Shown: positions 1 through 62,810 of the stretch, piece by piece | Layout: every line of letters starts with the position of its first letter | Numbering within the stretch: the stretch's first letter is position 1 | DNA from: a virus | Lineage: Duplodnaviria > Caudoviricetes | Direction: 5' to 3' (one strand) | DNA length: 62,810 nt | IMG/VR virus record: IMGVR_UViG_3300025652_007521 | Span: 1 to 62,810 of that record | Position numbers and translations under genes: made by a program | The notes under the pieces: generated by a model | Seen by the model: only the letters and a program-made list of their open reading frames with translations | What the model was told of the DNA's origin: nothing | Database searches by the model: none

Positions 1-2
1 TA

Positions 3-92
3 GATCAAGATAGTGCGTTTAATCAATCTTATAGTTTAACTCAAAACTGTTTAAACCCTAACGGTTGTTCAATATCGGTATTACAGCAATGA
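3..92 (+). CDS. C-terminal end of an upstream protein, truncated by the window edge (possibly curlin-repeat-like secreted protein)
   Basis: Open frame from base 3, DQDSAFNQSYSLTQNCLNPNGCSISVLQQ*. Its TGA overlaps the cyclase ATG (ATGA, 89-92). Rich in Q/N/S with a terminal Cys pair. Confidence 0.55.
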   Translation, partial: DQDSAFNQSYSLTQNCLNPNGCSISVLQQ

Positions 93-1930
93 AATATATA
101 ACTTCCATTTGGTTTACATTTATAATCGTAGCATGTTTAATCGGTTTAAGAGTTAATGACTCTAATATAATACAAGAGTTAAGGTTAACAGTCTTTGATC
201 AATATATTAAATCGATACCTTTAAAAGAATCAAACGATATAGTGTTACTTAATATATCAGAAGAGTCATTAGGTTCATTAGGTCAGTATCCATTCCCTCG
301 CCAAACATATGCTCAAATGATATCTGATCTGCGTAACGCTAATGCTGGTATGATTGCATTCACTATGATGTTTCCAGAAGAAGATAGATTCGGGGGTGAT
401 GAAGTGTTCGCCTCGTGGATTAAAGACAATGGTATTATATTATCGCAAGATGCTGATCCTTCTGGTAGAAGTACAAGTGCACCTTATGTCGGCACTGCTA
501 TCTTTGGTAGAGGTGATCCACTTGATTGGGTTATTAAATACGATGGTCTTGTCACTAATATACCATCACTAGAAGAAGGTGCGTGGGGTCATGGTTTAAT
601 TAACGGCATGCCAGAAGTCGATGGTGTGGTACGAAGAATACCTTTGATCTCTCAAATAAACGATCAGTTATATCCATCACTCGCACTTGAAACAATAAGA
701 GTCATGAATGGTAAACCATCTTATACTGTAAAGGTAAATGAAATAGGTATCGAAGAAATTATATTAAGGCCATTTAGAATACCAACAGATGCGAATGGTT
801 CTATGTGGATCAATCCTAATTATAAGTTTACGGAAATAGACTACGTGTCCAATGTATCTCTACCTGATCTGAAAGGTCGTACTGTTCTGGTGGGGCTAAC
901 GGCCAAAGGTCTAGCTGCTCAGATTCCAACGTCAACTGGATTGCGTTCTGCTCATCAATTGCAAGCTGCTTCAATTTCCACCTTAATGGCGCAAGAAACT
1001 CTTCGTCGTCCCGTGTGGGCGGATCTTCTGGAGATTGTGGGAATGGCAGTTGGAGCTGTACTTCTTCTACTTGCCGTATATTATAGTCCGGTATGGTTTT
1101 CTGGTTCATTATTTGTTGTTCTCACATCATCATTAACTTATGGTTATTGGTATATATGGACAGAGAATAGTATATTATTATCACCACTCTGTTCTATAGT
1201 ATTATTTATAATCACATTTATGAGTGCTTCATTTAATAACTTCTATAAACAGTTTGTTTTACGTCAACAAATTAAGAAGCAGTTTGGTACATATCTATCA
1301 CCTGATATGGTGAATGCATTGCAGAAGGATCCATCGCTATTAAAGCTTGGTGGTGATCGTAAGGAGATGACATTCCTCTTTATGGATATATGTGGCTTCA
1401 CCCCCATATCAGAACACTATAAAAATAACGATGATCCAGAAGGATTGGTTGAATTGGTCAATGAGTTCCTTGATGCGATGACAAAGATTATATTAGCAAA
1501 TGGTGGTACAATCGATAAGTATATGGGTGATTGTATTATGGCGTTTTGGAATGCACCATTAGATTGTCCTAATCACGCTGATATGGCAGTTAAATCAGCA
1601 AGAGAGATAGAAGCTAAAACAAACGAATTAAAAGAAGTTTATAAGGAACGTGGACTACCTGATATAAACGTCGGCACTGGTATTAATACGGGTGATTGCA
1701 TTGTAGGTAATATGGGTAGTGAATCAAGGTTCGATTACTCAGTTATCGGTGATGCTGTAAACCTTGCAGCAAGATTAGAGGCGACAGCAGCTCGCCATGA
1801 ATATAAAGAGTATAAGACTATCATATCGTCCTATACTCGAGATCAATTAGAAGACCCAGATTCTTGCCCAGAAATAGGCAAGATCCATGTAAAAGGTAAG
1901 GAAGAAGAGATAACTATTTACGGGACGTGA
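89..1930 (+). CDS. CHASE2-domain membrane adenylate/guanylate cyclase (class III)
   Basis: N-terminal TM helix; CHASE2 motifs (LGQYPFPR, DGVVRRIPL, PSLALE); three TM helices; cyclase motifs FMDICGFT, DKYMGDCIMAFWNAP, GINTG..VGNMGS..RFDYSVIGDAVNLAARLE, VKGK. ATG 89 is preferred over TTG 65 because of the ATGA coupling. Confidence 0.93.
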   Translation: MKYITSIWFTFIIVACLIGLRVNDSNIIQELRLTVFDQYIKSIPLKESNDIVLLNISEESLGSLGQYPFPRQTYAQMISDLRNANAGMIAFTMMFPEEDRFGGDEVFASWIKDNGIILSQDADPSGRSTSAPYVGTAIFGRGDPLDWVIKYDGLVTNIPSLEEGAWGHGLINGMPEVDGVVRRIPLISQINDQLYPSLALETIRVMNGKPSYTVKVNEIGIEEIILRPFRIPTDANGSMWINPNYKFTEIDYVSNVSLPDLKGRTVLVGLTAKGLAAQIPTSTGLRSAHQLQAASISTLMAQETLRRPVWADLLEIVGMAVGAVLLLLAVYYSPVWFSGSLFVVLTSSLTYGYWYIWTENSILLSPLCSIVLFIITFMSASFNNFYKQFVLRQQIKKQFGTYLSPDMVNALQKDPSLLKLGGDRKEMTFLFMDICGFTPISEHYKNNDDPEGLVELVNEFLDAMTKIILANGGTIDKYMGDCIMAFWNAPLDCPNHADMAVKSAREIEAKTNELKEVYKERGLPDINVGTGINTGDCIVGNMGSESRFDYSVIGDAVNLAARLEATAARHEYKEYKTIISSYTRDQLEDPDSCPEIGKIHVKGKEEEITIYGT

Positions 1931-1960
1931 CCAATTATTTAGTTTTGGTCTCACTTAAAG

Positions 1961-1990
1961 GTGTACAAACGTGCTTATATGTAGTATAAT
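1961..1990 (+). promoter_or_regulatory. Early sigma70-type promoter
   Basis: GTGTACA, 17-nt spacer, TATAAT, upstream of an AAGGAG RBS and ATG 2020. Confidence 0.75.
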
Positions 1991-2019
1991 AGCTATATAA
2001 ATTAATCAAAGGAGACATT

Positions 2020-2433
2020 ATGCTTATTCATGTTACAGGTTCTACCAAAGACAAAAGAGCTCTGGCGCAAAAAACCGTAGCATGGTCTATTAAAAAGCTT
2101 GGCCTTAATAGAATGTCTTCTTTAAGTATTGATGTCATATTACGTAAAATGAAAAAAGATGAGTACGGTTACTGTAATATTATCGAAAGCAACAGAAGCT
2201 TTATTATCGATGTGAATAAAAACGTTTCACTAAAAGATTTTGTTTCAACCATTATTCACGAAATGGTACATGTAAAACAATTTGCAAGGAATGAAATGAG
2301 TGCATACGGCATGCGTTGGAAAACAAAAACCGTTTCAGAAAATACAAAGTATGTAGATCTTCCGTGGGAAAAAGAAGCTTACAAACTTGAAGCAAAACTA
2401 ATTGAATTAATTTGGAAAGAGAATATATTATGA
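2020..2433 (+). CDS. Small zincin-type metallopeptidase-like protein
   Basis: HEMVHVKQ (HExxH) motif and downstream PWEKEAY; good RBS. Confidence 0.75.
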   Translation: MLIHVTGSTKDKRALAQKTVAWSIKKLGLNRMSSLSIDVILRKMKKDEYGYCNIIESNRSFIIDVNKNVSLKDFVSTIIHEMVHVKQFARNEMSAYGMRWKTKTVSENTKYVDLPWEKEAYKLEAKLIELIWKENIL

Positions 2434-2636
2434 ACCCAGTATACAATGACTTTATATCAGATCGCATTAAGAATGCACTTGTCGAATCATCAGTTGATGA
2501 TGCAATTATCCATGATGTAAGTGGTCCTCACATGGACTTGGATCCTGAAGAAGGCTTCCTTGTATCATTAAAGCGTACCATTAAGGTTATGGACGAAAAC
2601 GGAAACACTTACAAAATCACTATTGAGAAGGACTAA
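2430..2636 (+). CDS. Hypothetical protein
   Basis: ATGA overlap with the previous stop; 68-aa ORF in the early operon. Confidence 0.7.
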   Translation: MNPVYNDFISDRIKNALVESSVDDAIIHDVSGPHMDLDPEEGFLVSLKRTIKVMDENGNTYKITIEKD

Positions 2637-2639
2637 ATT

Positions 2640-2843
2640 ATGTTAGTATATAGAACAAACATTATTACCGATGAAGTTAAGTCAATGGACTTACCAGTAA
2701 CTCAAAAGCAACTTGATATATACGAGAATACAAACACTCTCGTTCAAGATGTTTTTCCTGATCTAACTGCAGACCAACGCGAGTTTCTTATTTCCGGAAT
2801 GACACCTAATGATTTTACTTTACTATGTGAAGATAATTTTTAA
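2640..2843 (+). CDS. Hypothetical phage protein
   Basis: AAGGA RBS. The LVQDVFPDLTADQREFLISG motif resembles a recurring small phage family. Confidence 0.75.
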   Translation: MLVYRTNIITDEVKSMDLPVTQKQLDIYENTNTLVQDVFPDLTADQREFLISGMTPNDFTLLCEDNF

Positions 2844-2861
2844 AAATAATTGTAAAAAACT

Positions 2862-2891
2862 GTTTACATTGCTTTAAAACTGTGTTATAAT
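2862..2891 (+). promoter_or_regulatory. Early promoter (T4-early-like)
   Basis: GTTTACA, N17, TATAAT with extended -10 TGTGTTATAAT and an A-rich UP element. Confidence 0.85.
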
Positions 2892-2919
2892 ACACATTAT
2901 ATTATACAAGGATTACATT

Positions 2920-3186
2920 ATGACAAAACCTCTTACTCAAGCTCAACGTTTACGTATGATCAAAAAAGCTCACAAAAATGTTGTGAAGAAACAAAAAGTC
3001 TCTGAACGTAAAGCGCTCCAAGAAACACGAGCTCTCACTAAAGCTGTTAAAAAGGCTGGTCAACATGCACCAAAAAATCTTGATGCGTTTAGCGAAGAAA
3101 GCATGTATTACAGTGACAAGGAAGTAAACGATTACATTAAAGGATCTTCGATATACGAATCATATCAATCTATGCAGGACGAATGA
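2920..3186 (+). CDS. Hypothetical basic early protein
   Basis: AAGGA RBS, directly behind the early promoter; Lys-rich N-terminal half, acidic C-terminus. Confidence 0.75.
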   Translation: MTKPLTQAQRLRMIKKAHKNVVKKQKVSERKALQETRALTKAVKKAGQHAPKNLDAFSEESMYYSDKEVNDYIKGSSIYESYQSMQDE

Positions 3187-3187
3187 T

Positions 3188-3484
3188 ATGATGTATACTA
3201 ATTCATTGCGTTATGACATACATGGTCGTAAGCGTAAATCAAAGGCACTTAATACTACTAAAAAGTATAAGCCAGAATTTAAGCCAATGGAAGTAAAGTC
3301 AGTACATCCATCTTATGAGGATAGACAAGAATATAAGTCTGCTCCTCTTACGCCACCTCAAAATACCGTACAGGATGATTCTTATAAAAAAGAAATCTCA
3401 GCGCAATATACTGTATCAATTGCTTTTAACAAAGGTGCGTATCAAGTAGTTCCAAACAGCGATATTAAACACATTGGAAAATAA
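3188..3484 (+). CDS. Conserved hypothetical T4-like phage protein
   Basis: C-terminal YTVSIAFNKGAYQVV motif recurs in T4-like phages; tight operon packing. Confidence 0.75.
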   Translation: MMYTNSLRYDIHGRKRKSKALNTTKKYKPEFKPMEVKSVHPSYEDRQEYKSAPLTPPQNTVQDDSYKKEISAQYTVSIAFNKGAYQVVPNSDIKHIGK

Positions 3485-3486
3485 TT

Positions 3487-3516
3487 GTTTACATTACTTT
3501 AAAAGTATGATATAAT
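3487..3516 (+). promoter_or_regulatory. Early promoter (T4-early-like)
   Basis: GTTTACA, N17, TATAAT with TG extension, followed by an AGGAG RBS. Confidence 0.85.
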
Positions 3517-3540
3517 ATAGTTATTATATAGGAGACAGAT

Positions 3541-4716
3541 ATGTCAGTACAATTAGATAAGCAACGTGCCAAAGGCAGAAAGAATCGAACATCAATTGAA
3601 AGTCAATACCTTGGTCCAATGCCAGTCTTTGATGCAACCACCACCCCCGATCTAGATAAAGATTACAATGGCTATTGGAATGCGTGGAGTAAAGCTGCAA
3701 ACTGGTTTAATTACAAGTTCAGTGGTAAAGACTTTAAAGCGTATGCTATTAGTTATGCAACTGAATATCTAAAAGTTTCCAAAGATGATCTACGTAACTT
3801 AAAGAAAGTTAAAGATGATAAGTTCCTACCAGTCTCTAAGCTAACTGCTATTCACTTTACTGGTTTTAATTATCACTCTGATGAACGTACTCTTATTGAA
3901 AACTCTATTAAAGCTCTTATTGATATCGGTAAACAAATTGCAGAAGAAGTTGTAGAAGATACGGCTGAACCTAAGGTAGTTATATCGATTCAAGATCGTA
4001 TGCGTACTAAAATGATGGAAACACTCTATGCTGAGTTTGATGAAACTGTTATTGAACCTTGGCTTGATGATAATTTCTCTTCTACGTTTGACGCATTCAA
4101 TGCGATTAAGCGACATGGTATTAAAGGTCCTGGTGTTAAAATGTTTGCTGATCAGGTAAAGCCATTGTATGATGAATTAAATGATGCATACAATAAAGAC
4201 TGTGAACAAGCTGTGGAAGGTTATTCACATTGGTCAAGACCACAACTAAAGAAAGCCATCAAGCAACTCGAAACAGTTTTATCTGATATCGAAAAAACTC
4301 AAATGGCAAATAAGGCTGTACGTAAGACACGTGCTATTAAACCTAAAGCATCTGATAAGCAAGTAGCTAAGCTTAATTATCTTAAAGATGATAATGCTAG
4401 TAAGCTAGCGTCCATCAGTCCTATTCAGATCCCAGGCGCTAAGGTCTTATATGTCTATAACGTTAAGCAAAAGAAGCTTACAGAGTTCGTTACAGATAAC
4501 TCTGCAGGGTTTATGGTATCAGGTTCAACACTTAAAAACTTTGATACTACATTGAGTAGATCATGTGGCCTTCGAAAGCCTGATGATATACTACCACAGA
4601 TTCTTAAGAAGACTCAGAAGCAGATTGATAATGTCTTTAAGGGACTCACCACGAAGGTCAGTGTTCCAGCTGGTCGAATCAACAAGGATTGTATATTACT
4701 GAGGGTTATGAATTGA
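3541..4716 (+). CDS. Conserved hypothetical protein of T4-like phages, upstream of gp33
   Basis: 391-aa ORF with a strong RBS; C-terminal LRKP...GRINKDCILLRV motif; function unknown. Confidence 0.8.
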   Translation: MSVQLDKQRAKGRKNRTSIESQYLGPMPVFDATTTPDLDKDYNGYWNAWSKAANWFNYKFSGKDFKAYAISYATEYLKVSKDDLRNLKKVKDDKFLPVSKLTAIHFTGFNYHSDERTLIENSIKALIDIGKQIAEEVVEDTAEPKVVISIQDRMRTKMMETLYAEFDETVIEPWLDDNFSSTFDAFNAIKRHGIKGPGVKMFADQVKPLYDELNDAYNKDCEQAVEGYSHWSRPQLKKAIKQLETVLSDIEKTQMANKAVRKTRAIKPKASDKQVAKLNYLKDDNASKLASISPIQIPGAKVLYVYNVKQKKLTEFVTDNSAGFMVSGSTLKNFDTTLSRSCGLRKPDDILPQILKKTQKQIDNVFKGLTTKVSVPAGRINKDCILLRVMN

Positions 4717-4955
4717 GTGAATTAGAAGATTATAAAATCATGACAAAGAAACGATTCTCTGCTGCAGTTGAATCAATTGTTATAACTAAACGGCTAAGTT
4801 ATATTGATGCTATTACAGACTTAGCTGAAGAAAGAATGATGGACTATGCAAATGTAAAAAGGTTACTATCAGACTCCATTAAACAAAAGCTTGAAGTAGA
4901 AGCAGCTGAATTAAGATTAATAAAAGTAGAAACAGGAAATAAGTTACCATTATGA
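4713..4955 (+). CDS. gp33: Late transcription co-activator gp33
   Basis: F...VE.....LSYIDAI.......L...IKQKLEVEA..L.L pattern; lies near dsbA/59/32. TTG start chosen from the GAGGG RBS at 4701. Confidence 0.85.
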   Translation: MSELEDYKIMTKKRFSAAVESIVITKRLSYIDAITDLAEERMMDYANVKRLLSDSIKQKLEVEAAELRLIKVETGNKLPL

Positions 4956-5365
4956 AAGTAGGATTTACTTGTAGTACATTTGATTTATTACATGCTGGTC
5001 ATGTACAAATGTTACGTGAAGCAAAAAACCATTGTGATTACTTATTGGTAGGATTACAAGTAGATCCTAGTCTTGATAGAAAAGAAAAGAATCAACCTGT
5101 ACAAACCATTATTGAACGCTATACACAACTCAAAGCAGTCGGTTATGTAGACGAGATTATTCCATACGGAACAGAGCAAGACCTTGAAGATATATTATCA
5201 ATGTATGCTATTAATGTTCGTATACTAGGTGAAGAGTATCGTGATAAAGATTTTACCGGTAAGGATATATGTCGTAAGCGTGATATTGATTTGTACTTTA
5301 ATAAACGAGATCATCGGTTTAGTTCAAGTGATCTTAGAAACAGAGTATGTACCAAAACTATTTAA
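4952..5365 (+). CDS. Glycerol-3-phosphate cytidylyltransferase-like (TagD family) nucleotidyltransferase
   Basis: GFTCSTFDLLHAGH (HxGH) motif, VDEII, and the C-terminal R.H.FSSS.LR motif. Confidence 0.88.
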   Translation: MKVGFTCSTFDLLHAGHVQMLREAKNHCDYLLVGLQVDPSLDRKEKNQPVQTIIERYTQLKAVGYVDEIIPYGTEQDLEDILSMYAINVRILGEEYRDKDFTGKDICRKRDIDLYFNKRDHRFSSSDLRNRVCTKTI

Positions 5366-5387
5366 TTAAACAACAAAGGAAACAACA

Positions 5388-5645
5388 ATGAGTATTATTA
5401 TTCCATCATCACCCGCAGATCGTAAGACCATTAAAGATGCAATGACTGAAATTTCTAATTCAATGGTTCGTATCGAAGGTGAAAAAGCTTTTATCAAAGA
5501 AGCAATTGAAGAACTAAATGATAAAGTTGATATCGATAAGAAGTATCTAAATAAGCTGGCTCGAGTATATCATAAACAAACTCTTGCTCAAGCCACTGCA
5601 GAAATGGAAGACCTAGAAGCACTATATGAGTCTTGCCTTAAGTAA
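5388..5645 (+). CDS. dsbA: Double-stranded DNA-binding protein (T4 DsbA-like)
   Basis: 85 aa, helical, with L.KLARVYHKQ motif; neighbours gp33 and gp59 as in T4. Confidence 0.7.
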   Translation: MSIIIPSSPADRKTIKDAMTEISNSMVRIEGEKAFIKEAIEELNDKVDIDKKYLNKLARVYHKQTLAQATAEMEDLEALYESCLK

Positions 5646-5646
5646 A

Positions 5647-6234
5647 ATGGATCCATTCGAGTCTTATAAACTGTATAACGCATTAAAGCTACATTTTGAA
5701 ACAGATGGGTATGATGCTGTTAAGTACCGTTATAAGACTCGGGTGAATCCTCAATCTTTCTTTAAACGTAGAGACAAGTATTTCTTTGCTAAGCTGGGTA
5801 AGACATACGGTAAAGATCTTGTTAAGTATTATGTGTCTAACTTTATAAAGGATGTAGGATATGTAGGTGATATGCTAGGTCCTGATGGAGAAGCTAACTA
5901 TAATGATATGATGAAGGTACATGAATCTTTATCGTATAGGTTTAAAAATGATATAAATATATTATCATCAATGGTCAACTCATTTGATGAATTGCTAGAG
6001 TGTCAAGATAACGAATACCCAGTAGTTATTAAAGCATTCATGCAAGAAGAAATTTGTTTAGAAACTGTGGTCATACTAAATAAACTCACAAGGTTTATTG
6101 ATAGGGCAGATAAACAAATAACCGAGACTATCATGTGGCCTGATATCTCACGTAAAGTTCATAAATACGATCCATACGTTTCGATTGACCGAGACAAAAT
6201 GAAAAAGATTGTAATGAAGTCCTTTACAAATTAG
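5647..6234 (+). CDS. gp59: Helicase loader gp59
   Basis: Y..Y.ALKLHF...YD..KY and F.KR.DKYFF.KL motifs, I.LET..IL; immediately upstream of gp32. Confidence 0.88.
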   Translation: MDPFESYKLYNALKLHFETDGYDAVKYRYKTRVNPQSFFKRRDKYFFAKLGKTYGKDLVKYYVSNFIKDVGYVGDMLGPDGEANYNDMMKVHESLSYRFKNDINILSSMVNSFDELLECQDNEYPVVIKAFMQEEICLETVVILNKLTRFIDRADKQITETIMWPDISRKVHKYDPYVSIDRDKMKKIVMKSFTN

Positions 6235-6251
6235 TGATAATGTGTTATAAT
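6223..6251 (+). promoter_or_regulatory. Early promoter for gp32
   Basis: TTTACA, N17, TATAAT with extended -10 TGTGTTATAAT. Confidence 0.8.
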
Positions 6252-6315
6252 ATAATCTATATTATGTATAAAGTGGATAATTCAGACAATACAAAACATA
6301 CATCGGAGAAAAAAT

Positions 6316-7209
6316 ATGTCTTTAAGTAATTTAAAATCTAGTCGTGGCTCGTCCATTGACAAACTCGTTCAAGCAGCAGAAGCTGTATCTCAAAAAGCAG
6401 AAACAAAATCATACGGTGATGACCGTTTTTGGAAACCCTCACGCGATAAAGCTGGTAATGGCTATGCAGTAGTTCGTTTCCTTCCGCCTAAGGAAGGTGA
6501 AGATCTACCGTGGGCTCGTTATTGGGATCATGGTTTTCAAGGTCCAACCGGTATGTGGTATATCGAAAACTCATTGACTTCTATTGGACAGGATGATCCA
6601 GTTTCAGAAGCAAACACCATTCTATGGAATAGTGGTCGAGATGAAGATAAAGCACTTGCTCGTGAACGTAAGCGTCGTTTACATTATGTTTCAAATATCC
6701 TTGTTATCTCGGATCCTTCTAACCCAGAGAATGAAGGTAAAGTATTCCTTTATAAGTTTGGTAAGAAAATCTTTGATAAGATTATGGATGTAATGCAACC
6801 TCAATTCCAAGATGAAGATCCTGTCAACCCTTATGATTTCTGGGAAGGTGCTGACTTTAAGATTAAGATTCGTAAGGTTGAAGGTTGGGTTAACTACGAC
6901 AAGTCAGAGTTTGGTTCTCAGTCTGCTCTATTTAATTCGGATGAAGATAAACTAGAAGAAGTATATTCTAAGGTTCATTCTTTAACTGATTTTACTAAGC
7001 CTGAAAACTATAAGTCTTATGCAGAATTGAAAGCTAAGTTCAATAAGGTTCTAGGTGTAGAAGCTGGTCCTATTGCTGCAGAACCTGTAGTAGCTCAATC
7101 GGTTGCTGAACCAGTCATGGCTGCTGAATCTGCTCCGGTAGGTAATACAGCTGAAGCTGAAGAAGATGATACTCTTAGCTACTTTGCTAAGCTAGCTCAA
7201 GAGAGTTAA
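6316..7209 (+). CDS. gp32: Single-stranded DNA-binding protein gp32
   Basis: DDRFWKP..DKAGNGYAVVRFLP, HGFQGPTGMWYIENSLT, KFGKKIFDKI, NYDKSEF; acidic tail ending DDTLSYFAKLA. Confidence 0.97.
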   Translation: MSLSNLKSSRGSSIDKLVQAAEAVSQKAETKSYGDDRFWKPSRDKAGNGYAVVRFLPPKEGEDLPWARYWDHGFQGPTGMWYIENSLTSIGQDDPVSEANTILWNSGRDEDKALARERKRRLHYVSNILVISDPSNPENEGKVFLYKFGKKIFDKIMDVMQPQFQDEDPVNPYDFWEGADFKIKIRKVEGWVNYDKSEFGSQSALFNSDEDKLEEVYSKVHSLTDFTKPENYKSYAELKAKFNKVLGVEAGPIAAEPVVAQSVAEPVMAAESAPVGNTAEAEEDDTLSYFAKLAQES

Positions 7210-7212
7210 ACA

Positions 7213-7274
7213 CCGTAGTAAAACCTACGGGCCAATAAGAAGTATGGGCTTTGCGTCTAACATTGGAACCATAC
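7213..7274 (+). ncRNA. Candidate structured RNA: hairpin plus pseudoknot downstream of gp32
   Basis: CCGTAG/CTACGG hairpin (7213-7230); crossing helices CCAAT(7232-36)/ATTGG(7262-66) and GTATGG(7242-47)/CCATAC(7269-74). Confidence 0.5.
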
Positions 7275-7282
7275 CACCCTTT

Positions 7283-7310
7283 AAAGGAGTCCTTCGGGGC
7301 TCCTTTTTTT
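7283..7310 (+). terminator. Rho-independent terminator after gp32
   Basis: AAAGGAGTCC-TTCG-GGGCTCC-TTTTTTT, with a UUCG tetraloop and U-tract. Confidence 0.93.
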
Positions 7311-7320
7311 ATATATAATA

Positions 7321-7397
7321 TAGAGTGGTCATCTTTATCGACTCGCATAGGTTCATGCGTCAAAACGAATCGTATAATCCGAACAAGGAGAATTACG
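7321..7397 (+). ncRNA. Candidate cis-regulatory leader RNA of the YRG peptide gene
   Basis: Hairpin CGCAT-AGGTTC-ATGCG, extendable by GA/TC. The loop GTTC is complementary to GAAC (7381-84), which abuts the AAGGAG RBS. Confidence 0.4.
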
Positions 7398-7457
7398 ATG
7401 AAAGAACTAGTATATATCTATCGTGGTGTAAAATACGTAAAGCAAGTAAAAGCGTAA
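7398..7457 (+). CDS. 19-aa YRG-motif peptide (DUF4278-like), MKELVYIYRGVKYVKQVKA
   Basis: AAGGAG RBS 7 nt before ATG, YRGVKY motif and its own terminator. This is the real 3' part of track ORF 7251..7457. Confidence 0.8.
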   Translation: MKELVYIYRGVKYVKQVKA

Positions 7458-7465
7458 ACCAAACC

Positions 7466-7493
7466 GAGGACTCGCAATGGGTCCTCTTTTTTT
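7466..7493 (+). terminator. Rho-independent terminator after the YRG peptide
   Basis: GAGGACTC-GCAAT-GGGTCCTC-TTTTTTT. Confidence 0.88.
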
Positions 7494-7495
7494 AT

Positions 7496-7503
7496 TATAA
7501 ATA
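7496..7503 (+). promoter_or_regulatory. T4-type late promoter (gp55-dependent)
   Basis: TATAAATA, 5 nt before the gp4 ATG. Confidence 0.85.
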
Positions 7504-7508
7504 ATGTT

Positions 7509-7976
7509 ATGGCTTATTCAGGTAGATACAAAATAAAAAAACCAGAAAAATATGTAGGTGATCCAAGTAAAGTTACGTATAGATCTTTATGGGAACGACA
7601 AGCATTTAAATGGTGTGAGAATAATTCGAAGGTTGTTGCTTGGAACTCTGAAGAAGTTGTTGTGCCATACAAATATAAAGTCGATAAAAAGTATCATCGT
7701 TATTTTGTAGATCTACTTATTAAAATGGATAATGGTGATATCATACTTATAGAAATCAAACCAAAGAAAGAAACAGCCCCTCCTAAAAAACCTGCACGTC
7801 AGACTAAAAGATATATTAATGAGGTAACTACTTATATTAAAAATACTGATAAATGGAATGCTGCACAGAAATATGCAGAAGATCGTGGTTGGAAGTTTGA
7901 AGTCTGGACTGAAGATACTCTTAAAAGTCTTGGAATAAAATTAGTCGGTGGTCCTATAAAGAAGAAGAAAAAGTAG
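7509..7976 (+). CDS. gp4: Head completion nuclease gp4 (TnsA-like PD-(D/E)xK fold)
   Basis: AYSGRY...P.KY.GDP....YRSLWE, W.SEE..VPY, HRYFVD, IEIKP, N..KW.AA. Confidence 0.93.
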   Translation: MAYSGRYKIKKPEKYVGDPSKVTYRSLWERQAFKWCENNSKVVAWNSEEVVVPYKYKVDKKYHRYFVDLLIKMDNGDIILIEIKPKKETAPPKKPARQTKRYINEVTTYIKNTDKWNAAQKYAEDRGWKFEVWTEDTLKSLGIKLVGGPIKKKKK

Positions 7977-8006
7977 TATACCTCTATCCTCCGGGGTAAC
8001 TATATT

Positions 8007-8036
8007 ATTATAACACACTTTCGTGTAAAAGTACAC
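8007..8036 (-). promoter_or_regulatory. Minus-strand early-type promoter, antisense to gp4
   Basis: Reverse complement reads GTGTACT, N17, TATAAT with the same extended -10 TGTGTTATAAT as the promoters at 2881 and 6241. Confidence 0.75.
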
Positions 8037-8046
8037 TATTTTTGGA

Positions 8047-8054
8047 TATAAATA
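8047..8054 (+). promoter_or_regulatory. T4-type late promoter
   Basis: TATAAATA, 5 nt before the gp2 ATG at 8060. Confidence 0.85.
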
Positions 8055-8059
8055 AAGGT

Positions 8060-8653
8060 ATGGCAAGTCTATTTGATACACTACAAGCACAGGCTTTTAG
8101 AGCTGGCATTAAAACGAGAACAGATCAATCTAAGAATTGGTTTCGTAAAAATGTCGCTAAACTAGGTGATGTAGATCGTCGTAGTCTTTTAAAAGATGAT
8201 GCACTTGATCCTACAACAAAAGAAATAGCTGGTAACATGTACATGTACTTTTATGATCCAAAGCATAAAGCTACACTACCATATTATGATCGGTTCCCAT
8301 TAATTATTATGGTTGAGCCAGCTGAAGGTGGTTTCTATGGATTAAATTTACATTACCTAGCACCAGGTGTAAGAGCAAGATTTTTAGATGAGTTAATGAA
8401 GACTGCACCGAAAAAAGTTGGTGAAAATTCTCGTCTTACAAAGATGCGATATGATTTGTTAAAAGGTGTAAAAAAATATAAAGAGTTTCAACCTTGTTTT
8501 AAACATTATTTAACAAGTCAAATAAAAGGTAGAATGGTAAGAGTTCCGATGACTGAATGGGAAATCGCAATCTTTTTACCAACAGAACAATTTAAGAAAG
8601 TTAAAGCGGAAACTGTTTGGAGATATTCTCGCAAACAATATACAGGTAAATAA
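8060..8653 (+). CDS. gp2: DNA end protector protein gp2
   Basis: MYFYDPKHK.TLPYYDRFPL, GLNLHYL.P..R, PCFKHYL, W.IA.FLP. Confidence 0.93.
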   Translation: MASLFDTLQAQAFRAGIKTRTDQSKNWFRKNVAKLGDVDRRSLLKDDALDPTTKEIAGNMYMYFYDPKHKATLPYYDRFPLIIMVEPAEGGFYGLNLHYLAPGVRARFLDELMKTAPKKVGENSRLTKMRYDLLKGVKKYKEFQPCFKHYLTSQIKGRMVRVPMTEWEIAIFLPTEQFKKVKAETVWRYSRKQYTGK

Positions 8654-8655
8654 GA

Positions 8656-9363
8656 ATGGCAAAATCAATCGACGATTTTAAAGCAATTGTTACTAAGAGA
8701 CAAGGTCTTGCAAAGACCAATCGCTTTTTGACAATTTTTACTCCACCTACTCAATCGTTAATTAATTTAAACCCACTTGATATTGTTGGTCGTATTGCCA
8801 ACGAAACTTTTAATGCTAGGAGTTTAATAAACGATCCAAGAGATATTGCGTTTCTTACTGAATCAGCAACATTACCTGGTCGTAGTCTTAATACCCTAGA
8901 TTTTTCTGCAGAAAAAGAAACATTAAAATTACCTAATGGATTTATTGATGATGATGTCACAATGACGTTTTATTTAACAAACGATTATTATATGAAAGAT
9001 ATGATGGAGACTTGGATGTCATCAATTGTTGATACAGAAAAATATCAATTAGGTTATAAAAAGAATTATCAAACAGATATTGTAATACAGCAATTAAATA
9101 CCTTTGATAAAAATATATACGGTGTTAAATTAATTAACGCGTATCCAATATCAATAGGAGCACTTGCTCTAAACAACGAATCTGAGAATGCATTTCAAAG
9201 ATTACAAGTTACATTTGCATACGATAGATATGTACCACAAAATTTTATAGATTCATCTATATCTGGCGCAATATCAGCATTACCGAATGAAGTGAAAAGA
9301 TTATTACCAGATAAAATGCAAAGCGGATTGAAAAATTTTACAACAGTTAGTTCATTATTTTAA
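8656..9363 (+). CDS. Tail tube-like protein / baseplate tail-tube initiator (gp54/gp19 family)
   Basis: R.GLA..NRF, ..LPGR, W...I, Y..DI.I.QL, L..AYP.SI, V.FAY; paralogous to gp19 at 61448. Confidence 0.8.
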   Translation: MAKSIDDFKAIVTKRQGLAKTNRFLTIFTPPTQSLINLNPLDIVGRIANETFNARSLINDPRDIAFLTESATLPGRSLNTLDFSAEKETLKLPNGFIDDDVTMTFYLTNDYYMKDMMETWMSSIVDTEKYQLGYKKNYQTDIVIQQLNTFDKNIYGVKLINAYPISIGALALNNESENAFQRLQVTFAYDRYVPQNFIDSSISGAISALPNEVKRLLPDKMQSGLKNFTTVSSLF

Positions 9364-9381
9364 TATTATTAGGAGAATATT

Positions 9382-10086
9382 ATGGCTTTACCAACGTTGA
9401 ATGCTGCGAAGTATAGAACAGTCATTCCATCACTAAATCAGGAAATTGAATATAGGCCTTATTTAGTAAAAGAAGAAAAGATTTTAATGATTGCAATGGA
9501 ATCAAAAGATCAAAGTCAAATACTTAGAGCTTTAAAAGATGTAATCAAAGCATGTGTATATGACGACATTAATGTAAATAAATTAGCAATGTTTGATTTA
9601 GAAGCATTATTTTTGCAATTAAGAGGAAAGTCTGTTGGTGAATCGACAGAAATAAAAATTAAATGTAAGCATTGTGAAGCTGAAAATCATAGGGAAATTA
9701 ATTTCGAAGACATTAATATGCCCGTTGTAACAAATAAGAATAATGTTATTGCTTTAACTGATGAAATAGGTGTAACATTAAGTTATCCATCAGTAGGTGG
9801 ATTAGAAAAGCAAGATCAAAAAGCAAGTAGTGTTGAGCAAGCTATGAATATGATTGTTGACTGCATTGAATCAATATATGATGCAAATGCAGTATATTCA
9901 GCAAAGGACGAAGGTACAAAGGCAGTAAAAGAATTTGTTGATTCTTTAAATAGTGCTCAGTTTAAGAAATTAACAGCGTACTTTGAAGAAATGCCGGCAG
10001 TAACTTATGATATGAATTTTGATTGTTCTTCTTGTGGTGAAACAAATGAGATGGAGTTAAGAGGCTTCGACAATTTTTTTGGTTAG
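9382..10086 (+). CDS. gp26: Baseplate hub assembly protein gp26
   Basis: MALP.L....Y....PS....I.YRPYLVKEEKIL, L..FDLE.LFL.LR.KSVGE, two CxxC motifs, ends G..NFF. Confidence 0.9.
   Translation: MALPTLNAAKYRTVIPSLNQEIEYRPYLVKEEKILMIAMESKDQSQILRALKDVIKACVYDDINVNKLAMFDLEALFLQLRGKSVGESTEIKIKCKHCEAENHREINFEDINMPVVTNKNNVIALTDEIGVTLSYPSVGGLEKQDQKASSVEQAMNMIVDCIESIYDANAVYSAKDEGTKAVKEFVDSLNSAQFKKLTAYFEEMPAVTYDMNFDCSSCGETNEMELRGFDNFFG
10074..10080 (+). other. Candidate -1 ribosomal frameshift slippery heptamer (T TTT TTT)
   Basis: In X-XXY-YYZ phase with gp26 codons (AAT TTT TTT GGT TAG). The -1 frame stays open into gp51. Confidence 0.65.
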
Positions 10087-10133
10087 GCCTCTCTCACGAT
10101 ACCTTATATAACCACTATAAGACCAACTTTGCG

Positions 10134-10274
10134 ATGATGCAACACCATAATTATAGTCTCACGGAATTAGACAATATGATGCCGTGGGAACGTGAGATAT
10201 ATGTAGCGTTATTACAAGAACATATTAAAGAAGAAAATGAAAGACGTAAAGCAGAACAAGCGAGGAGTAAATAA
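10134..10274 (+). CDS. gp51: Baseplate hub assembly catalyst gp51 (short form; coding probably extends back to 10080 by frameshift)
   Basis: Not in the ORF track. MMQHHNYSLTELDNMMPWEREIYVALLQEHIKEEN is the typical marine T4-like gp51 motif; no RBS before the ATG. Confidence 0.85.
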   Translation: MMQHHNYSLTELDNMMPWEREIYVALLQEHIKEENERRKAEQARSK

Positions 10275-10594
10275 TGTCTGAAGAAGAAAAAGTATTCCAT
10301 CCAGCAGATACGAATGGTGATGGTAAAGTAAGTGCAGCTGAAGAGCAGTTATATCTTGAGTTTAAACGCAAAGAGTTAGAAGATGCTGATGCTATGCGTG
10401 ATGCTCAACGTAACATGACATGGTTTGCATTAGGTGGATTACTATTATATCCATTCGCTGTTGTTCTTGCATCACTAGCTGGTTTAGATCAAGCACAAGA
10501 AACATTAGGTGATATGGCACCAACATACTTTGTAGCTGTTGCTGGTATTGTTGCTGCGTTCTTTGGTACACAAGCAATGAAAGGTAAGAAATAA
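10274..10594 (+). CDS. Small membrane protein with an EF-hand-like loop and two TM helices
   Basis: DTNGDGKVSAAE loop, two hydrophobic segments, basic C-terminus; GAGGAG RBS. Confidence 0.75.
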   Translation: MSEEEKVFHPADTNGDGKVSAAEEQLYLEFKRKELEDADAMRDAQRNMTWFALGGLLLYPFAVVLASLAGLDQAQETLGDMAPTYFVAVAGIVAAFFGTQAMKGKK

Positions 10595-10710
10595 TGGATC
10601 CGGTAAACGCATGGGAAACACTATCATACTTTGACGGTATTTTATTTACTGTCTGGTTAGGTATTTTATATTATGGTAAAAATTTAATCGACGATTGGTT
10701 CGGAAAATAA
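10594..10710 (+). CDS. 38-aa single-pass membrane peptide
   Basis: Not in the track. MDPVNAWETLSYFDGILFTVWLGILYYGKNLIDDWFGK; TAATG-coupled to the upstream gene and fills the gap before 10728. Confidence 0.65.
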   Translation: MDPVNAWETLSYFDGILFTVWLGILYYGKNLIDDWFGK

Positions 10711-10727
10711 TTACTAGGTAACGAGTT

Positions 10728-12491
10728 ATGGCTGATAAAATAGATCCCGAAATACTAGAAGCTATGAAGAATAGCATTATGTCTGAGGCGCAGTTAAAAG
10801 CTGGCTTTGGTGGTAAGGCATTCGAAGGTGGTAAGGACGTAAAGGGATTCGGCGGAAAGGGTATGAAAGCCGAAGATCAAACAAAGAAGAATAGCCGGCT
10901 TGAGTCTGGTGTTGCTTCTGGAGAGCTCGGCCGTTTAGCTAAACAATTAGAAGAACAAAATAAAATTGCTCAAAATAATAAATCTGAAAAAGATAGACAG
11001 CAAGCTTTAATGGATCTTGTTCTAGCAACCGAGAAAGGTGACGAGGAAGGAGCGCAAAACGCACTAGAATTAAGAGCTACATATATTGCAACACAAGAGC
11101 GATTAGAAAAAGCTATCGAATCTGGAGATAGTTCTCTCATAGAATTAGAACAAGCTAATATTGAAAGAGTTCTAGCCGGTGCTGAAACAGAAGAGAATCG
11201 CCGAGAAGCTAATAAAATGGCTGAAAAACAGTCTGGTTTATTAGATAAAATATCAGGTGGGATTAGTGGATTAACTGGTTTTCTAAAAGATAATGCTGTT
11301 GCTATTGGGGGTGGTTTATTAGCTGGCCTTGCGCTTTTTGCACCGGAATTAATGGAAAAATTAGTCGGAAGGCTTGTTGAGGTGCTAGGGACAGCGTTTG
11401 AAATCGTAAAGAAATTATTAGATGGTGATGTTAACGGTGCTCTTGAAGCTTTTGGTACAGAATGGAAGGCATTTACTGGTGCATTCATATTCTTCTTTGG
11501 TGGTAAAATTATAAAAGGTTTGAAGGCAGCGCATGCAGCTTTTAAAGGAATAATGGCTGCAGTACAAACATATAAAATGTTTTTAGCTACAAATTATGCT
11601 GGTAGTATGATGGCACACTTAAAAGATATGATGAAAAATCTTGGTAACACATTAATGAAGCCGTTAAGACTTTTACTAAATGGTGCTAAGGTATTTAGAG
11701 TATTTATGATGACAACATTTATTCCAGGAATGATAGCTGCATTTAGTGGAATGATAGCTGCAATTACGCCGATGCTAGTTGCTTTAGCTCCAATTCTATT
11801 ACCTATATTAGCAATTGCTGCAGTCTTTGGTTTAATATATCTTGCATTGGAAAAAATGCGAGAAGCAATGGGATTTACTTCTATCTTTGATGTAATGTTA
11901 CTAGGTCTTGCATATTTAAAAGATGGATTTGGTCATATTGTAAATCTTATTGGTACAATTGTTAACTTTATTATGGGCCTTGTAGGTAAGTTTGCTAGCT
12001 TCCTTGGGTTTGATATAGATATTCCAAAGATACCAAAAATGGATACTGATAATGCTTCAAGGAAAAAGGCAGAATTACAAGAAAAAGCAGCCGCTGCGGC
12101 AGAAGAAGAAGCTGCCAAGAAAGCAAAACAAGATATTGATGCGGATCCACTAAGATATGAAGTAGATATAACAGAACCAGAATTATCTACGAGTACAATT
12201 GATTCAAGCGAATCAATAACACCTGATAGCACATCTAGTAGAGGTAGAGGGAGAAGGAGAGGTCGAGCATCTGTATCTAAAAATCAACCGGTTGCGGGAG
12301 ATCAACTAAATATAGAATCAACGGAAAATAATATGATGCAAGAAAAAGCTCAGACTAATTCCCCTACGAATGTTGTAGTACAAAATAAAGGTGGAGACGT
12401 AACAAATAATAGTACAACTAATCAAACAAGAAATTACAGACGAAGAAGAGGGTGGAGATCTAATGATACAGATACTGCCGCGGCTTTTTAA
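10728..12491 (+). CDS. Probable tape measure / baseplate hub protein (gp29-like)
   Basis: 587 aa, coiled-coil N-terminus, long Ala/Gly/Leu hydrophobic helical core, low-complexity tail; lies between gp26/51 and gp48. Confidence 0.7.
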   Translation: MADKIDPEILEAMKNSIMSEAQLKAGFGGKAFEGGKDVKGFGGKGMKAEDQTKKNSRLESGVASGELGRLAKQLEEQNKIAQNNKSEKDRQQALMDLVLATEKGDEEGAQNALELRATYIATQERLEKAIESGDSSLIELEQANIERVLAGAETEENRREANKMAEKQSGLLDKISGGISGLTGFLKDNAVAIGGGLLAGLALFAPELMEKLVGRLVEVLGTAFEIVKKLLDGDVNGALEAFGTEWKAFTGAFIFFFGGKIIKGLKAAHAAFKGIMAAVQTYKMFLATNYAGSMMAHLKDMMKNLGNTLMKPLRLLLNGAKVFRVFMMTTFIPGMIAAFSGMIAAITPMLVALAPILLPILAIAAVFGLIYLALEKMREAMGFTSIFDVMLLGLAYLKDGFGHIVNLIGTIVNFIMGLVGKFASFLGFDIDIPKIPKMDTDNASRKKAELQEKAAAAAEEEAAKKAKQDIDADPLRYEVDITEPELSTSTIDSSESITPDSTSSRGRGRRRGRASVSKNQPVAGDQLNIESTENNMMQEKAQTNSPTNVVVQNKGGDVTNNSTTNQTRNYRRRRGWRSNDTDTAAAF

Positions 12492-12506
12492 AATCGGGAA
12501 TAATAA

Positions 12507-13376
12507 ATGACTAAGATATACGTATACCCAGAATCTTTACGAGAAAAAGCAGATTCGTTTAAAGGCTTTCCTCATGTATCATTTGAAATGGTACAAAGAG
12601 CATTGCCTGAAGCTGTGAAAATTCATTTATATGTTCCTGGCGGATTTAGTGTACCAGATGGAGCAAACTATGGTACAATTAATCTAAATACTCTTGGTTC
12701 AACTCAGTCCGAGATTAATCAAACTAATGAAAAAGATCTAGCCTTATTAAAAGCAGGAGCTGCATTAGATGCTGCAGGATTAGGTGATTTAACACCGGCA
12801 GCACAAAAACAAGCTATCAATCAAGGTATTGCACTTAATCCTAATACTGCCGTTCAGTTTGATACTGTCAATTTAAGAACATTTGATTTTAATTTTAAAA
12901 TGGTTGCTGAATCTTCTGAAGAAGCTTATCAAATTTTTCAAATAGAAAACTTATTTCGTAAAGCGCTATACCCGACGAGACAAGGTGCACTACTAAAATA
13001 TCCTCCTACGTTTAAGATACAGTTTTTACATGGTGATCAGATAAATTCTTATATGCCTCGAATCATGGAGTCATATTTAGTAGGGTTAAATACAACATAT
13101 AATGCAAGTTCTAATATGTATCATGCTGATGGTTCTCCATCTGAAGTCGATGTATCGTTATCATTCCAAGAAACAGAATTAATTACTCGCGAAAAACTAT
13201 ATGGACCTGAACCTGGATTAGTCAATCCGGGAAGTGAATTTGGTCTAGACTCTATAGAAAAAGAAATACAAAGCAGAGTTGGTGCATTAGAAGGTGAAAT
13301 ACGAGGTAGAGTAAATGAAGCTAAGAGCGGATTTAATAGTGCCATTGATAAACTTGCAAGCAAATTTAAGCTATAG
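12507..13376 (+). CDS. gp48: Baseplate tail tube cap gp48
   Basis: I.LY.P, NPN....F....LRTF.FNFKM...S.EEA..I..I...FR...YP, YP..F.I.F, L.FQE.E..TR. Confidence 0.85.
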   Translation: MTKIYVYPESLREKADSFKGFPHVSFEMVQRALPEAVKIHLYVPGGFSVPDGANYGTINLNTLGSTQSEINQTNEKDLALLKAGAALDAAGLGDLTPAAQKQAINQGIALNPNTAVQFDTVNLRTFDFNFKMVAESSEEAYQIFQIENLFRKALYPTRQGALLKYPPTFKIQFLHGDQINSYMPRIMESYLVGLNTTYNASSNMYHADGSPSEVDVSLSFQETELITREKLYGPEPGLVNPGSEFGLDSIEKEIQSRVGALEGEIRGRVNEAKSGFNSAIDKLASKFKL

Positions 13377-13386
13377 GAGATTATAA

Positions 13387-14442
13387 ATGTTTTTTAGTCA
13401 ATTTCCAACACTTCAATATAATTTTAATCGTAGTGGCAATATTGAAAGAATGGTCGACATATTTCGTAGCGTACGACCAGAAACATTACAAGAATTAAAT
13501 CAAGTTACTGTCTATAAAGATTATGAAGTGCATGATGGCATGCGTCCTGATGTTTTATCTCAAAAATTATATGGAACACCAGATTTTTATTGGACCTTTT
13601 TTATTATTAATGATTTTTTACATGATGGTCTACAAGTTTGGCCGATGAGTGAAGAGTCTCTTCGAAGATATATTGCAAAAAATTATTCAGGTAAAGCACT
13701 ATGTTTTAAACCAGATGTTGTTGAAGATTCAGATGGTATTCCGCAAGGAACAAAAAACTCTGTCTCAGGCGTATTACAATTAGGTGAACTTATATATGGT
13801 GGAACTTCAGGAGCCTTAGGTCGACTTGTTCGTAAGGACGCAGATTTAAATGAGATCATACTTCAAGATGTTGTTCCGGGTATTCGCGGCACTGATCCAG
13901 CAGGTGGTGCAGTTGATAATAATATTGTAGGTGGTGATTTTCAGCCTGGAGAATTTCTTAGTGCATCAAGAACTACATTAGATAGCTTTACATTATTTTC
14001 TTTACAAATTCATAAGGTTTATGACTACGCAGCTGCTCCTGCATATTATTATGAAACTGGTGATCCAAATAAAAGACCAATAACAAATCCTGATGGAATA
14101 GCACCATTAAAAAATGTTTATTCTGATGTGCATTGGAATCAGAAAATAAAAAATCAAATTCCATCACTCGATCTAAATGATTTTGGTGTAGCTGGTGCAA
14201 CTACTCAAACTAATGCAGCTTATGGTGCACCTTTAGTATATAGTGGTGGATATATTACCGGCTATAGAGAAGAATTAAGAGAAGGATATCGTAATACTGC
14301 AGAAATTGAAGGTGGTGTATCATATATAACAAATGAACAGCACATACGTCATCTAAATGACAAGCGATCTAAAATAAAAATTATTGATCCAGGATACATA
14401 CTAACGTTTGTCGAAGAATTTGAGAATGTTTTAAATGGCTAA
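13387..14442 (+). CDS. gp53: Baseplate wedge protein gp53 with internal insertion
   Basis: FFSQFP.L.Y, Y.V.DG.RPD.LS.KLYG.P.FYW....IN, WP, ending N..R..IKII.P.YI..FV.EF. Confidence 0.88.
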   Translation: MFFSQFPTLQYNFNRSGNIERMVDIFRSVRPETLQELNQVTVYKDYEVHDGMRPDVLSQKLYGTPDFYWTFFIINDFLHDGLQVWPMSEESLRRYIAKNYSGKALCFKPDVVEDSDGIPQGTKNSVSGVLQLGELIYGGTSGALGRLVRKDADLNEIILQDVVPGIRGTDPAGGAVDNNIVGGDFQPGEFLSASRTTLDSFTLFSLQIHKVYDYAAAPAYYYETGDPNKRPITNPDGIAPLKNVYSDVHWNQKIKNQIPSLDLNDFGVAGATTQTNAAYGAPLVYSGGYITGYREELREGYRNTAEIEGGVSYITNEQHIRHLNDKRSKIKIIDPGYILTFVEEFENVLNG

Positions 14443-15877
14443 ATTTACTTCAAAAACTGATGGTAATCGCACAATATCGCCTGATGGTTATGAGATATAT
14501 TCTGTACACTGTACTCTTTCGAATGGTAGTCTTACTGATATAAAAGGGCTTGTACAAGAAATAGAAATTATTGAAAGTTTACATAGTTCGTCTATACAAG
14601 TAATTATGAGATTATATGACGGAATGAATTTTCTCGAGAATAGTCATGTTGTTGGTGGTGAAAAAATAAATATAAAAATCCGTAGAACATCAAATACAAA
14701 TAAATCTTTTAGTGAAGCAAGAGACAAATTTGATATTGAAGTTTACATTGCTGCTATTAATGAGCATACTACTCCTAAACCAGGACTCCAAGGATATACC
14801 TTTGAATGTATAAGTGAACATGCAATGGTAAGTAATACCAAAAAACTTAATCGTTCTTTTAATGGTGTTATCGGTCAACTTGTAACTAATATATTTACTA
14901 ACGATTTAGGATTGAAAGATAAAATTGATTTTAATCCTGAAAATATATCTGACACAACAGATCAAATTCAAGGTATATATCCGAATCTTTCTCCACTAGG
15001 AGCATTAACATGGTTAACAAGAAACTCTTCTTCAGATGGAACTCCATATTTTTTATATGAAACCATACAAGAAGGATTACAATTTAAATCATATAACGAT
15101 ATGTTATCTGAAGAAACATATAGAGTGTACAATGATGCTACTTTCTCTCAAAATACTCCAAACACTCAAGCAAGTTATTCTGAACTAGAAAAGAAAATTT
15201 TAACTTTAAATTCTGAGTTAAATAGATCAATATATGATTCTATTGCTAATGGTTCGTATACTTCTAAACTACATACTATAGACATTGCAACAAAAAAATA
15301 CAAGCAAACACATTTTATTTATGATAATCAATATAAAATAGATACTAACATACCTTTTAGTAAACACATTGAATTTGATAATAAAAAAATAAATGAATAT
15401 ACTACAAATAAAGAATATTATGTTCCGTTAAATTCTAAGTCATTTAAAAAGAATATTAACTATCATACACCGACTTCACATTCATTACTTAATAAGCAAT
15501 CTTATTATAATAATCTAAGTTTTATGGGGTTGGACATTGAAATATATGGTGATTTTAATTTATCAGCAGGAATGCGAGTTGGTGTTATTAGGCCAAAGGC
15601 TGACGATGGAGTAGGAGTTACTGGAAGAAATAATTTGGTTGATAAGTATATCGGTGGAGCATATATTGTAACATCAGTCTCACATTTGTTTTCTCCATCA
15701 GATTATAGATGTAGTGTAGGATTACAAAAAGATAGCTTAGGTATTGATTTAGATTCTAATATTGAACTTGGTAAGTCGAATAAAAACTCTTCGAAAAGCA
15801 ATAAGAAAACAAAGGCCAAGAGAAATACGAAAAGCAGAAAAAGAAGCCGTGGTTCGCGGATATTAGGTAAATTATAA
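14435..15877 (+). CDS. Baseplate hub protein (gp27-like)
   Basis: Between gp53 and gp5; I.I.ESL, G.E.I.I, YF.YET..G..F.S, GD..L.AG, G.YIV..V.H pattern. Confidence 0.65.
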   Translation: MAKFTSKTDGNRTISPDGYEIYSVHCTLSNGSLTDIKGLVQEIEIIESLHSSSIQVIMRLYDGMNFLENSHVVGGEKINIKIRRTSNTNKSFSEARDKFDIEVYIAAINEHTTPKPGLQGYTFECISEHAMVSNTKKLNRSFNGVIGQLVTNIFTNDLGLKDKIDFNPENISDTTDQIQGIYPNLSPLGALTWLTRNSSSDGTPYFLYETIQEGLQFKSYNDMLSEETYRVYNDATFSQNTPNTQASYSELEKKILTLNSELNRSIYDSIANGSYTSKLHTIDIATKKYKQTHFIYDNQYKIDTNIPFSKHIEFDNKKINEYTTNKEYYVPLNSKSFKKNINYHTPTSHSLLNKQSYYNNLSFMGLDIEIYGDFNLSAGMRVGVIRPKADDGVGVTGRNNLVDKYIGGAYIVTSVSHLFSPSDYRCSVGLQKDSLGIDLDSNIELGKSNKNSSKSNKKTKAKRNTKSRKRSRGSRILGKL

Positions 15878-16830
15878 TGAATAGAAATAGTGATGCATTT
15901 AAAGGTGGAAATTTTTGTTGGTTTACAGGTGTCGTAGAAGATATAAACGATCCTGAAAAGCTAGGGCGAGTTCGTGTAAGAGCATTTGGTTATCATACTG
16001 AAAGTTTAGTTGATATTAAAACTAATGCATTACCTTGGGCAAGTGTCATGGGCCCTACAAACTCTGCAAATATATCTGGTATTGGTACAACTACTCATGG
16101 GTTAGTAAATGGGTCATGGGTAGTTGGATTCTTTCGCGATGGACAAAGCGCACAAGACCCGATTATTATGGGAACGGTCGGATCAACCTACGAAGAAAAA
16201 CCTAAGGCAGATACTGGTTTTTCAGATCCTTCAGAAACATATCCAAAGTTCCAGCAAGATACTGATGGTCTAGATTTAGAATCAGATTACATAGATACAA
16301 ACTTGTTAGCACGTGGTACGAACACCATCACACGAGAACTTGATACTGTAACATCAGAACCTGCAACAGCTTATGCAGCAGTCTATCCTAATAATAAAGT
16401 TACGCAAACAACATCTGGTCATATTATTGAAATAGATGATACACCCGGTGCTGAAAGAATTAATGTAAGACATACATCTGGTACATTCGTAGAGATACAT
16501 CCTAATGGTGATGTTGTACAAAATAATGGTAACCGATTCCAAATAACAACTGGTAATGATAATGTTCATATTACAGGTGTTTGTAATTTAACAATCGACC
16601 AAGATTGTAATACAACTATTCTTGGTAATTGGAATATTGATGTTACTGGTGATAAAACAGAAACGATTGGTGGTAATGTAACAGAAGACGTCGGTGGGAA
16701 TGTTAATGAAACTGTTGCTGGTAATGTTACTGAAGATTATAGTGGTAGTCAAAAAACAACTGCGTCATCAATGGATATTAACGGTGGTAGTGGTATTGAT
16801 ATGGATGCTGGAACAATTAATCTAAACTAG
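15877..16830 (+). CDS. gp5: Baseplate central spike gp5 (OB fold plus beta-helix, no lysozyme domain)
   Basis: WFTGVVED.NDP.KLGRVRVR..G.H, LPWA, G.WV.GFF.DG..AQ.P, YP.N.V..T.SGH..E.DDTPG.ERI, V.GN repeats. Confidence 0.92.
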   Translation: MNRNSDAFKGGNFCWFTGVVEDINDPEKLGRVRVRAFGYHTESLVDIKTNALPWASVMGPTNSANISGIGTTTHGLVNGSWVVGFFRDGQSAQDPIIMGTVGSTYEEKPKADTGFSDPSETYPKFQQDTDGLDLESDYIDTNLLARGTNTITRELDTVTSEPATAYAAVYPNNKVTQTTSGHIIEIDDTPGAERINVRHTSGTFVEIHPNGDVVQNNGNRFQITTGNDNVHITGVCNLTIDQDCNTTILGNWNIDVTGDKTETIGGNVTEDVGGNVNETVAGNVTEDYSGSQKTTASSMDINGGSGIDMDAGTINLN

Positions 16831-16838
16831 GAAATACT

Positions 16839-17129
16839 ATGCCAGGAATTACAAGAGTAGGAGATCAACATCAGGGGCACGCAAGTCCCACCCCCAACCC
16901 GTTTCATAAGACATCTTATGCATCTGGTTCTCCTAATGTATTCGTAAATGGTAAGGCCGCGATAAGAGAAGGAGACTCTACTGGTTGTGGAGATACAGCA
17001 GTAGGTAAAAGTAGTACTGTAAAAGTAAATGGTAAAGGTGTTCATCGTATTGGTGATTCAACAAGTGGTCATGGTAGCTGGGTTCCAAATGCTTCGGCAG
17101 GTGGCTCAGGTAATGTGATTGCGGGGTGA
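16839..17129 (+). CDS. PAAR spike-tip protein (gp5.4-like)
   Basis: R.GD...GH, GSPNVFVNGK.A.R.GD...CG, repeated three times; follows gp5. Confidence 0.92.
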   Translation: MPGITRVGDQHQGHASPTPNPFHKTSYASGSPNVFVNGKAAIREGDSTGCGDTAVGKSSTVKVNGKGVHRIGDSTSGHGSWVPNASAGGSGNVIAG

Positions 17130-17132
17130 TGA

Positions 17133-17357
17133 ATGGCTAAACCAAATTATGTATCTTTATTAGCACAAATCGCAAGCACTCCAGCAGGATCAGCTAGAGA
17201 TGCATTGATTGCTCAATGTTATCAGTTTCCAGAGCCATTAACAACTGAAGAAGAAAATTTATTTAATTATGTATCGACTGATTATTTAGAAGATACACCA
17301 GGAACAACATCGTCGTATATTGGAATATACTATGGAGAAGACGGGATAATACAATGA
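17133..17357 (+). CDS. Hypothetical virion-associated protein
   Basis: 74-aa ORF tightly coupled between PAAR and the fibre gene. Confidence 0.65.
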   Translation: MAKPNYVSLLAQIASTPAGSARDALIAQCYQFPEPLTTEEENLFNYVSTDYLEDTPGTTSSYIGIYYGEDGIIQ

Positions 17358-18961
17358 CAATAACGAAAAGAGGAACAAAAGGTAGTGCGCTAACTTATAA
17401 TGAGATGGATGAGAATATCCGAGATCTCTATGAGGACACTACGATTAATCGTGTATTTACTAATGCTTCAGGCAGTGGATCAGATGTACAATATTTGACA
17501 TATACGCCACCGTCTGAAGGCAATACAGTTGGTTTTATTACTGTAACCGATAATACACGTATTAGATTTCCAACCACGGATGCTGCTGGTAATAGTGTAT
17601 GTTGTGAAGATGTATTAGATATGAAAAACCATAACATTGTTGGTGTTAATCATCTTAAATTTTCTGACCCTGGTCCTGGCGAAGGATTAGAATGGTCTAA
17701 TATTAAAATACAAGAATCACCTGATGATTTAACTACTAATACGGCTGGTAGTTTGCAAATTCTTCATAAAAATACTGGAACACCTACGGGTGGTTCTGCA
17801 ACAACAACCTACGAAAGACGTGTTACTGTAAAAAATGATCACACCGAAATACGTGGCCAAATTCAGGCAGATAGCCACCAATACGTACTGGTAGTTTCTG
17901 GTGAAGATAAGCACAATACAATCAATCAAACAACAAATTCTGGTGTTGGAATTAAACTACTACTAGCTAATAATAGTGCTGACGGAGAAAGTTTTTTAGG
18001 TGCATCAATTGTTGCTAGAAGAGAAAGTGATACTGATGACAATAGCTCTACTTCTCTTGAGTTTTATACAAGTCATAATGATGAAACTCTTGATAAGCGT
18101 ATTGTAATTGATAGTGGTGGTAATGTTAAAATTGGTGTAGTCGGTACAAATCCTAAGCCTTTAACTGTTCGATCACGATACGCGTATAATGATGTAGCTA
18201 ATGGCGGTATACGAGTTGATACTTATAGCAACCAATTAGATCGTTATACTTCAATTAGTACAATTGGTGGGTCAAACTTTTCAGCGAATTGCGAATATTA
18301 TGGTTCTAATATATTTTTACCTATATCAACTGTTGCAAATAATATTCGAATGTTAGATGGTCATATTATATTTTGCGCAAATTCTGGATTAACTGCGAAT
18401 ACTCCATTTACTCCAACAGAACGTGCACGAGTAACTCCATCAGGCAACCTATTGGTGGGTACTACTGATAATACTCCGTATAACAACACAACAGGAAGTG
18501 GTATTTGTTGGGGCGGTGGGACACATCGACCCAACAGTATTGCTCGTGAATCAACCGCCACCTGTTTAATTCTAAATAAAACTGGGACTCAGTCAAACAG
18601 TACTCATATTCAGGAGTTCAGATATGACGGAGTTGGGATTGGAAATGTATCGATTTCAAGCACAGCCGTTGCCTTTAACACTGGCTCGGATGAACGACTA
18701 AAAGAAAACATTACAGACTCTGCTGATGCGGGTAGCAAGGTTGATGCTATACAGATTAGACAGTTTGACTGGAAGGCTGATGGCTCACATCAGGACTACG
18801 GTCTTATTGCACAGGAGTTAGTAACTGTTGCACCTGAAGCAGTACATCAACCTGTAGATGAAGAAGACATGATGGGTGTTGACTACAGTAAGTTAGTACC
18901 TATGCTAATTAAAGAAATACAATCGTTACGTGTTCGTTTGTCCACCTTAGAAAATAACTAA
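17354..18961 (+). CDS. Tail fibre/spike with C-terminal intramolecular chaperone (peptidase S74)
   Basis: N-terminal R..KGSALTY.E.D.N anchor motif; C-terminal SDERLKENI, FDWK, GLIAQEL..V.PEAV, VDYSKLVP.LIKEIQ.L and a coiled coil. Confidence 0.88.
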   Translation: MTITKRGTKGSALTYNEMDENIRDLYEDTTINRVFTNASGSGSDVQYLTYTPPSEGNTVGFITVTDNTRIRFPTTDAAGNSVCCEDVLDMKNHNIVGVNHLKFSDPGPGEGLEWSNIKIQESPDDLTTNTAGSLQILHKNTGTPTGGSATTTYERRVTVKNDHTEIRGQIQADSHQYVLVVSGEDKHNTINQTTNSGVGIKLLLANNSADGESFLGASIVARRESDTDDNSSTSLEFYTSHNDETLDKRIVIDSGGNVKIGVVGTNPKPLTVRSRYAYNDVANGGIRVDTYSNQLDRYTSISTIGGSNFSANCEYYGSNIFLPISTVANNIRMLDGHIIFCANSGLTANTPFTPTERARVTPSGNLLVGTTDNTPYNNTTGSGICWGGGTHRPNSIARESTATCLILNKTGTQSNSTHIQEFRYDGVGIGNVSISSTAVAFNTGSDERLKENITDSADAGSKVDAIQIRQFDWKADGSHQDYGLIAQELVTVAPEAVHQPVDEEDMMGVDYSKLVPMLIKEIQSLRVRLSTLENN

Positions 18962-18977
18962 ACAGTCGCATAAAGCG

Positions 18978-18985
18978 TATAAATA
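18978..18985 (+). promoter_or_regulatory. T4-type late promoter
   Basis: TATAAATA, 5 nt before the gp25 ATG. Confidence 0.85.
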
Positions 18986-18990
18986 CTATT

Positions 18991-19518
18991 ATGGCATATA
19001 CTTATACTTCAACTACTACTACTGTAACTACTGACACCGGCGTTCAAACAATTATTACGCCGTTAGATGTAGATGGTGGTGCGACGGGTAAAGATGGTAC
19101 AGTTACGTCGGTTGTAAGTGATGCATCGGCCTCTTCATCTGAACGTTATAGCGACTTAAATTTACAAATGATACCGCATCCTCAGAAAAAAGATGTTTTA
19201 CCGATTTTTGGTGAACAGGCTGTAAAGAATGCAATACGAACTTTGTTGTTAACAAATTTTATGGAAAGACCTTTCCAACCAACATTAGGTGCAAATCTAA
19301 GAAGTTTATTATTTGAACCTAATGATGCTGTTACTCGACTAGCTTTAAAAGATGCAGTAAGAAATGTATTAGAAAGAAATGAACCAAGGATAGAAAATGT
19401 TAACGTTGTAATTGAACCAACTAATAACGAAAATGCATATAGAGTTGTAGTAGTATTTAGTATAAAAGAAACCGATTCGGTGCAAGACGTCGAAATTAAT
19501 TTAAGAAGATTAAGGTAA
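18991..19518 (+). CDS. gp25: Baseplate wedge subunit gp25
   Basis: YSDLNL....HP...D, AVKNAIR.LLLT...ERPFQP.LG, LFEP, EPR; Thr-rich N-terminal extension. Confidence 0.93.
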   Translation: MAYTYTSTTTTVTTDTGVQTIITPLDVDGGATGKDGTVTSVVSDASASSSERYSDLNLQMIPHPQKKDVLPIFGEQAVKNAIRTLLLTNFMERPFQPTLGANLRSLLFEPNDAVTRLALKDAVRNVLERNEPRIENVNVVIEPTNNENAYRVVVVFSIKETDSVQDVEINLRRLR

Positions 19519-19524
19519 AGAGAT

Positions 19525-21402
19525 ATGGCCTCAAATTTAAATGTATCAGAACTAGATTTTGATCAAATAAAAGATAATCTAAAAAACTTTATGAAGTCAC
19601 AATCACAGTTTAAGGATTATGATTTTGATGGATCAGGCCTTAGTGTTCTATTAGACATACTTGCGTATAATACGCATTATAATGCAATGCTAGCACATTT
19701 TGCGTTGAATGAAGCCTTTCTCGATTCTGCGCAGATTCGTGGTAACGTTGTATCACGAGCTGGTCTACTTGGTTATGTGCCTCGATCGGTTTTAGCACCA
19801 AGAGCAGCTATAAAACTAGTAGTCGATGTAACAAATAACGATTCTATTAACCTACCAACAACTTTAGTATTAGAAAGAGGTACTAAGTTTACTACAACTG
19901 TTGATGGTGTTGCATATACGTTTTCTTCATTAGAATCCCAATCTGCCATTCGAGAAGATACAATCATTAATGGTGTTACTTCGAACATATTTACTTTTGA
20001 ATCTGTACCTATTGCTGAAGGTACAATTCGTTCATTATCGTATCGTGTTGATAACGATATTCAAAACCAAAAATTTCAAATATCAGATGCTGATGCCGAT
20101 ACATCGTCATTAAGAGTACGAGTTCAAAATAATCAACAATCAGAAAGATTCGATACATATCAAATATTCACATCAATTCAGGACGTAGTATCAGATACAC
20201 AAGTATATCATTTACAAGAAAATTCAAGTGGCTTATATCAAGTATTCTTTGGTGATGGAATTATTGGTAAAAAACCAGTAAATGATAATATTATAACGCT
20301 TGATTATCTCGTAACACAAGGTATTGCTGCAAATGGCGCTAACAACTTTGATCTAGTTACAGCGTTTCCAACGTTAAATGAACCAGAAATTACAGTTACA
20401 ACAAAGATAAAAGCAAATGGTGGATCCGCTGCAGAAACAACTGAGTCAATTAGATTTAATGCTCCTATTACTTTCCAAGCGCAAGATCGAGCAGTAACAT
20501 CTCAAGACTATACAGCAATTATTCAAAAGAACTTTGCAAACATTGAGTCAATATCTACATGGGGTGGTGAAGATAATATTATTCCAGATTTTGGTAAAGC
20601 ATATATTAGTATAAAACCTCTTATTGGTAATGCGTTAACATCAAACGAAAAAGAAGAAATCAAAGCAATTGTAAAATCAAAAAATATTTTATCAATTTCA
20701 CCTGAAATTATAGATCCAGAATTTACAAATTTAGAAATCGATGTGTTCTTTAAATATAACCCAGCACTTACAAGTCGATCTACTTCTGCTTTAGAAGCAC
20801 TTGTAAAAGATATTATATTAGATTATAACTTTAACCAATTAAATAGGTTTGACGGTGTATTTAGACATTCAGAATTGTTATCCTTAGTTGATAATTCTGA
20901 CCCAGCAATCGTAAGTTCTACGATTAGACCTTTCCTCACAAAAACTATTATACCTTCTGTGAGTAGAGTTAAAAATGATTTTAATTTAACATTTGCCGGA
21001 TCATTCTTTATTCAAAGCGGTAGCACATACAATATTAATAGTACAGCGTTTAAACTTAATGGTATTGATCATTACTTCGGAGATATCGCAATAGCAGATT
21101 CAGATAATACTAGGCAAGTTGTAATTTATAAAATTGTTAACAATGAAAATATTATCGTAAGAGGAAACGTAGGAACTATAAATGGCGATCTTGGAACTGT
21201 TTCATTAAACGATTTTGGTCCAGACGACACTACTCCAATTACTGTCACATTAACTCCAAATTCTTTAGATATTGCACCAAAACGAAATCAAATTATTAAT
21301 GTCGATTCTTCTAAAATTAAATCTAAAGGATCTATTGATACTATTGCATATTCCGGATCAGCTGGAACTATATCTTATACAACTACTACTAGAATGAGAT
21401 AA
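19525..21402 (+). CDS. gp6: Baseplate wedge subunit gp6
   Basis: ELDFDQIK.NLK.F...Q..F.DYDF.GS.LS.LLD.LAYNTHY, FGDG..G, Q.RAVT..DY, WGGEDN. Confidence 0.95.
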   Translation: MASNLNVSELDFDQIKDNLKNFMKSQSQFKDYDFDGSGLSVLLDILAYNTHYNAMLAHFALNEAFLDSAQIRGNVVSRAGLLGYVPRSVLAPRAAIKLVVDVTNNDSINLPTTLVLERGTKFTTTVDGVAYTFSSLESQSAIREDTIINGVTSNIFTFESVPIAEGTIRSLSYRVDNDIQNQKFQISDADADTSSLRVRVQNNQQSERFDTYQIFTSIQDVVSDTQVYHLQENSSGLYQVFFGDGIIGKKPVNDNIITLDYLVTQGIAANGANNFDLVTAFPTLNEPEITVTTKIKANGGSAAETTESIRFNAPITFQAQDRAVTSQDYTAIIQKNFANIESISTWGGEDNIIPDFGKAYISIKPLIGNALTSNEKEEIKAIVKSKNILSISPEIIDPEFTNLEIDVFFKYNPALTSRSTSALEALVKDIILDYNFNQLNRFDGVFRHSELLSLVDNSDPAIVSSTIRPFLTKTIIPSVSRVKNDFNLTFAGSFFIQSGSTYNINSTAFKLNGIDHYFGDIAIADSDNTRQVVIYKIVNNENIIVRGNVGTINGDLGTVSLNDFGPDDTTPITVTLTPNSLDIAPKRNQIINVDSSKIKSKGSIDTIAYSGSAGTISYTTTTRMR

Positions 21403-21410
21403 TTATAACT

Positions 21411-24400
21411 ATGGCTCAGCAAAGTTTAAAAAACCTAGATTCATTTTCAAGAGGGTATATTGAAGATGTTCGTTCTAACGTAGATTTTGATACGACTTTA
21501 AGAGCTATTACTTCTTATAAAGTATCAAATGGATTTACAGCATATCTAGATAGTCCACCAATAAATTTAGTCGATGGTAGTCCGTATGACCCATTAGAAA
21601 ATTCTATTATTGGTAAAGTAATGTCCGGCATTGGCATTATTGGAAATCCTCGAGTCACATCAATAGCTGATGATGGCCTATCGCTAACATTTGATCAGGC
21701 TCAAACATTCGGTAACATATTTGAAGGTGTTGCTCTTACATTTAGTGATGCTAATTCTGGCATTGATCAGTATGAATTAACTGGTTCTGCTATAGCAAGA
21801 TCGAAAGAAGATATTCGAATTGATAATCTAATTCCGGAAGAATTATTAGATTACGCAACTAGTTCAGCTTATGGTGGTAACCAAACTGGTGGAATACGTA
21901 CATTCTTAGAGTCTTACTACAAGTTTATGAACTTAGAAGAATTTACATATAAAGCTATAGAAGTATTCGAAGATGTTGTTATTGACAATACTGCTATTTT
22001 TAGAATCAACGAGCCGGGTAAGTTTTTTCAAAGAAATTTAGTATTAGGTGCAAAGTTTTTTGACGCTGACGGAAATACATTATTAGTTGGTGATGAAGAT
22101 GGAACACCGACTCAAACGGGCGAGCCAATATTATTAGATGATAGCGCTCTATTAACACCCGGGCAAGGTTATCAAATTGTAGATTTAGGTAATGGTACAA
22201 GCGAAAATATTGCGGCTGGTATTAATAATATTTCAACTCAAGATTTTGTTGAATATAATTTAAATGATACTTTTATTGCAACTGACGATGGAAGTGCTTA
22301 TGATGTAACTCGCGGATCTGTACCGGTAGCTGTTAAACTCCTTATTTATCCAGAAACAATCGATGATATTTTTACTGGAAATATTAGTATCAGTAATGCT
22401 AATAAATTGCCAGGTCGTATAGCAGATAGTCCAGAGCCAACAGGTAGAACTTTAAATATTTATGGTTTATCACCAAGATTGAATAAACGTAAATTAAGAA
22501 TGGAAGTTTATCTTCTTAACTATGTTAATTCTGGACCATCATATCGCATAAACACAATTGAAGATTCTTTAAATTTAAATGAAGCTCAAGAAGAGTTTTT
22601 AGATTTAATGCAAAGGGAAATTGCTCCAGCATTAGATAAAACCTCACCTATTGATAAAAGAGCAGTATACGAAAAAATTATCGATTTTTATAAAATCAAA
22701 GGTTCTCAAGAGTCGATAGAAACATTCTTTAAGTTATTGTACAATGAACATGAAGTTCAGGTCGCTTATCCGTGGGATAATACATTAAAACCATCTGACG
22801 GTATGTTTGATGCAAATTCAGCTTTGGCCAATAACTATAAATTTAATGGAGAAATTGAATCTAGCGATAATGCTAATAATGATTTATTTGGTAAATCTAT
22901 TTCAATATGTGGTAATAGTTTTGCTGCTGGTGCACCGAATGAAGGTTCTGCCGGAACTAATGCTGGTGCAGTATACGTCTTTAATACGGTAAATAGTGGT
23001 AAAAATTGGGTTCAAGAATCTAAAATAGTAGCTAGTCAACCTGTAAGTGGTCAAGCGGAATCAGATCATTTTGGCAATTGTGTATCTCTTGATGGTAACA
23101 CAATGGCTATATCCTCGCCAGGCGATAAAACATCATACAATGTAACAAATACTGGTTCAGTTGAAATCTGGGATAGATCAGTAGATATAAGTGGAAATAA
23201 TGTTTGGAGATTTACTACTAAAATTGTTCCCGCATCAAATGAGGGTATAAGATTCGCAGCGGGCAATGAGTCAGTTTCATTAGATCAAAACTATCTTGTA
23301 GTTGGTCATAAAAGTCATACTGGTACTGGAGATCATCCTGAAGGTGCCGCTTTAGTATATAAAAGAGTTGGTTCGACTTGGACAAGGATTCAAACAATAC
23401 GAGCTCCCGGTATTTTACATAGTAGAGTAGCAGGTAATAACTCCTTTGCTGAAACCGTTGTAATACGAGGTAAATATTTAGTTGTTTCTTTCCAAAATTA
23501 TTCTACTTCAGCAAATACTAAAACTGGTAGAGTTGTTGTTTATAAGAAAGACGATGTAAGCGAGTTATATGAATTAGATGCAATATTAGAACCAACTAAT
23601 GATTTACCTAATCAACAATTTGGATATGCAATTGATATTACAAATGTTGAAAATGGAACCCCGCGGATTGGTTTAACAAGTCGTGATAATCCGTATCATA
23701 CTGTTTATATTTTCGAAAGAAGTGAAAGTACTGAAGGTGTCGGTTCTTGGATAGCAATTAACTCTTTACCTAGTTATGTTATTCCTTCTATTAGAGATAA
23801 CACTAACTATGGTGCAATTGTTCGAATAGATGGCAATAATTTAATTGTAGGTGAACATGGTTTTGATGATGGTGTTATTACAAATAATGGTAAAATATAT
23901 CATTATGAATTTAATGAAGATACGTCAGTGTGGAATCCTAAAGAACAATATAGAGGCGATATAGCAGCCTTAGAACATAATTTTGGATTTGGATTAGATA
24001 TATCTCACGATGATGAAAATTATATGATTGTTGGTGCGCCTGGTAAAACAGATGGAAACGGTAATCAAAAGGGAATCTCTAGAGCTTTCGCTCGACCAAA
24101 AATATTAGGTAATTATGCTACTAATGCTGGATTTTTATCAGAAAAAAGTATAAAGGTTCATGATTCTGATTTCTATCAGAAATTTTCCTATGTAGTAAAA
24201 GTTGCTCGTAATTTATCACAATGGAAAGAGCCATTTGATAAATTAATACATGCTGCTGGATTTAAATACTTTGGTGAAGTATTAATGGTTATTCAAGCAG
24301 TAAGAGCTGTACTGGGTGACGATAATCCTGATACAACCGTAGGTATTGGTGATGACACATTAGTATACCCAAATTCGTATAGTGCATCTCCTGCATTTAG

Positions 24401-25973
24401 AAGAACGTTCTCATCAATGCCTGGTGTACAACCGGGTTACATTGGTATTGAAGACATTGGTTTACTTATTGAAGCAATTGCTTCTACTTTTGGTATTGTT
24501 GGTGTTGCACGAACGAATAGAGATGCTAAGCTATCTCTTAAATCAGCTACACAAAATGGCGGATTAATTGATATATCGATTTCAGAACCTGGACATGGCT
24601 ATCCTTCAGTACCTGCTATTACATTAAGTGGTGACGGATCTGGAGCAACCGCGACTGCTACAATAAATTCTAAAGGTGAAGTTAATAAAGTAATAATTAG
24701 TGGTCCACATAACTCGTTTAATACTGAAGGTCTTAGTACAGATTCAGGTAGATCGCCCGGTACATACAATAATATAACAACTGGAGGCACTAGATCTTCT
24801 GGCAGTGGTACTGGTGGTGAAGTAACAATTGTTGTAGATTCTAATAAAGATATTCACAGTATTACTTCAACCACAGCTGGTAGTGGTTATGAAATTGGCG
24901 AAATTATTACAATCCCTGGTTCGGCTGTAGGAGGTGGTGGTTCATTTACATTTACAGTTGCTAGTGTTGGTACAGGCTATCAGATAGGTGGAACGCTTAT
25001 TGCAATACAAACTCTTGCGCAAGAGAATGCAGACGACGGGCTCAGTGGTGATAATCAAATTGTTGCAAGTACAATTGGTAAGCTTAATTCGACATCTCTA
25101 GGTTTGGACTTAGTTGGATTAAATAAAAAAGAATATGTAACTACGCCCGTAATTAGAATTTCTTCTCCTGATGCTCGTGGGACAGATGGATTACCTTTAT
25201 CAACAAATATACAAGCTGCTGCAACTTTAACGAGAGATACAACAACTAAACGAATAACAGGATTTACAATTACAAATCCTGGATATGGTTATTTAAATGA
25301 TGCTACAATTAAAATTGAAAGCCATACTGCAAAACGTGCACCAGATTATATGCACAAAAAGATTATTCCAGCTAATCATGATATTGAAATAAAAGGAACA
25401 TTAGCAGAAAATAGTTATTTTGAGCGAAAAAATATTATGTCAATTACTGAATATGATTTGAGGGTTGCAGCTAAAACAAATAGTGTAGGTAATGCATTTT
25501 ATATTAACAACATTGAATCATCATCTTCATTAATATTACTTCGTGGAAGTAGACATAGATTTTCACAAAGTCATCCAAGTAATGAAGGTCACCCTTTAAG
25601 GTTTTCTAGAGGGGTAGATGGAGCACATGAAAACGCAGTCGAATTTTCAGGTAACATAACTGAAGTTGGAATTCCTGGGCAAGAAGGCTCTTATACAGAA
25701 ATTACAATTCCAGAAGATGCTCCACCAACAATATACTACTATTGTCAAAACCATAGTGGTATGGGAGGTTCTTTTAATATATTTGGTAGAAATATGGCTA
25801 AAGAAAATCCTGCATTTTTGGGACAAAAGAAATTCCAAGGGAATTATCAAATATATATGTTCGATGAAGTTATAATCGAAGATATTTACAACTCAACTGC
25901 TGATGGAACTAGTATAAATAATATAAACGCACAAGCTAGTTTATCAGACGCAATTACGAATAAAACAATATAG
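21411..25973 (+). CDS. gp7: Baseplate wedge initiator gp7-like protein with inserted FG-GAP propeller and cupredoxin-like module
   Basis: Between gp6 and gp8; F...YY.FM, I.DFY..KGS..SI..FFKLLY, DS.FYQ.FSYV.K, W......L.H.AGF.YFG. Confidence 0.8.
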   Translation: MAQQSLKNLDSFSRGYIEDVRSNVDFDTTLRAITSYKVSNGFTAYLDSPPINLVDGSPYDPLENSIIGKVMSGIGIIGNPRVTSIADDGLSLTFDQAQTFGNIFEGVALTFSDANSGIDQYELTGSAIARSKEDIRIDNLIPEELLDYATSSAYGGNQTGGIRTFLESYYKFMNLEEFTYKAIEVFEDVVIDNTAIFRINEPGKFFQRNLVLGAKFFDADGNTLLVGDEDGTPTQTGEPILLDDSALLTPGQGYQIVDLGNGTSENIAAGINNISTQDFVEYNLNDTFIATDDGSAYDVTRGSVPVAVKLLIYPETIDDIFTGNISISNANKLPGRIADSPEPTGRTLNIYGLSPRLNKRKLRMEVYLLNYVNSGPSYRINTIEDSLNLNEAQEEFLDLMQREIAPALDKTSPIDKRAVYEKIIDFYKIKGSQESIETFFKLLYNEHEVQVAYPWDNTLKPSDGMFDANSALANNYKFNGEIESSDNANNDLFGKSISICGNSFAAGAPNEGSAGTNAGAVYVFNTVNSGKNWVQESKIVASQPVSGQAESDHFGNCVSLDGNTMAISSPGDKTSYNVTNTGSVEIWDRSVDISGNNVWRFTTKIVPASNEGIRFAAGNESVSLDQNYLVVGHKSHTGTGDHPEGAALVYKRVGSTWTRIQTIRAPGILHSRVAGNNSFAETVVIRGKYLVVSFQNYSTSANTKTGRVVVYKKDDVSELYELDAILEPTNDLPNQQFGYAIDITNVENGTPRIGLTSRDNPYHTVYIFERSESTEGVGSWIAINSLPSYVIPSIRDNTNYGAIVRIDGNNLIVGEHGFDDGVITNNGKIYHYEFNEDTSVWNPKEQYRGDIAALEHNFGFGLDISHDDENYMIVGAPGKTDGNGNQKGISRAFARPKILGNYATNAGFLSEKSIKVHDSDFYQKFSYVVKVARNLSQWKEPFDKLIHAAGFKYFGEVLMVIQAVRAVLGDDNPDTTVGIGDDTLVYPNSYSASPAFRRTFSSMPGVQPGYIGIEDIGLLIEAIASTFGIVGVARTNRDAKLSLKSATQNGGLIDISISEPGHGYPSVPAITLSGDGSGATATATINSKGEVNKVIISGPHNSFNTEGLSTDSGRSPGTYNNITTGGTRSSGSGTGGEVTIVVDSNKDIHSITSTTAGSGYEIGEIITIPGSAVGGGGSFTFTVASVGTGYQIGGTLIAIQTLAQENADDGLSGDNQIVASTIGKLNSTSLGLDLVGLNKKEYVTTPVIRISSPDARGTDGLPLSTNIQAAATLTRDTTTKRITGFTITNPGYGYLNDATIKIESHTAKRAPDYMHKKIIPANHDIEIKGTLAENSYFERKNIMSITEYDLRVAAKTNSVGNAFYINNIESSSSLILLRGSRHRFSQSHPSNEGHPLRFSRGVDGAHENAVEFSGNITEVGIPGQEGSYTEITIPEDAPPTIYYYCQNHSGMGGSFNIFGRNMAKENPAFLGQKKFQGNYQIYMFDEVIIEDIYNSTADGTSINNINAQASLSDAITNKTI
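25913..25920 (+). promoter_or_regulatory. T4-type late promoter for gp8, inside the end of gp7
   Basis: TATAAATA about 60 nt before the gp8 start. Confidence 0.6.
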
Positions 25974-25982
25974 GAATATGTC

Positions 25983-27719
25983 ATGGCCGCTATAATTTCG
26001 GGAAATTTTAGATCACTTAACGCTGCAGCTTTTGTTGATGAAGTAAAAGGTGATAGAAGTAACATATACATTGGATTAGGTAAATCTAGTCCATGGGGAG
26101 GTACAACTACTGCTAATACTAGTGACACAAATGCACCAGCTCCTACTGATACACTAGATGCTATTAATGAAGCACGTCAACAAATGATTGGTATGAAGCT
26201 AGTAACTGATCAGGATATATCGCACGTTATACCAAGATATGACTGGGTCGCAGGTGCTGAGTTTGTTGCATGGGATTCAACTGATCCAGCTATTTTTGAT
26301 AAAGCTTTTTATTGTCTAACTTCAGACTTTAAAGTCTATAAGTGTATTGTTGCTCCAATTTCTGGTGGAGTATCTGATGTACCAACTCATGTAGATGCAA
26401 ATATTACTGCAACTTCTGACGGCTATCATTGGAAATATATGTATACTATTCTTGCTTCTGATTCAGAAAAGTTCCTAACAAATTCATATTTGCCTGTTAA
26501 AACTCTAACAGAAGAAACTAAAGCCCAGGTAGCTGCAACTATTACTGCAAATGCAACAACCTTTACAATTGATAATGAAAATCCACGAATCATGGTTGGT
26601 CAAACAATTACTGCTATTGCTAACGGTGCAACAGAGCCTTCCATCACCGCGGACACGGTAGTTACTGCAGTAAGTGGTAAAACAATTACTGCTTCTGCGA
26701 GTATACCAGCTCTTGCCGATGGAAATATCGTTACCTTTGGTGATTTCCTTATTACCGATCCTAAATTTTCGCAACAACAATCACAAGCCGCCTCTCGTGA
26801 ATTAACTAGTGCTCAAGGTATTCACAGATTGAAACTAATAAATGGTGGTAGTGGTTATGATAATACTGGTGCTGCAACATCATTAACTATTACAGGTGAT
26901 GGCAGCGGTCTTGTTACAACAGGAACAATTAATTCTAACTATATATCTGGTGGGTCTTTCGTTAGTGACATTATTATTACTGGTGATAATGCTACTAACC
27001 AAGCTGATAACGTTGGTGCTGATTTTAGTGTTGCACAAGCAACAATTACTTCTACAACTTCTGGTGCATCTGGTGCAGAATATATTCCAATTATTTCACC
27101 TCGAGGACGTCCTGGATTTAATACTTCGCATGCAAACGGTGGTCATGGTTGTGATCCTGTATTTGAACTTGGTGGTTTCTATGTTGGCATTAACGTACAA
27201 ATAAGCGGTACTGTTGATAGTGAAATTGCTAATACACAAGACTTTAGACAAATATCACTTTTACGAAACCCTCTTATTAGTGGTGTAATTCCTGTCGATC
27301 CACCCACTGCAATTAATACACTAAAATATATTGAATATGTAACTGGTTATGATGATAAAGCATTGCAATTAGCTCAACTTGTACAACAAAATGATTATGT
27401 ACTTGAAAATACTAGCTCTGGATTTAAAGGATATATAGTTAATATAGATATAGCTACTGATAAAAGAAGAATCTATTATTTCCAAAATGATTTAACCGGT
27501 TATGTTACAGCAACCTCTGCTGATATGGTCGTTAAAACTGGAGGTCAGGTGCAGGACGATTATGCTTTAGCTGCTGGTAATTTATCAGCAGATCCAATAA
27601 AACCAGCACCAGAAAACTTTAATGCTGGATCAGGTGAAATGTTATTTTTAGAAAATAGAGATCCGATTCAAAGAAGTACATCTCAAATTGAAGATGTTAA
27701 ACTAATTATAGAATTTTAA
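25983..27719 (+). CDS. gp8: Baseplate wedge subunit gp8
   Basis: AII...FR..NA..F, Y.G.G...PW, VIPR.DW, VYKC, DGY.WKYMY, FRQI.L..NP, SGE.L..ENR.PI.R...Q.ED.KLIIEF. Confidence 0.92.
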   Translation: MAAIISGNFRSLNAAAFVDEVKGDRSNIYIGLGKSSPWGGTTTANTSDTNAPAPTDTLDAINEARQQMIGMKLVTDQDISHVIPRYDWVAGAEFVAWDSTDPAIFDKAFYCLTSDFKVYKCIVAPISGGVSDVPTHVDANITATSDGYHWKYMYTILASDSEKFLTNSYLPVKTLTEETKAQVAATITANATTFTIDNENPRIMVGQTITAIANGATEPSITADTVVTAVSGKTITASASIPALADGNIVTFGDFLITDPKFSQQQSQAASRELTSAQGIHRLKLINGGSGYDNTGAATSLTITGDGSGLVTTGTINSNYISGGSFVSDIIITGDNATNQADNVGADFSVAQATITSTTSGASGAEYIPIISPRGRPGFNTSHANGGHGCDPVFELGGFYVGINVQISGTVDSEIANTQDFRQISLLRNPLISGVIPVDPPTAINTLKYIEYVTGYDDKALQLAQLVQQNDYVLENTSSGFKGYIVNIDIATDKRRIYYFQNDLTGYVTATSADMVVKTGGQVQDDYALAAGNLSADPIKPAPENFNAGSGEMLFLENRDPIQRSTSQIEDVKLIIEF

Positions 27720-27736
27720 GACGAGACTTATAAAAT

Positions 27737-30700
27737 ATGGCAATTACAACGTTAAATAAGAATCCTAATAGTGCGTATACATTAGATGATTTCGATGAAA
27801 CTAAAAACTATCATCGAGTATTGTTTAAACCTGGCGTTGCCGTACAAGCACGCGAGCTTACGCAAATGCAAACTGCCATACAGCGTCAAATTGATTATCA
27901 TGGACAATATACATTCCCTGATGGCGCGCGTGTAGTTGGTGGTAAACCTTCTATTGAGTTTAACTATGATTATATTCAGATAGAAGATGCTTTTACATCT
28001 GGCGGTCAGGCCTATGTAACTTCCTCATATCTTGCAGATTATAAAGGTAGTACTATCGTAGGTGCAACAAGTGGTGTAAAAGCTACTGTACTTCAGGCGA
28101 TTAATCAAGTTGGCGTTGATGTTAATGATTCTACAAAAAAAGGTATTTTAGAAAACTCCGGCGGCGATGCTATTACGTTATATGTTCAATATACGTCTGG
28201 CGATGGTGATGCAGCCAATGGTACTGGTGGAACAAATAAAACGTTTTTAGCTGGTGAAATAATTAAACTTTTAGCTGCAAATGGTAGTGAAATTACTTCG
28301 AAGAAAACTCGTGTAGGTGGATTTGGTAATGGTGATACACTTGATGGCGGTTCTTCATCAACTGCAACTGCTACTGAATTTATTGGAACAACCTTTGTTG
28401 ATGATCCTACTAGTGATTCAAATATTCCTGCAGCAACTGCAGTAGGACTTGGTTCTCAGGCTGTTATTGAAGAAGGCGCATATTTTATCAAAGGTACATT
28501 CGTTTATGTTCCAGCTCAATCGGTAATATTAGACAAATACACAAATAGTCCTTCATACATTATTGGTTTAAGTGTTACAGAATCAGTTGTTTCAGCTACG
28601 GTAGATTCTACTCTTAATGATAATGCCGCAGGTACTACAAACCTAGCTGCTCCTGGTGCTGATAGATATAAAATTACAACTAAATTAATTAAAACACCAA
28701 AAGATGCAAACCCTAATGATGAATTTAACCAATATGTATTATTGCTAACAACCGATGAAGGAATTATTGCATCTGATAAGTCTAATGGTGATCCAAATAA
28801 TACAACCGAATTTAGTGCAAGATTAGCAACTAGAACAAAAGAAGAGTCTGGCAATTACTCAATATCACCTTTTAAATATGATGTAAGAAACTATTTAAAT
28901 AACGAAGGTGGTAATAACGGTTTTAAAACTGCTGCAGCAATTATAGCTGATGGAGATGCTGCTAATACACAAGCAGCTAAAATTTATGGTAACAATCATC
29001 TTGCATTTGGTATTGAGCCGAATACAATGTATGTAGATGGTTATAGAATAGAAAATCTAAAAACACGATACATAAAAATTGAAAAACCACGCACTGATAC
29101 CTTAGCGTTTGGTGACGTTGAAAGAGAAATAAACTATGGTAATTTCTTTATTGTTGATTCATCGACTGTTAGAGGTATGCCAGATATTAATGACTATACC
29201 ATTGCAACATTGCAAAATACAAGTAATAATAGCACAGCGATTGCACACTTTAAGGATATTACAGGTGCTGGCCCAACTTCCGGAAGAACACAAGGGAAAG
29301 TAAGATACGAACATGTTGTTGCGCATGCATCTACAAATAACTTTAAGAAAACTGCATCTGATGGAACAGTAACCACAGGTGTTGATCTTACAGTAAGTAA
29401 TAATGTCAGTGGTGTCGGTCTTATTTTTGATTTAGAAATTATGTATGATGGTTCTTGTATTATTACCATGCTTGATGGCGGTAATAACTATGCTACCAAT
29501 TGGGATCTAACAATTCCTGCATCCGAACTTGGAGGTGGATCTACTGCTCTACATTTAGACGGTACATTATTAGGTATAGGTACATGTCGAACTAGATCTC
29601 TTGAAAAACATCCTAGTAGTTCTGATAATTCACTAGCTAGATTACATGTATTCGATGTAAATATGACTCGCGGATCGTTGACAGATGTTAAGCATATTGT
29701 GCAAGAGCACGAAGGTGGAGATGGTGGTGATTTCCAAGATTTTGCCGCAACGATTCCTACTGCTCATATAGGTAAGTTATTTACGAATGCAAGATCTGGT
29801 GGTGCAACATCGATGTTATTCCGTTTACCATATAGATCAATTAAGCATCTCGGATCACATGTATCTCCAACTGCTGAGGTTCCACGAGTAAGATTGAAGA
29901 AAAAAGTTAAATTTAATAAAACCGCTAATAACTCTACTAGTGCAACTTTTGACTTATCTACAGGCGAATCATTATACGGCAATACTGGCTTTTTAACACA
30001 AGATGGTAGTGGACTTGCTTTTACAACAAACGTGACAGAATCTGGTGGTACTGTTACTGTTACTGGATTAGATGCAACTGAAGATGACGCTGATTGTAAT
30101 ATTATTATTACTATTGAAAAGACGCAAACTGATCCAACTGGTAATAAATCTTTAAGAACTAAAACAGCTCAATGGTCTCAAACCGGTACTGCTCCTTTCA
30201 CTGGTTATAAATTTGACGGATATAGCGAAATTAGATTACATAAACCAGATGTTTCTCGAATATACTATGCATATGATAATTCAACTAAAATAAGCGGAAC
30301 AACTGCTGCTACGGTTAATACAATTGGTTCTACTACGCTGAAGTTAACTGCATCTGTATCGGGAATTATTCCTGGCATGCAAATTGTAAAAGCATCTACT
30401 GATACTGGTAATCTAGAGCCAATAAGTTATGGAACAGTAGTTAGTGTTGAAGTAGATGGCGGAGTAACTGTATTAACTTTAAGTAAACCTTTAATTGAAG
30501 CTGCCAATAGCCAAGGTATTATTCTTTTTGATAATATAAAGGATCAATTTACATCTGATGATGGCCAAAGAGAAGCATATTATGATGAAGCTAAGCTTAT
30601 TCCAAAAAATGCTGGTAGCGTGATTGCAGACTTAAGAGTTAAATTTAAATATTATTCTCACGGAACTGGTGACTATTTTACAATTGATTCACATAGTGGA

Positions 30701-33700
30701 GATGATAAAACTTATTACGCTAGACAATTTAATGGTTTGCCTTTAAGAGATTGTATTGACTTTAGACCAGTTAAAGCTGTAACAAATGGAACAAATTCTC
30801 CTGTATTAGGTAAAGAATTTTCTAGTGGTACAGGTGGTGTAGTCGGTAAGCCACCAGCTCAAGGTGAAAAAGTTACAACTGATATGGAATTTTATTTACC
30901 TCGTGTAGATAAAATCATAGTAGATAAAGAAGGAAAATTCGATGTTATTAAAGGTGAAACTGGATTAAATCCTACTATTCCAGAAGATCGATCTAATGCT
31001 ATGACCCTTTTCACATTATTCTTAAATGGATTTATGTTTAGAGCGCCACCTCAAAAAGATTATAAAGTTACGACTCATAACTATAAACGATATCAAATGA
31101 AAGATATTGGAAATCTTGATAAAAGAATTAAGAAGCTAGAATACTATACGTCTTTAAACTTTTTAGAAGCTTCGGCAACAAATCAACACATGGTTGATGA
31201 TTCTGGTAACCCTTTATTTAAAAATGGTATTTTTGTAGATTCATTTAAAGGTCACAATAAAGGTAATGTTAACCACCCAGATTATTTAAATGCTATTGAC
31301 AAATATCAAGGTGTTTTAAGACCACATTGTAATTTTAGAAATGTACCTCTACGCAGATATGCTAATGATATGAATCAAGGCACTGGTACAGAACCTAAGA
31401 GTTCTAAGATTGCTCTTAAAAATTCTATATACACATTGCCATATACTAATACTGCGTTTATCGAACAGCCCTATGCGGTTGATAGTATTAAAGTTAATCC
31501 ATACAATATCTTTACATGGGGCGGTACTATGCATCTTTCGCCCGATAGTGATGAATGGCTAGATACATATCATCGACCAGAAGTAACTATTGATCAAGAA
31601 GGTACAAGTGATGCTTTATTGGCAACACTGCTAGAGGAAAATGCTATAGGTACATTCTGGAATGAATGGGAAACAATATATACTGGAAAAGATATTGATC
31701 TTGTTAGTGAAAGAAACATGACTCTACAAGCAACACATGGTTGGAAATCTGGTGCGAATACTGTGGATGGAATCGGTGGAGATTGGTTGTCAAATCAAAC
31801 TCATACATATGATTTCCAAAGAGTAGATATTGATGCTTTATTAGCAGAACAAGATAACCCTAATCATGATTGGTTTGACGCTACTGCAACCGGTGGATCA
31901 GGCATGAGAATTAAGGTCAATGAAACAATACATGAAGAAACAACGTTTCATAACCAGGTAAGAGAAGGATTTAATAACTCTATTGTTTGGGATACAGAAT
32001 ATGAATCTCAAGGTAGTAAAGTAGTTGAGACAAATGTTATTCCACTTATGCGCCCACGTCATATATATTTTAGAGCTGAGCATTTGAAGCCTAACACTAG
32101 ATTCTATCCTTTCTTTGATGGTGTTGATGTAAGCGATTATTGTGTGGGCGTAGAATCTAATTATGGTCCTAATGGCTTTGTTGAGTTTTCGCAACAAGAA
32201 CAAATTAATGTTAATGCGAATTTTAATAAGACAAGCAGTACACCTCAAGGTGCACTTATTTCTGATGCAGGTGGTAAGTTATTTGGTAAGTTCTTAATAC
32301 CTAACAACGCAGCAGGATTAAGATTTAAAGTTGGTACAAAAGAATTTAGACTTTCCGATGACTCAACTAATAATACAACTACTGAAGTTTCTTATGCAGA
32401 AGCAAGTTACTTTGCACAAGGTCAAGCACAATACTTAGAGGAAACAATTCATTCTACCCGTGTTCCAAGTATTGAAACTACTCAACTAGCTAATTCACAA
32501 ACTATTAGAGAAGATGCAGTAACTAAAGTAAGTCAGAGAGTACAATATATCGATCCATTGGCGCAAACATTTATATGTGATCAGTCTGGTGGTATGTATA
32601 CAACTAAATTGGATTTATTTGTTGCTCGAGCCGATGATACTGGAGGTACTGCGGAAAAGGCAAGTATCCCATTGCGAGTAAGTTTACGATTGGTTGAAAA
32701 CGGTATACCAACACAGAAAATTGTTCCAGGTTCTGACGTAACTGTTTATTATAATTCTCAAACTAATGGTCATAACGCTAACGCATTAGTAGTAGGCGAT
32801 ACCTACACAATTAGAAATGTAGGTAACGCAAACTGGTCTAACGCTGGTTGGACTGCTAATCATGTTGGACCTAATGGTGATAAACATGGTTCAACTCCAT
32901 CTGTCGGCGATTCTTTTATATGTTCACATGCTACAAACGGTGGCGGTAGTACTGGTATCGCTCGAGCTGAAAATACATGTTATGCAGGTGATATTACAGA
33001 TGATGCTAGTGTCGCATGTCCTGTAACATTTGAACATCCTGTTTATTTGTCAGAGGCTACTGAATATTCAGTAGTACTAATTGCATCATCTGAGCTTTGG
33101 AAGGTATATTTCTCAGAAACTGGTAAATATGATATAACTGGTAATGCATCTCAACCAGCAATGATTGGTAAGCAACCATATAATGGTGTGTTCTTTACAT
33201 CACAAAATGCTTCTACATGGTCTCCTCATCAATTAAGAGATTTAAAGTTTAATTTATACCGTGCAAATTTTGATGTAAATAGTAGTTCAAGTAATGACAA
33301 TTATAAAATTAATTTTGTAAATGATAAACTAGAAGCAGATAGGCTAAGTAGTAATCCATTCCATTATATTTCAAAAGATAGCTCTAATACTGTAATTAGA
33401 GTTAGACATCCTAATCATGGTATGTATACTGGTAACCAAAAAGGAGCTGCAAGTACAAGTAAAAATAGTAACGTTGTTTTAAGTGGCTGTGTTAGTGAGA
33501 ATAACCTTACTGCAGCAAACTTAAATCGTAGCGCAGGATTTACAGTGCATGATATTGAGCACGATTCATATTGTATAACTGTACCTGGTGTCGCAACAAC
33601 TCTAAGTATTCGAGGTGGTGGTACTAATATATTTGCTAATGGTAATGCTCAATTTAATAGTTTTTATGTTTATAACGAAAACTTCCAACCATCTGGAACC

Positions 33701-34546
33701 AATTTATCTGCTAGCTTTAAAACTATTACTGGTAGATCAATGGACGGCGATAGAGCAGCAAGCCATGGCCAACAAATGGATTATGCTTCAGTAGGCTCTG
33801 AAGTTCTTACGTTAAATCAATCTTTAGATACTGAGTTCCCATGTCTAATTGCATCAGAAAAGAATGAGATTCTAAAGGCAAGTATAATACAGTCAAGTTT
33901 CCTCAACAAGTCATTTTCTGTTACAATTAACTTTACTAATGATTCTAATTTCCTATCACCAGTTATTGATGGAAGAAGAAACTCACTATTTTTAACACAA
34001 AATAGAATAAGCGATCCTGGATCTTATAATCAATATGCACCAGATGGTTCACTAAACTTTTATTATGAATCTGTTCAAGATGTAACACAATCTCCCGGAG
34101 ATACAATAACTCCTTCAAGTTCTACTCAAGATGCATTTTATAATAATAAGTCGGCAGCTGGTAGATATTATACTCCTGATACATCACCCATCGGTGTAAG
34201 TAATATAAATAATTACATAACTAGAAATGTATCATTGGAAGATAGCGCTAATGAATTAAGAGTTCTTGCTAATGTATTAAGAGGCAAAGATTCGAATGTT
34301 CATTTGTATTATAAAACATCTAGTAATTTAGATGATAACTTTAATCTACTTCCATGGACATATGCTGGACCAACTAATCCAATTTCAGAAGGTTCAGGCT
34401 TTGATAATGTTGAATGGGTTATTAATCCAGGATCAGGTCCAGGTTGGCGTGGATTTAGTGTTTTTGCATTAAAAATAGTATTAACTGGTAAAGATTCATC
34501 AAATGTACCAATGGTAAGGAACTTTAGAGCAATTGCAGCAACATAA
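27737..34546 (+). CDS. Large VrlC-like (DUF4815-type) virion structural protein
   Basis: DDFDE.KNYHRVLFKPG.AVQARELTQ.Q, APGADRY, RY.MKDIG.L.KRI..LEYYTSL, FKNG.FVD.F, DPLAQTF, F.SQN..TW, FA.KIV...P.V..FRAIA. Confidence 0.85.
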   Translation: MAITTLNKNPNSAYTLDDFDETKNYHRVLFKPGVAVQARELTQMQTAIQRQIDYHGQYTFPDGARVVGGKPSIEFNYDYIQIEDAFTSGGQAYVTSSYLADYKGSTIVGATSGVKATVLQAINQVGVDVNDSTKKGILENSGGDAITLYVQYTSGDGDAANGTGGTNKTFLAGEIIKLLAANGSEITSKKTRVGGFGNGDTLDGGSSSTATATEFIGTTFVDDPTSDSNIPAATAVGLGSQAVIEEGAYFIKGTFVYVPAQSVILDKYTNSPSYIIGLSVTESVVSATVDSTLNDNAAGTTNLAAPGADRYKITTKLIKTPKDANPNDEFNQYVLLLTTDEGIIASDKSNGDPNNTTEFSARLATRTKEESGNYSISPFKYDVRNYLNNEGGNNGFKTAAAIIADGDAANTQAAKIYGNNHLAFGIEPNTMYVDGYRIENLKTRYIKIEKPRTDTLAFGDVEREINYGNFFIVDSSTVRGMPDINDYTIATLQNTSNNSTAIAHFKDITGAGPTSGRTQGKVRYEHVVAHASTNNFKKTASDGTVTTGVDLTVSNNVSGVGLIFDLEIMYDGSCIITMLDGGNNYATNWDLTIPASELGGGSTALHLDGTLLGIGTCRTRSLEKHPSSSDNSLARLHVFDVNMTRGSLTDVKHIVQEHEGGDGGDFQDFAATIPTAHIGKLFTNARSGGATSMLFRLPYRSIKHLGSHVSPTAEVPRVRLKKKVKFNKTANNSTSATFDLSTGESLYGNTGFLTQDGSGLAFTTNVTESGGTVTVTGLDATEDDADCNIIITIEKTQTDPTGNKSLRTKTAQWSQTGTAPFTGYKFDGYSEIRLHKPDVSRIYYAYDNSTKISGTTAATVNTIGSTTLKLTASVSGIIPGMQIVKASTDTGNLEPISYGTVVSVEVDGGVTVLTLSKPLIEAANSQGIILFDNIKDQFTSDDGQREAYYDEAKLIPKNAGSVIADLRVKFKYYSHGTGDYFTIDSHSGDDKTYYARQFNGLPLRDCIDFRPVKAVTNGTNSPVLGKEFSSGTGGVVGKPPAQGEKVTTDMEFYLPRVDKIIVDKEGKFDVIKGETGLNPTIPEDRSNAMTLFTLFLNGFMFRAPPQKDYKVTTHNYKRYQMKDIGNLDKRIKKLEYYTSLNFLEASATNQHMVDDSGNPLFKNGIFVDSFKGHNKGNVNHPDYLNAIDKYQGVLRPHCNFRNVPLRRYANDMNQGTGTEPKSSKIALKNSIYTLPYTNTAFIEQPYAVDSIKVNPYNIFTWGGTMHLSPDSDEWLDTYHRPEVTIDQEGTSDALLATLLEENAIGTFWNEWETIYTGKDIDLVSERNMTLQATHGWKSGANTVDGIGGDWLSNQTHTYDFQRVDIDALLAEQDNPNHDWFDATATGGSGMRIKVNETIHEETTFHNQVREGFNNSIVWDTEYESQGSKVVETNVIPLMRPRHIYFRAEHLKPNTRFYPFFDGVDVSDYCVGVESNYGPNGFVEFSQQEQINVNANFNKTSSTPQGALISDAGGKLFGKFLIPNNAAGLRFKVGTKEFRLSDDSTNNTTTEVSYAEASYFAQGQAQYLEETIHSTRVPSIETTQLANSQTIREDAVTKVSQRVQYIDPLAQTFICDQSGGMYTTKLDLFVARADDTGGTAEKASIPLRVSLRLVENGIPTQKIVPGSDVTVYYNSQTNGHNANALVVGDTYTIRNVGNANWSNAGWTANHVGPNGDKHGSTPSVGDSFICSHATNGGGSTGIARAENTCYAGDITDDASVACPVTFEHPVYLSEATEYSVVLIASSELWKVYFSETGKYDITGNASQPAMIGKQPYNGVFFTSQNASTWSPHQLRDLKFNLYRANFDVNSSSSNDNYKINFVNDKLEADRLSSNPFHYISKDSSNTVIRVRHPNHGMYTGNQKGAASTSKNSNVVLSGCVSENNLTAANLNRSAGFTVHDIEHDSYCITVPGVATTLSIRGGGTNIFANGNAQFNSFYVYNENFQPSGTNLSASFKTITGRSMDGDRAASHGQQMDYASVGSEVLTLNQSLDTEFPCLIASEKNEILKASIIQSSFLNKSFSVTINFTNDSNFLSPVIDGRRNSLFLTQNRISDPGSYNQYAPDGSLNFYYESVQDVTQSPGDTITPSSSTQDAFYNNKSAAGRYYTPDTSPIGVSNINNYITRNVSLEDSANELRVLANVLRGKDSNVHLYYKTSSNLDDNFNLLPWTYAGPTNPISEGSGFDNVEWVINPGSGPGWRGFSVFALKIVLTGKDSSNVPMVRNFRAIAAT

Positions 34547-34550
34547 TACA

Positions 34551-34766
34551 ATGAAAGAAAGATATGAAAAAGTAGAAGATAATCCATCACTAGTTCGCGA
34601 TAACAGCTCTGGTGCGATTATAAATATAAATGAAACTGCATATAAAGCACGACTAAGGCAGATAGAAGAAACCAAAAATCAAGCTCAACAGGCTGAAAAG
34701 ATTGATAAGCTCGAATCAGACGTTGAAGAAATTAAAAACTTATTAAAACAACTAGTGAGTAAATAA
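34551..34766 (+). CDS. Small conserved coiled-coil virion protein
   Basis: KVE....LVRD..SGAIIN.N...Y, then L..DV.EIK.LL..L; usual neighbour of VrlC-like genes. Confidence 0.8.
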   Translation: MKERYEKVEDNPSLVRDNSSGAIININETAYKARLRQIEETKNQAQQAEKIDKLESDVEEIKNLLKQLVSK

Positions 34767-37700
34767 TGGCGCAAAATAAAGAAATAAGAGTACCAAAAAC
34801 TTCATCGTTTGAAGAATGGAGACAATCCACTAACGAAATATCATTTGATCTAGGTCCTATTGAAAGTGATGATAATAAAAATGCTGATTCTCTGGATAAG
34901 GAAACTCGTCTTACCGACCAAGCTAAAATAATCAATGTATCTACTGGTGTATCTACTGCAACCTCTGTAGATGTTGGTGCTTCTGCTCCATGGCAAGGTT
35001 GGAACGATTTTTTCGCATTAGATGGTTCAACGGGCAAAGGCGCCTCTTTAGGTGGCTTTGGTGGTACATTGTCTGGCCTTGGTGTTGGTGGTACTGAAAT
35101 AGATGATCAGGAATTTAGTGTTGCTGCAAATGGTAATATTACCTTAGCTCCTAACACTAGTGTTTACGCCAGTAATGATCTACGCGCCACTCAAGGTGGT
35201 ACTAATTATGCTCAAAGCGGCGGTGATGGCGGAGCATATATCGAGTTTAATACTTTCCAAAAAAATACTGCGTGGAGAGGTAAAACCTTACAATTTACTG
35301 GTGATGTTAATAGTAATTCTTTACATTCAAGATATACTGTAGAAGCATATATTCGAACACTAGATATAACTAATAATTATGCTCTTCTTTCTGAAGCAAC
35401 AGCTGTAATAACTTCAGCAAATGATTGGGACATATCACTAGATATCGAAGAAGGTAGTAATGTTGAAGTTCAAGTTGGTTTCACCTTTGGTGGTCGAAAT
35501 GCTAATGTATCGGGTAGCTTTGACGATGGATCAATAGTTGTAAATAACGTTGAATTAAATGTATCTATTGGCGCAAGTGAAATCATTGATCTTGATGAAG
35601 AATTTATTCGAGATCAATCTAATGGTTCTAATGATGTTGGTATGAGAATTGATTTAGCTCCTGATAAAAAACTTGATATGACTGCAGGTTATATTATCAT
35701 GGACGGAGCATCTGGGCATCCTACTGACTTTGCGGTGGGTAATTCTGTTGTGCAGTTTACTGATAATAATAATAGTAATGAACGTGTGTTTACTGGTGAT
35801 ATTGTAGGTATTACAAAAGATTCTACTGGAAATAACATTTCAAAGCTGCTTATCACTAACGTTGTAGGTTCGTTTAATCCTGGGCTAAATTTAGGTTCAG
35901 AAACAAACTATTCAACACAAATAGTTCTTGCTGCTAGATTAGTTAGACAGGTTGTTGGTTCACTTGATTTTGGTTACGTTCGAGTATATAAAACAAATAG
36001 TGGTACTATAACAAAACTAGAACAAAGTGTTACTGCAGCAAATGGTTTCCACTTACCTCGTGCAACCTTTGCTCTTCCATTGACTTCAGGTAGCACATTA
36101 CCATCATCATTTATAGAAGGTGAAAGAATTTATCAAACCGCCGATGGTAACGTCGAGTCAGCATCAAACATTTCATCATTTAGTGCTGTTGTATTGCTTG
36201 GCACAACAACAGCTGGAAAGTACGCTTTAGGATCTCATGGCGGATTTATACTTTATGATGTAATTGGTACGTTTGATCCGAATCGTAGATTAAGAGGTAC
36301 TACTACTCCAAGTGCTACTGTTGAAGCTTCTCGCTTTAGTGCATCTCATGCTGATTGTTCAATAGATAATACATTCTCATCTATTATTCGATTAAACACT
36401 CCTGCAGTTACTGGTGATTCATATGAAATTGAATTTGCTAGTGCAGTTGATGCTATTGTGGAATTACAAGACGATATTGGTAAGATTGAAGATCTTCCGA
36501 CTAATACTGTTCAAGCAGGATTTGGTGCTACTGGAGACAGAAAAGCATTTGATACTACCGATCTTGTTACAACGTTGAATACATTACAAGATATGATTGG
36601 CAATGCTGAAATGCCAATCATTGCTAATAATGAGCATTTGATTCCAGCAAATGTGAATACTATTAGTGGCTTAGCTAAAAGCATAGTTGATTTTATTGGT
36701 GATACTAATCTATCAGATGCAAATTTAGGTGCTACTGCCAATACATCTTCTACTCTAACCAATGCAATTACAACAATTAAAAACTTTATTGGTAGTACAG
36801 ATATTTCTGATATTACTACTGGTGAAAATGTTACTACCACTATTGCTCAGCTTCATGATGAAGTCGGTGATGTTGAATTATTAGATGATACTGCTACAAC
36901 AAGTGCTGCTGGATTTAATACTAATGTTCTTACAACAGCTCTTATTGAATTAAGAACTCTTGTATGTCCTGGTGATATTGATGCAGCTAAGACCGCGTTG
37001 TCTGCTAATGTAGCACCTGCAGCAAACTTTGCTGCAACTACAAATACTGATGGTATTGTTGAATTACAAACTATTGTTGGTGATAGAGTTGGTATTAGTA
37101 CAGCTAATCTTATTGGTACTGCTGCTGCAACAAACAATATTGTTGCCCAAATTAATCATATTAAAGACGAAATTGGTACTGCTGCACTATTAACAACTTC
37201 TAATGGCGATATTGCATCTGCAATTAATGAGCTCGAAACAAATATCCGTGGAACAGTAAATAATTACACTATTACAGATAATCTGCCATCTGACATCACT
37301 TATACTGTCAATAATGGTATTATAACTGCGATTAATACTTTAACATCATTTGTCGGTGATACCAGCCTTGATGCGATAGGGTCTTCAAATACAATTACTT
37401 CAGCTGTCGATAAAATACATATTGAGCTTGGAGAGCCAGATGCTCTAAATTCTGCACCTACTGCATATAACGATACTAGTGGTCAAGAGACTGATGGTGT
37501 TGGTGGATTCAGAAATGCCGTAGCTGAAACAGCTTCTGAAGCAACAGTAGTATCAGCATTGACAGAATTAAGACAAGCGCTTGTTGGTAACACTGCAAAC
37601 TTAGCAGCAGTTACAAATGCTCGTATAGACACAGCAACTAGTGCGACAATTCAAAATGCAATTACTGACCTAGCTAATTTGGCTGGTTATAGTAAAACAA

Positions 37701-40700
37701 ACGTTATTGATTCAATATTAGAAATTCAAGATTTAATGGGTGATGTTACTTCACTCAATAATGCAGATAATGATTTTAATAGCGCGAGAATTACTGATTC
37801 ATTAGTTGAACTAAAAACAGCTCTTGTTGGTACTGGTGATCTTACAGATACAATTGCTACTTTAAATGTAAACGACGAAACTGATTTTTCAGCTACAACC
37901 GTTGTTAATGCTATTGGCGAACTTCAAACTGATCTTGGTCAACAAAGTTTACTAAGTGCATCACCATTCCATGCAGATTTATATACAACCACAGGATCAG
38001 ATGTATATGCTAGTACAGATTTTCAATTAGCAATTAATGGTATTACTGCTGCAATCGGTAATGCTGATATTGGTAACGCAATTAATAGTGGTAGTAATGA
38101 AACTCTCACACAAGCAATTAGACAATTAAGAATTGATATTGGTGATGTTGGTGATAGTGGTGTAAATCTGGCTGCAGCCATAGGTTATTCAGCAACTAAT
38201 TTAAAAGCGGCTGTACTTGAAATACAAGGTGATATTGGTGATGTAACTAATATCAATAATGCAGCTGGTTATGTAGCTACTAGTGCAGTCACTGGTATTA
38301 CTGAAATTCAAGGATTAATAGGTAATCCTGTTGCTACTGCTGCTAACTTAGGAGCAATCAATACTCGAGTCCAAAAAGATACAGATGCTGATGTTGATGC
38401 CGGTGAAACTACAATTCCAATGGCCGATACAACCGGTATCGTAGTAGGTATGACGGTTCTAAATATAGAAACTGGTCGTACAGATAGTATTGCAGCTGGA
38501 ACTAAAGTAACAACTGTTAATAGCGATAGCGTTGTGATATCACCCATTACTGATGGGGTAATTAACGACGGTGATACCTTACGATTTGATGTTTCTACTG
38601 TTGTAAATGCAATTAATGCAATCGATTCTCGTATTGGATCTGAAATAAATGCAGCAACAATGGGTACTACTGCAGCTACGTTAGTACCGGCAATTAAAGA
38701 AATTACTGATGAGCTAGGTGATGTAACTGCAGGTAACCTAGGTACTACATCAAGTACTATTGTGACATCGATAAGAGAATTAGTTGATGGAACAGGCGCT
38801 GCAACAAGGGCAGTTTCTGGTGTTACAGGTTTAAAGCCATCGGGTAAATTAGATAAAATATCTGGTACAAGTACTGTAACCAAAAATCCTACTGTAACAG
38901 CAAATACTGGCCAAGCAAATATTACTGTAGCAGACGCGTCTAATCTAGTTATAGGTGCAGTTGTTACAGGTACTAATATTCCATCTGATGCATATATTGA
39001 AAGCATTTCAAATAACGTTATTACATTAAATAAAAATATTACTGTTGCTAATGTTACAACTGGTACAACTCTTACATTTACTATGGATCAGTCAATTTTC
39101 AGTAATATTAACTTCTTTGCACCAGGTACAGCTGAAAACGAAGAAACTACATTAAAATTCGGGCCTAATACAATTCTTGATGTTTCTGAAGGAACATTAA
39201 AAATGTCTAGTGCTAGTGCTGCATTCCAGGTTCAAAGTACATACTTAAAATTACAAGGTACATCAAAAACTGGATCTGGTTTACAAATCGATCGCAGCGA
39301 AATGCCTAATGTTGCAATTGAAGCTAGCTCTGATGCATTTATTGAATGGCGAGAAGATTTAATTAGTAATAATAATCCAAGCTCTGCTCATAACCTTAAT
39401 GATCTAGCATGGCGCGTTAGAGGTTTAACTGCAGATGATACTAGTGCTGCGGCATATACTGTTCCTAACCTTGATTTCCAAAACGCATATCGTTTATTTG
39501 GTATTGGTATATTTAACAATGCTAATACTATGGATAACGTTACTGTAACATGGGATGCTACTGAAAAACACTTTAATGTTTCATTAAACGATACAACCAC
39601 TGATATGACGGGTGGTGGTACTGGACCTGCGGGATCTGGCGCAACAGCTGGTTTAACTGCATGGGGTACAGCTGGTAAGATGCCACAAATTCATGTTGAT
39701 CGTCAAGGGCGAATTGCAGGTATTGCAGAAGTTTCAATGACAGGCTTTTTAGGTAACTTTACACTTAAAGGAGACAGCGGCAGTGATCTATTAGTTGCTG
39801 CAGATAATAATGTTCACATTACAGGTACCGCAGGAGAAATTGAAACTTCTATATCAGATGTAAGTGGTACAAGAACAATTCAAGTTGGTTTACCAAGCAA
39901 TGTAGACGTAGATGGAGCATTAACAGTAGCTGGTGATATCGATTTCAATACAACCGGTACTGTTAGTATTGGTACAGCTGATACCGAAGTTAATATTCCT
40001 GGTGAACTAAACGTATTCAATCTAAATGTAAGTGGTACTCAAACAACATCTACTGTATCTAATACAACAATTAGTGGTGATGCTTTTGTACTAAGAGCTG
40101 AAAATAGTAATGTACCAGCTAATGACGATACTCCAAAATTTGTGGTTGGACGAGGATTTAATACAACTAAGAATATCACTCAACTTGTTGCCGGTTTGCG
40201 ATATAAGATTGTAAGCGGTACTGGATTTACTTCAGTAGGTGCAAGTAATAATAATGTTGGTACAATTTTTACAGCAACCGGCGCAGGAACGGGTTCATCT
40301 ACAGCTAAACTTCAACGAGACGAAGCAGCAATTGCATGGAGTGAACAATATGATCAATTCATATTAACTCGTGCTGGTACTGCTGGTGCAGTTAGTACTA
40401 ATACTCAGCAAGGTGCAATCATTGCTCAAGGCGATACGATTGGATCTGCTACTAAGTTTACTGTTGCTACAAACAGCACAAATGCCGATAGACAAGTGTT
40501 ATTTATGGCAGCTGACGGTACTTCATCACTTATGAGAGATGGTGGATTACACTATAATCCAAGTACTAATGTACTTAAAGTAAATCATGGCAGTAATTAT
40601 ACAACGATTTCTAATAGTGGTAATCATTTTGATTCAAATATTACTGTACGTGATACCGTCGGTAGTGGTGCTCGTCAAATTAAAATCGAAGGTGCCAATG

Positions 40701-43700
40701 CAATACTTCAGTTAGTCGAAAACGATGCTAATGTTGCTAATAATCCATCTTGGTGGCATGTCGCCGATGGCGGTCATTATAGCATACGTTTAAACAATAC
40801 TGGTGCATATCCTTTGCAAATTGGTACTAATGCTGACAATAACGCTGTTTCTCATATTGATTTAAATTATCATACAGATATAACTGGTGGTCTAGACGTA
40901 ATTAGTGGTGGTACTAATCTAAAAGGTTTACAGCAAGTCGGCTTGTTTACACAAATGCGAAATGATGTTACTCAGGTTGGTAGCACTTTAGGTCATACAA
41001 GCGGATCCACAAGTATTGGTGCAGAGTTTAAAGGCAGAGTTAATACATCAGGCGATTTGTCAGTACTTGAAATTAGAGATGAACGAGTTATAAGTCAAAC
41101 TGATGGTAGTGAATCTTTTGGAAGTGCAACAAAACAATTACAACATAAGATAAATGGTACTCGAATGAGTTTCCTTGAGTTCTACGGAACAAGCGGTAAT
41201 ACACACTTTGCTCAGCTTGGCGGTATATCTCATGAAGTTCGCAAATCTTATCTACTTGGTCAAGGCAATGGTGCTACCAGATTATATCATAATACTGCTG
41301 ATGCACAAGCATCTCAAGATGTTTTACAAACGAAATCAGGCGGTATTAACATTAGCGGTAACTTAGAAGCAGATTCGGCTGATGTAACTGGTGATTTAGT
41401 AATTGGTACATTTAAAACTCAAGCTTACGGTCAATCAAGTTTAGTACCAAAATCACCGGTACATATAATTAAAACTGTAAGCAATGGTACTACTAATACA
41501 TTGCTTACATTAGAAACAGTTCAAAGCGATATTACTACTACACCAAATAAACAAAACATTGATTTTAGAATACAAGATACTAATAATGCTGCAAATTTAG
41601 CAAGAATTTCAGCAGCAGTAGATCATGGTGCTAATGGTGGTACTTATGGTTCAGTATCTCATGGAGAAGCTTGTTCTAATTTAATTTTTGGCACAACGAA
41701 TAATGGTACATTCGGCGAGAAAATGATTATCACTGGTAGAGGAGCGGTTGGCATTGGTACACTCAATCCGACTGTAACTCTTGATGTTGATGGTACAGCT
41801 AAAGCTAGTAGTTTTGTTGTTATACGTGATGCAGCTTCAGAAATTAAAATACAAAAGTCAAGCGGTAATACTGCTTATATTAATAAAGTTATATTATCTA
41901 ATACTAATTTTAATGATAAAGGTGGTGCAATATTTGCACAAAGCTCACAAGTTGGTGCTGCAATAGGTGATAGTAGTACTCAAGCTACATTCACAGCTCG
42001 TAATAATAACGATTCATACTTACAAATAATTGATGAAAGGTCTAGACTTTCCGGAAGTTCCACTTCTCCTCGAGATTGGTCAAAATCTCATAAGAGAATC
42101 GAGTTTGGTATTGATAGTACTCGTATGGCTTATCTTGCTGCAAACTGGAATGAAAACTACGGCTTCGAAATTGGTAGTGCTAGTCGAAATACAACAGATC
42201 CATTTAGATCAAATGCACGGCCATGGATTAGATTTAGAAGAGCTGCTTCTTATAATGGTCCTGGTGCGGTAGAATTATATCATGGCAACACAGATGCAGC
42301 TGGGTCAACGAAGAAGTTTGAAACTTTAAATGTTGGTGCTAAAGTAACAGGTCAATTATCAACTACCGGTAAATTAGGAGTTGGTACTGATTCTCCAGAA
42401 TGTGACGGACTACACGTTACAAACCTGACTAGTAGTACGATCGCCGGCGCAACAATGGCAAATGCTAAGTTGCTGGTTGGTACTGCAGCTGATGGTATTG
42501 GTTTAGATAATAATGAAATAGTTTGCTCGGCTGGTAATTTTTATATCAGAACCCTTAACGGATCAGCAGGCCATATTAATTTTGGCACATCAACAAGTAA
42601 TAACATGGTACTTACTGACGGAGGTAATGTTGGTATTAATGTTGGTGATGCTCCAGGTCAAAAACTAGATGTTGGCGGTAATATTAAGCTAAGTGGTTTT
42701 ATCGATCAAAACGGTACTGGCACTAATGACTTCGAAGGTCAGATTGATTGTAATAAGGATGTTAAAACAACTGCTTCAGGCAAAGGTTTCTATGCATTTG
42801 GTGGTGGTAGTGATTACCTCAAAATGATTCATGACGGAGCTGGTGGTCATATTACTTCAAATGATAAGCTAGAAATCGAAACTCCGCTCTTTGAAGTTCG
42901 TAAATCTGCTGCTGGTGAGTTAATGATTAGAGCTACTAATGACAATTCAGTTGATCTATATTATAATAATGCACTAAGATTCAAAACTACTTCTACTGGT
43001 GCTTCATTACCGGGAACTAGTAGAGCTATAGAAGCTATCGCAAATAATCAGACTTTTGTTGATAATTCTAAATTACATGTTGCTGAAATTAATTTTGCCC
43101 AAGGTAATGCACCTACCGATAGTGCAGCAATAAGATATGTTTCTACTACTGATGGTGCCAGAAACAGATCAGCATTAGACTTTAGAATATCAGATGATTA
43201 TAGTAATACTGCATCAATGGCTGATAAATTTAGATTCCGTTTTGATCCAACTGGTACTACAGTTAATAGTGGTAATGAATATTCATTGATAGAAATATAT
43301 GCTAAGGCTAATGGTTCTACAATGATGGATCTAACTCCATCTCCTGGTGGTAGTTCAAATGTTAAGTCTGACGTATTTACTGGTGCTCTAACTGGTAATG
43401 CTTCAACTGCAACAACTCTATCTGCTACTCTTGCAGTTTCCAAGGGTGGTACTGGTAACACAGCATTTGCAGATAAGGCTGTTATTATTTCTCAGGACAG
43501 TGGTACTGATAAATTATCTGCTGTAACAATGTCCACAAACGGTCAACTACTTATTGGTGGTACGTCTGGTCCTGCCGCGGCAACGCTCAGTGCAGGAAAT
43601 GGTATTGATATTACTAATGGTAATGGAACTATTACTGTTACAGCTGAGACTGCAACCTCTGGTAATCCTGGTGTTGCTAAGTTTAATACCGCTAACTTCT

Positions 43701-44818
43701 TGGTAACGAGTGGTGATGTTACAATTAAAGATAGTGGTGTTGCTACAGCTGAAATTGCAAATAATGCAGTTACTTTTGCTAAGATGCAAAATGTTGCAAC
43801 TGATACCATCATGGGTCGCACGGCTAGCGGAACAGGTGACCCTAAGGCATTAAGTGCTACTGAAGCTCGTGGAATACTTAATGTTGCAAATGGTGCTGAT
43901 AAGTTTTCATCATTCAATATAAGAGCAAATACTAACTCTGGAACAGCCGGTGCAGGTCATGCTATCGCATCAGGCAAAATGATTGCTTTCCAGGGTGTTG
44001 GTGCAACTAGTATTACACGATCAGGCGGTACTATTAAGATAAGCTCTAATAACACAACTTATAAAGCCGCGGGTGGAACTAGTTACTCCAATGCCGCCGG
44101 CATTTATCTAGATGGTACTACCTTTAAGCTTGGATATGTTATTAGACCTCATAAAAATCTGTATATTGGTAATAACTTAAAGACTCAAATACTATTCCAC
44201 GGTAATTCGGGTGGCGGTAGAGATGAAGATCCTTATATAAACTTCTATACTTCGCAAAGTGGTTCTAGAGCAATGACGATGCGCGTTGCAAAACATATGA
44301 CAGCAAGCGGAAGAGGAACTCCTAGTTCTGCTAATTCTCATAAAGCTGTTCTTTATGGAATGTACTCAGCTGAAGTTGATAAAACAATTCCAACATACGA
44401 AAGAGAACTTACTAGTAAAAAATACGTTGATTCTCTACAACCACAAATGGGTGCATGCTATCATACTGGATCAAAAGCCGCTAAATTATATAACTGTAGT
44501 GTAGCTAAGAATGGAACGGGTCGATATACAATAACGACAAGTCGTAATGAATCTGGCCAATATATGATTCCAGTTGCTTCTTTAGCAAATGATCAACCTA
44601 CACATGGTGGCACTAAGGGTGATAATACCGCAAATCCACTAGAATACAGTATTACTGCTAGGAGAACCGGGGCACGCACCATATTAGTTGAAATATTTAG
44701 AGTTAGATCTGCTAATGGGCATGGTGGTGGTAATGATCATAATGAGGTTGCAATATTCCATCGTGAGTTTATTGATCAATATTGGACATGTATGTTCTAT
44801 TTTGGAGAAGGTAAATAA
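34766..44818 (+). CDS. Giant 3350-aa fibre protein (segmented coiled-coil, fibritin-like region plus tail-fibre beta repeats)
   Basis: N-terminal SFEEWRQ.TNEIS..LG; about 23 helical repeats; many G.VGIGT..P and ELY...KFET fibre motifs; Gly/Thr/Ser/Asn-rich. Confidence 0.8.
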   Translation: MAQNKEIRVPKTSSFEEWRQSTNEISFDLGPIESDDNKNADSLDKETRLTDQAKIINVSTGVSTATSVDVGASAPWQGWNDFFALDGSTGKGASLGGFGGTLSGLGVGGTEIDDQEFSVAANGNITLAPNTSVYASNDLRATQGGTNYAQSGGDGGAYIEFNTFQKNTAWRGKTLQFTGDVNSNSLHSRYTVEAYIRTLDITNNYALLSEATAVITSANDWDISLDIEEGSNVEVQVGFTFGGRNANVSGSFDDGSIVVNNVELNVSIGASEIIDLDEEFIRDQSNGSNDVGMRIDLAPDKKLDMTAGYIIMDGASGHPTDFAVGNSVVQFTDNNNSNERVFTGDIVGITKDSTGNNISKLLITNVVGSFNPGLNLGSETNYSTQIVLAARLVRQVVGSLDFGYVRVYKTNSGTITKLEQSVTAANGFHLPRATFALPLTSGSTLPSSFIEGERIYQTADGNVESASNISSFSAVVLLGTTTAGKYALGSHGGFILYDVIGTFDPNRRLRGTTTPSATVEASRFSASHADCSIDNTFSSIIRLNTPAVTGDSYEIEFASAVDAIVELQDDIGKIEDLPTNTVQAGFGATGDRKAFDTTDLVTTLNTLQDMIGNAEMPIIANNEHLIPANVNTISGLAKSIVDFIGDTNLSDANLGATANTSSTLTNAITTIKNFIGSTDISDITTGENVTTTIAQLHDEVGDVELLDDTATTSAAGFNTNVLTTALIELRTLVCPGDIDAAKTALSANVAPAANFAATTNTDGIVELQTIVGDRVGISTANLIGTAAATNNIVAQINHIKDEIGTAALLTTSNGDIASAINELETNIRGTVNNYTITDNLPSDITYTVNNGIITAINTLTSFVGDTSLDAIGSSNTITSAVDKIHIELGEPDALNSAPTAYNDTSGQETDGVGGFRNAVAETASEATVVSALTELRQALVGNTANLAAVTNARIDTATSATIQNAITDLANLAGYSKTNVIDSILEIQDLMGDVTSLNNADNDFNSARITDSLVELKTALVGTGDLTDTIATLNVNDETDFSATTVVNAIGELQTDLGQQSLLSASPFHADLYTTTGSDVYASTDFQLAINGITAAIGNADIGNAINSGSNETLTQAIRQLRIDIGDVGDSGVNLAAAIGYSATNLKAAVLEIQGDIGDVTNINNAAGYVATSAVTGITEIQGLIGNPVATAANLGAINTRVQKDTDADVDAGETTIPMADTTGIVVGMTVLNIETGRTDSIAAGTKVTTVNSDSVVISPITDGVINDGDTLRFDVSTVVNAINAIDSRIGSEINAATMGTTAATLVPAIKEITDELGDVTAGNLGTTSSTIVTSIRELVDGTGAATRAVSGVTGLKPSGKLDKISGTSTVTKNPTVTANTGQANITVADASNLVIGAVVTGTNIPSDAYIESISNNVITLNKNITVANVTTGTTLTFTMDQSIFSNINFFAPGTAENEETTLKFGPNTILDVSEGTLKMSSASAAFQVQSTYLKLQGTSKTGSGLQIDRSEMPNVAIEASSDAFIEWREDLISNNNPSSAHNLNDLAWRVRGLTADDTSAAAYTVPNLDFQNAYRLFGIGIFNNANTMDNVTVTWDATEKHFNVSLNDTTTDMTGGGTGPAGSGATAGLTAWGTAGKMPQIHVDRQGRIAGIAEVSMTGFLGNFTLKGDSGSDLLVAADNNVHITGTAGEIETSISDVSGTRTIQVGLPSNVDVDGALTVAGDIDFNTTGTVSIGTADTEVNIPGELNVFNLNVSGTQTTSTVSNTTISGDAFVLRAENSNVPANDDTPKFVVGRGFNTTKNITQLVAGLRYKIVSGTGFTSVGASNNNVGTIFTATGAGTGSSTAKLQRDEAAIAWSEQYDQFILTRAGTAGAVSTNTQQGAIIAQGDTIGSATKFTVATNSTNADRQVLFMAADGTSSLMRDGGLHYNPSTNVLKVNHGSNYTTISNSGNHFDSNITVRDTVGSGARQIKIEGANAILQLVENDANVANNPSWWHVADGGHYSIRLNNTGAYPLQIGTNADNNAVSHIDLNYHTDITGGLDVISGGTNLKGLQQVGLFTQMRNDVTQVGSTLGHTSGSTSIGAEFKGRVNTSGDLSVLEIRDERVISQTDGSESFGSATKQLQHKINGTRMSFLEFYGTSGNTHFAQLGGISHEVRKSYLLGQGNGATRLYHNTADAQASQDVLQTKSGGINISGNLEADSADVTGDLVIGTFKTQAYGQSSLVPKSPVHIIKTVSNGTTNTLLTLETVQSDITTTPNKQNIDFRIQDTNNAANLARISAAVDHGANGGTYGSVSHGEACSNLIFGTTNNGTFGEKMIITGRGAVGIGTLNPTVTLDVDGTAKASSFVVIRDAASEIKIQKSSGNTAYINKVILSNTNFNDKGGAIFAQSSQVGAAIGDSSTQATFTARNNNDSYLQIIDERSRLSGSSTSPRDWSKSHKRIEFGIDSTRMAYLAANWNENYGFEIGSASRNTTDPFRSNARPWIRFRRAASYNGPGAVELYHGNTDAAGSTKKFETLNVGAKVTGQLSTTGKLGVGTDSPECDGLHVTNLTSSTIAGATMANAKLLVGTAADGIGLDNNEIVCSAGNFYIRTLNGSAGHINFGTSTSNNMVLTDGGNVGINVGDAPGQKLDVGGNIKLSGFIDQNGTGTNDFEGQIDCNKDVKTTASGKGFYAFGGGSDYLKMIHDGAGGHITSNDKLEIETPLFEVRKSAAGELMIRATNDNSVDLYYNNALRFKTTSTGASLPGTSRAIEAIANNQTFVDNSKLHVAEINFAQGNAPTDSAAIRYVSTTDGARNRSALDFRISDDYSNTASMADKFRFRFDPTGTTVNSGNEYSLIEIYAKANGSTMMDLTPSPGGSSNVKSDVFTGALTGNASTATTLSATLAVSKGGTGNTAFADKAVIISQDSGTDKLSAVTMSTNGQLLIGGTSGPAAATLSAGNGIDITNGNGTITVTAETATSGNPGVAKFNTANFLVTSGDVTIKDSGVATAEIANNAVTFAKMQNVATDTIMGRTASGTGDPKALSATEARGILNVANGADKFSSFNIRANTNSGTAGAGHAIASGKMIAFQGVGATSITRSGGTIKISSNNTTYKAAGGTSYSNAAGIYLDGTTFKLGYVIRPHKNLYIGNNLKTQILFHGNSGGGRDEDPYINFYTSQSGSRAMTMRVAKHMTASGRGTPSSANSHKAVLYGMYSAEVDKTIPTYERELTSKKYVDSLQPQMGACYHTGSKAAKLYNCSVAKNGTGRYTITTSRNESGQYMIPVASLANDQPTHGGTKGDNTANPLEYSITARRTGARTILVEIFRVRSANGHGGGNDHNEVAIFHREFIDQYWTCMFYFGEGK
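36435..38790 (+). repeat. Protein-level repeat array in the giant fibre (about 23 units, consensus TxxxAIxELxxxIGD)
   Basis: Examples: SAVDAIVELQDDIGK, NVIDSILEIQDLMGD, NLKAAVLEIQGDIGD, TLVPAIKEITDELGD. Boundaries are approximate. Confidence 0.8.
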
Positions 44819-44860
44819 TTTAGTTATATATATTATATTAAAAACTTATGAGGTGATTTT

Positions 44861-45334
44861 GTGTTTAATTATATTGAACAATTTAAAGACGGTAGTCTAG
44901 CTATAACATCAGCTGAAAACCCAATAGATGCTGATAGTGAATATTTTAATCCAGATGTAAAGAAAAGAATTGAATTATCTGAAAACGATTTAAATAAATA
45001 TTCGGCTGAAATTGATTATATTGATTGTTGTTTTTTAGATGAAAGAGATAAGTTAATAATTGATACCACTAAATTGTTGTCTAAAAAACTGCAAAACTTA
45101 ATGTTAAGGGTTGACGAAAGGTGTGTTCATTTGCGCAGGCTAATACAAGAAGCTGGTGTAATGGATAAAAAGGAAGTTGCTCAAGAAATTGCTGGAGTTA
45201 TGAAAACATTGAGGGCATTTATTGAGAATGATTTTTCTAATATTAAAACCGTTAATGAAATTGAACAAATAACTTGCCCCGAATTAAATATAGATTATGA
45301 TAGATACTTCTCAAACAAAATATACGGAATATAA
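44861..45334 (+). CDS. Hypothetical protein, possible fibre assembly chaperone
   Basis: GTG start with GAGGTG RBS; directly after the giant fibre; helical C-terminal half ending LR.......I.TV.EI. Confidence 0.6.
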   Translation: MFNYIEQFKDGSLAITSAENPIDADSEYFNPDVKKRIELSENDLNKYSAEIDYIDCCFLDERDKLIIDTTKLLSKKLQNLMLRVDERCVHLRRLIQEAGVMDKKEVAQEIAGVMKTLRAFIENDFSNIKTVNEIEQITCPELNIDYDRYFSNKIYGI

Positions 45335-45851
45335 TATACACGGAAAGGGTGTCCCAGCTCCTTTACATGTTGATGAATTAGAAAAATTATTAAAGAGTTT
45401 TGCTAATAAAGAGACATATGATAGCGGTGAAAAAAGTTTTAGATCTGGGGATCCAGATCCATATACCAATTATGCAGTAAATGCAAGAACTACGTACATA
45501 TCAAACGATAATATTATTAATAATTTAGTACCTACTTTAAAAAAATGTTTTCCTAATTTAATATTCAGAGTTACCGGTAATTTTATATATGGACCGGGTG
45601 ATGGAATTGACGAGCATACAAATGCTAATGATCCTTCAGATGTAATGTACATAACCTATGCAACAGGTAAATCTAAATTTTCATATCGTTATTCTCAAGA
45701 AGAACCTCTTATCGATACATATGATAAAGTAAATGGATTAACTTTACGAGCGTTTACATTAACAGAATCAGAACCATTTACATTTCACAAAGTAGAATGT
45801 GAAAGCGGATATAGAGTATCTATTGGAATACGGTATGTTAAATTATTCTAA
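45297..45851 (+). CDS. 2OG-Fe(II) oxygenase-like (double-stranded beta-helix) protein
   Basis: Y.PGDGIDEHTN (HxN in place of HxD), distal FHKV and RVSIG motifs. Confidence 0.6.
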   Translation: MIDTSQTKYTEYNIHGKGVPAPLHVDELEKLLKSFANKETYDSGEKSFRSGDPDPYTNYAVNARTTYISNDNIINNLVPTLKKCFPNLIFRVTGNFIYGPGDGIDEHTNANDPSDVMYITYATGKSKFSYRYSQEEPLIDTYDKVNGLTLRAFTLTESEPFTFHKVECESGYRVSIGIRYVKLF

Positions 45852-46164
45852 TCATTATATATCAGATACGAAATACATTAATATATCTAGTTTAATGCTT
45901 ACACTAAATGCTTTAAGAAAAGTAAAGTATGTAGAAGAATATAATATTAATAATACAACCTGTCAAACATTTCCTTTAAAAGAAAGCACTATGAATTATT
46001 ATCAAACAAAAGGTGTTTGTAAGGATCCTATTGTAGTTACAGATGACGATTTTTGTTTAGATGGTCGTCATAGAGTAGCTTTTCATAAAGAAAATAACAT
46101 TTCTATATTACCCGCGTATATTGTTCCTCAAGCTTACGTTAATAAATTTATTGAAAGTCTATAA
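45835..46164 (+). CDS. ParB/Sulfiredoxin-like domain protein
   Basis: DPIVV......LDGRHRV motif, then I.AYIV; ATG at 45835. Confidence 0.65.
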   Translation: MLNYSNHYISDTKYINISSLMLTLNALRKVKYVEEYNINNTTCQTFPLKESTMNYYQTKGVCKDPIVVTDDDFCLDGRHRVAFHKENNISILPAYIVPQAYVNKFIESL

Positions 46165-46174
46165 AAAATAGTTG

Positions 46175-46233
46175 TATAAATATACTATATTACTGCATTT
46201 ATTAGCTAGATAAGATCACAAATGATATAAATA
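46175..46233 (+). promoter_or_regulatory. Two T4-type late promoters
   Basis: TATAAATA at 46175-46182 and 46226-46233. Confidence 0.8.
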
Positions 46234-46256
46234 ATAGATAAATAGGATTTAAATAA

Positions 46257-46592
46257 ATGGCCATTATTTCAAATTTAATAGTAGACCAAGGGTCAACTTT
46301 TAGTGCAACCGTAGATGTTACAGATACCAATGGTAGTGCTACTAATTTGACTGGTTATTCTGTTGCAGGACAAGTGCGAAAAACCTATAGCTCGAGTACT
46401 GCAATTAATTTTGTTTCTAGCATTACTGATGCCGCTGGTGGCGTTGTTAGTATATCATTATCAGATACTGTTACAAATAATATGAAGGCCGGAAGATACG
46501 TCTATGATGTTGAAATCTTATCCTCAGGTGGGACTAGAACTCGGGTTTTAGAAGGCCAGCTGGAAGTAACACCTGGAGTTACACAAATATAA
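46257..46592 (+). CDS. Small virion structural protein (BppU-N-like Ig fold)
   Basis: NL.VDQG.TF, LTGY....Q.RK.Y.S, G...ISL....T......GRYVYDVEI, RV.EG...V.PGVT. Confidence 0.8.
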   Translation: MAIISNLIVDQGSTFSATVDVTDTNGSATNLTGYSVAGQVRKTYSSSTAINFVSSITDAAGGVVSISLSDTVTNNMKAGRYVYDVEILSSGGTRTRVLEGQLEVTPGVTQI

Positions 46593-46837
46593 TGTCTATA
46601 AAAGCTAAAATTAGACAAACTAATAGAGTTAATGCAAGAGTTAACCAAACTAGTAATATCGTTGCTGAAACTGTTCAAGTTTCAGCGGCTGGTTTAAAAC
46701 TAGAAGATTTAGCTAATGTTGACTCAACTAATATTGCAGAAGGTGCATTACTTGTATATAACGCGACGACTGAGCAATTCGAAACAACAAATGAATTGTC
46801 AAGCGAAAACCTAACTATCAGCGCAGGATTATTTTAA
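46592..46837 (+). CDS. Small virion protein
   Basis: L.DL.NVD......GALLVYN....F fibre-type motif; coupled to both neighbours. Confidence 0.7.
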   Translation: MSIKAKIRQTNRVNARVNQTSNIVAETVQVSAAGLKLEDLANVDSTNIAEGALLVYNATTEQFETTNELSSENLTISAGLF

Positions 46838-48409
46838 ATGGCAACTAAAACACGGATTAAAAATTTAACGAGCTCTACGGCAAATGCACCTACTATTCTA
46901 AAGACTGGTGAGTTTGGTTACTCATACGGTACTGGTACTCAGGCGAATGGTGGTGATCGTCTTTACATCGGTACAGGAGCAGAAGATGGTGGAACCGGCA
47001 TAGCAGCTTCTGCACCAGTTGTTGGTGGTAAATACTTTGTTGATATGTTGGATCATGTGGCAGGTACATTAACTGCTGGTTCTGCGATTATTGTGGATGC
47101 TAATAGCAAAATAGATAATTTAAAAGTTGATGATTTAGTTTTAGATGGTAGTACTATTTCTAGTGCTCAACAAATCAATATTTCAACGACAGCTGGCAGT
47201 AACGACATTGTATTATCACCTAATGGTACTGGTAAAACTGTTCTTAATAATCCATACATTAATGGCACAGATGATACTCTAGCTGAGTTTATTTACGACA
47301 CTGTTGGTGGTGCGGTAACTGGTGGAACTGGTATTACTGTTACTAGTGACGACGCTGGTAATACTGCAACAGTTAAAATTACAGACACAGGTGTTACTGC
47401 CGGTTCTACGGGTAGCGCAACAGCGATTCCAGTAATTACATTTAATGCTCAAGGGCAAATCACAGCTGTAACTACTGCTGCCATTTCCTCTACTCTTGAT
47501 ATTCAAGCGGATACTGGAACTGACGATGGAGTATTAATCGGAACAGATACTCTAACATTTACTGGTGGAACTGGTATTGATACATCAGTTTCAGGTGATG
47601 CAGTAACGTTTGCGATTGACTCAACCGTGGCGACCAAAACATATGTAGATGGTGTTGCAAGTGGACTTGATGTTAAAAAATCTGTAAAAGTTGCAACCAC
47701 TGCTGATCTTTCAGCAACCTATGCAAATGGTGCTGGTACATTGACTGCAGATGCGAACGGCGCGATTTCAATTGATGGCGTAACTCTTGTTGCTAACGAT
47801 CGTGTACTTGTTAAAAATCAGTCAACTCAAACTGAAAACGGATTCTATAAAGTAACTACTGTTGGTGATGGTTCTACTGCGTTTGTTTTAACAAGAACGC
47901 CTGATGCAGATTCAGCATCTGAAATTACTGGTGGTGCATTTACCTTTGTTGAACAAGGTACTGCTAATGCTGAGAATGGATATGTTGCAACGCATAATGG
48001 CGAACCAACGCTTGGTACAACTAATATTACGTTTGATCAATTCTCTGGTGCTGGCCAAATTACTGCAGGAACTGGTTTAACTAAAACCGGTAATACTATT
48101 AATGCCGTAGGTACAGCAGACAGAATTTCAGTAACTGCAGACGCTATTAATATTGCAACAACTTATGTTGGTCAGGCCTCGATCACAACTCTTGGTACTA
48201 TTACAACAGGTGTTTGGAATGGTACAACCGTTGCAGTTGCAAATGGCGGTACAGGCGCAACAACACTTACATCTAAAGGGGTCGTACTTGGTAATGGTAC
48301 TAGTGCATTAAGTGCTACGGCAGCTTCATCAGCTAATGGATCCGTTTTACAAGCAGATAACGCTGGTGTACCAGCATTTAGTAACGTTATCGACGGTGGT
48401 ACATACTAA
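46838..48409 (+). CDS. Tail fibre-like structural protein
   Basis: N-terminal P..L..GE..YSY, RLYIG; ATKTYVD..A.GLD.K.SV..ATT, DRVLVKNQ....ENG.Y, V.VANGGTG; ends IDGGTY. Confidence 0.8.
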   Translation: MATKTRIKNLTSSTANAPTILKTGEFGYSYGTGTQANGGDRLYIGTGAEDGGTGIAASAPVVGGKYFVDMLDHVAGTLTAGSAIIVDANSKIDNLKVDDLVLDGSTISSAQQINISTTAGSNDIVLSPNGTGKTVLNNPYINGTDDTLAEFIYDTVGGAVTGGTGITVTSDDAGNTATVKITDTGVTAGSTGSATAIPVITFNAQGQITAVTTAAISSTLDIQADTGTDDGVLIGTDTLTFTGGTGIDTSVSGDAVTFAIDSTVATKTYVDGVASGLDVKKSVKVATTADLSATYANGAGTLTADANGAISIDGVTLVANDRVLVKNQSTQTENGFYKVTTVGDGSTAFVLTRTPDADSASEITGGAFTFVEQGTANAENGYVATHNGEPTLGTTNITFDQFSGAGQITAGTGLTKTGNTINAVGTADRISVTADAINIATTYVGQASITTLGTITTGVWNGTTVAVANGGTGATTLTSKGVVLGNGTSALSATAASSANGSVLQADNAGVPAFSNVIDGGTY

Positions 48410-48416
48410 GCTTACG

Positions 48417-48424
48417 TATAAATA
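48417..48424 (+). promoter_or_regulatory. T4-type late promoter
   Basis: TATAAATA in the intergenic region before 48506. Confidence 0.8.
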
Positions 48425-48434
48425 CTTTTATACA

Positions 48435-48482
48435 CCTTGTATATACAAGGAAGCTACATTTTATTAACAGCTCTATATAGAG
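48435..48482. repeat. Two perfect palindromes in the leader of the fibre gene
   Basis: CCTTGTATATACAAGG (48435-50) and CTCTATATAGAG (48471-82), both centred on TATATA. Confidence 0.85.
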
Positions 48483-48505
48483 ATTGAACATAGGAGAAGC
48501 CAAAA

Positions 48506-50428
48506 TTGGCCAGAAAAACTGACATTCGACTCAGGCGCTCTAACACGGAAGCGGCAATCCCTACTCATTCCAATCTTAGTGATGGCGAATTAGCCATGAA
48601 CACTAAGGACGGTGCTCTATATTTTAAAAAATCTGATAATACAATTATTACCGCACATGACGATACTATCATGCACATTGATAGTTCTAACAGGGCAGTA
48701 AAGTTATTTGAAACTGTAAAAAGAGATAGCAATAATACTGCATACACAACCGGTGATGCAGCTGGATTTGAATATAAAGAAGCTGTAAAAATATTCTCAG
48801 ATTCTGATGAAGGTGTTATAGACTTAAGTCGTACAATTTCTAATGGCGGAGATCGAGATGTTGCTACACGGATTAGGTGTAACGGTCTTTCATATTTTAA
48901 GGACAGATTGTCTGTAAATACTCATTTAGACTTTGGTGGCCCACTTAATATTAGTTCGTATTCTGATAGATTTATATTCATGCGCGGGTTCAATAACAAT
49001 TCATCTAATGCAGATGTCAATTTAATAGAACTTCGTCAATCAATCAACTCTACTACTAACACTACTTCATCTGGTGTAATTAAAATTTTTACTAGTACTG
49101 ACGGAACACAATCTACACCAATACTTTTAAGCAGTGATCCAGATACTAATAGTGTTTTAACAACCGATCTGGTTATTGACGGTCAGTTTTTAATAAATCC
49201 TACAACAGTGGCAGATGTGATTACTATTGGATCGACAGCTGGCACAGGCCCGATAGCTATCGGAAGAAGCACAAAAACTCAATCCGTAGAAATTGCTGAT
49301 ACTGGAGTTGAGTCTGGAGCGACTAAAACAGTTGATATAGGTGGTGGTACTTCTGCTGGTACTACGAATATCAATATTGGTTCTAGTGATAATAGCGGTA
49401 CACAAACTGTTAATATTTATGGAAATACAACATTAACTGGTAATGCTGCTGATACAATGACGGTTGGTTCAGCCACACAAACTGGTACAATTACTCTTGG
49501 TCAAAGTACCGCAACCAACACAATCAATATTGGTAATGCTGCAACAGCATCTGGTTCAACACAAACGATTAATATCGGTGGTGGAAACGTTGCTGGTGGC
49601 GACACTATATTGAATTTAGCCGCAAATACAACTCTTGCCGCAGATACAACAGTGACAATTGGTAATAGTAATACAACTGGTACTCACGCAGTTGCGATTC
49701 GTGGTACTACTACATTTTCAAACGGAAACGTAGACGTAGAAGATGCCTTTACTGCAAATAGTGTTGCATCAGATACTACAGTTGCAACAGGTGCATTCGT
49801 ATTACCGAATGCTGCTGGTACCGAAGGACAAGTACTTCAGTGGCCTTCTTCTGGTACGACACTAACATGGGCTACTGATGTAGACGCTGTAAATGCAATA
49901 GGAATGGCCAGATCATTAGGCTGGGTTCCTGGTAATGGTCATAGTACAGCAACTGCTGTTGTATGGAATGACTCACAGTCTGCTGTTGAGCTTAAACCAT
50001 CTGGATCAGCTACAACTGGAATTATTCATAAAGCGTTTAGAGTTTATGCTGGCCAAAAAATTCATGCAACCATACATATTAAACCGGCATCAACAGGGGC
50101 GGCGAATGGATTGTATGCGTTTCTTTATAAACATGACGGAAACTTACCGGCTGGTAAAACACATGTTGGTAATGGTGGTACTGCTGATGCACAGGTTCAA
50201 GCTGCAGATTCATCACAAGCTTTCAGTACTGTTAATAATCTCGCACCAGCAGCTGGTTGGAATAGCTATACAACCGAATATACTCCGGCTTCAGATGGTT
50301 ACGTTAGTTTAGCATTAAATACTACAACGACGATTGGAACAACATCAATTTACTTTAAGCAACCTGTAGTAGCAAATGCTGGTATCGGAATCGGTGATGT
50401 TATTGCGATACAATATCTATTAGGATAA
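48506..50428 (+). CDS. Tail fibre protein with probable C-terminal carbohydrate-binding-like domain
   Basis: TTG start with AGGAG RBS; I.LRRS.....P....L..GELA.NT.DG.LYFK anchor; T.NIG beta repeats; LP...GT.GQVL; jelly-roll-like tail. Confidence 0.8.
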   Translation: MARKTDIRLRRSNTEAAIPTHSNLSDGELAMNTKDGALYFKKSDNTIITAHDDTIMHIDSSNRAVKLFETVKRDSNNTAYTTGDAAGFEYKEAVKIFSDSDEGVIDLSRTISNGGDRDVATRIRCNGLSYFKDRLSVNTHLDFGGPLNISSYSDRFIFMRGFNNNSSNADVNLIELRQSINSTTNTTSSGVIKIFTSTDGTQSTPILLSSDPDTNSVLTTDLVIDGQFLINPTTVADVITIGSTAGTGPIAIGRSTKTQSVEIADTGVESGATKTVDIGGGTSAGTTNINIGSSDNSGTQTVNIYGNTTLTGNAADTMTVGSATQTGTITLGQSTATNTINIGNAATASGSTQTINIGGGNVAGGDTILNLAANTTLAADTTVTIGNSNTTGTHAVAIRGTTTFSNGNVDVEDAFTANSVASDTTVATGAFVLPNAAGTEGQVLQWPSSGTTLTWATDVDAVNAIGMARSLGWVPGNGHSTATAVVWNDSQSAVELKPSGSATTGIIHKAFRVYAGQKIHATIHIKPASTGAANGLYAFLYKHDGNLPAGKTHVGNGGTADAQVQAADSSQAFSTVNNLAPAAGWNSYTTEYTPASDGYVSLALNTTTTIGTTSIYFKQPVVANAGIGIGDVIAIQYLLG

Positions 50429-50436
50429 ATAATATT

Positions 50437-50808
50437 ATGCCTTATGATTTAGTTGAAACAATTAATCCTGCAGATACCGCAAATATTCAAATGGAGCTTA
50501 AACAAACTACGTTAAGTCCAAACACTAGTTTTTTTGATATATTTGCTGAAACGAGTGCACCGAGTTTAAAATTATATAAAGTGGTTAGTCTAATGGTAAG
50601 CTATCCAAAGGCTGACTTTGTTGGTCCTGGAATAATTTATACTCTCAATTATGGAGATACTGTAGCAGCATCTGTTTATGTTAAGCCAGGTGAAAATATA
50701 GTTATAGCAAAAAGTATTCAACCAATTTATGCTTCAGGTGAAGACTTAAAACATAAAGCCTCTGCTACAGGATTGAAAGTATCTATATCCTATCAGGAGT
50801 TTAGTTAA
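50437..50808 (+). CDS. Small beta-rich fibre-associated protein, paralog 1 of 6
   Basis: KVVSLMV...VKPGENIVI.....PIY...E.L......V.ISYQE.S pattern shared with neighbours. Confidence 0.7.
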   Translation: MPYDLVETINPADTANIQMELKQTTLSPNTSFFDIFAETSAPSLKLYKVVSLMVSYPKADFVGPGIIYTLNYGDTVAASVYVKPGENIVIAKSIQPIYASGEDLKHKASATGLKVSISYQEFS

Positions 50809-51176
50809 TGGCTAATCCAAATTTTATAAATGGTGTCAATGATATTGATATTGCTATAAACTGTGCTAATTTAAGTATCGGCACTAATAGCTTTATTGAA
50901 GGTGCCACATGTCCAGCACATAGTGTTAGAAAAATTGTCAATTTAACAGTTATTAATTATTCTGCAACCACTACAGCCGGATATAAAATTCATAAATATT
51001 CAAATGGGACCAATAGAGGGACAATATTTGAAGGCACTTTAGGTCCTTCTCAGTCTGTTTGCTTAGTAGATGAAACTCGGCCTATATATTGTGAAGAGCT
51101 TTCGGAACTTAGAGGCGCAGCAGTGACAGCTAATAATTGTATAAGTATATATTGCACTAGTGAGGTATATTCATAA
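50808..51176 (+). CDS. Small beta-rich fibre-associated protein, paralog 2 of 6
   Basis: MANPN start; KIVNLTVIN, LGPSQSVCLV....PIY..E..EL. Confidence 0.7.
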   Translation: MANPNFINGVNDIDIAINCANLSIGTNSFIEGATCPAHSVRKIVNLTVINYSATTTAGYKIHKYSNGTNRGTIFEGTLGPSQSVCLVDETRPIYCEELSELRGAAVTANNCISIYCTSEVYS

Positions 51177-51541
51177 TGCCTCATATGAATCCATCAACTA
51201 TAAAACCTTATTATCGAGCTGCAACAGTCGCGCCTGATGGTAACTTTTTTGCTTTTGCTGATAGACCATCGGGATCTGCGTTAAAGATCGAAACACTTAT
51301 GATTCATAACTCACTTACATATGACGAGCTTATTATCTCATTGGCGACAGGTAATGTAAATAATGTTTGGATGAAATCTAAAATACCTCCTAATACCACA
51401 TTATGTGCAGTAATGGCTGAAGCTCCGTACTATGTCCCAGCGGCCGACGATTTATACATAAAAGCTGAACTTGCTGATGGCGCATCAAGTAATACAGAAT
51501 CCATTGGTGTACATTGTGCTGGATTAGAGGTAATATCATGA
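51176..51541 (+). CDS. Small beta-rich fibre-associated protein, paralog 3 of 6
   Basis: KIETLMIHN, IPPNTTLCAV....PYYV...DDL, ending EVIS. Confidence 0.7.
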   Translation: MPHMNPSTIKPYYRAATVAPDGNFFAFADRPSGSALKIETLMIHNSLTYDELIISLATGNVNNVWMKSKIPPNTTLCAVMAEAPYYVPAADDLYIKAELADGASSNTESIGVHCAGLEVIS

Positions 51542-51975
51542 TTACTGTATCAGATAAACATATTGTAGGTCATTACTCTATTAGGTTTTCCGCGGGAACA
51601 ATGCCTAGATCAATTTCCTCGACGAGTCATGCAACCATTAGTGGTGAGTCTTTAAGTTTATATACCGCTAGTGCAAGTCAAACATCGGGAGTTACTAAGG
51701 GTTTTGCACAAGATGAATTTATAGTTAGTGGTTTATACGTTACTAATAAAAGTGATCAATCATTTAATGTGTCGTTATTTTTTGATTATGCATCAACGTA
51801 TTCCAACATTGCTATAGTTCCACCATTGTCCACCATATACGTAATCACAGCTGATAACCCAATTAAGTGGAATGGTGCTGGCTTTAGAGCTAATTTAAAC
51901 GGAAGACCCGGTAGTTCGATAGTAGCAGGTGATGTTTCAGTTCACATGGTTTGGAGCGCAGTTGTTAAAACATAG
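51538..51975 (+). CDS. Small beta-rich fibre-associated protein, paralog 4 of 6
   Basis: IVSGLYVTN, VPPLSTIYVI....PI; ATG 51538 overlaps the previous stop. Confidence 0.7.
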   Translation: MITVSDKHIVGHYSIRFSAGTMPRSISSTSHATISGESLSLYTASASQTSGVTKGFAQDEFIVSGLYVTNKSDQSFNVSLFFDYASTYSNIAIVPPLSTIYVITADNPIKWNGAGFRANLNGRPGSSIVAGDVSVHMVWSAVVKT

Positions 51976-51984
51976 GAGCTAATT

Positions 51985-52437
51985 ATGGGTACTAAATATA
52001 CAATCGATTATGAAGATCCTACGAACTTAAAAGATGTAGTTGGTGTTATTGGTCATCAAGTGAGTGTCAGTCATTTTCAAGGGACTGACCAGAATGCTTC
52101 AAGTTCTTGGAATAATACGCAGAATCCAGCTTGCTTTAAAATAATGCATGCATCACAGGCAGCTAGTTCGCCGAACGACGCTTACCTGCGTGCGCAAATG
52201 AGACTGCAAATTGATGGTGGACAAGTTTTTACAATACCCATGATAGATGGCCTTTTTATGGAAGGATATTCATATATTAGACCATTTATTACAAGTTCTA
52301 ATCCAATAATTTTTTCGGGAGACGATAGCGGTCAATATACAATGGAGTTAATTGTAAAGCTGAATAGTACTAATCAGGGCTCCGGCGCATCTTATGGTCG
52401 AACAGAAGTTTACACGAAAGGTCTTTATGCGCCTTAG
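51985..52437 (+). CDS. Small beta-rich fibre-associated protein, divergent paralog 5 of 6
   Basis: AGGAG RBS; FKIM and FITSSNPIIF align with the shared core; weakest member. Confidence 0.6.
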   Translation: MGTKYTIDYEDPTNLKDVVGVIGHQVSVSHFQGTDQNASSSWNNTQNPACFKIMHASQAASSPNDAYLRAQMRLQIDGGQVFTIPMIDGLFMEGYSYIRPFITSSNPIIFSGDDSGQYTMELIVKLNSTNQGSGASYGRTEVYTKGLYAP

Positions 52438-52449
52438 AGGGAAATAATT

Positions 52450-52854
52450 ATGTCTGGAGAATTTTGTCGATTTAGAAAAGATACTGCAACGTCTGTTAAA
52501 CTTTTAGGCGCGCATGTGATATATCAAGCATCTGCTGGTACTTTTAGTACTATACTCGACCCACAAGCCAACAAAGCTATGATAATAGATTCTATCTATG
52601 TGCGTAATGCTGATACAGATGCCAGTGATGGGCCAATGCAAATCGAATTAGAGATTTTTAGCACAGGTAAACAAAGGCCATTTTTTGTTGCGCTGTTAGA
52701 TCACGGTGAAACGTGCTTAGCTGCTAGTAAGTCGACTCCAATAATGGTAGATAATGGTCAAGATATTAGAATAAAAGCATTTCATAAAACTGCAGTTGCC
52801 CAAACTACAGTAAATGCATTTGTGTATGTATCATATAGGGAGTACGATGTTTAA
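52450..52854 (+). CDS. Small beta-rich fibre-associated protein, paralog 6 of 6
   Basis: IIDSIYVRN, LDHGETCLA.....PIMV..GQDI, VSYREY. Confidence 0.7.
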   Translation: MSGEFCRFRKDTATSVKLLGAHVIYQASAGTFSTILDPQANKAMIIDSIYVRNADTDASDGPMQIELEIFSTGKQRPFFVALLDHGETCLAASKSTPIMVDNGQDIRIKAFHKTAVAQTTVNAFVYVSYREYDV

Positions 52855-53795
52855 TGAGTTATAATTACTTTAAAAATAATGCGTTTCTTAATAGTGGAGG
52901 AATTTCATCCAGCGCCAATAATAAATCTCTAGATGCTATTAAAAGTAGTGGCGTAAGTGATTTAAGCGCTCCTTCTCCACAAATGCTGTATGATATTGAC
53001 TATGAAGCAGTTAATACGTTATTTAATACGTATGATCATAATACGAGTCAAAGTACTATAACAGCTGGTTTAAAAAATGCAATAAGCGGTGCGAAGGTTT
53101 GGGCTACTCCAATAAATAATGCTGCTTTTGAAAATTTAGTTGGTACTACCACTACAACTCATGGTGATCTTCAAACTAACGGTCAATTTGAAAGAAACGT
53201 AATTGACAATGAGTCGTCAAATCCAATACAGCCGTCTAATTTTCCAGGTCTTACTAAAGGGTGTTTATGGTTCGCTATGTCGTTTTGGGCACCTGGCAAC
53301 AGCAGCGGCGCGCCTGGACATCTAGGAACAATTTATATGAATTTTCCAGATTTGCCAGCTACTGGCTCTAATGGAATTAAAAGTTTACTTTATCCGATGT
53401 ATTCTAAACGTGTCGAAGCATTTATTGTATATGGGCAATATCTCGAAAGTAATAACAGTCAATATGAAAACGGTTATACTGAAACATATTCGAGTCCTGT
53501 TGCAAGGTGGTATATATCATCGGAAGCTTATAACTATGGAAGTACTGGGTATTATACTCAAAGCGGCCCCTCATACAGAATTTCTAATAATGATGGCATT
53601 TGGGGCTTTAGAACTGACGGTACCGTAAATGGACACGACGGAAGCAACCTTAGTACGTACCAAGGAGCAGGTAAGTCATTTGGTGTACAAAATTACAATA
53701 GTAATGATGCATCAGTTGACGATGTATACTGGGGGACTTTTACAAAATCAAGCAATACATTCTGGCGAGCAAATATTTGGACGGTGACAACATAA
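52854..53795 (+). CDS. Putative receptor-binding / fibre-tip protein
   Basis: N-terminal N.GGI.......SGV.DL linker, then an aromatic/Asn/Gly-rich globular domain; in the fibre operon. Confidence 0.55.
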   Translation: MSYNYFKNNAFLNSGGISSSANNKSLDAIKSSGVSDLSAPSPQMLYDIDYEAVNTLFNTYDHNTSQSTITAGLKNAISGAKVWATPINNAAFENLVGTTTTTHGDLQTNGQFERNVIDNESSNPIQPSNFPGLTKGCLWFAMSFWAPGNSSGAPGHLGTIYMNFPDLPATGSNGIKSLLYPMYSKRVEAFIVYGQYLESNNSQYENGYTETYSSPVARWYISSEAYNYGSTGYYTQSGPSYRISNNDGIWGFRTDGTVNGHDGSNLSTYQGAGKSFGVQNYNSNDASVDDVYWGTFTKSSNTFWRANIWTVTT

Positions 53796-54658
53796 TGGCA
53801 ATAGGAAATTTATCAAGAATAGGAAAAAAAGTACCTCTAACAGATTTACCTCATAAAGGTGGATCAATGGACACAATGGATTTTCATTCGTTAAGTAACG
53901 AATACCGTTTGTCAGCATCTTTGAATACTACTGCTTCGACACTAGTAGGAGGCTTTGGTAATAGATATGATATAAAATCAGCTTTTGGTGCATTGCAGGG
54001 TTTTAAGATTAATTCTCAAACATATATGAATGGTGATACTGATTATGATGGTCCTTATCATGTATCAGAAATATTTTTCGATATTGGTGCAGCTCGTTCA
54101 GGTAAGCTTTATATTGGACATAATCATACACTAACTAGTGGGAATCAATGGTGCGCAGATGCCCCAATGGTTGGTGCACAAATATTAGATATAGAGGGCA
54201 ATCTTTTAGAAAACATTACTTTTACAACCACCACAATGGAACAAAGCGCCGGTCAATACGGCACACCACCAACGCCTTTGGTTTTAAGTAGTGCTACGTT
54301 TTTTAGTCTCAGTACGAATGGCTCTGGAGCTAGATTTAATTATCGGTCATCTACCGTCAGTTCTAGAACTGGTGCAGCTGATGGATTTGATAATTCGGCA
54401 TTCGATGATACACCATATCCTTTAACCACCTCAAGTTCTCAAGCGGCAAGATCAATAGCACAACAAGGCAACTACAACTATGTATACCGAGAAGTATCTA
54501 ATAGTGGAACATACTTAAAATCACAATTTATGAGAACTACCGGCTCTTATTCGTTTCCGCGCAGAGGTTCAATTAGATTATCTTATGCAAATACCACGGA
54601 AACAGCTCGGTATTCCGATTTAGAAGAAAATAACACATTTTTAATAGGTATCTATTAA
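53795..54658 (+). CDS. Putative receptor-binding / fibre-tip protein
   Basis: ATG 53795 coupled by TAATG; Ser/Thr/Gly/aromatic-rich; T.S.RTGAADG and Y.Y.E.S motifs suggest a jelly-roll domain. Confidence 0.55.
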   Translation: MAIGNLSRIGKKVPLTDLPHKGGSMDTMDFHSLSNEYRLSASLNTTASTLVGGFGNRYDIKSAFGALQGFKINSQTYMNGDTDYDGPYHVSEIFFDIGAARSGKLYIGHNHTLTSGNQWCADAPMVGAQILDIEGNLLENITFTTTTMEQSAGQYGTPPTPLVLSSATFFSLSTNGSGARFNYRSSTVSSRTGAADGFDNSAFDDTPYPLTTSSSQAARSIAQQGNYNYVYREVSNSGTYLKSQFMRTTGSYSFPRRGSIRLSYANTTETARYSDLEENNTFLIGIY

Positions 54659-54670
54659 TAGGAGAATATA

Positions 54671-55102
54671 ATGGCATTATATACAAAAGGCGGGTGTTAT
54701 CCACAAAGTATACCCGAAATGATTCAGCTTGAAGATGGAAACATTAGAACTGGTTCAACTACATATACCCCTGATGAAATTGCATCTGCTGGATGGACAG
54801 TTGCTCCAGATCTAATTGCATATGATGGGACGACTCATAACCTTAATTGGAATAGTGAAACTTCTAGTTGGTATTTAACAGAAGTTACTGCTGAAGATCA
54901 AGCTGCAAGAATAGAAGCTGGTTGGCGCGGAGTTAGAAGTGAAAGAAATTCTATATTAGCTGAGTCTGATTACATGGTAATACAAGCAGTTGAAGCTGGA
55001 ACAACCATTGCATCCGATTGGGGTACATATCGCCAAGCGTTAAGAGATATTACTAATGAATCAGATCCATTTGATGTTACTTGGCCCACTAAGCCTTCAT
55101 AA
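54671..55102 (+). CDS. Tail fibre assembly chaperone
   Basis: W..VR.ERN..L.ESD, W.TYRQALRDIT, V.WP.KP motifs. Confidence 0.88.
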   Translation: MALYTKGGCYPQSIPEMIQLEDGNIRTGSTTYTPDEIASAGWTVAPDLIAYDGTTHNLNWNSETSSWYLTEVTAEDQAARIEAGWRGVRSERNSILAESDYMVIQAVEAGTTIASDWGTYRQALRDITNESDPFDVTWPTKPS

Positions 55103-55104
55103 CA

Positions 55105-55125
55105 TATAAATAAACCATATAAATA
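55105..55125 (+). promoter_or_regulatory. Tandem T4-type late promoters for neck genes
   Basis: TATAAATA at 55105-12 and 55118-25. Confidence 0.8.
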
Positions 55126-55148
55126 TAGTAAAGTAAGAGGTGTTTTAA

Positions 55149-55901
55149 ATGGCAAAGCCAAACAGTAGAGCAACATTAATCGATTACTGCCTAAGAAATC
55201 TAGGTGCACCTGTTATCGAAATTAATATTGACGAAGATCAACTAGATGATAGAATAGATGAAGCTTTACAATTCTATCAGCATTATCACACTGATGCCAC
55301 AGAGAAAGTATTCTTAAAACATCAAGTGACACAAACTGACATAGATAATCAATATATTGCAATACCAGAAGTCGTAACAGATGTCGTTAGAGTTCTACCT
55401 ATTAGTAACTCTGGCTCTATAAGTGCAGATATGTTTGATGTAAAATATCAATTACATTTAAACGACATGTATAAACTCGGTTATATGGGCAATATTCTAG
55501 AATATGTTCAAACACAACAGCATATGTCGACAGTAGATCTTCTTGTTAATTCTGATGATAAACGAATCTCATTTAATCGACATAAAGATAGATTGGATAT
55601 TGTAATGGATTGGGCCAATGAAGTTTCAGTTGGTGAGTTTATTGTACTTGAAGCATATCGGATTGTAGATCCTGCTGTATACCTGCAGGTATATAACGAT
55701 TATTATTTAAAGAAATATGCTACAGCATTGATTAAGAAACAATGGGGTGCAAACCTAATTAAATTTGAAGGGATGCAAATGCCTGGTGGAGTCACATTTA
55801 ATGGTCGTCAATTGTTTGATGATGCTGTTGAAGACTTAGTAAAACTAGAAGAAGAAGTTAGGTTAAATTGGGAACAGCCAGTTGACTTCTACGTAGGATA
55901 A
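55149..55901 (+). CDS. gp13: Neck protein gp13
   Basis: P.SR..L.DYCLR.LGAPVIEIN.D..Q..DRID.ALQ, LKKYATALIK.QWG.NL.KF.G.Q.PGGVT.NG. Confidence 0.95.
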   Translation: MAKPNSRATLIDYCLRNLGAPVIEINIDEDQLDDRIDEALQFYQHYHTDATEKVFLKHQVTQTDIDNQYIAIPEVVTDVVRVLPISNSGSISADMFDVKYQLHLNDMYKLGYMGNILEYVQTQQHMSTVDLLVNSDDKRISFNRHKDRLDIVMDWANEVSVGEFIVLEAYRIVDPAVYLQVYNDYYLKKYATALIKKQWGANLIKFEGMQMPGGVTFNGRQLFDDAVEDLVKLEEEVRLNWEQPVDFYVG

Positions 55902-55904
55902 TAA

Positions 55905-56858
55905 ATGCCTAGAAACGTATATTTTTCTCAAGCCGTCAAATCAGAGCAAAATCTGTATGAAGACTTGATCATAGAATCTCTTAAGATATTTGCACAAGAT
56001 GTCTACTATATTCCTCGCACTATTATTAGTCGTGATACCATCTTAGGCGAAGATCCAGCATCTAAGTTTGATGATGCATACCTAATAGAAGCATATATTG
56101 AAAATGCTGAAGGCTTTGATGGAGAAGGAGATTTATATAGTAAGTTTGGTCTTGAGATAAGAGACGAAGCTTCATTCATTATTTCTAGGAAAATATGGAA
56201 TCAACGCATTGGTTTAAACGAAGGTACATTAAAGCCTGCAGAGGGTGATTTATTATATCTTCCAATGTCTAATTCTTTCTTTGAAATTAGTCTAGTTGAA
56301 GATGATAAACCTTTCTATCAGTTATCTAACTTACCAGTTTATAAATTATCATGCTCATTGTTCGAATATAACGATCAAGAAATGGATACTGGTATTGCTG
56401 CTATTGATAATGTAGAAACACAGTATGGTTATCAGGTTGGAATAGATGTTGCTGTAACAGGCGGTAATCACTTTACTCAAGGTGAGATTGTTACTCAAAC
56501 TCTTTCAGCTGGTATTACAGTCTTTGGCGAAGTACAAGCTATTACCAAAACATCAAATACTGCAGCTACAATTTCTGTATCTAATATTGGAACTAAGGAT
56601 ACTACAAATGCTGCTACTGCTACAGACTCAGCCCGCGAATTTATAGTATCGGCAACTTCATCAGCTAATAATCTAGTAGGATCAAAATCTGGTAATACAT
56701 GCGTAATTACAAACGTATATACATTAGCTGATGATGATACGAATAATACCTTTGCTTCAGATTCACAAGCTAAGAATGTTCAGTTTGAAATCGAAGGTGA
56801 TAACTTTATTGACTTTTCTGAATCTAATCCATTCGGTGATCCATCGGAGACATTATAA
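55905..56858 (+). CDS. gp14: Neck protein gp14
   Basis: EQ.L..DL..ES......DVYY.PR, SKFGL...DE, P.EGDL.Y.P, PFYQL, DFSE.NPFG. Confidence 0.95.
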   Translation: MPRNVYFSQAVKSEQNLYEDLIIESLKIFAQDVYYIPRTIISRDTILGEDPASKFDDAYLIEAYIENAEGFDGEGDLYSKFGLEIRDEASFIISRKIWNQRIGLNEGTLKPAEGDLLYLPMSNSFFEISLVEDDKPFYQLSNLPVYKLSCSLFEYNDQEMDTGIAAIDNVETQYGYQVGIDVAVTGGNHFTQGEIVTQTLSAGITVFGEVQAITKTSNTAATISVSNIGTKDTTNAATATDSAREFIVSATSSANNLVGSKSGNTCVITNVYTLADDDTNNTFASDSQAKNVQFEIEGDNFIDFSESNPFGDPSETL

Positions 56859-57619
56859 TGTTTGGTTCTCATTTCTATCATGCTACGGTTCGTAAATCAG
56901 TTGCTGTCTTTGGAACAATGTTTAATAACATTACAATTGCTCGTAAGAAAGGTGATGGATCTCTCATTAATCAACAGAAGGTTCCATTAGCTTATGGCCC
57001 TAAACAAAAGTTTTTATCTCGTCTAGACTCATTAACTGGTCAAGATGCGTCTGTTGCTTTAAAGCTTCCTCGTATGTCTTTTGAGATAACTAGTATAGAA
57101 TTAGATACAACTAAAAAGCTTGGTAAAAGAACAACTATAACTGAACCAGGAACTACAGGTACTACGACTCAACGTAATGTAATTAAGCAATTTGCTCCAT
57201 ATAATATTAATATGCAACTTAATATCATGGCTAAAAATCAGGATGATGGATTGCAGATTTTAGAACAAATACTACCATATTTCCAGCCTGAATATACTTT
57301 ATCTATTAAACCAGTAGACGAATTTGCTTCGTTTAAACAAGACGTACCTATTATTTTAAATGGTGTATCATTTGATGATCAGTATGAAGGTGATTACCAG
57401 TCTCGAAGAGTATTAATTTACAGCTTAGATTTTACAATGAAAATGTCATTCTATGGTCCGGTTGGTGATAATAAAGTTATTAGAGAAGTTAATATTGACT
57501 TTAATCAATCAGCTCAAAGCGCCAATAATATATCTGAAATGGATATAACTATAGGAAATAACGATACCGAATCGAGCTTTACAGTAACAACTAATATTGA
57601 TTTAACTGACTTTGATTAA
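56858..57619 (+). CDS. gp15: Tail sheath stabilizer/terminator gp15
   Basis: FYH...RK.V..FG..FNNI, VPLAYGPKQKFL, LPRMSFE, QILEQILPYFQP, DVPI.L. Confidence 0.95.
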   Translation: MFGSHFYHATVRKSVAVFGTMFNNITIARKKGDGSLINQQKVPLAYGPKQKFLSRLDSLTGQDASVALKLPRMSFEITSIELDTTKKLGKRTTITEPGTTGTTTQRNVIKQFAPYNINMQLNIMAKNQDDGLQILEQILPYFQPEYTLSIKPVDEFASFKQDVPIILNGVSFDDQYEGDYQSRRVLIYSLDFTMKMSFYGPVGDNKVIREVNIDFNQSAQSANNISEMDITIGNNDTESSFTVTTNIDLTDFD

Positions 57620-57621
57620 TT

Positions 57622-58047
57622 ATGTTTGATAAAAAAGATACACTAAAAAAATCATTAGAAAAAAATCTACCAGCTGAAACTAAACACGCTGAGGTAGATA
57701 AAGAGCTTACGTCTAAGAAAGATATAAATGATGATTATACTTTCTCAAGAGATACTTACAAAGAACTCATAAGTACAGGTATGGGATCACTAGATTCTCT
57801 TGCCGAAATTGCTCGTGAATCAGAACACCCCCGAGCATTTGAAGTATTATCAAAATCAATTAAAGACATTGGTGATGTAACTGATAAGCTGATGTCATTA
57901 CAAAAGAGTAAGCAAGACTTAGTAGGTAAAAAAGAAGAACAAAGTAAAGTAACTAATAATAATATGTTTATAGGTAGCACTACTGATTTACAGAGAATGC
58001 TCTTAGACACTGACGAAAAAGTGATTGATGGCGACATTAAAGAATAA
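57622..58047 (+). CDS. gp16: Terminase small subunit gp16
   Basis: DY..SR.....LI..G, A.ESEHPRAFEV, NNN.F.GST.DLQ..L. Confidence 0.93.
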   Translation: MFDKKDTLKKSLEKNLPAETKHAEVDKELTSKKDINDDYTFSRDTYKELISTGMGSLDSLAEIARESEHPRAFEVLSKSIKDIGDVTDKLMSLQKSKQDLVGKKEEQSKVTNNNMFIGSTTDLQRMLLDTDEKVIDGDIKE

Positions 58048-59635
58048 TGAATTTGGTTATCTTGGAAATCCTAATGTAAAGAGAGACGGAGTCGAGGCTC
58101 AGTTTACACTTGAGGAAATCAAAGAATATAAAAAATGTATGCAGGATCCTGCGTACTTTGCAAAAACTTACGTTAAGATTATATCACTCGATGAAGGACT
58201 AGTTCCCTTTAATCTATATGATTATCAGGAAAAGATGTTTAATCATTTTAACGATAATCGATTTTCAATTGTATTGGCATGTCGTCAGTCTGGTAAATCG
58301 ATATCATCAGTAGCGTATCTACTGTGGTTTACAATCTTTAATCCGGAAAAGACTATTGCCATACTTGCAAACAAAGGTGCTACTGCAAGAGAGATGTTAG
58401 CTCGAGTTACTCTTATGTTAGAGAACTTACCATTCTTTTTGCAGCCAGGTTGTAAGGCATTAAACAAGGGTTCTATAGAATTTAGTAATAACTCAAAGAT
58501 TATTGCAGCTGCTACGTCTGGTAGTTCTATTCGTGGTCTATCGATTAACTTACTGTTTCTTGATGAGTTTGCTTTTATTGACAATGATGCTACATTCTAT
58601 ACATCAACGTACCCAGTAGTATCATCTGGTAAAGATACAAAGATTATTATTACTTCTACAGCAAATGGTATTGGTAATGTATACCATAAACTGTGGGAAG
58701 GAGCTGTCACAAAGACAAATGAGTTTAAACCTTTTCGTGTAGATTGGTGGGATGTTCCAGGGCGAGATGATAAGTGGAAAGAGCAAACAATTGCCAATAC
58801 TTCTCAGATACAGTTTGATCAGGAGTTTGGTAATACATTTCAGGGTAGAGGTAATAGCCTTATATCTGCAGAATGTTTACTTGCTCAAAAGGCTCAAGAT
58901 CCAATATATACACAAGAGAATACATATGTTTATGAAAGACCGATAGAAGGTCATAATTATATTATGTGTGTCGATGTTGCGAAAGGTAGAGGGCAAGATT
59001 ATTCAACCTTTAATATTATAGACACATCAGTCAATCCGTTTAAACAGGTTGCAACATTTAGAGATAATAATCTATCAGCATTATTATTTCCTGATATTAT
59101 ATACAAGTATGCTATGACATACAATGAAGCATATATCATTGTAGAATCAAACGATCAAGGTAGTGTTGTATGTAATGGTTTATATTATGATTTAGAATAC
59201 GAAAACTTATTTGTAGAATCAACTGTGAAAGCTGGTGCAATTGGTGCTACAATGACTAAACGTGTAAAACGTATCGGTTGTTCTACATTAAAGGATTTTG
59301 TTGAGCAAAAGAAATTGCATATTGTAGACGCAAACACAATTATGGAGATGAGTACATTCGAAGCAAGAGGTACATCGTTTCAAGCATCGGGTAGTAATCA
59401 TGATGACTTAGTAATGAACCTAGTCATGTTTGCATGGTTTGCTACAACGGATATATTTAATGGTATAACTGATATTGATATGAAGAATATGTTATACAAA
59501 GAGCAGCTGCAAGCGATACAAGATGATTTAATACCGTTTGGTTTTATAACAAGTGCAGCTGTAGACGAACCAGTAGTGGAAGTAGATAATACAGGGCAAC
59601 AATGGGTTGTCCAAGAGCCTATCTCGAAACTATAA
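58028..59635 (+). CDS. gp17: Terminase large subunit gp17
   Basis: YLGNPN.K, Walker A RQSGKS, LFLDEFAF, STANG, F.QEF, DVAKGRGQDYS, HDDLVM. Confidence 0.97.
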   Translation: MATLKNNEFGYLGNPNVKRDGVEAQFTLEEIKEYKKCMQDPAYFAKTYVKIISLDEGLVPFNLYDYQEKMFNHFNDNRFSIVLACRQSGKSISSVAYLLWFTIFNPEKTIAILANKGATAREMLARVTLMLENLPFFLQPGCKALNKGSIEFSNNSKIIAAATSGSSIRGLSINLLFLDEFAFIDNDATFYTSTYPVVSSGKDTKIIITSTANGIGNVYHKLWEGAVTKTNEFKPFRVDWWDVPGRDDKWKEQTIANTSQIQFDQEFGNTFQGRGNSLISAECLLAQKAQDPIYTQENTYVYERPIEGHNYIMCVDVAKGRGQDYSTFNIIDTSVNPFKQVATFRDNNLSALLFPDIIYKYAMTYNEAYIIVESNDQGSVVCNGLYYDLEYENLFVESTVKAGAIGATMTKRVKRIGCSTLKDFVEQKKLHIVDANTIMEMSTFEARGTSFQASGSNHDDLVMNLVMFAWFATTDIFNGITDIDMKNMLYKEQLQAIQDDLIPFGFITSAAVDEPVVEVDNTGQQWVVQEPISKL

Positions 59636-59647
59636 ATATTATAAATA
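59631..59647 (+). promoter_or_regulatory. Tandem T4-type late promoters for gp18
   Basis: TATAAATA at 59631-38 and 59640-47. Confidence 0.8.
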
Positions 59648-59710
59648 ATAGTAATTGAGTAAGTATCGTATTATGAACACACACTATTTAACCTTTGAGA
59701 GGATATAAAG

Positions 59711-61435
59711 ATGGCATTTCAAGTCTCGCCCGGCGTCGAGGTAAAAGAAATCGACGCAACAAATGTGATTCCTGCGGTATCTACTAGTATAGGTGGGTCA
59801 GTCGGATTTTTCACAAAGGGTCCCGTTGATACTCCAATTACTGTTAGTTCGGAAAAACAGTTAGTGGAAACCTTCGGTGAACCTACTGCAGCAACATTTA
59901 AATATTTTGGCCCAATGGCGGCTTTCCTAAAATACGGAAACGCGCTGAAAGTAATAAGAGTTGAAGGAGCTGAAGCTCTTAATGCAGCTGGTACAGCTGC
60001 TGCGGGTGATGCTACAGCTCAACTTATTAAAACTAAGGACGCATTTGATGCACTAACTCTTGCAGAGACTGCAGGTGATTTTATTGCACGTTCGCCTGGT
60101 GTTGAAGGTAATGCAATAGATGTACACGTTTGTCTAGCAAACAGTACTTCATTTACTGCATGGACCCATAAAGCACTATTTTCAAGAGCTCCTGGAACTT
60201 CAAACTTTGCAGTATCAAAGGGTAACGCTGACGCGGCCGATGAGCTACATATTGCAGTAGTTGATAGAACAGGCGTAATTAGTGGAGTCCCAGGAACAGT
60301 TTTAGAAACATTTGAGGCACTAAGTCAAGGTACTAATGCTAAAAATGACGATGGTTCTACTAATTTCTTTAAAGATGTTGTTAATTCAAAGTCACAATAT
60401 ATCTATGCAGGTTATACTGGTGCGGCATGGCTAAATGGTACTGCTGCAATACCAGCACAGATTACACAAGATAGCACATCATATACTGCAGCTGCAGATA
60501 CAGCTCCTCTGGTAGTCGCATTGAGCTTAGGCGTAGCTGGTACTATAGCAAATACGGCAGTAGTAACTGGCTTAGATTTGTTAAAAGACGCAGAAACACT
60601 TGATGTTAATTTGCTTTTTGCTACTGCGGATTTATCAACAGAAAGTGCTGCAATTGCTATTAAACTTCAAGAGGTAGCAGAGCATCGTAAAGATTGTGTT
60701 GCTTTTGTATCTCCTCCAGTGTCGTTAACAGATGGTAGTAGTGCTATTTCTGCAGATACAATTGCATCTGATGCTACGCTTTCTGGTCGTAATTCATCAT
60801 ATGTTATACTAGATTCAACTTCTGTTAAAGTATATGATAAATATACCGATACGTATCGATTCATAAACGCTTCTGGTCATATAGCTGGTCTTTGTGCTAA
60901 TACTGATCGTGTTGCTGATGCTTGGTTCTCACCAGCTGGTGAAACTCGTGGTCAACTCTTAGGAGTAACCAAATTAGGCTTTAATCCTAATAAAGCTGAG
61001 CGTGATACATTATATAAAGCAAGCGTTAACCCGCTAGTTTCATTCCCAGGACAAGGGACAATGTTGTTCGGTGATAAAACTTCACAATTCCGTGCTTCTG
61101 CATTCGATCGAATTAATGTTCGTCGATTGTTTATTGTTTTGGAAAAAGCAATTTCAACTGCATCTAAGAGCATGTTATTTGAATTTAACGATGAGTTTAC
61201 CCGCGCAAACTTCCGTAACATGGTAGAACCATTCTTGCGTGATGTTAAGGGCCGTCGCGGTATTACTGATTTCTTGGTAATTTGTGATGAAACAAATAAC
61301 ACTGGTAATGTTATTGATAGTAACCAATTCGTTGCTGATATATTCATTAAACCAGCTCGATCAATTAACTTTATTAAATTAAACTTTATCGCCACGCGTA
61401 CTGGTGTTGAGTTTAGTGAAATCGCTGGACAATAG
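59711..61435 (+). CDS. gp18: Tail sheath protein gp18
   Basis: FQVSPGV.V.EID, WFSPAG..RG, FDRINVRRLF, FEFND.FTR, IKPARSINFI.LNF.ATRTGV.F.E. Confidence 0.97.
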   Translation: MAFQVSPGVEVKEIDATNVIPAVSTSIGGSVGFFTKGPVDTPITVSSEKQLVETFGEPTAATFKYFGPMAAFLKYGNALKVIRVEGAEALNAAGTAAAGDATAQLIKTKDAFDALTLAETAGDFIARSPGVEGNAIDVHVCLANSTSFTAWTHKALFSRAPGTSNFAVSKGNADAADELHIAVVDRTGVISGVPGTVLETFEALSQGTNAKNDDGSTNFFKDVVNSKSQYIYAGYTGAAWLNGTAAIPAQITQDSTSYTAAADTAPLVVALSLGVAGTIANTAVVTGLDLLKDAETLDVNLLFATADLSTESAAIAIKLQEVAEHRKDCVAFVSPPVSLTDGSSAISADTIASDATLSGRNSSYVILDSTSVKVYDKYTDTYRFINASGHIAGLCANTDRVADAWFSPAGETRGQLLGVTKLGFNPNKAERDTLYKASVNPLVSFPGQGTMLFGDKTSQFRASAFDRINVRRLFIVLEKAISTASKSMLFEFNDEFTRANFRNMVEPFLRDVKGRRGITDFLVICDETNNTGNVIDSNQFVADIFIKPARSINFIKLNFIATRTGVEFSEIAGQ

Positions 61436-61447
61436 GAGTAAATAAAA

Positions 61448-61975
61448 ATGGCTATTTTAGGTGTAGATGACTTTAAGTCAAAACTAACAGGAGGTGGTGC
61501 TCGCGCCAACATGTTCAAGGTAACATGTAACTTTCCTGGTTATGCGCAGGGTGATGTAGAACTTACTTCATTTATGTGTAAAGGTGCTCAGTTACCAGCT
61601 TCGATAATTGCACCGATCACGATTCCGTTTCGTGGTCGTCAATTACAAATTGCCGGTGATCGTACATTCGAACCATGGACTATCACTGTAATTAATGATG
61701 GTGAGTTCAGTGTAAGAAATGCGTTTGAGCGATGGATGAATGGTATCAATGAACATAATAATAATGCAGGTCTTGTTAATCCTGTTGATTATCAAGCTGA
61801 TATGATTGTTGAGCAATTACGTAGAGATGGTAGTGTTTCAAAGCGCTATGATTTCCGAGGTACTTGGCCAACGAATATCTCTGCAATTGATGTTAACTAT
61901 GATTCAGAGAATGCTATCGAAGAGTTTACAGTTGAGCTACAAGTTCAATACTGGGAATCAGATACCACTTCTTAA
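61448..61975 (+). CDS. gp19: Tail tube protein gp19
   Basis: FK..L.GGGAR.N.F, PFRGR.L..AGDRTFE.WT.T..ND, IEEFTV....QYW. Confidence 0.97.
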   Translation: MAILGVDDFKSKLTGGGARANMFKVTCNFPGYAQGDVELTSFMCKGAQLPASIIAPITIPFRGRQLQIAGDRTFEPWTITVINDGEFSVRNAFERWMNGINEHNNNAGLVNPVDYQADMIVEQLRRDGSVSKRYDFRGTWPTNISAIDVNYDSENAIEEFTVELQVQYWESDTTS

Positions 61976-61981
61976 TTGGTG

Positions 61982-61989
61982 TATAAATA
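61982..61989 (+). promoter_or_regulatory. T4-type late promoter for portal
   Basis: TATAAATA between gp19 and gp20. Confidence 0.8.
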
Positions 61990-61996
61990 ATATAGT

Positions 61997-62030
61997 GAGG
62001 GGAATTTCCTTCCCCTCCATTATTATGGAG
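61997..62030 (+). promoter_or_regulatory. Overlapping hairpins in the gp20 leader
   Basis: GAGGGGAA/TTCCCCTC (61997-62017) and CTCCAT/ATGGAG (62015-62030); the second covers the GGAG RBS. Confidence 0.55.
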
Positions 62031-62040
62031 ATTATTAGAC

Positions 62041-62810
62041 ATGGCTGAGTTTTTTGGCTTTGAGATAAAAAGAAAAGATGCAGATGCTACTGAGAAACCT
62101 TCAGTAAAGACCTTTGTCGCCAATGCGGAAGAGGACGGCGCAGGTGTCATTAAGGCTGCAGGGCATTTTGGATCCTATTTAGATTTAGAAGGCAATAATC
62201 AAAAGAACGAAGCGGACTTAATTCTTAAGTACCGTGATATTGCATCGCATCCAGAATGTGATACTGCAATTGAAGATATTGTAAATGATGCAATTATTGG
62301 TGATCATGATTCATCACCTGTTGATGTTGTATTAGACAAAGTAGAGACCTCTGATGCTATTAAAGAGACAATCAGAGAAGAATTTGATAATATTTTGACA
62401 ATGCTAAACTTTAGTCAGCATGGTCATGATATATTTAAAAAGTGGTATATCGATGGACGGTTACCATATCATATTGTAATTGATTCGAATGCCCCAAAGA
62501 AAGGTATTCAAGACTTACGATATATTGATCCCATTATGCTTCGTAAAGTAAAGGAAGTAACAGAAGAAAAGGATCCAAAAACTGGTGCAACTCTAGTAAA
62601 AGGTGCAAAAGAGTTTTTCATATATAGTGATCCTGAAGATACTGCTGATGCAAGTGGTCGTCAGTCTGGTCTGAAAATACATAAAGATTCGATTGCATAT
62701 TGTACATCAGGTATGTTAGATCCAAGCCGTAAACGTATTCTTTCGTACTTACAAAAGGCAGTTAAACCAGTTAATCAGCTTCGTATGATGGAAGATTCAT
62801 TGGTAATCTA
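62041..62810 (+). CDS. gp20: Portal vertex protein gp20 (5' part, truncated by the window end)
   Basis: Not in the track because it has no stop in the window. Reads MAEFFGFEIKRK...LILKYRDIASHPECDTAIEDIVN...KWYIDGRL.YH...LRYIDP...KAVKPVNQLRMMEDSLVI. Confidence 0.96.
   Translation, partial: MAEFFGFEIKRKDADATEKPSVKTFVANAEEDGAGVIKAAGHFGSYLDLEGNNQKNEADLILKYRDIASHPECDTAIEDIVNDAIIGDHDSSPVDVVLDKVETSDAIKETIREEFDNILTMLNFSQHGHDIFKKWYIDGRLPYHIVIDSNAPKKGIQDLRYIDPIMLRKVKEVTEEKDPKTGATLVKGAKEFFIYSDPEDTADASGRQSGLKIHKDSIAYCTSGMLDPSRKRILSYLQKAVKPVNQLRMMEDSLVI

Follow-up and report, generated by a model that had tools for sequence, protein, structure and literature searches.

What kind of RNA leader precedes the 19-codon gene at positions 7398-7457 of the window, the whole 62,810-nt stretch of DNA from a marine T4-like phage analyzed here? 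Short DUF4278/YRG genes are the classic cargo of two known classes of glutamine riboswitch, and DUF4278 genes are described as the usual cargo of both (PMC6212724). Here, such a gene stands behind a different and extremely conserved leader. The initial annotation of this locus had given the same background, which agrees with what is reported in PMC6212724 and PMC2864571.

From its sequence, the region 7311-7493 is predicted to be a self-contained transcription unit, consisting of a promoter word, a leader of about 75 nt, the 19-codon ORF and a terminator, all on the plus strand. Upstream, an intrinsic terminator follows gp32 (7283-7313; stem-loop 7283-7306 with 10 pairs, 5 of them GC, and a loop of 4, then a T-run). 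Downstream, a second one follows the peptide ORF (7466-7493; stem-loop 7466-7486, then a T-run). Both consist of a G+C-rich hairpin followed by at least 7 T. A scan of 3 kb for terminator-like hairpins returned 10 sites, against 1.6 ± 1.2 in shuffled sequences, and many relatives of the unit also carry a G+C hairpin and a T-run 3' of the peptide ORF. The promoter-like word TATATATAATA occupies 7310-7320 and contains TATAAT at 7314-7319. From the inferred start site (about 7322-7326) to 7397, the leader measures 72-76 nt, with AGGAG at 7386-7390 and the ATG at 7398. The two bounding terminators, the promoter-like word and the stand-alone cassette with its leader, as originally proposed, were all found in place, while a two-hexamer sigma-70 scan did not call TATATATAATA.

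T4-type late promoters carry TATAAATA about 6-8 nt 5' of the start site. In the window unit, TATATATA(AT) has one mismatch to this word and lies at the same position as exact copies in relatives; two loci, L084 and L007, have exact TATAAATA at the offset where the window unit has TATATATAATA. Among 56 distinct upstream contexts, 16 hold exact TATAAATA and five a TTGACA-type sigma-70 promoter. The window encodes a gp33-like factor. Its 16 copies of TATAAATA are not an enrichment (13.2 expected), and 15 of them are on the coding strand. One copy, at 7496-7503 on the plus strand, lies outside the unit and marks its edge, ahead of the gp4-like head completion gene that comes next (7509-7976).

The ORF (plus strand, stop TAA at 7455-7457) encodes the 19-aa peptide MKELVYIYRGVKYVKQVKA, a DUF4278-like micropeptide with one YRG repeat. 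The invariant Y, R and G residues are written with synonymous variation across the family (Arg as CGT 9, AGA 29 and CGC 4 times; Tyr split 20/22; Gly 22/20), and the peptide is under protein-level selection. In hhalign, the short peptides aligned to the first repeat of cellular proteins with three such repeats (3xYRG) at 92.6%, and the window peptide corresponds to that repeat. The synonymous variation and the repeat match support the earlier description of the product as a YRG/DUF4278-like micropeptide. Like the DUF4278 proteins, including the N-terminal part of IF17, it has the YRG repeat motif, small size and basic composition; it differs from them in being a single 19-aa repeat without a Pfam match. 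Indeed, the peptide matched 0 Pfam families at E<=10, and a six-frame search of the window returned no DUF4278 (PF14105). Scores on this family are borderline even for longer forms: with a Pfam cut-off of 25.3 bits, sister proteins of 53-54 aa reached 26.1, 24.9, 23.7 and 19.8 bits (one of four above it) and the cellular homologues 20.5-26.6 bits, while 27-aa forms gave E-values of 0.006-0.03 and 20-aa forms no score. Even the IF17-like proteins of Prochlorococcus are described in PMC6212724 as lacking the crucial C-terminal region through which IF17 binds glutamine synthetase. The phage ORFs of 18-20 codons that were looked up were absent from a collection of 15 billion proteins, which indicates that gene callers miss them.

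The cassette is not confined to this phage. A search with the back-translated peptide VYIYRGVKY found 17 further viral loci, all 17 with an ORF for the same peptide and a near-identical leader; 16 of these ORFs are complete, with 18-20 codons, and one is cut by the contig end. With a pattern built on the P1 hairpin and linker described below, 94 of 104 matches in viral contigs had a YRG ORF behind the leader, giving a set of 55 distinct leaders and 44 distinct complete peptides. The covariance model of YRG-peptide leaders that had been suggested as a check (R1) separates them cleanly: all 56 members scored 57-114 bits, the window leader 101 bits, and none of 15 chance pattern matches came up at E<=0.01. 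Other searches added little. Among GenBank phage records, the leader query returned only terminator look-alikes in Bacillus phages and the peptide query no tblastn match at E<=10. A 21-base pattern gave two matches in genome contigs, of which one is real, a phage-type cassette on a 44.6-kb contig in a Rhodobacteraceae bin. A protein alignment of the class D cassettes recovered only the same cassettes from viral contigs and one spurious 9-residue match from genomes; alignment A4 in viral contigs and A8 in metagenomes gave no confirmed matches. A word-index protein search returned six close relatives, and an exhaustive HMMER search was the route to the cellular copies.

In phages, the cassette lies after gp32 in T4-likes, after a tail-fibre-like ORF, or before a small terminase gene with a sigma-70 promoter. 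Such unrelated contexts speak against any partner protein confined to a single phage lineage. Gene order after gp32 proved too variable to serve as an insertion test: the gp4-like gene follows directly in only two of 80 gp32 loci, one without the unit (L043, gap of 141 nt) and one with it (L003, 349 nt). The contexts also bear on whether the transcript of about 165 nt could be a dual-function small RNA that acts in trans with the invariant P1 loop and linker as its seed, the peptide being a second function. Its size and its bounded promoter-terminator layout would suit such an RNA. There is also a precedent in Yfr6, first called non-coding, which covers a DUF4278 ORF (PMC6212724, PMC2864571). 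However, in several contexts the leader follows an ORF without a promoter of its own, and in some the peptide ORF runs into the terminase gene without a terminator. We regard this explanation as highly improbable.

The leader is organized around four helices, P0 to P3, all on the plus strand. P0 (7327-7343) pairs GGUC 7327-7330 with GACU 7340-7343 around a loop at 7331-7339 and abuts P1. It is found in all 55 distinct leaders, with compensatory changes at four of its four pairs and 100% of cells paired, and RNAalifold recovered it independently from cellular and class D leaders. P1 (7344-7359) pairs CGCAU 7344-7348 with AUGCG 7355-7359 around the loop AGGUUC (7349-7354). Its stem is invariant in sequence in 56 of 56 phage leaders and in all 22 Porticoccaceae leaders read, the family loop being G-W-W-C. 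The sole variant, L454, has CGCA/UGCG and the loop UUGAACC; a pattern search with the 3' strand of P1 left free gave chance matches only, with no further stem variants. Since P1 never varies, it provides no covariation evidence. It is followed by the A-rich linker UCAAAACGA (7360-7368; family consensus U-N-AAAA-(N)-GA), whose columns are invariant in alignment A1 and the same in cellular leaders.

The initiation region is enclosed by the last two helices. P2 (7369-7399; AUCGUA 7369-7374 with UACGAU 7394-7399) surrounds the Shine-Dalgarno sequence (SD) and includes the first two letters of the start codon, A and U. All 55 leaders contain this helix, in sequences that differ between classes (AUCGUA/UACGAU, UACUUC/GAAGUA, CAUUGAA/UUCGAUG and G-U variants); it is CGUG/CACG by eye in L140 and CRCUU/AAGUG in the cellular copies. 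Inside it, P3 (7378-7390) pairs an anti-SD UCC (7378-7380) with the GGA (7387-7389) of the SD AGGAG, and its loop GAACA contains GAAC at 7381-7384. P3 is paired in 92% of cells and is lengthened by an inserted G+C hairpin in several phage leaders and in all Porticoccaceae leaders.

Evidence that this structure exceeds chance comes from comparison with relatives, not from the fold of a single sequence. Alone, the window leader (7322-7401) folds at -17.7 kcal/mol (z -1.01), no better than chance, with 27 of 200 shuffles as good; the whole unit including the terminator has a z of -2.89, with 0 of 200 shuffles as good. Unconstrained minimum free energy folds of the 55 leaders contain P0 in 49, P1 in 41 and P2 in 53, with the SD paired in 50 and the AUG in 50. 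Run on MAFFT alignments, RNAalifold found either the invariant P1 alone or P0 alone. Because MAFFT misaligns P2 and P3 between classes, helices were found per sequence and the alignment was model-based. On this basis, 94.8% of pair cells hold standard pairs, against 22.8-40.2% with the partners slid, and both partners differ in 60 cells, where shuffling gave 16.0 ± 3.1 (none of 500 shuffles reaching the observed value), counts that overstate the number of independent events since the leader sequences are related. A 5' pseudoknot between the first transcript bases and the P0 loop was dropped as a candidate: many leaders show the complementarity and others do not, and the bases involved may themselves be 5' of the start site. 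Overall, the alignments show helices with covariation immediately ahead of homologous ORFs in independent lineages, as expected of a structured cis-regulatory leader. The initial annotation had made its proposal depend on a conserved leader structure, and one is present: P0 covaries, and P2 and P3 are kept with differing sequences.

The leader also occurs in bacteria. R1 finds it at all 12 chromosomal loci of Porticoccaceae/SAR92, immediately ahead of genes for 3xYRG, DUF4278-like proteins. The family model R2 found one copy per genome in 11 of 151 Porticoccaceae genomes, and in no further genome among 150 from the order. The phages that carry it look as if they infect heterotrophic Gammaproteobacteria and do not resemble cyanophages: 0 of 5 records had psbA, and every cellular copy is from Porticoccaceae. 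Among six SAR92-type loci, three have ureD, a formamidase or a urea-type binding protein adjoining the gene (L443, L444 and L446). In the second group of loci (L448-L453), 0 of 6 have nitrogen-gene neighbors; these neighbors are GST, MFS and COX15. The link to nitrogen is circumstantial, consisting of the DUF4278 family and the urease or formamidase neighbors in three of the six SAR92-type loci.

The stem of P1 is fixed in 56 phage and 22 Porticoccaceae leaders while the adjacent P0 covaries freely, a pattern expected if a partner reads base identity. P1 and the A-rich linker could then be an operator, bound by the YRG peptide itself in a feedback loop, by a host protein such as Hfq on the ARN-like AAAAGA, or by a host small RNA, with this binding, and not a metabolite, opening or closing the P2/P3 gate. 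ARN motifs are the basis of the Hfq and small-RNA idea. The only constant companion of the leader is a basic, Y/R/K-rich peptide, which across the family has the invariant core YRGV.Y.K. Nevertheless, each repeat of these peptides contains a single Arg, DUF4278 proteins are not known to bind RNA, and IF17 is described as a glutamine synthetase inhibitor (PMC6212724). Moreover, with the leader at work in very different phages and in bacteria of one family, any partner would have to be the peptide or a conserved host factor. We consider an operator somewhat unlikely. Still, a helix without sequence variation is uncommon in riboswitches, and a protein or trans-acting RNA that recognizes the stem would explain this feature at least as well.

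What the P1 loop can pair with depends on the lineage. The initial annotation had paired GTTC in the loop (hairpin CGCAT-AGGTTC-ATGCG at 7344-7359) with the GAAC at 7381-7384, directly 5' of the ribosome-binding site (RBS). Both elements exist in the window, but GAAC is found at that place in only 3 of 55 distinct leaders, and the pairing is specific to the window lineage. A second candidate pseudoknot partner in the phage copies is GAACUA (7404-7409, plus strand), codons 3-4 (Glu-Leu), which is complementary to GGUUC of the loop. All 24 distinct coding heads contain a G-R-R-C that can pair with GUUC, and across the set it falls in two reading registers. The codons at that site are GAA in 37 of 39 and CUA in 37 of 39, CUA being 17% of Leu codons in the long ORFs of the window. 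Pairing of the loop with the ORF reaches at least 5 bp in 56 of 56 phage copies; control windows are noisy, with at least 5 bp in 5 of 56 and 24 of 56. The loop AGAUUC of L140 breaks this pairing, and class D is without the pairing between loop and P2. In cellular copies, the ORF GAAC is absent and the loop is UGAUC, and a loop:ORF pseudoknot was rejected as a universal feature. No loop partner is common to the whole family.

It could also be that nothing is sensed, P0 and P1 being stabilizing 5' hairpins and P2 and P3 damping translation to a fixed low level. P0 indeed lies at the inferred 5' end of the transcript, and P2 and P3 are short and AU-rich, as the weak fold of the window leader illustrates, so that a ribosome could open both unaided. 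RNA-library contigs from two studies (X15 and X16; X19) contain the unit and other variants of the family, and those covering the unit continue beyond the second terminator, itself a prediction; ends, strand and level are not readable from such contigs, and DNA carry-over is possible. A constitutive leader would, however, leave two observations unexplained: 24 nt of P1, loop and linker are alike letter for letter in phages and Porticoccaceae while P0, P2 and P3 drift, and synonymous variation is suppressed at GAACUA in the phage ORFs. This makes it quite improbable.

Does the leader belong to a known class? No family of Rfam 15 matches it, including Glutamine-I and Glutamine-II. For neither RF01704 nor RF01739 (gathering scores of 33 and 35 bits) did the window contain a match at gathering. 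Looser limits gave none either: E<=10 for 7100-7700, E<=1 for 14 family loci and E<=0.1 for 12 cellular loci; the best RF01704 score in the whole window, 6.3 bits, is at 44511-44519, away from the unit. Neither the 5 motif-bearing phage records nor the 5 motif-bearing Porticoccaceae genomes searched contained a canonical glutamine riboswitch, while RF01739 was matched in the positive control Synechococcus elongatus. The covariance models thus uphold the earlier judgment by eye that the leader falls outside the glnA and Downstream-peptide consensus sequences.

The nearest comparison is with Glutamine-II (RF01704, for example Prochlorococcus Yfr6), where a leader of about 60-100 nt likewise lies directly before a very short YRG/DUF4278-type ORF (PMC2864571, PMC6212724). 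Control there is translational, with the initiation region inside the fold (PMC6698751), and the carriers are marine microbes and their phages (PMC2864571, PMC6212724, PMC6698751). In Glutamine-II, a 5'-terminal CGUUC pairs with GAACG in the P2 loop, C1:G40 contacts the ligand together with a G18/C19 strand, and the 3' strand of P2 ends beside the initiator (PMC6698751). The phage copies described here share a possible short GUUC/GAAC-type long-range pairing. However, the new leader has two 5' hairpins and carries GUUC in the P1 hairpin loop instead of at the 5' end; the C1:G40 position is G-U or U-A, and the "ls" G-C strand is not found. Its SD is paired to a dedicated anti-SD inside P2, and instead of picocyanobacteria it has Porticoccaceae-type Gammaproteobacteria as hosts.

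Membership in Glutamine-II (Downstream-peptide) or Glutamine-I (glnA), after strong divergence, would account for the shared cargo family, for the GUUC/GAAC pairing with its echo of the CGUUC/GAACG pseudoknot helix, for the P2 3' strand beside the initiator, as in Glutamine-II (PMC6698751), and for the GAAC in the P2/P3 loop of the window. The differing topology, the loss of C1:G40, a cellular loop GAUC without a partner, the rarity of the P2-loop GAAC and the lack of an RF01704 or RF01739 match in the window, the family or the cellular loci all speak against it, and we find it very improbable.

Glutamine-I (glnA RNA, RF01739), as in the leader of Synechocystis gifB (IF17), also has DUF4278 cargo and a link to nitrogen status. 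It is reported in pelagimyophage-like phages, T4-like marine phages of heterotrophs (PMC9004378). The new leader is without its three-way junction and E-loop. By architecture only, a comparison may also be made with SAM-II and preQ1-II, small translational riboswitches with an H-type pseudoknot. In these too, a hairpin loop has a possible partner strand located at the start codon or shortly past it, A-rich sequence after the hairpin could line its groove, and SD and AUG are occluded. The new leader differs in having no Rfam match, in a pseudoknot partner that is not conserved in the cellular copies, and in a full SD-containing hairpin (P2/P3) inserted between the pseudoknot strands.

Because this uncatalogued leader also stands before genes for related small proteins of many ocean phages and of SAR92-clade bacteria, it probably represents a new regulatory RNA with a link to nitrogen status. 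Our preferred reading, which we hold tentatively at a probability of about 0.45, is that a cis-acting leader of a new family gates translation of the YRG micropeptide and is a riboswitch candidate. In the default fold, SD and AUG would be occluded by P2 and P3. An effector acting on the invariant module of P1, loop and linker would shift the balance between closed and open folds. In the phage copies, the loop GGUUC could pair either with GAACU of codons 3-4 or with GAAUC on the 5' strand of P2, and the latter pairing would unzip P2. The effector would most likely be a small metabolite reporting nitrogen status, which would make the leader a riboswitch analogous to, and distinct from, the glutamine riboswitches of other DUF4278 genes. 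The phage would then make its peptide only in a given nitrogen state of the host.

Shared by heterotrophic bacteria of one family and by more than 90 viral contigs, the leader is a clean candidate for a new riboswitch or regulatory RNA. The family supplies natural mutants, with several versions of P2 and P3 and three versions of the loop (GUUC, GAUC and GAAC), and its cassettes form a graded series, from three repeats through 27 aa to 19 aa, for the minimal function of a YRG repeat. SAR92-type Gammaproteobacteria are indicated as the source of the cassette and are perhaps the hosts of an uncultured group of 140-kb T4-like phages. A bolder proposal, which we think unlikely, is that the leader represents a third, structurally distinct class sensing glutamine or another signal of nitrogen status, which would have arisen in SAR92/Porticoccaceae for DUF4278-type YRG proteins before many marine phages captured it and trimmed its cargo to one repeat of 18-20 residues. 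If so, the phage would read the nitrogen status of its host late in infection.

The unit lies between gp32 (6316-7209) and a gp4-like head completion gene (7509-7976), on a 62.8-kb piece of an uncultured viral record. The gene order is T4-like: a gp33-like late transcription factor gene (5388-5645), gp59 (5626-6234) and gp32 are followed by the unit, the gp4-like gene, a gp2-like end protector gene (8042-8653) and tail tube/baseplate genes starting at 8656 and 9382. The elements are those that the initial annotation described: a first terminator, a hairpin with a T-run, between gp32 and the leader (7283-7306), the AT word TATATATAATA 5' of the leader (7310-7320), the ribosome-binding AGGAG (SD; 7386-7390), the peptide ORF MKELVYIYRGVKYVKQVKA (ATG at 7398, end at 7457) and a second terminator (7466-7486). 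Terminator-like sites are enriched in the surrounding 3-kb stretch (10 versus 1.6 ± 1.2 in shuffles). On the opposite (-) strand, a 58-codon TTG-started ORF at 7187-7363 overlaps the terminator and the leader and is probably spurious. Taken alone, the window leader folds no better than its shuffles (z -1.01). One sequence is thus thin evidence, and the argument is carried by relatives.

Back-translated VYIYRGVKY, used as a query against viral contigs, retrieved 17 contigs, each carrying a near-identical leader and an ORF for the same peptide (MK/MTKELVYIYRGVKY...); 16 ORFs are complete, with 18-20 codons, and one is truncated at the contig end. A second pattern, made of the P1 hairpin of the leader and the first bases of the following linker, matched 104 viral loci. 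In 94 of these, the whole leader is followed by a YRG ORF; the other ten are chance matches where the rest of the leader is missing. Together, the loci represent 55 different leaders and 44 different complete peptides, which fall into several classes: 18-20 aa (MKELVYIYRGVKY.., MTKELTFIYRGVKY..), 27-28 aa (MTVELTYRGVSYTKK.., MSYELTYRGV.., MN/DYTMTYRGVKY..) and 53-54 aa with three YRG repeats (MNTLMYRGAS..TYRGAFY..HTYRGVEFSS). All 56 members supplied score 57-114 bits on the covariance model R1 (window, 101 bits), which, at E<=0.01, recovers none of 15 chance P1-pattern matches. The window and each of five large phage records contain a single copy. The cassette stands 3' of gp32 in only 3 of 80 related-gp32 loci, and the nearest gp32 relatives (94% identity) carry a three-repeat version at the same site. 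Elsewhere the cassette lies before a small-terminase gene, with a sigma-70 promoter, or after a tail-fibre-like ORF. In GenBank phage records, neither leader nor peptide was found.

In eight non-T4 loci (L082, L087, L089, L090, L093, L168; L196, L198), a TTGACA-17-TATACT or TATAAT promoter is present without a terminator, and the peptide ORF ends immediately before a small-terminase gene (phrog_2538, E 9e-7) or 16 nt upstream of it; there the micropeptide ORF could be an upstream ORF coupled to terS. A 44.6-kb contig in a Rhodobacteraceae bin (L324 / L441) has a phage-type leader of class MTIELTYRGVSY.. (102.6 bits on R2, a further covariance model of the family), the only one among the matches listed from pattern scans of 185,579 species genomes. 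Since the adjoining ORFs have no match or phage-family matches only, this contig may be a mis-binned phage or a prophage.

Per-sequence helix finding and model-based alignment agree on four helices. P0 (7327-7330 / 7340-7343) abuts P1 and is found in 55/55 leaders, with compensatory changes at all four pairs (13, 16, 15 and 8 sequences); RNAalifold recovered it blind from a different sequence set. P1 pairs CGCAU (7344-7348) with AUGCG (7355-7359) around the loop AGGUUC. Its stem sequence is invariant in phage leaders, with no variant in a scan where the 3' strand was left free, and the linker U-N-AAAA-(N)-GA (7360-7368) is as fixed. P2 (7369-7374 / 7394-7399) encloses the SD and takes in the A and U of the AUG. 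It also forms in all 55 leaders despite dissimilar sequences (AUCGUA/UACGAU, UACUUC/GAAGUA, CAUUGAA/UUCGAUG, G-U variants, and CGUG/CACG read by eye in locus L140). In P3, the anti-SD UCC (7378-7380) pairs with the GGA of the SD, and an inserted G+C hairpin extends it in some leaders. Standard pairs fill 94.8% of pair cells, versus 22.8-40.2% with partners slid, and double-sided changes occupy 60 cells, versus 16.0 ± 3.1 in shuffles (reached by 0/500); these figures are biased towards the structure by a model-fitted alignment and by relatedness among the sequences. Unconstrained minimum free energy folds of the 55 leaders contain P0 in 49, P1 in 41 and P2 in 53, with the SD paired in 50 and the AUG in 50. 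The structured leader of the initial annotation is thus borne out by its relatives.

Among 56 distinct upstream contexts, the exact word TATAAATA occurs a few bases before P0 in 16 and a sigma-70 promoter in five; the remainder show neither by the patterns used, including the window, which has TATATATA at that place. Across the window TATAAATA is not enriched (16 copies versus 13.2 expected); 15 of the 16 copies are on the + (coding) strand, and one (7496-7503) directly precedes the gp4-like gene. RNA-library contigs from two studies cover 7284-7657 and run across the second terminator; these contigs do not show ends or strand, and the libraries may contain DNA. Their loose ends are other family variants in the same libraries. 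In two runs (X16 and X19), the invariant P1/linker (7342-7375) shows a depth peak, since contigs of other variants (class MTVEL.., L198 type) align over it before diverging, so that single samples contain several family members.

Y, R and G are the same in all 42 different short coding sequences, whereas codon usage at these residues is mixed (Tyr TAT 20, TAC 22; Arg CGT 9, AGA 29, CGC 4; Gly GGT 22, GGC 20). V.Y.K after YRG is almost as fixed, and ORF length is preserved within each class. On these comparative grounds, we take the coding sequences to show a real, translated and selected micropeptide. DUF4278 scores reach 23.7, 19.8, 24.9 and 26.1 bits for 53-54 aa sisters (cut-off 25.3) and are weak for 27-aa forms (E 0.006-0.03); the 20-aa forms and the window peptide have no match, which by score places the latter outside Pfam DUF4278. 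The short-peptide profile matches the first repeat of cellular three-repeat proteins with 92.6% probability, and the phage three-repeat set with only 32.5%. Our best reading is that the window peptide is a single repeat left over from a DUF4278-like protein. At one locus (L133:453-503), a frame change reduces a three-repeat YRG gene to 17 codons, the remaining protein still being readable downstream in another frame; this is either a sequencing error or a natural intermediate between long and mini forms.

Searched exhaustively with HMMER, the three-repeat alignment yielded 13 representative proteins (53-98 aa); from three of these, 12 loci were reached, every one in a Porticoccaceae / SAR92-clade assembly. 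R1 matches directly upstream of the ORF in 12/12 (29-37 bits, filters off). Cellular leaders have a TTGACC-17-TAATAT-type promoter, P0 as AGGCA/UGCCU, AGAUA/UGUCU or GGUG/CACC, a P1 stem identical to that of phages with a 5-nt loop (UGAUC), an unchanged linker, P2 as CRCUU/AAGUG, P3 with an inserted hairpin, and the start UUAUGAA. R2 finds the motif in 11 of 151 sampled Porticoccaceae genomes, at one copy per genome, and in 0/150 other genomes of the order. Loci L429-L440 and L443-L453 are chromosomal three-repeat YRG genes of 57-60 aa with the family leader, one copy per genome. In SAR92-type loci, the leader is flanked by a divergently transcribed, conserved ORF of 186 aa that has no Pfam match. 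Class-D phage leaders (AAAAGAC, same P2 register) are nearest to the cellular ones; this likeness suggests capture by phages from Porticoccaceae/SAR92-type bacteria and marks such bacteria as possible hosts. The large carrier records are T4-like, with gp32 in 4/5, including one complete 144-kb genome, and psbA is absent from 5/5. The window gp32 is ~55% identical to that of pelagiphage HTVC008M and also to that of cyanophage S-RIM12.

The pairing proposed initially, between loop GTTC and GAAC just 5' of the ribosome-binding site, is not conserved, GAAC being there in only 3/55 distinct leaders. On the other hand, a loop-complementary G-R-R-C is found at the ORF start in 24/24 distinct phage coding heads. 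It falls in two reading registers, auG AAC (MN.. classes) and GAA Cua (..EL.. classes), with Glu encoded by GAA in 37/39 and Leu by CUA in 37/39, a codon used for just 17% of Leu residues in the long ORFs of the window. The fifth pair changes from G-U in one class to U-A in another. The two registers, this codon bias and the pair change point to RNA-level constraint, with a candidate pseudoknot over codons 1-5. A further complement of the loop is GAAUC in the P2 5' strand (at least 5 bp in 42/56 leaders), and that pairing would be mutually exclusive with P2. Because L140 breaks the first pairing, class D lacks the second, and control windows are noisy (at least 5 bp in 5/56 and 24/56), both are kept as candidates. 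Given the cellular loop and that of a metagenome contig, L454 (P1 CGCA/UGCG, loop UUGAACC, 45.6 bits), the loop core is G-W-W-C across the family; no single partner is conserved family-wide.

Rfam 15 gave no match in the window at gathering score; only terminator look-alikes appeared in 7100-7700 at E<=10, and only sub-threshold terminator-type matches in the 12 cellular loci at E<=0.1. Fourteen family loci at E<=1 and 20 further gp32 loci at gathering had no match either. The covariance models thus agree with the initial impression of a leader unlike the glnA and Downstream-peptide consensus. In glutamine-II, as described in PMC6698751, GAACG in the P2 loop is the partner of a 5'-terminal CGUUC, and the bound glutamine is coplanar with the C1:G40 pair. 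Relative to that description, the present family has GUUC in a hairpin loop, G-U or U-A at the equivalent pair, and GAUC in cellular copies, so the defining features of glutamine-II are lacking. RF01704 (glutamine-II) scores at best 6.3 bits in the window, outside the unit. We hold a diverged glutamine-I/II member to be very improbable. Papers on glutamine riboswitches and DUF4278 in the literature covered (main texts, mostly outside subscription journals) hold no description of the leader.

Klaehn et al. (PMC6212724) show DUF4278 genes (IF17 or IF17-like) to be the main cargo of the two glutamine aptamers. The YRG gene adjoins ureD in three of six SAR92-type loci; the gene on its other side encodes a urea-type periplasmic binding protein in L443, and in L444 and L446 a formamidase is found there together with a zinc-ribbon gene. 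Neighbours are unrelated in the other three and in all six loci of a second group (L448-L453). Of the motif-bearing phage records and Porticoccaceae genomes, five each, none has canonical glutamine-I RNA, and a cyanobacterial control matched; this absence fits, circumstantially, a leader standing in place of a glutamine riboswitch.

Comparison of the leaders shows a conserved predicted fold, with the SD paired in P3 and the AUG in P2, adjoining the invariant P1/loop/linker module. In our reading, to which we give a probability of roughly 45% as a whole, the leader would be a metabolite-responsive gate: the closed form would hold the SD in P3 and the AUG in P2, and a signal received by the module would move the leader between closed and open forms. 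Three points lead us to favour a metabolite: a small architecture able to form a pseudoknot, the family to which the cargo belongs, and the occurrence of the leader in unrelated phages as well as in a bacterial family. A partner molecule (protein, peptide or small RNA) as the signal would explain the invariant P1 stem at least as well, and we hold it to be a weaker contender overall. A leader blind to any signal seems improbable, and a small RNA acting in trans highly so. We regard a riboswitch as a well-founded candidate. The finding is real and more general than the initial annotation could see: YRG/DUF4278-like genes are linked with a new family of leader RNAs that occurs in SAR92-type bacteria and is widespread among marine phages.

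Follow-up and report, generated by a model that had tools for sequence, protein, structure and literature searches.

Is the short open reading frame behind gene 26 of T4-like phages a gene of its own, or is it the far end of gene 26, reached by a change of reading frame? We addressed this in a 62,810-nucleotide stretch of caudoviricete DNA (IMG/VR record IMGVR_UViG_3300025652_007521; the whole stretch is called the window below), where an earlier note had proposed that a programmed −1 frameshift fuses gp26 to gp51, forming a lambda G/GT-like chaperone pair. Judged by comparison with related sequences, it is very probable that a programmed −1 ribosomal frameshift at T_TTT_TTT (10074–10080) joins gp26 to a gp51-like extension. 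The features concerned are these:

9382..10086, plus strand: gp26 gene, zero frame, encoding the short product (234 aa, T4_baseplate family)
10059..10064, plus strand: Shine-Dalgarno-like AAGAGG, 9 nt 5′ of the heptamer; a possible stimulator
10074..10080, plus strand: slippery heptamer T_TTT_TTT, in phase with gp26, of X_XXY_YYZ type
10084..10086, plus strand: zero-frame stop TAG ending the short product, one codon past the heptamer
10080..10274, plus strand: −1 frame extension, the gp51-like C-terminal domain (64 codons plus TAA at 10272–10274)
Predicted junction peptide of the window's shifted product: ...GFDNFF-WLGLSHDTLYNHYK
10134..10274, plus strand: 46-aa ATG-started ORF, the gp51 of gene callers, which is the downstream part of the extension
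10274–10594 and 10594–10710: two small ORFs between gp26/gp51 and the large gene
10728..12491, plus strand: 587-aa gene at the position of T4 gene 29 (tape measure / hub)
12507–13376: gp48, following the 587-aa gene (phrog_230 'baseplate tail tube cap', E 3e-37)

Window gp26 belongs to Pfam family PF12322 (T4_baseplate; E 3.5e-60, 203.9 bits against a curated cut-off of 24.5, residues 9–233 on profile positions 2–218 of 219). It also matched phrog_150 'baseplate hub' in a PHROG search (E 7.8e-64), and contains two CxxC pairs. Its gene ends in ...GGC TTC GAC AAT TTT TTT GGT TAG. Because T 10074 is the third base of AAT and TTT TTT occupies 10075–10080, the heptamer is in phase with gp26; beyond this X_XXY_YYZ motif the −1 frame stays open, and its product is conserved. 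The −1 frame opens at 10050, after TGA 10047–10049; from the re-read T 10080 it translates as WLGLSHDTLYNHYKTNFAMMQHH... for 64 residues until TAA 10272–10274, giving a predicted shifted product of 233 + 64 = 297 aa. The in-phase T-TTT-TTT, the AAGAGG 9 nt upstream and the −1 frame open to 10274 were thus all read directly, as had been described.

The extension matched phrog_634 'baseplate hub assembly catalyst' (E 2e-29; residues 3–63 on profile positions 59–119 of 121), and relatives carry PF28602 in a precomputed table. The 46-aa ORF is without the conserved LSHD..YYKTNF part, which precedes ATG 10134. Between 10050 and this ATG the −1 frame of the window contains no ATG, GTG or TTG, and no purine-rich Shine-Dalgarno sequence was found upstream of ATG 10134; AGGAG or GAGGAG precedes gp26, the ORF at 10274 and the ORF at 13387. 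A single T-run is no proof by itself, and the argument that this one is not due to chance rests on conservation. TTTTTTY occurs 31 times on the two strands of the window where shuffles predict 70.6; the window is thus poor in such runs, not rich in them. As the window record is only ~35% complete, the phage may possess a second PF12322 gene.

How widely is this arrangement kept? We surveyed 257 stretches, made up of 247 IMG/VR loci (collected with single-protein queries), nine phage-record loci and the window; the two-gene phages T4 (L005) and IME13 (L089) were not included. A gp26 3′ end together with a tblastn match to the extension was present in 245 stretches; nine of the others had no gp26 end, two were too short downstream and one (L258) had no tblastn match. 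In all 245 the extension was in the −1 frame and an in-phase T_TTT_TTN was present, as TTTTTTT in 124, TTTTTTC in 120 and TTTTTTG in one. L258 contains a divergent extension with MMPWE that is also read in the −1 frame, so that the phase was kept at 246 of 246 junctions and none was in frame; the random phase that the earlier note had named as a refutation was not seen. Since counts of loci related by descent overstate independence, these junctions are better seen as 191 distinct sequences, which form 36 clusters when gp26 is grouped at 50% identity and 18 when it is grouped at 40%. They cover Kyanoviridae, a pelagiphage, phiM12, pf16, a KVP40-like vibriophage, P9VFCI and a Desulfovibrio phage. 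Frameshift-type gp26 is therefore not peculiar to the window phage: it was found in every single-gp26 relative examined.

The zero-frame stop followed the heptamer at a distance of 3 nt in 181 of the 245 loci, 0 nt in 20, 6 nt in five, 9 nt in three and 24 nt in 36. Although the residue before Phe-Phe varies, the third base of its codon is invariably T (AGT 68, AAT 52, GAT 50, GCT 9, TCT 6, ACT 5 and CAT 1 among the 191 distinct sequences); the share of T-ending codons elsewhere in the same genes is 0.66–0.76. The first Phe codon of the heptamer is invariably TTT. Across distant relatives, heptamer and phase are thus kept more strictly than the protein sequence demands. The site at 10074–10080 is crossed with 0 gaps by contigs of two further DNA studies (X6 and X8) and of one RNA run (X17), and no indel is listed at the T-run in any of these contigs, in which rare RNA variants are invisible. 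A contig from another RNA run (X15) covers the flanks of the site only.

The sequence upstream of any start codon behaves as protein-coding sequence. Among relatives, the 54 nt that follow the heptamer, up to where the first ATG usually lies, showed 98, 80 and 244 minimal changes at −1-frame codon positions 1, 2 and 3, respectively, the signature of sequence evolving as −1-frame codons. Homology to gp51 begins at residues 1–3 of the shifted frame, which in most sequences is upstream of any start codon. Among the 174 distinct sequences where the YYKTNF motif was found, the first ATG came after the start of the motif in 153, and 128 had no ATG, GTG or TTG before it. The observation that gp51-like sequence begins ahead of the first ATG, and that this ATG is without a ribosome binding site, was therefore borne out. 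An independent start of gp51, which had been named as a finding that would count against a frameshift, fared differently by lineage: most sequences offer no early start codon for it, whereas about a tenth (~20 of the 191 distinct sequences) carry one at shifted-frame codon 2–3, an ATG in each case. An ATG overlaps the gp26 stop as TAATG or TGATG in Va3, phiM12 and P9VFCI, and lies two bases past it in P-SSM2. Lineages with an ATG at codon 2–3 could also make a free small gp51 by coupled re-initiation. A separate short gp51 CDS is annotated in six of the eight annotated frameshift-type GenBank/RefSeq records examined (P-SSM2, Mosig, phiM12, pf16, Va3 and P9VFCI) and none is called in S-CAM1 and ACG-2014e; a joined gp26–gp51 CDS is absent from all eight.

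What does the extended product correspond to in T4? T4 gp26 consists of PF12322 only. T4 gp51 matched PF12322 over residues 1–201 (E 3.9e-52) and carries a tail that aligned with the window extension (residues 207–246, BLASTP E 6e-6). Window gp26 is 22% identical to T4 gp26 and 16% identical to T4 gp51. Alignment with full-length T4 gp51, which had been suggested as a check, thus resolves that protein into a gp26-like domain followed, in frame, by the same extension. T4 gp51 is full length and in one piece in 1375 of 1380 matching phage records. Together with the comparison among relatives, this supports the proposal that the short gp51 is the frameshifted tail of a 297-aa gp26–51 fusion; all of the checks proposed in the earlier note that were run here favoured its reading.

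At the homologous spot T4 gp26 reads GAG TTC TTT, that is, Phe-Phe without a heptamer, and T_TTT_TTY was found there in none of six gp26 genes and none of six gp51 genes from two-gene phages. The number of PF12322 copies in complete records was one in each of five frameshift-type phages and two in each of five two-gene phages. Complete genomes accordingly contained either one gene with the heptamer (5/5) or two genes without it (5/5).

A tree of the shared domain set apart three groups, namely frameshift-type proteins (35 rows, support 95), gp51 N-domains (6 rows, support 99) and T4-type gp26 (5 rows plus one long branch); the tree came from a quick search with SH-aLRT support only. Because it is unrooted and has long branches, we took the direction of change from virus taxonomy only. 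A KVP40-like phage, which is a member of the Straboviridae, keeps the frameshift type. Whether frameshifting is ancestral for both hub/tape-measure chaperones of the whole T4 superfamily, and gave way on the lineage to T4 to a duplicated gene, with copies in tandem in a Klebsiella phage and divergent in T4, is in our judgement evenly poised. In some marine relatives the shifted frame may continue into the downstream EF-hand/membrane protein, making a three-part fusion.

We propose that most ribosomes would stop at TAG 10084–10086 and release the 234-aa gp26. A fraction would slip while two tRNA-Phe occupy TTT TTT, both re-pairing one base back, and would resume at TGG 10080 in the −1 frame and end at TAA 10272–10274. 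The shifted product of 297 aa would comprise the gp26 domain and a 64-residue helical extension, making it the counterpart of T4 gp51. One gene would then supply both hub-assembly chaperones, for which T4 and its close relatives use the paralogous genes 26 and 51, and the rate of frameshifting, whatever its efficiency, would set the ratio of short to long product. T4 gp26 and gp51 are hub assembly chaperones, and gp51 is required yet absent from the finished particle, in the account given in PMC3004832. By analogy with the T4 genetics summarised there, the two window products would act as chaperones.

Could RNA polymerase slip instead of the ribosome? A polymerase that added one U within a U6–U8 run would give rise to the identical protein, and the site is a homopolymer of 6–8 T. 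UUUUUUU is under-represented in all three frames of E. coli genes, which the authors of PMC4066793 suggest may reflect transcriptional slippage or indel mutation, and the depletion of TTTTTTY in the window is in keeping with this. The constraint at the gp26 site, however, tracks the X_XXY_YYZ phase and not the length of the run. Of the 245 loci, 120 have exactly T6 and then a C. The run begins without exception on the last base of the codon before Phe-Phe; 'non-T, TTT TTT, non-T', which Phe-Phe would provide for free with the same T6, occurs in none of the 245. Position 7 is T or C in 244, fitting the ribosomal rule U_UU.Y. Efficient slippage by bacterial RNA polymerase usually requires longer runs, and the RNA contigs across this one contain no inserted base, bearing in mind that contigs drop rare variants. 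We therefore regard transcriptional slippage as unlikely, and slippage of the ribosome as the probable event. A different possibility is that gp26 and gp51 are two ordinary genes, with gp51 starting at its own ATG (10134) or by termination–reinitiation and the T-run reflecting only a need for Phe-Phe. The separate gp51 annotations in six of eight records, and the lineages in which an ATG overlaps or adjoins the gp26 stop, are consistent with it. It is opposed by the first ATG falling inside or after the conserved motif in 153 of 174 sequences, by the missing early start codons in 128 of them, and, in the window, by the lack of any start codon from 10050 to 10134 and of a Shine-Dalgarno sequence before 10134. 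The part before the ATG is conserved as protein and evolves in −1-frame codons, and no gp51 was called at all in S-CAM1 and ACG-2014e. A need for Phe-Phe explains neither the invariant T of a variable preceding codon nor the invariant TTT, and T4 gp26 keeps its Phe-Phe as TTC TTT. Nor would independent genes be expected to hold the −1 phase over 36 deep clusters with stop distances of 0–24 nt. An arrangement of two ordinary genes is thus very improbable.

The junction might also be an artefact or a product of decay, either an error in T-run length within one fused gene or a pseudogene created by a 1-nt deletion. Homopolymers are error-prone, and there are a few in-frame fused ORFs, known here as proteins: P0008 (295 aa), P0014 (303 aa, four contigs) and P0010. 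These may be either real fusions or homopolymer errors. When the DNA of P0014 was sought in IMG/VR, only relatives at 34–48% identity were found, and all four with a junction were of the frameshift type. In several other 'fused' database proteins the residues directly ahead of the junction look as though read out of frame, a sign that the entries themselves may be in error. Error or decay sits poorly with the same phase at 246 of 246 junctions from many samples and isolates, about half of them T6C rather than T7 and none in frame. The T-run had the same length in contigs from the two other DNA studies and the RNA run, which answers the concern in the earlier note about a sequencing error. Artefact or decay accordingly retains almost no probability.

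Is the frameshift assisted by other elements? A search for conserved stimulatory RNA structure with RNAalifold found 0 pairs across 35 representatives. The window sequence itself can form a hairpin enclosing the heptamer (−23.1 kcal/mol, z −2.07), which we rejected as a conserved stimulator: 63.2% of cells were paired compared with 60.5% in shuffles, and 25 of 500 shuffles scored as high. An SD-like core of 4–5 nt was present at −18..−6 in 33 of 36 cluster representatives, a count confounded with coding, as the core encodes a conserved (R/K/E)-Gly that T4 gp26 keeps without a frameshift. Where Glu precedes the conserved Gly, 41 distinct sequences used GAG and 10 used GAA, whereas the share of GAG in the background is 0.26; Lys codons at this place showed no bias. 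AAGAGG may be an upstream stimulator of the −1 shift.

The likeness to lambda that had been suggested for this pair extends to the expression strategy and the approximate gene position. It does not extend to protein family or to solved fold: gp26 matched no tail-assembly-chaperone family in Pfam or PHROG, phmmer found no sequence match in the PDB, and Foldseek found no PDB match for the predicted fold at E ≤ 0.001 (best TM-scores ~0.1). This fold was predicted with AlphaFold2 for the natural in-frame metagenome fusion P0008, as one confident fold (pLDDT 92.3, pTM 0.85) with a helix at 227–234 running across the junction. A fold search of BFVD with the fused relative gave 69 matches at E ≤ 0.001; among the 50 matches listed, named entries were mostly 'baseplate hub' or hub assembly proteins. 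As the fold had no match among solved structures, those of lambda-type chaperones included, the likeness to G/GT is one of strategy, not ancestry.

The pair had also been placed just upstream of the tape-measure gene. It lies upstream of the 587-aa gene but not immediately so: that gene starts 454 nt downstream, with two small ORFs in between. No Pfam or PHROG match was found for this gene and no BLASTP similarity to T4 gp29 (E 2.0); it is presumed to encode the tape measure from its position and length, the T4 gene order for comparison being 51-27-28-29-48-54. Cyanophage records label the next large gene endolysin or hypothetical.

No description of a gp26/gp51 frameshift was found in the openly accessible full texts searched. 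Reading gp51 as gp26 plus a C-terminal module provides a concrete and testable model, in which most of the T4 superfamily would make this module by a conserved frameshift, and the two forms would have one domain in common, be told apart by a helical tail of 60 residues and be needed in a set ratio. The annotations of hundreds of cyanophage, pelagiphage, vibriophage and rhizobiophage genomes would then need correcting. The model would add a further case in which programmed frameshifting and gene duplication are interchangeable solutions. It would also extend the 'short plus extended chaperone' logic of long-tailed phages, by way of an unrelated fold, to the T4-like group, which to our knowledge has been thought to lack it. 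If the frameshift is ancestral, the long enigmatic 'catalyst' gp51 of T4 would be a permanently shifted gp26, and the T4 group would follow the two-product chaperone rule like other long-tailed phages.

How does the site compare with known systems? In the dnaX gene, the −1 shift is stimulated by an SD-like element spaced upstream of the heptamer. The window site resembles those of dnaX and of the IS3/IS1 transposases in its X_XXY_YYZ heptamer, on which both tRNAs can re-pair, and those of IS911 and dnaX in its SD-like element 9 nt upstream. It differs from IS3/IS1 and dnaX in that no conserved downstream hairpin or pseudoknot was found at the gp26 site, and in its zero-frame stop within 0–24 nt of the heptamer. 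In E. coli, the heptamers that promote −1 shifts most efficiently include those of the form H_HH.U_UU.Y, and U_UU.U_UU.C is used in IS element frameshift sites (PMC4066793); these efficiencies are those of E. coli, and the marine bacteria and cyanobacteria that are hosts here may respond otherwise.

Many long-tailed phages make their tail assembly chaperones by a conserved frameshift. In lambda, a small assembly gene encoded shortly before the tape measure yields a short product, G, and, when ribosomes shift to the −1 frame close to its end, a C-terminally extended one, GT. The window pair shares with G/GT, and with E/E+E′ of P2, a short and an extended product made, on our reading, by a −1 shift, shortly upstream of a presumed tape measure. 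It differs in that window gp26 has no sequence or fold relation to the lambda proteins, is larger (234 aa), contains its two CxxC pairs and is separated from the large gene by the two small ORFs. The lambda initiator complex contains the tape measure with assembly chaperones that are later replaced by tube protein (PMC8718954).

A further comparison is with T4 itself. There, genes 26 and 51 are separate and divergently transcribed, whereas the window has one gene and a frameshift site. PF12322 takes in window gp26, T4 gp26 and residues 1–201 of T4 gp51, and the short and long products predicted for the window have the architectures of gp26 and gp51.

The gp26 gene of the window ends GGC TTC GAC AAT TTT TTT GGT TAG. 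The Asn codon contributes its wobble base, T 10074, and the two TTT codons after it the remaining six bases, which places T_TTT_TTT in phase with gp26. The -1 frame is open to 10274; both points agree with the reading in the earlier note. We consider a frameshift joining gp26 to this extension very probably real. The features are:

9382-10086, + strand: gp26 gene, 234 aa; Pfam T4_baseplate (PF12322) along its whole length, E 3.5e-60
10074-10080, + strand: slippery heptamer T_TTT_TTT (X_XXY_YYZ)
re-read of T 10080 to the TAA at 10272-10274, + strand: -1 frame extension, 64 codons
10274-10594: 106-aa ORF directly after the extension, its ATG overlapping the extension's TAA by one base
10728-12491: 587-aa gene at the position of T4 gene 29, with two small ORFs between it and gp26/extension, and followed by gp48
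other neighbours: gp2 (DNA end protector) and a tail-tube-family protein

The gp26 product also matches PHROG 150 ('baseplate hub'), and the window, which takes in the entire record and about 35% of a genome, holds one PF12322 gene. The open stretch of the -1 frame begins only at 10050, with no ATG, GTG or TTG until the ATG at 10134. PHROG 634 ('baseplate hub assembly catalyst', the gp51 family) matches the extension from residue 3 (E 2e-29), which bears out the proposal that gp51-like sequence begins before the first ATG. As also proposed, no Shine-Dalgarno (SD) sequence precedes that ATG, whereas genes nearby have one. A search of the phage collection gave no close isolate of the window; the best nucleotide match was Pelagibacter phage HTVC008M (71% identity across 22% of a 2-kb query).

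In tblastn, the 64 residues of the extension matched 580 phage records (at least 80% of the query in 544). Nearly all of the matches listed begin with the first or second residue and so ahead of the ATG. To survey the junction, 247 IMG/VR loci were gathered with five gp26 queries (the window, a metagenomic fusion protein, a KVP40-like vibriophage, Pseudomonas phage pf16 and Sinorhizobium phage phiM12); with nine annotated phage-record loci and the window these made 257 stretches, T4 and IME13 being left out as a different type. A gp26 3' end and a tblastn match to the extension were both present in 245; the gp26 end was missing from nine stretches, and in two the downstream sequence did not reach far enough. 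In one further stretch (L258) there was no tblastn match, yet a divergent extension was readable in the -1 frame. The check in relatives proposed by the earlier note gave a uniform answer: at all 245 junctions the extension occupies the -1 frame with respect to gp26 and an in-phase T_TTT_TTN is kept (124 TTTTTTT, 120 TTTTTTC, 1 TTTTTTG). These junctions represent 191 distinct sequences and 36 clusters at 50% gp26 identity. The single TTTTTTG occurs in Rhizobium phage P9VFCI (about 1440-1500), where several N are read in the codons just upstream.

A single T-run is by itself no evidence of frameshifting; the evidence is comparative. The residue before Phe-Phe is variable (Ser, Asn, Asp, Ala, Thr or His), and the third base of its codon is always T (AGT 68, AAT 52, GAT 50, GCT 9, TCT 6, ACT 5, CAT 1). 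Without exception, TTT is used for the first Phe. Elsewhere in the same genes the T-ending share of such codon pairs is 0.66-0.76, and the chance of both features in all 36 clusters is about 1e-11 (0.5 to the power 36) on the rough approximation that the clusters are independent. All but one of the 245 heptamers have T or C at position 7. The codon that follows is unconstrained, and the zero-frame stop comes 0 to 24 nt after the heptamer. TTTTTTY is strongly depleted in the window (31 on both strands compared to 70.6 expected from shuffles, all 100 of which had at least 31). The + strand, where all named genes read within 6316-14442 lie, holds only 8 of the 31.

Transcriptional slippage on the T-run would give an identical protein, but is unlikely because the constraint tracks codon phase and not run length. 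In the favoured mechanism, -1 ribosomal frameshifting, two tRNA-Phe would slip in tandem. Excerpts from a study in E. coli (PMC4066793) place H_HH.U_UU.Y heptamers among the most efficient, give >0.1% shifting without any stimulator for U_UU.U_UU.C and U_UU.U_UU.U, and list U_UU.U_UU.C as used by IS elements. The earlier note suggested the SD-like AAGAGG, 9 nt upstream of the heptamer, as a stimulator. The element is there, its core is present in 33 of 36 representatives, and its Glu codon is GAG 41 times versus GAA 10 (background GAG share 0.26). However, its Lys codon shows no bias, and a stimulatory role is confounded with a conserved dipeptide that the motif also encodes and that T4 gp26 retains. 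No conserved stimulatory RNA structure was found around the junction across relatives; a zero-frame stop close to the heptamer may add to shifting.

The T-run length, which the earlier note feared might be a sequencing error, is not one: it is spanned without gaps by contigs from one metatranscriptome and from two further DNA studies, no indel being reported, and half of the loci have T6C, not T7. Rare proteins (P0008, P0010 and P0014, the last on 4 contigs from two sources) join the gp26 domain and extension in a single ORF with an intact-looking junction, and may be genuine in-frame fusions or homopolymer errors.

The stretch between heptamer and ATG bears a coding signature and is predicted to be translated. 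Minimal changes within clusters over the 54 nt after the heptamer fall 98:80:244 at -1-frame codon positions 1:2:3, and few parts of the extension are as well conserved as the motif encoded there, LSHD..L.NYYKTNF. Of the 174 distinct sequences in which the motif was recognised, 153 have their first ATG beyond its start and 128 have no ATG, GTG or TTG ahead of it. A gp51 CDS is missing altogether from the GenBank records of S-CAM1 and ACG-2014e because none can be called, and none of the eight annotated frameshift-type records opened has a joined CDS.

The earlier note placed the pair just upstream of the tape-measure gene. The 587-aa gene does occupy the position of T4 gene 29, but two small ORFs intervene; its protein falls in neither a Pfam nor a PHROG family at E <= 0.01 and does not resemble T4 gp29 (590 aa) in sequence, though the lengths are near-identical. 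The 106-aa ORF product has hydrophobic segments and a weakly EF-hand-like N-terminus (17.8 bits, below cut-off). In several metagenomic relatives (P0002, P0021, P0036, P0061) the gp51-like frame continues in frame into this protein, forming ORFs of 153-195 aa, with 31 members in one cluster; the shifted product there could be a three-part fusion.

How do the two products relate to those of T4? T4 gp26 (208 aa) has PF12322 only, whereas T4 gp51 (249 aa) has PF12322 at residues 1-201 (E 3.9e-52) and then a tail. The two are detectably similar (E 2e-6). In the comparison with full-length gp51, which the earlier note had advised, gp51 residues 207-246, within that tail, aligned with the window's extension (E 6e-6). 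When the sequences are aligned together, Phe-Phe of marine gp26 falls against EFFELL-stop of T4 gp26 and against DVFKLLVNPDE..., where T4 gp51 stays in frame. In architecture, therefore, the predicted 297-aa product corresponds to T4 gp51 and the 234-aa product to T4 gp26.

At the homologous spot T4 gp26 reads GAG TTC TTT, and T_TTT_TTY was found in 0/6 gp26 and 0/6 gp51 genes of two-gene phages. PF12322 matches number one per genome in all five frameshift-type phages (Mosig, P-SSM2, phiM12, pf16, Va3) and two in all five two-gene phages (T4, IME13, Henu6, Fraggle, Pm5461). Full-length gp51 in one piece accounts for 1375 of 1380 matching records, from enterobacterial, Acinetobacter, Aeromonas and similar phages. 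The two genes are divergent in T4, IME13, Henu6, AhFM11 and Pm5461. Klebsiella phage Fraggle (1201-2494) has a gp51-like and a gp26-like gene in tandem on the same strand, with gp48 and gp54 ahead of them and gp25 behind, possibly an intermediate of duplication. An unrooted domain tree splits the frameshift type, gp51 N-domains and T4-type gp26. As the KVP40-like phage is a member of Straboviridae yet of the frameshift type, we infer that duplication may be the derived state. T4 carries an annotated internal in-frame product, 26' (L005, 2803-3090; the C-terminal 95 aa of gp26), so its gene 26 also yields more than one form, by another route.

Full-text searches of open-access papers and preprints turned up no account of a gp26/gp51 frameshift, and none is given in the parts of a T4-like phage paper that tabulate both genes (PMC5349666). 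For T4, PMC3004832 lists gp26 and gp51 as hub assembly chaperones and describes gp51 as required, although the particle does not contain it and its function is not known. By analogy, gp26 and the shifted product would have the roles of T4 gp26 and gp51. AlphaFold2 gave a single confident fold for P0008, the apparent 295-aa in-frame fusion of metagenomic origin (pLDDT 92.3, pTM 0.85), with a short helix across the junction and the extension as three further helices, the last of ~29 residues. No PDB entry matched this fold, but gp26/gp51 family proteins from a wide range of myoviruses did. The strategy proposed for gp26 and its extension is that of lambda G/GT and, more widely, of long-tailed phages with their conserved tail-chaperone frameshift. 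The protein family is unrelated, and gp26/gp51 is therefore not classed as a G/GT family member; the likeness to a lambda G/GT chaperone pair drawn in the earlier note is one of strategy.
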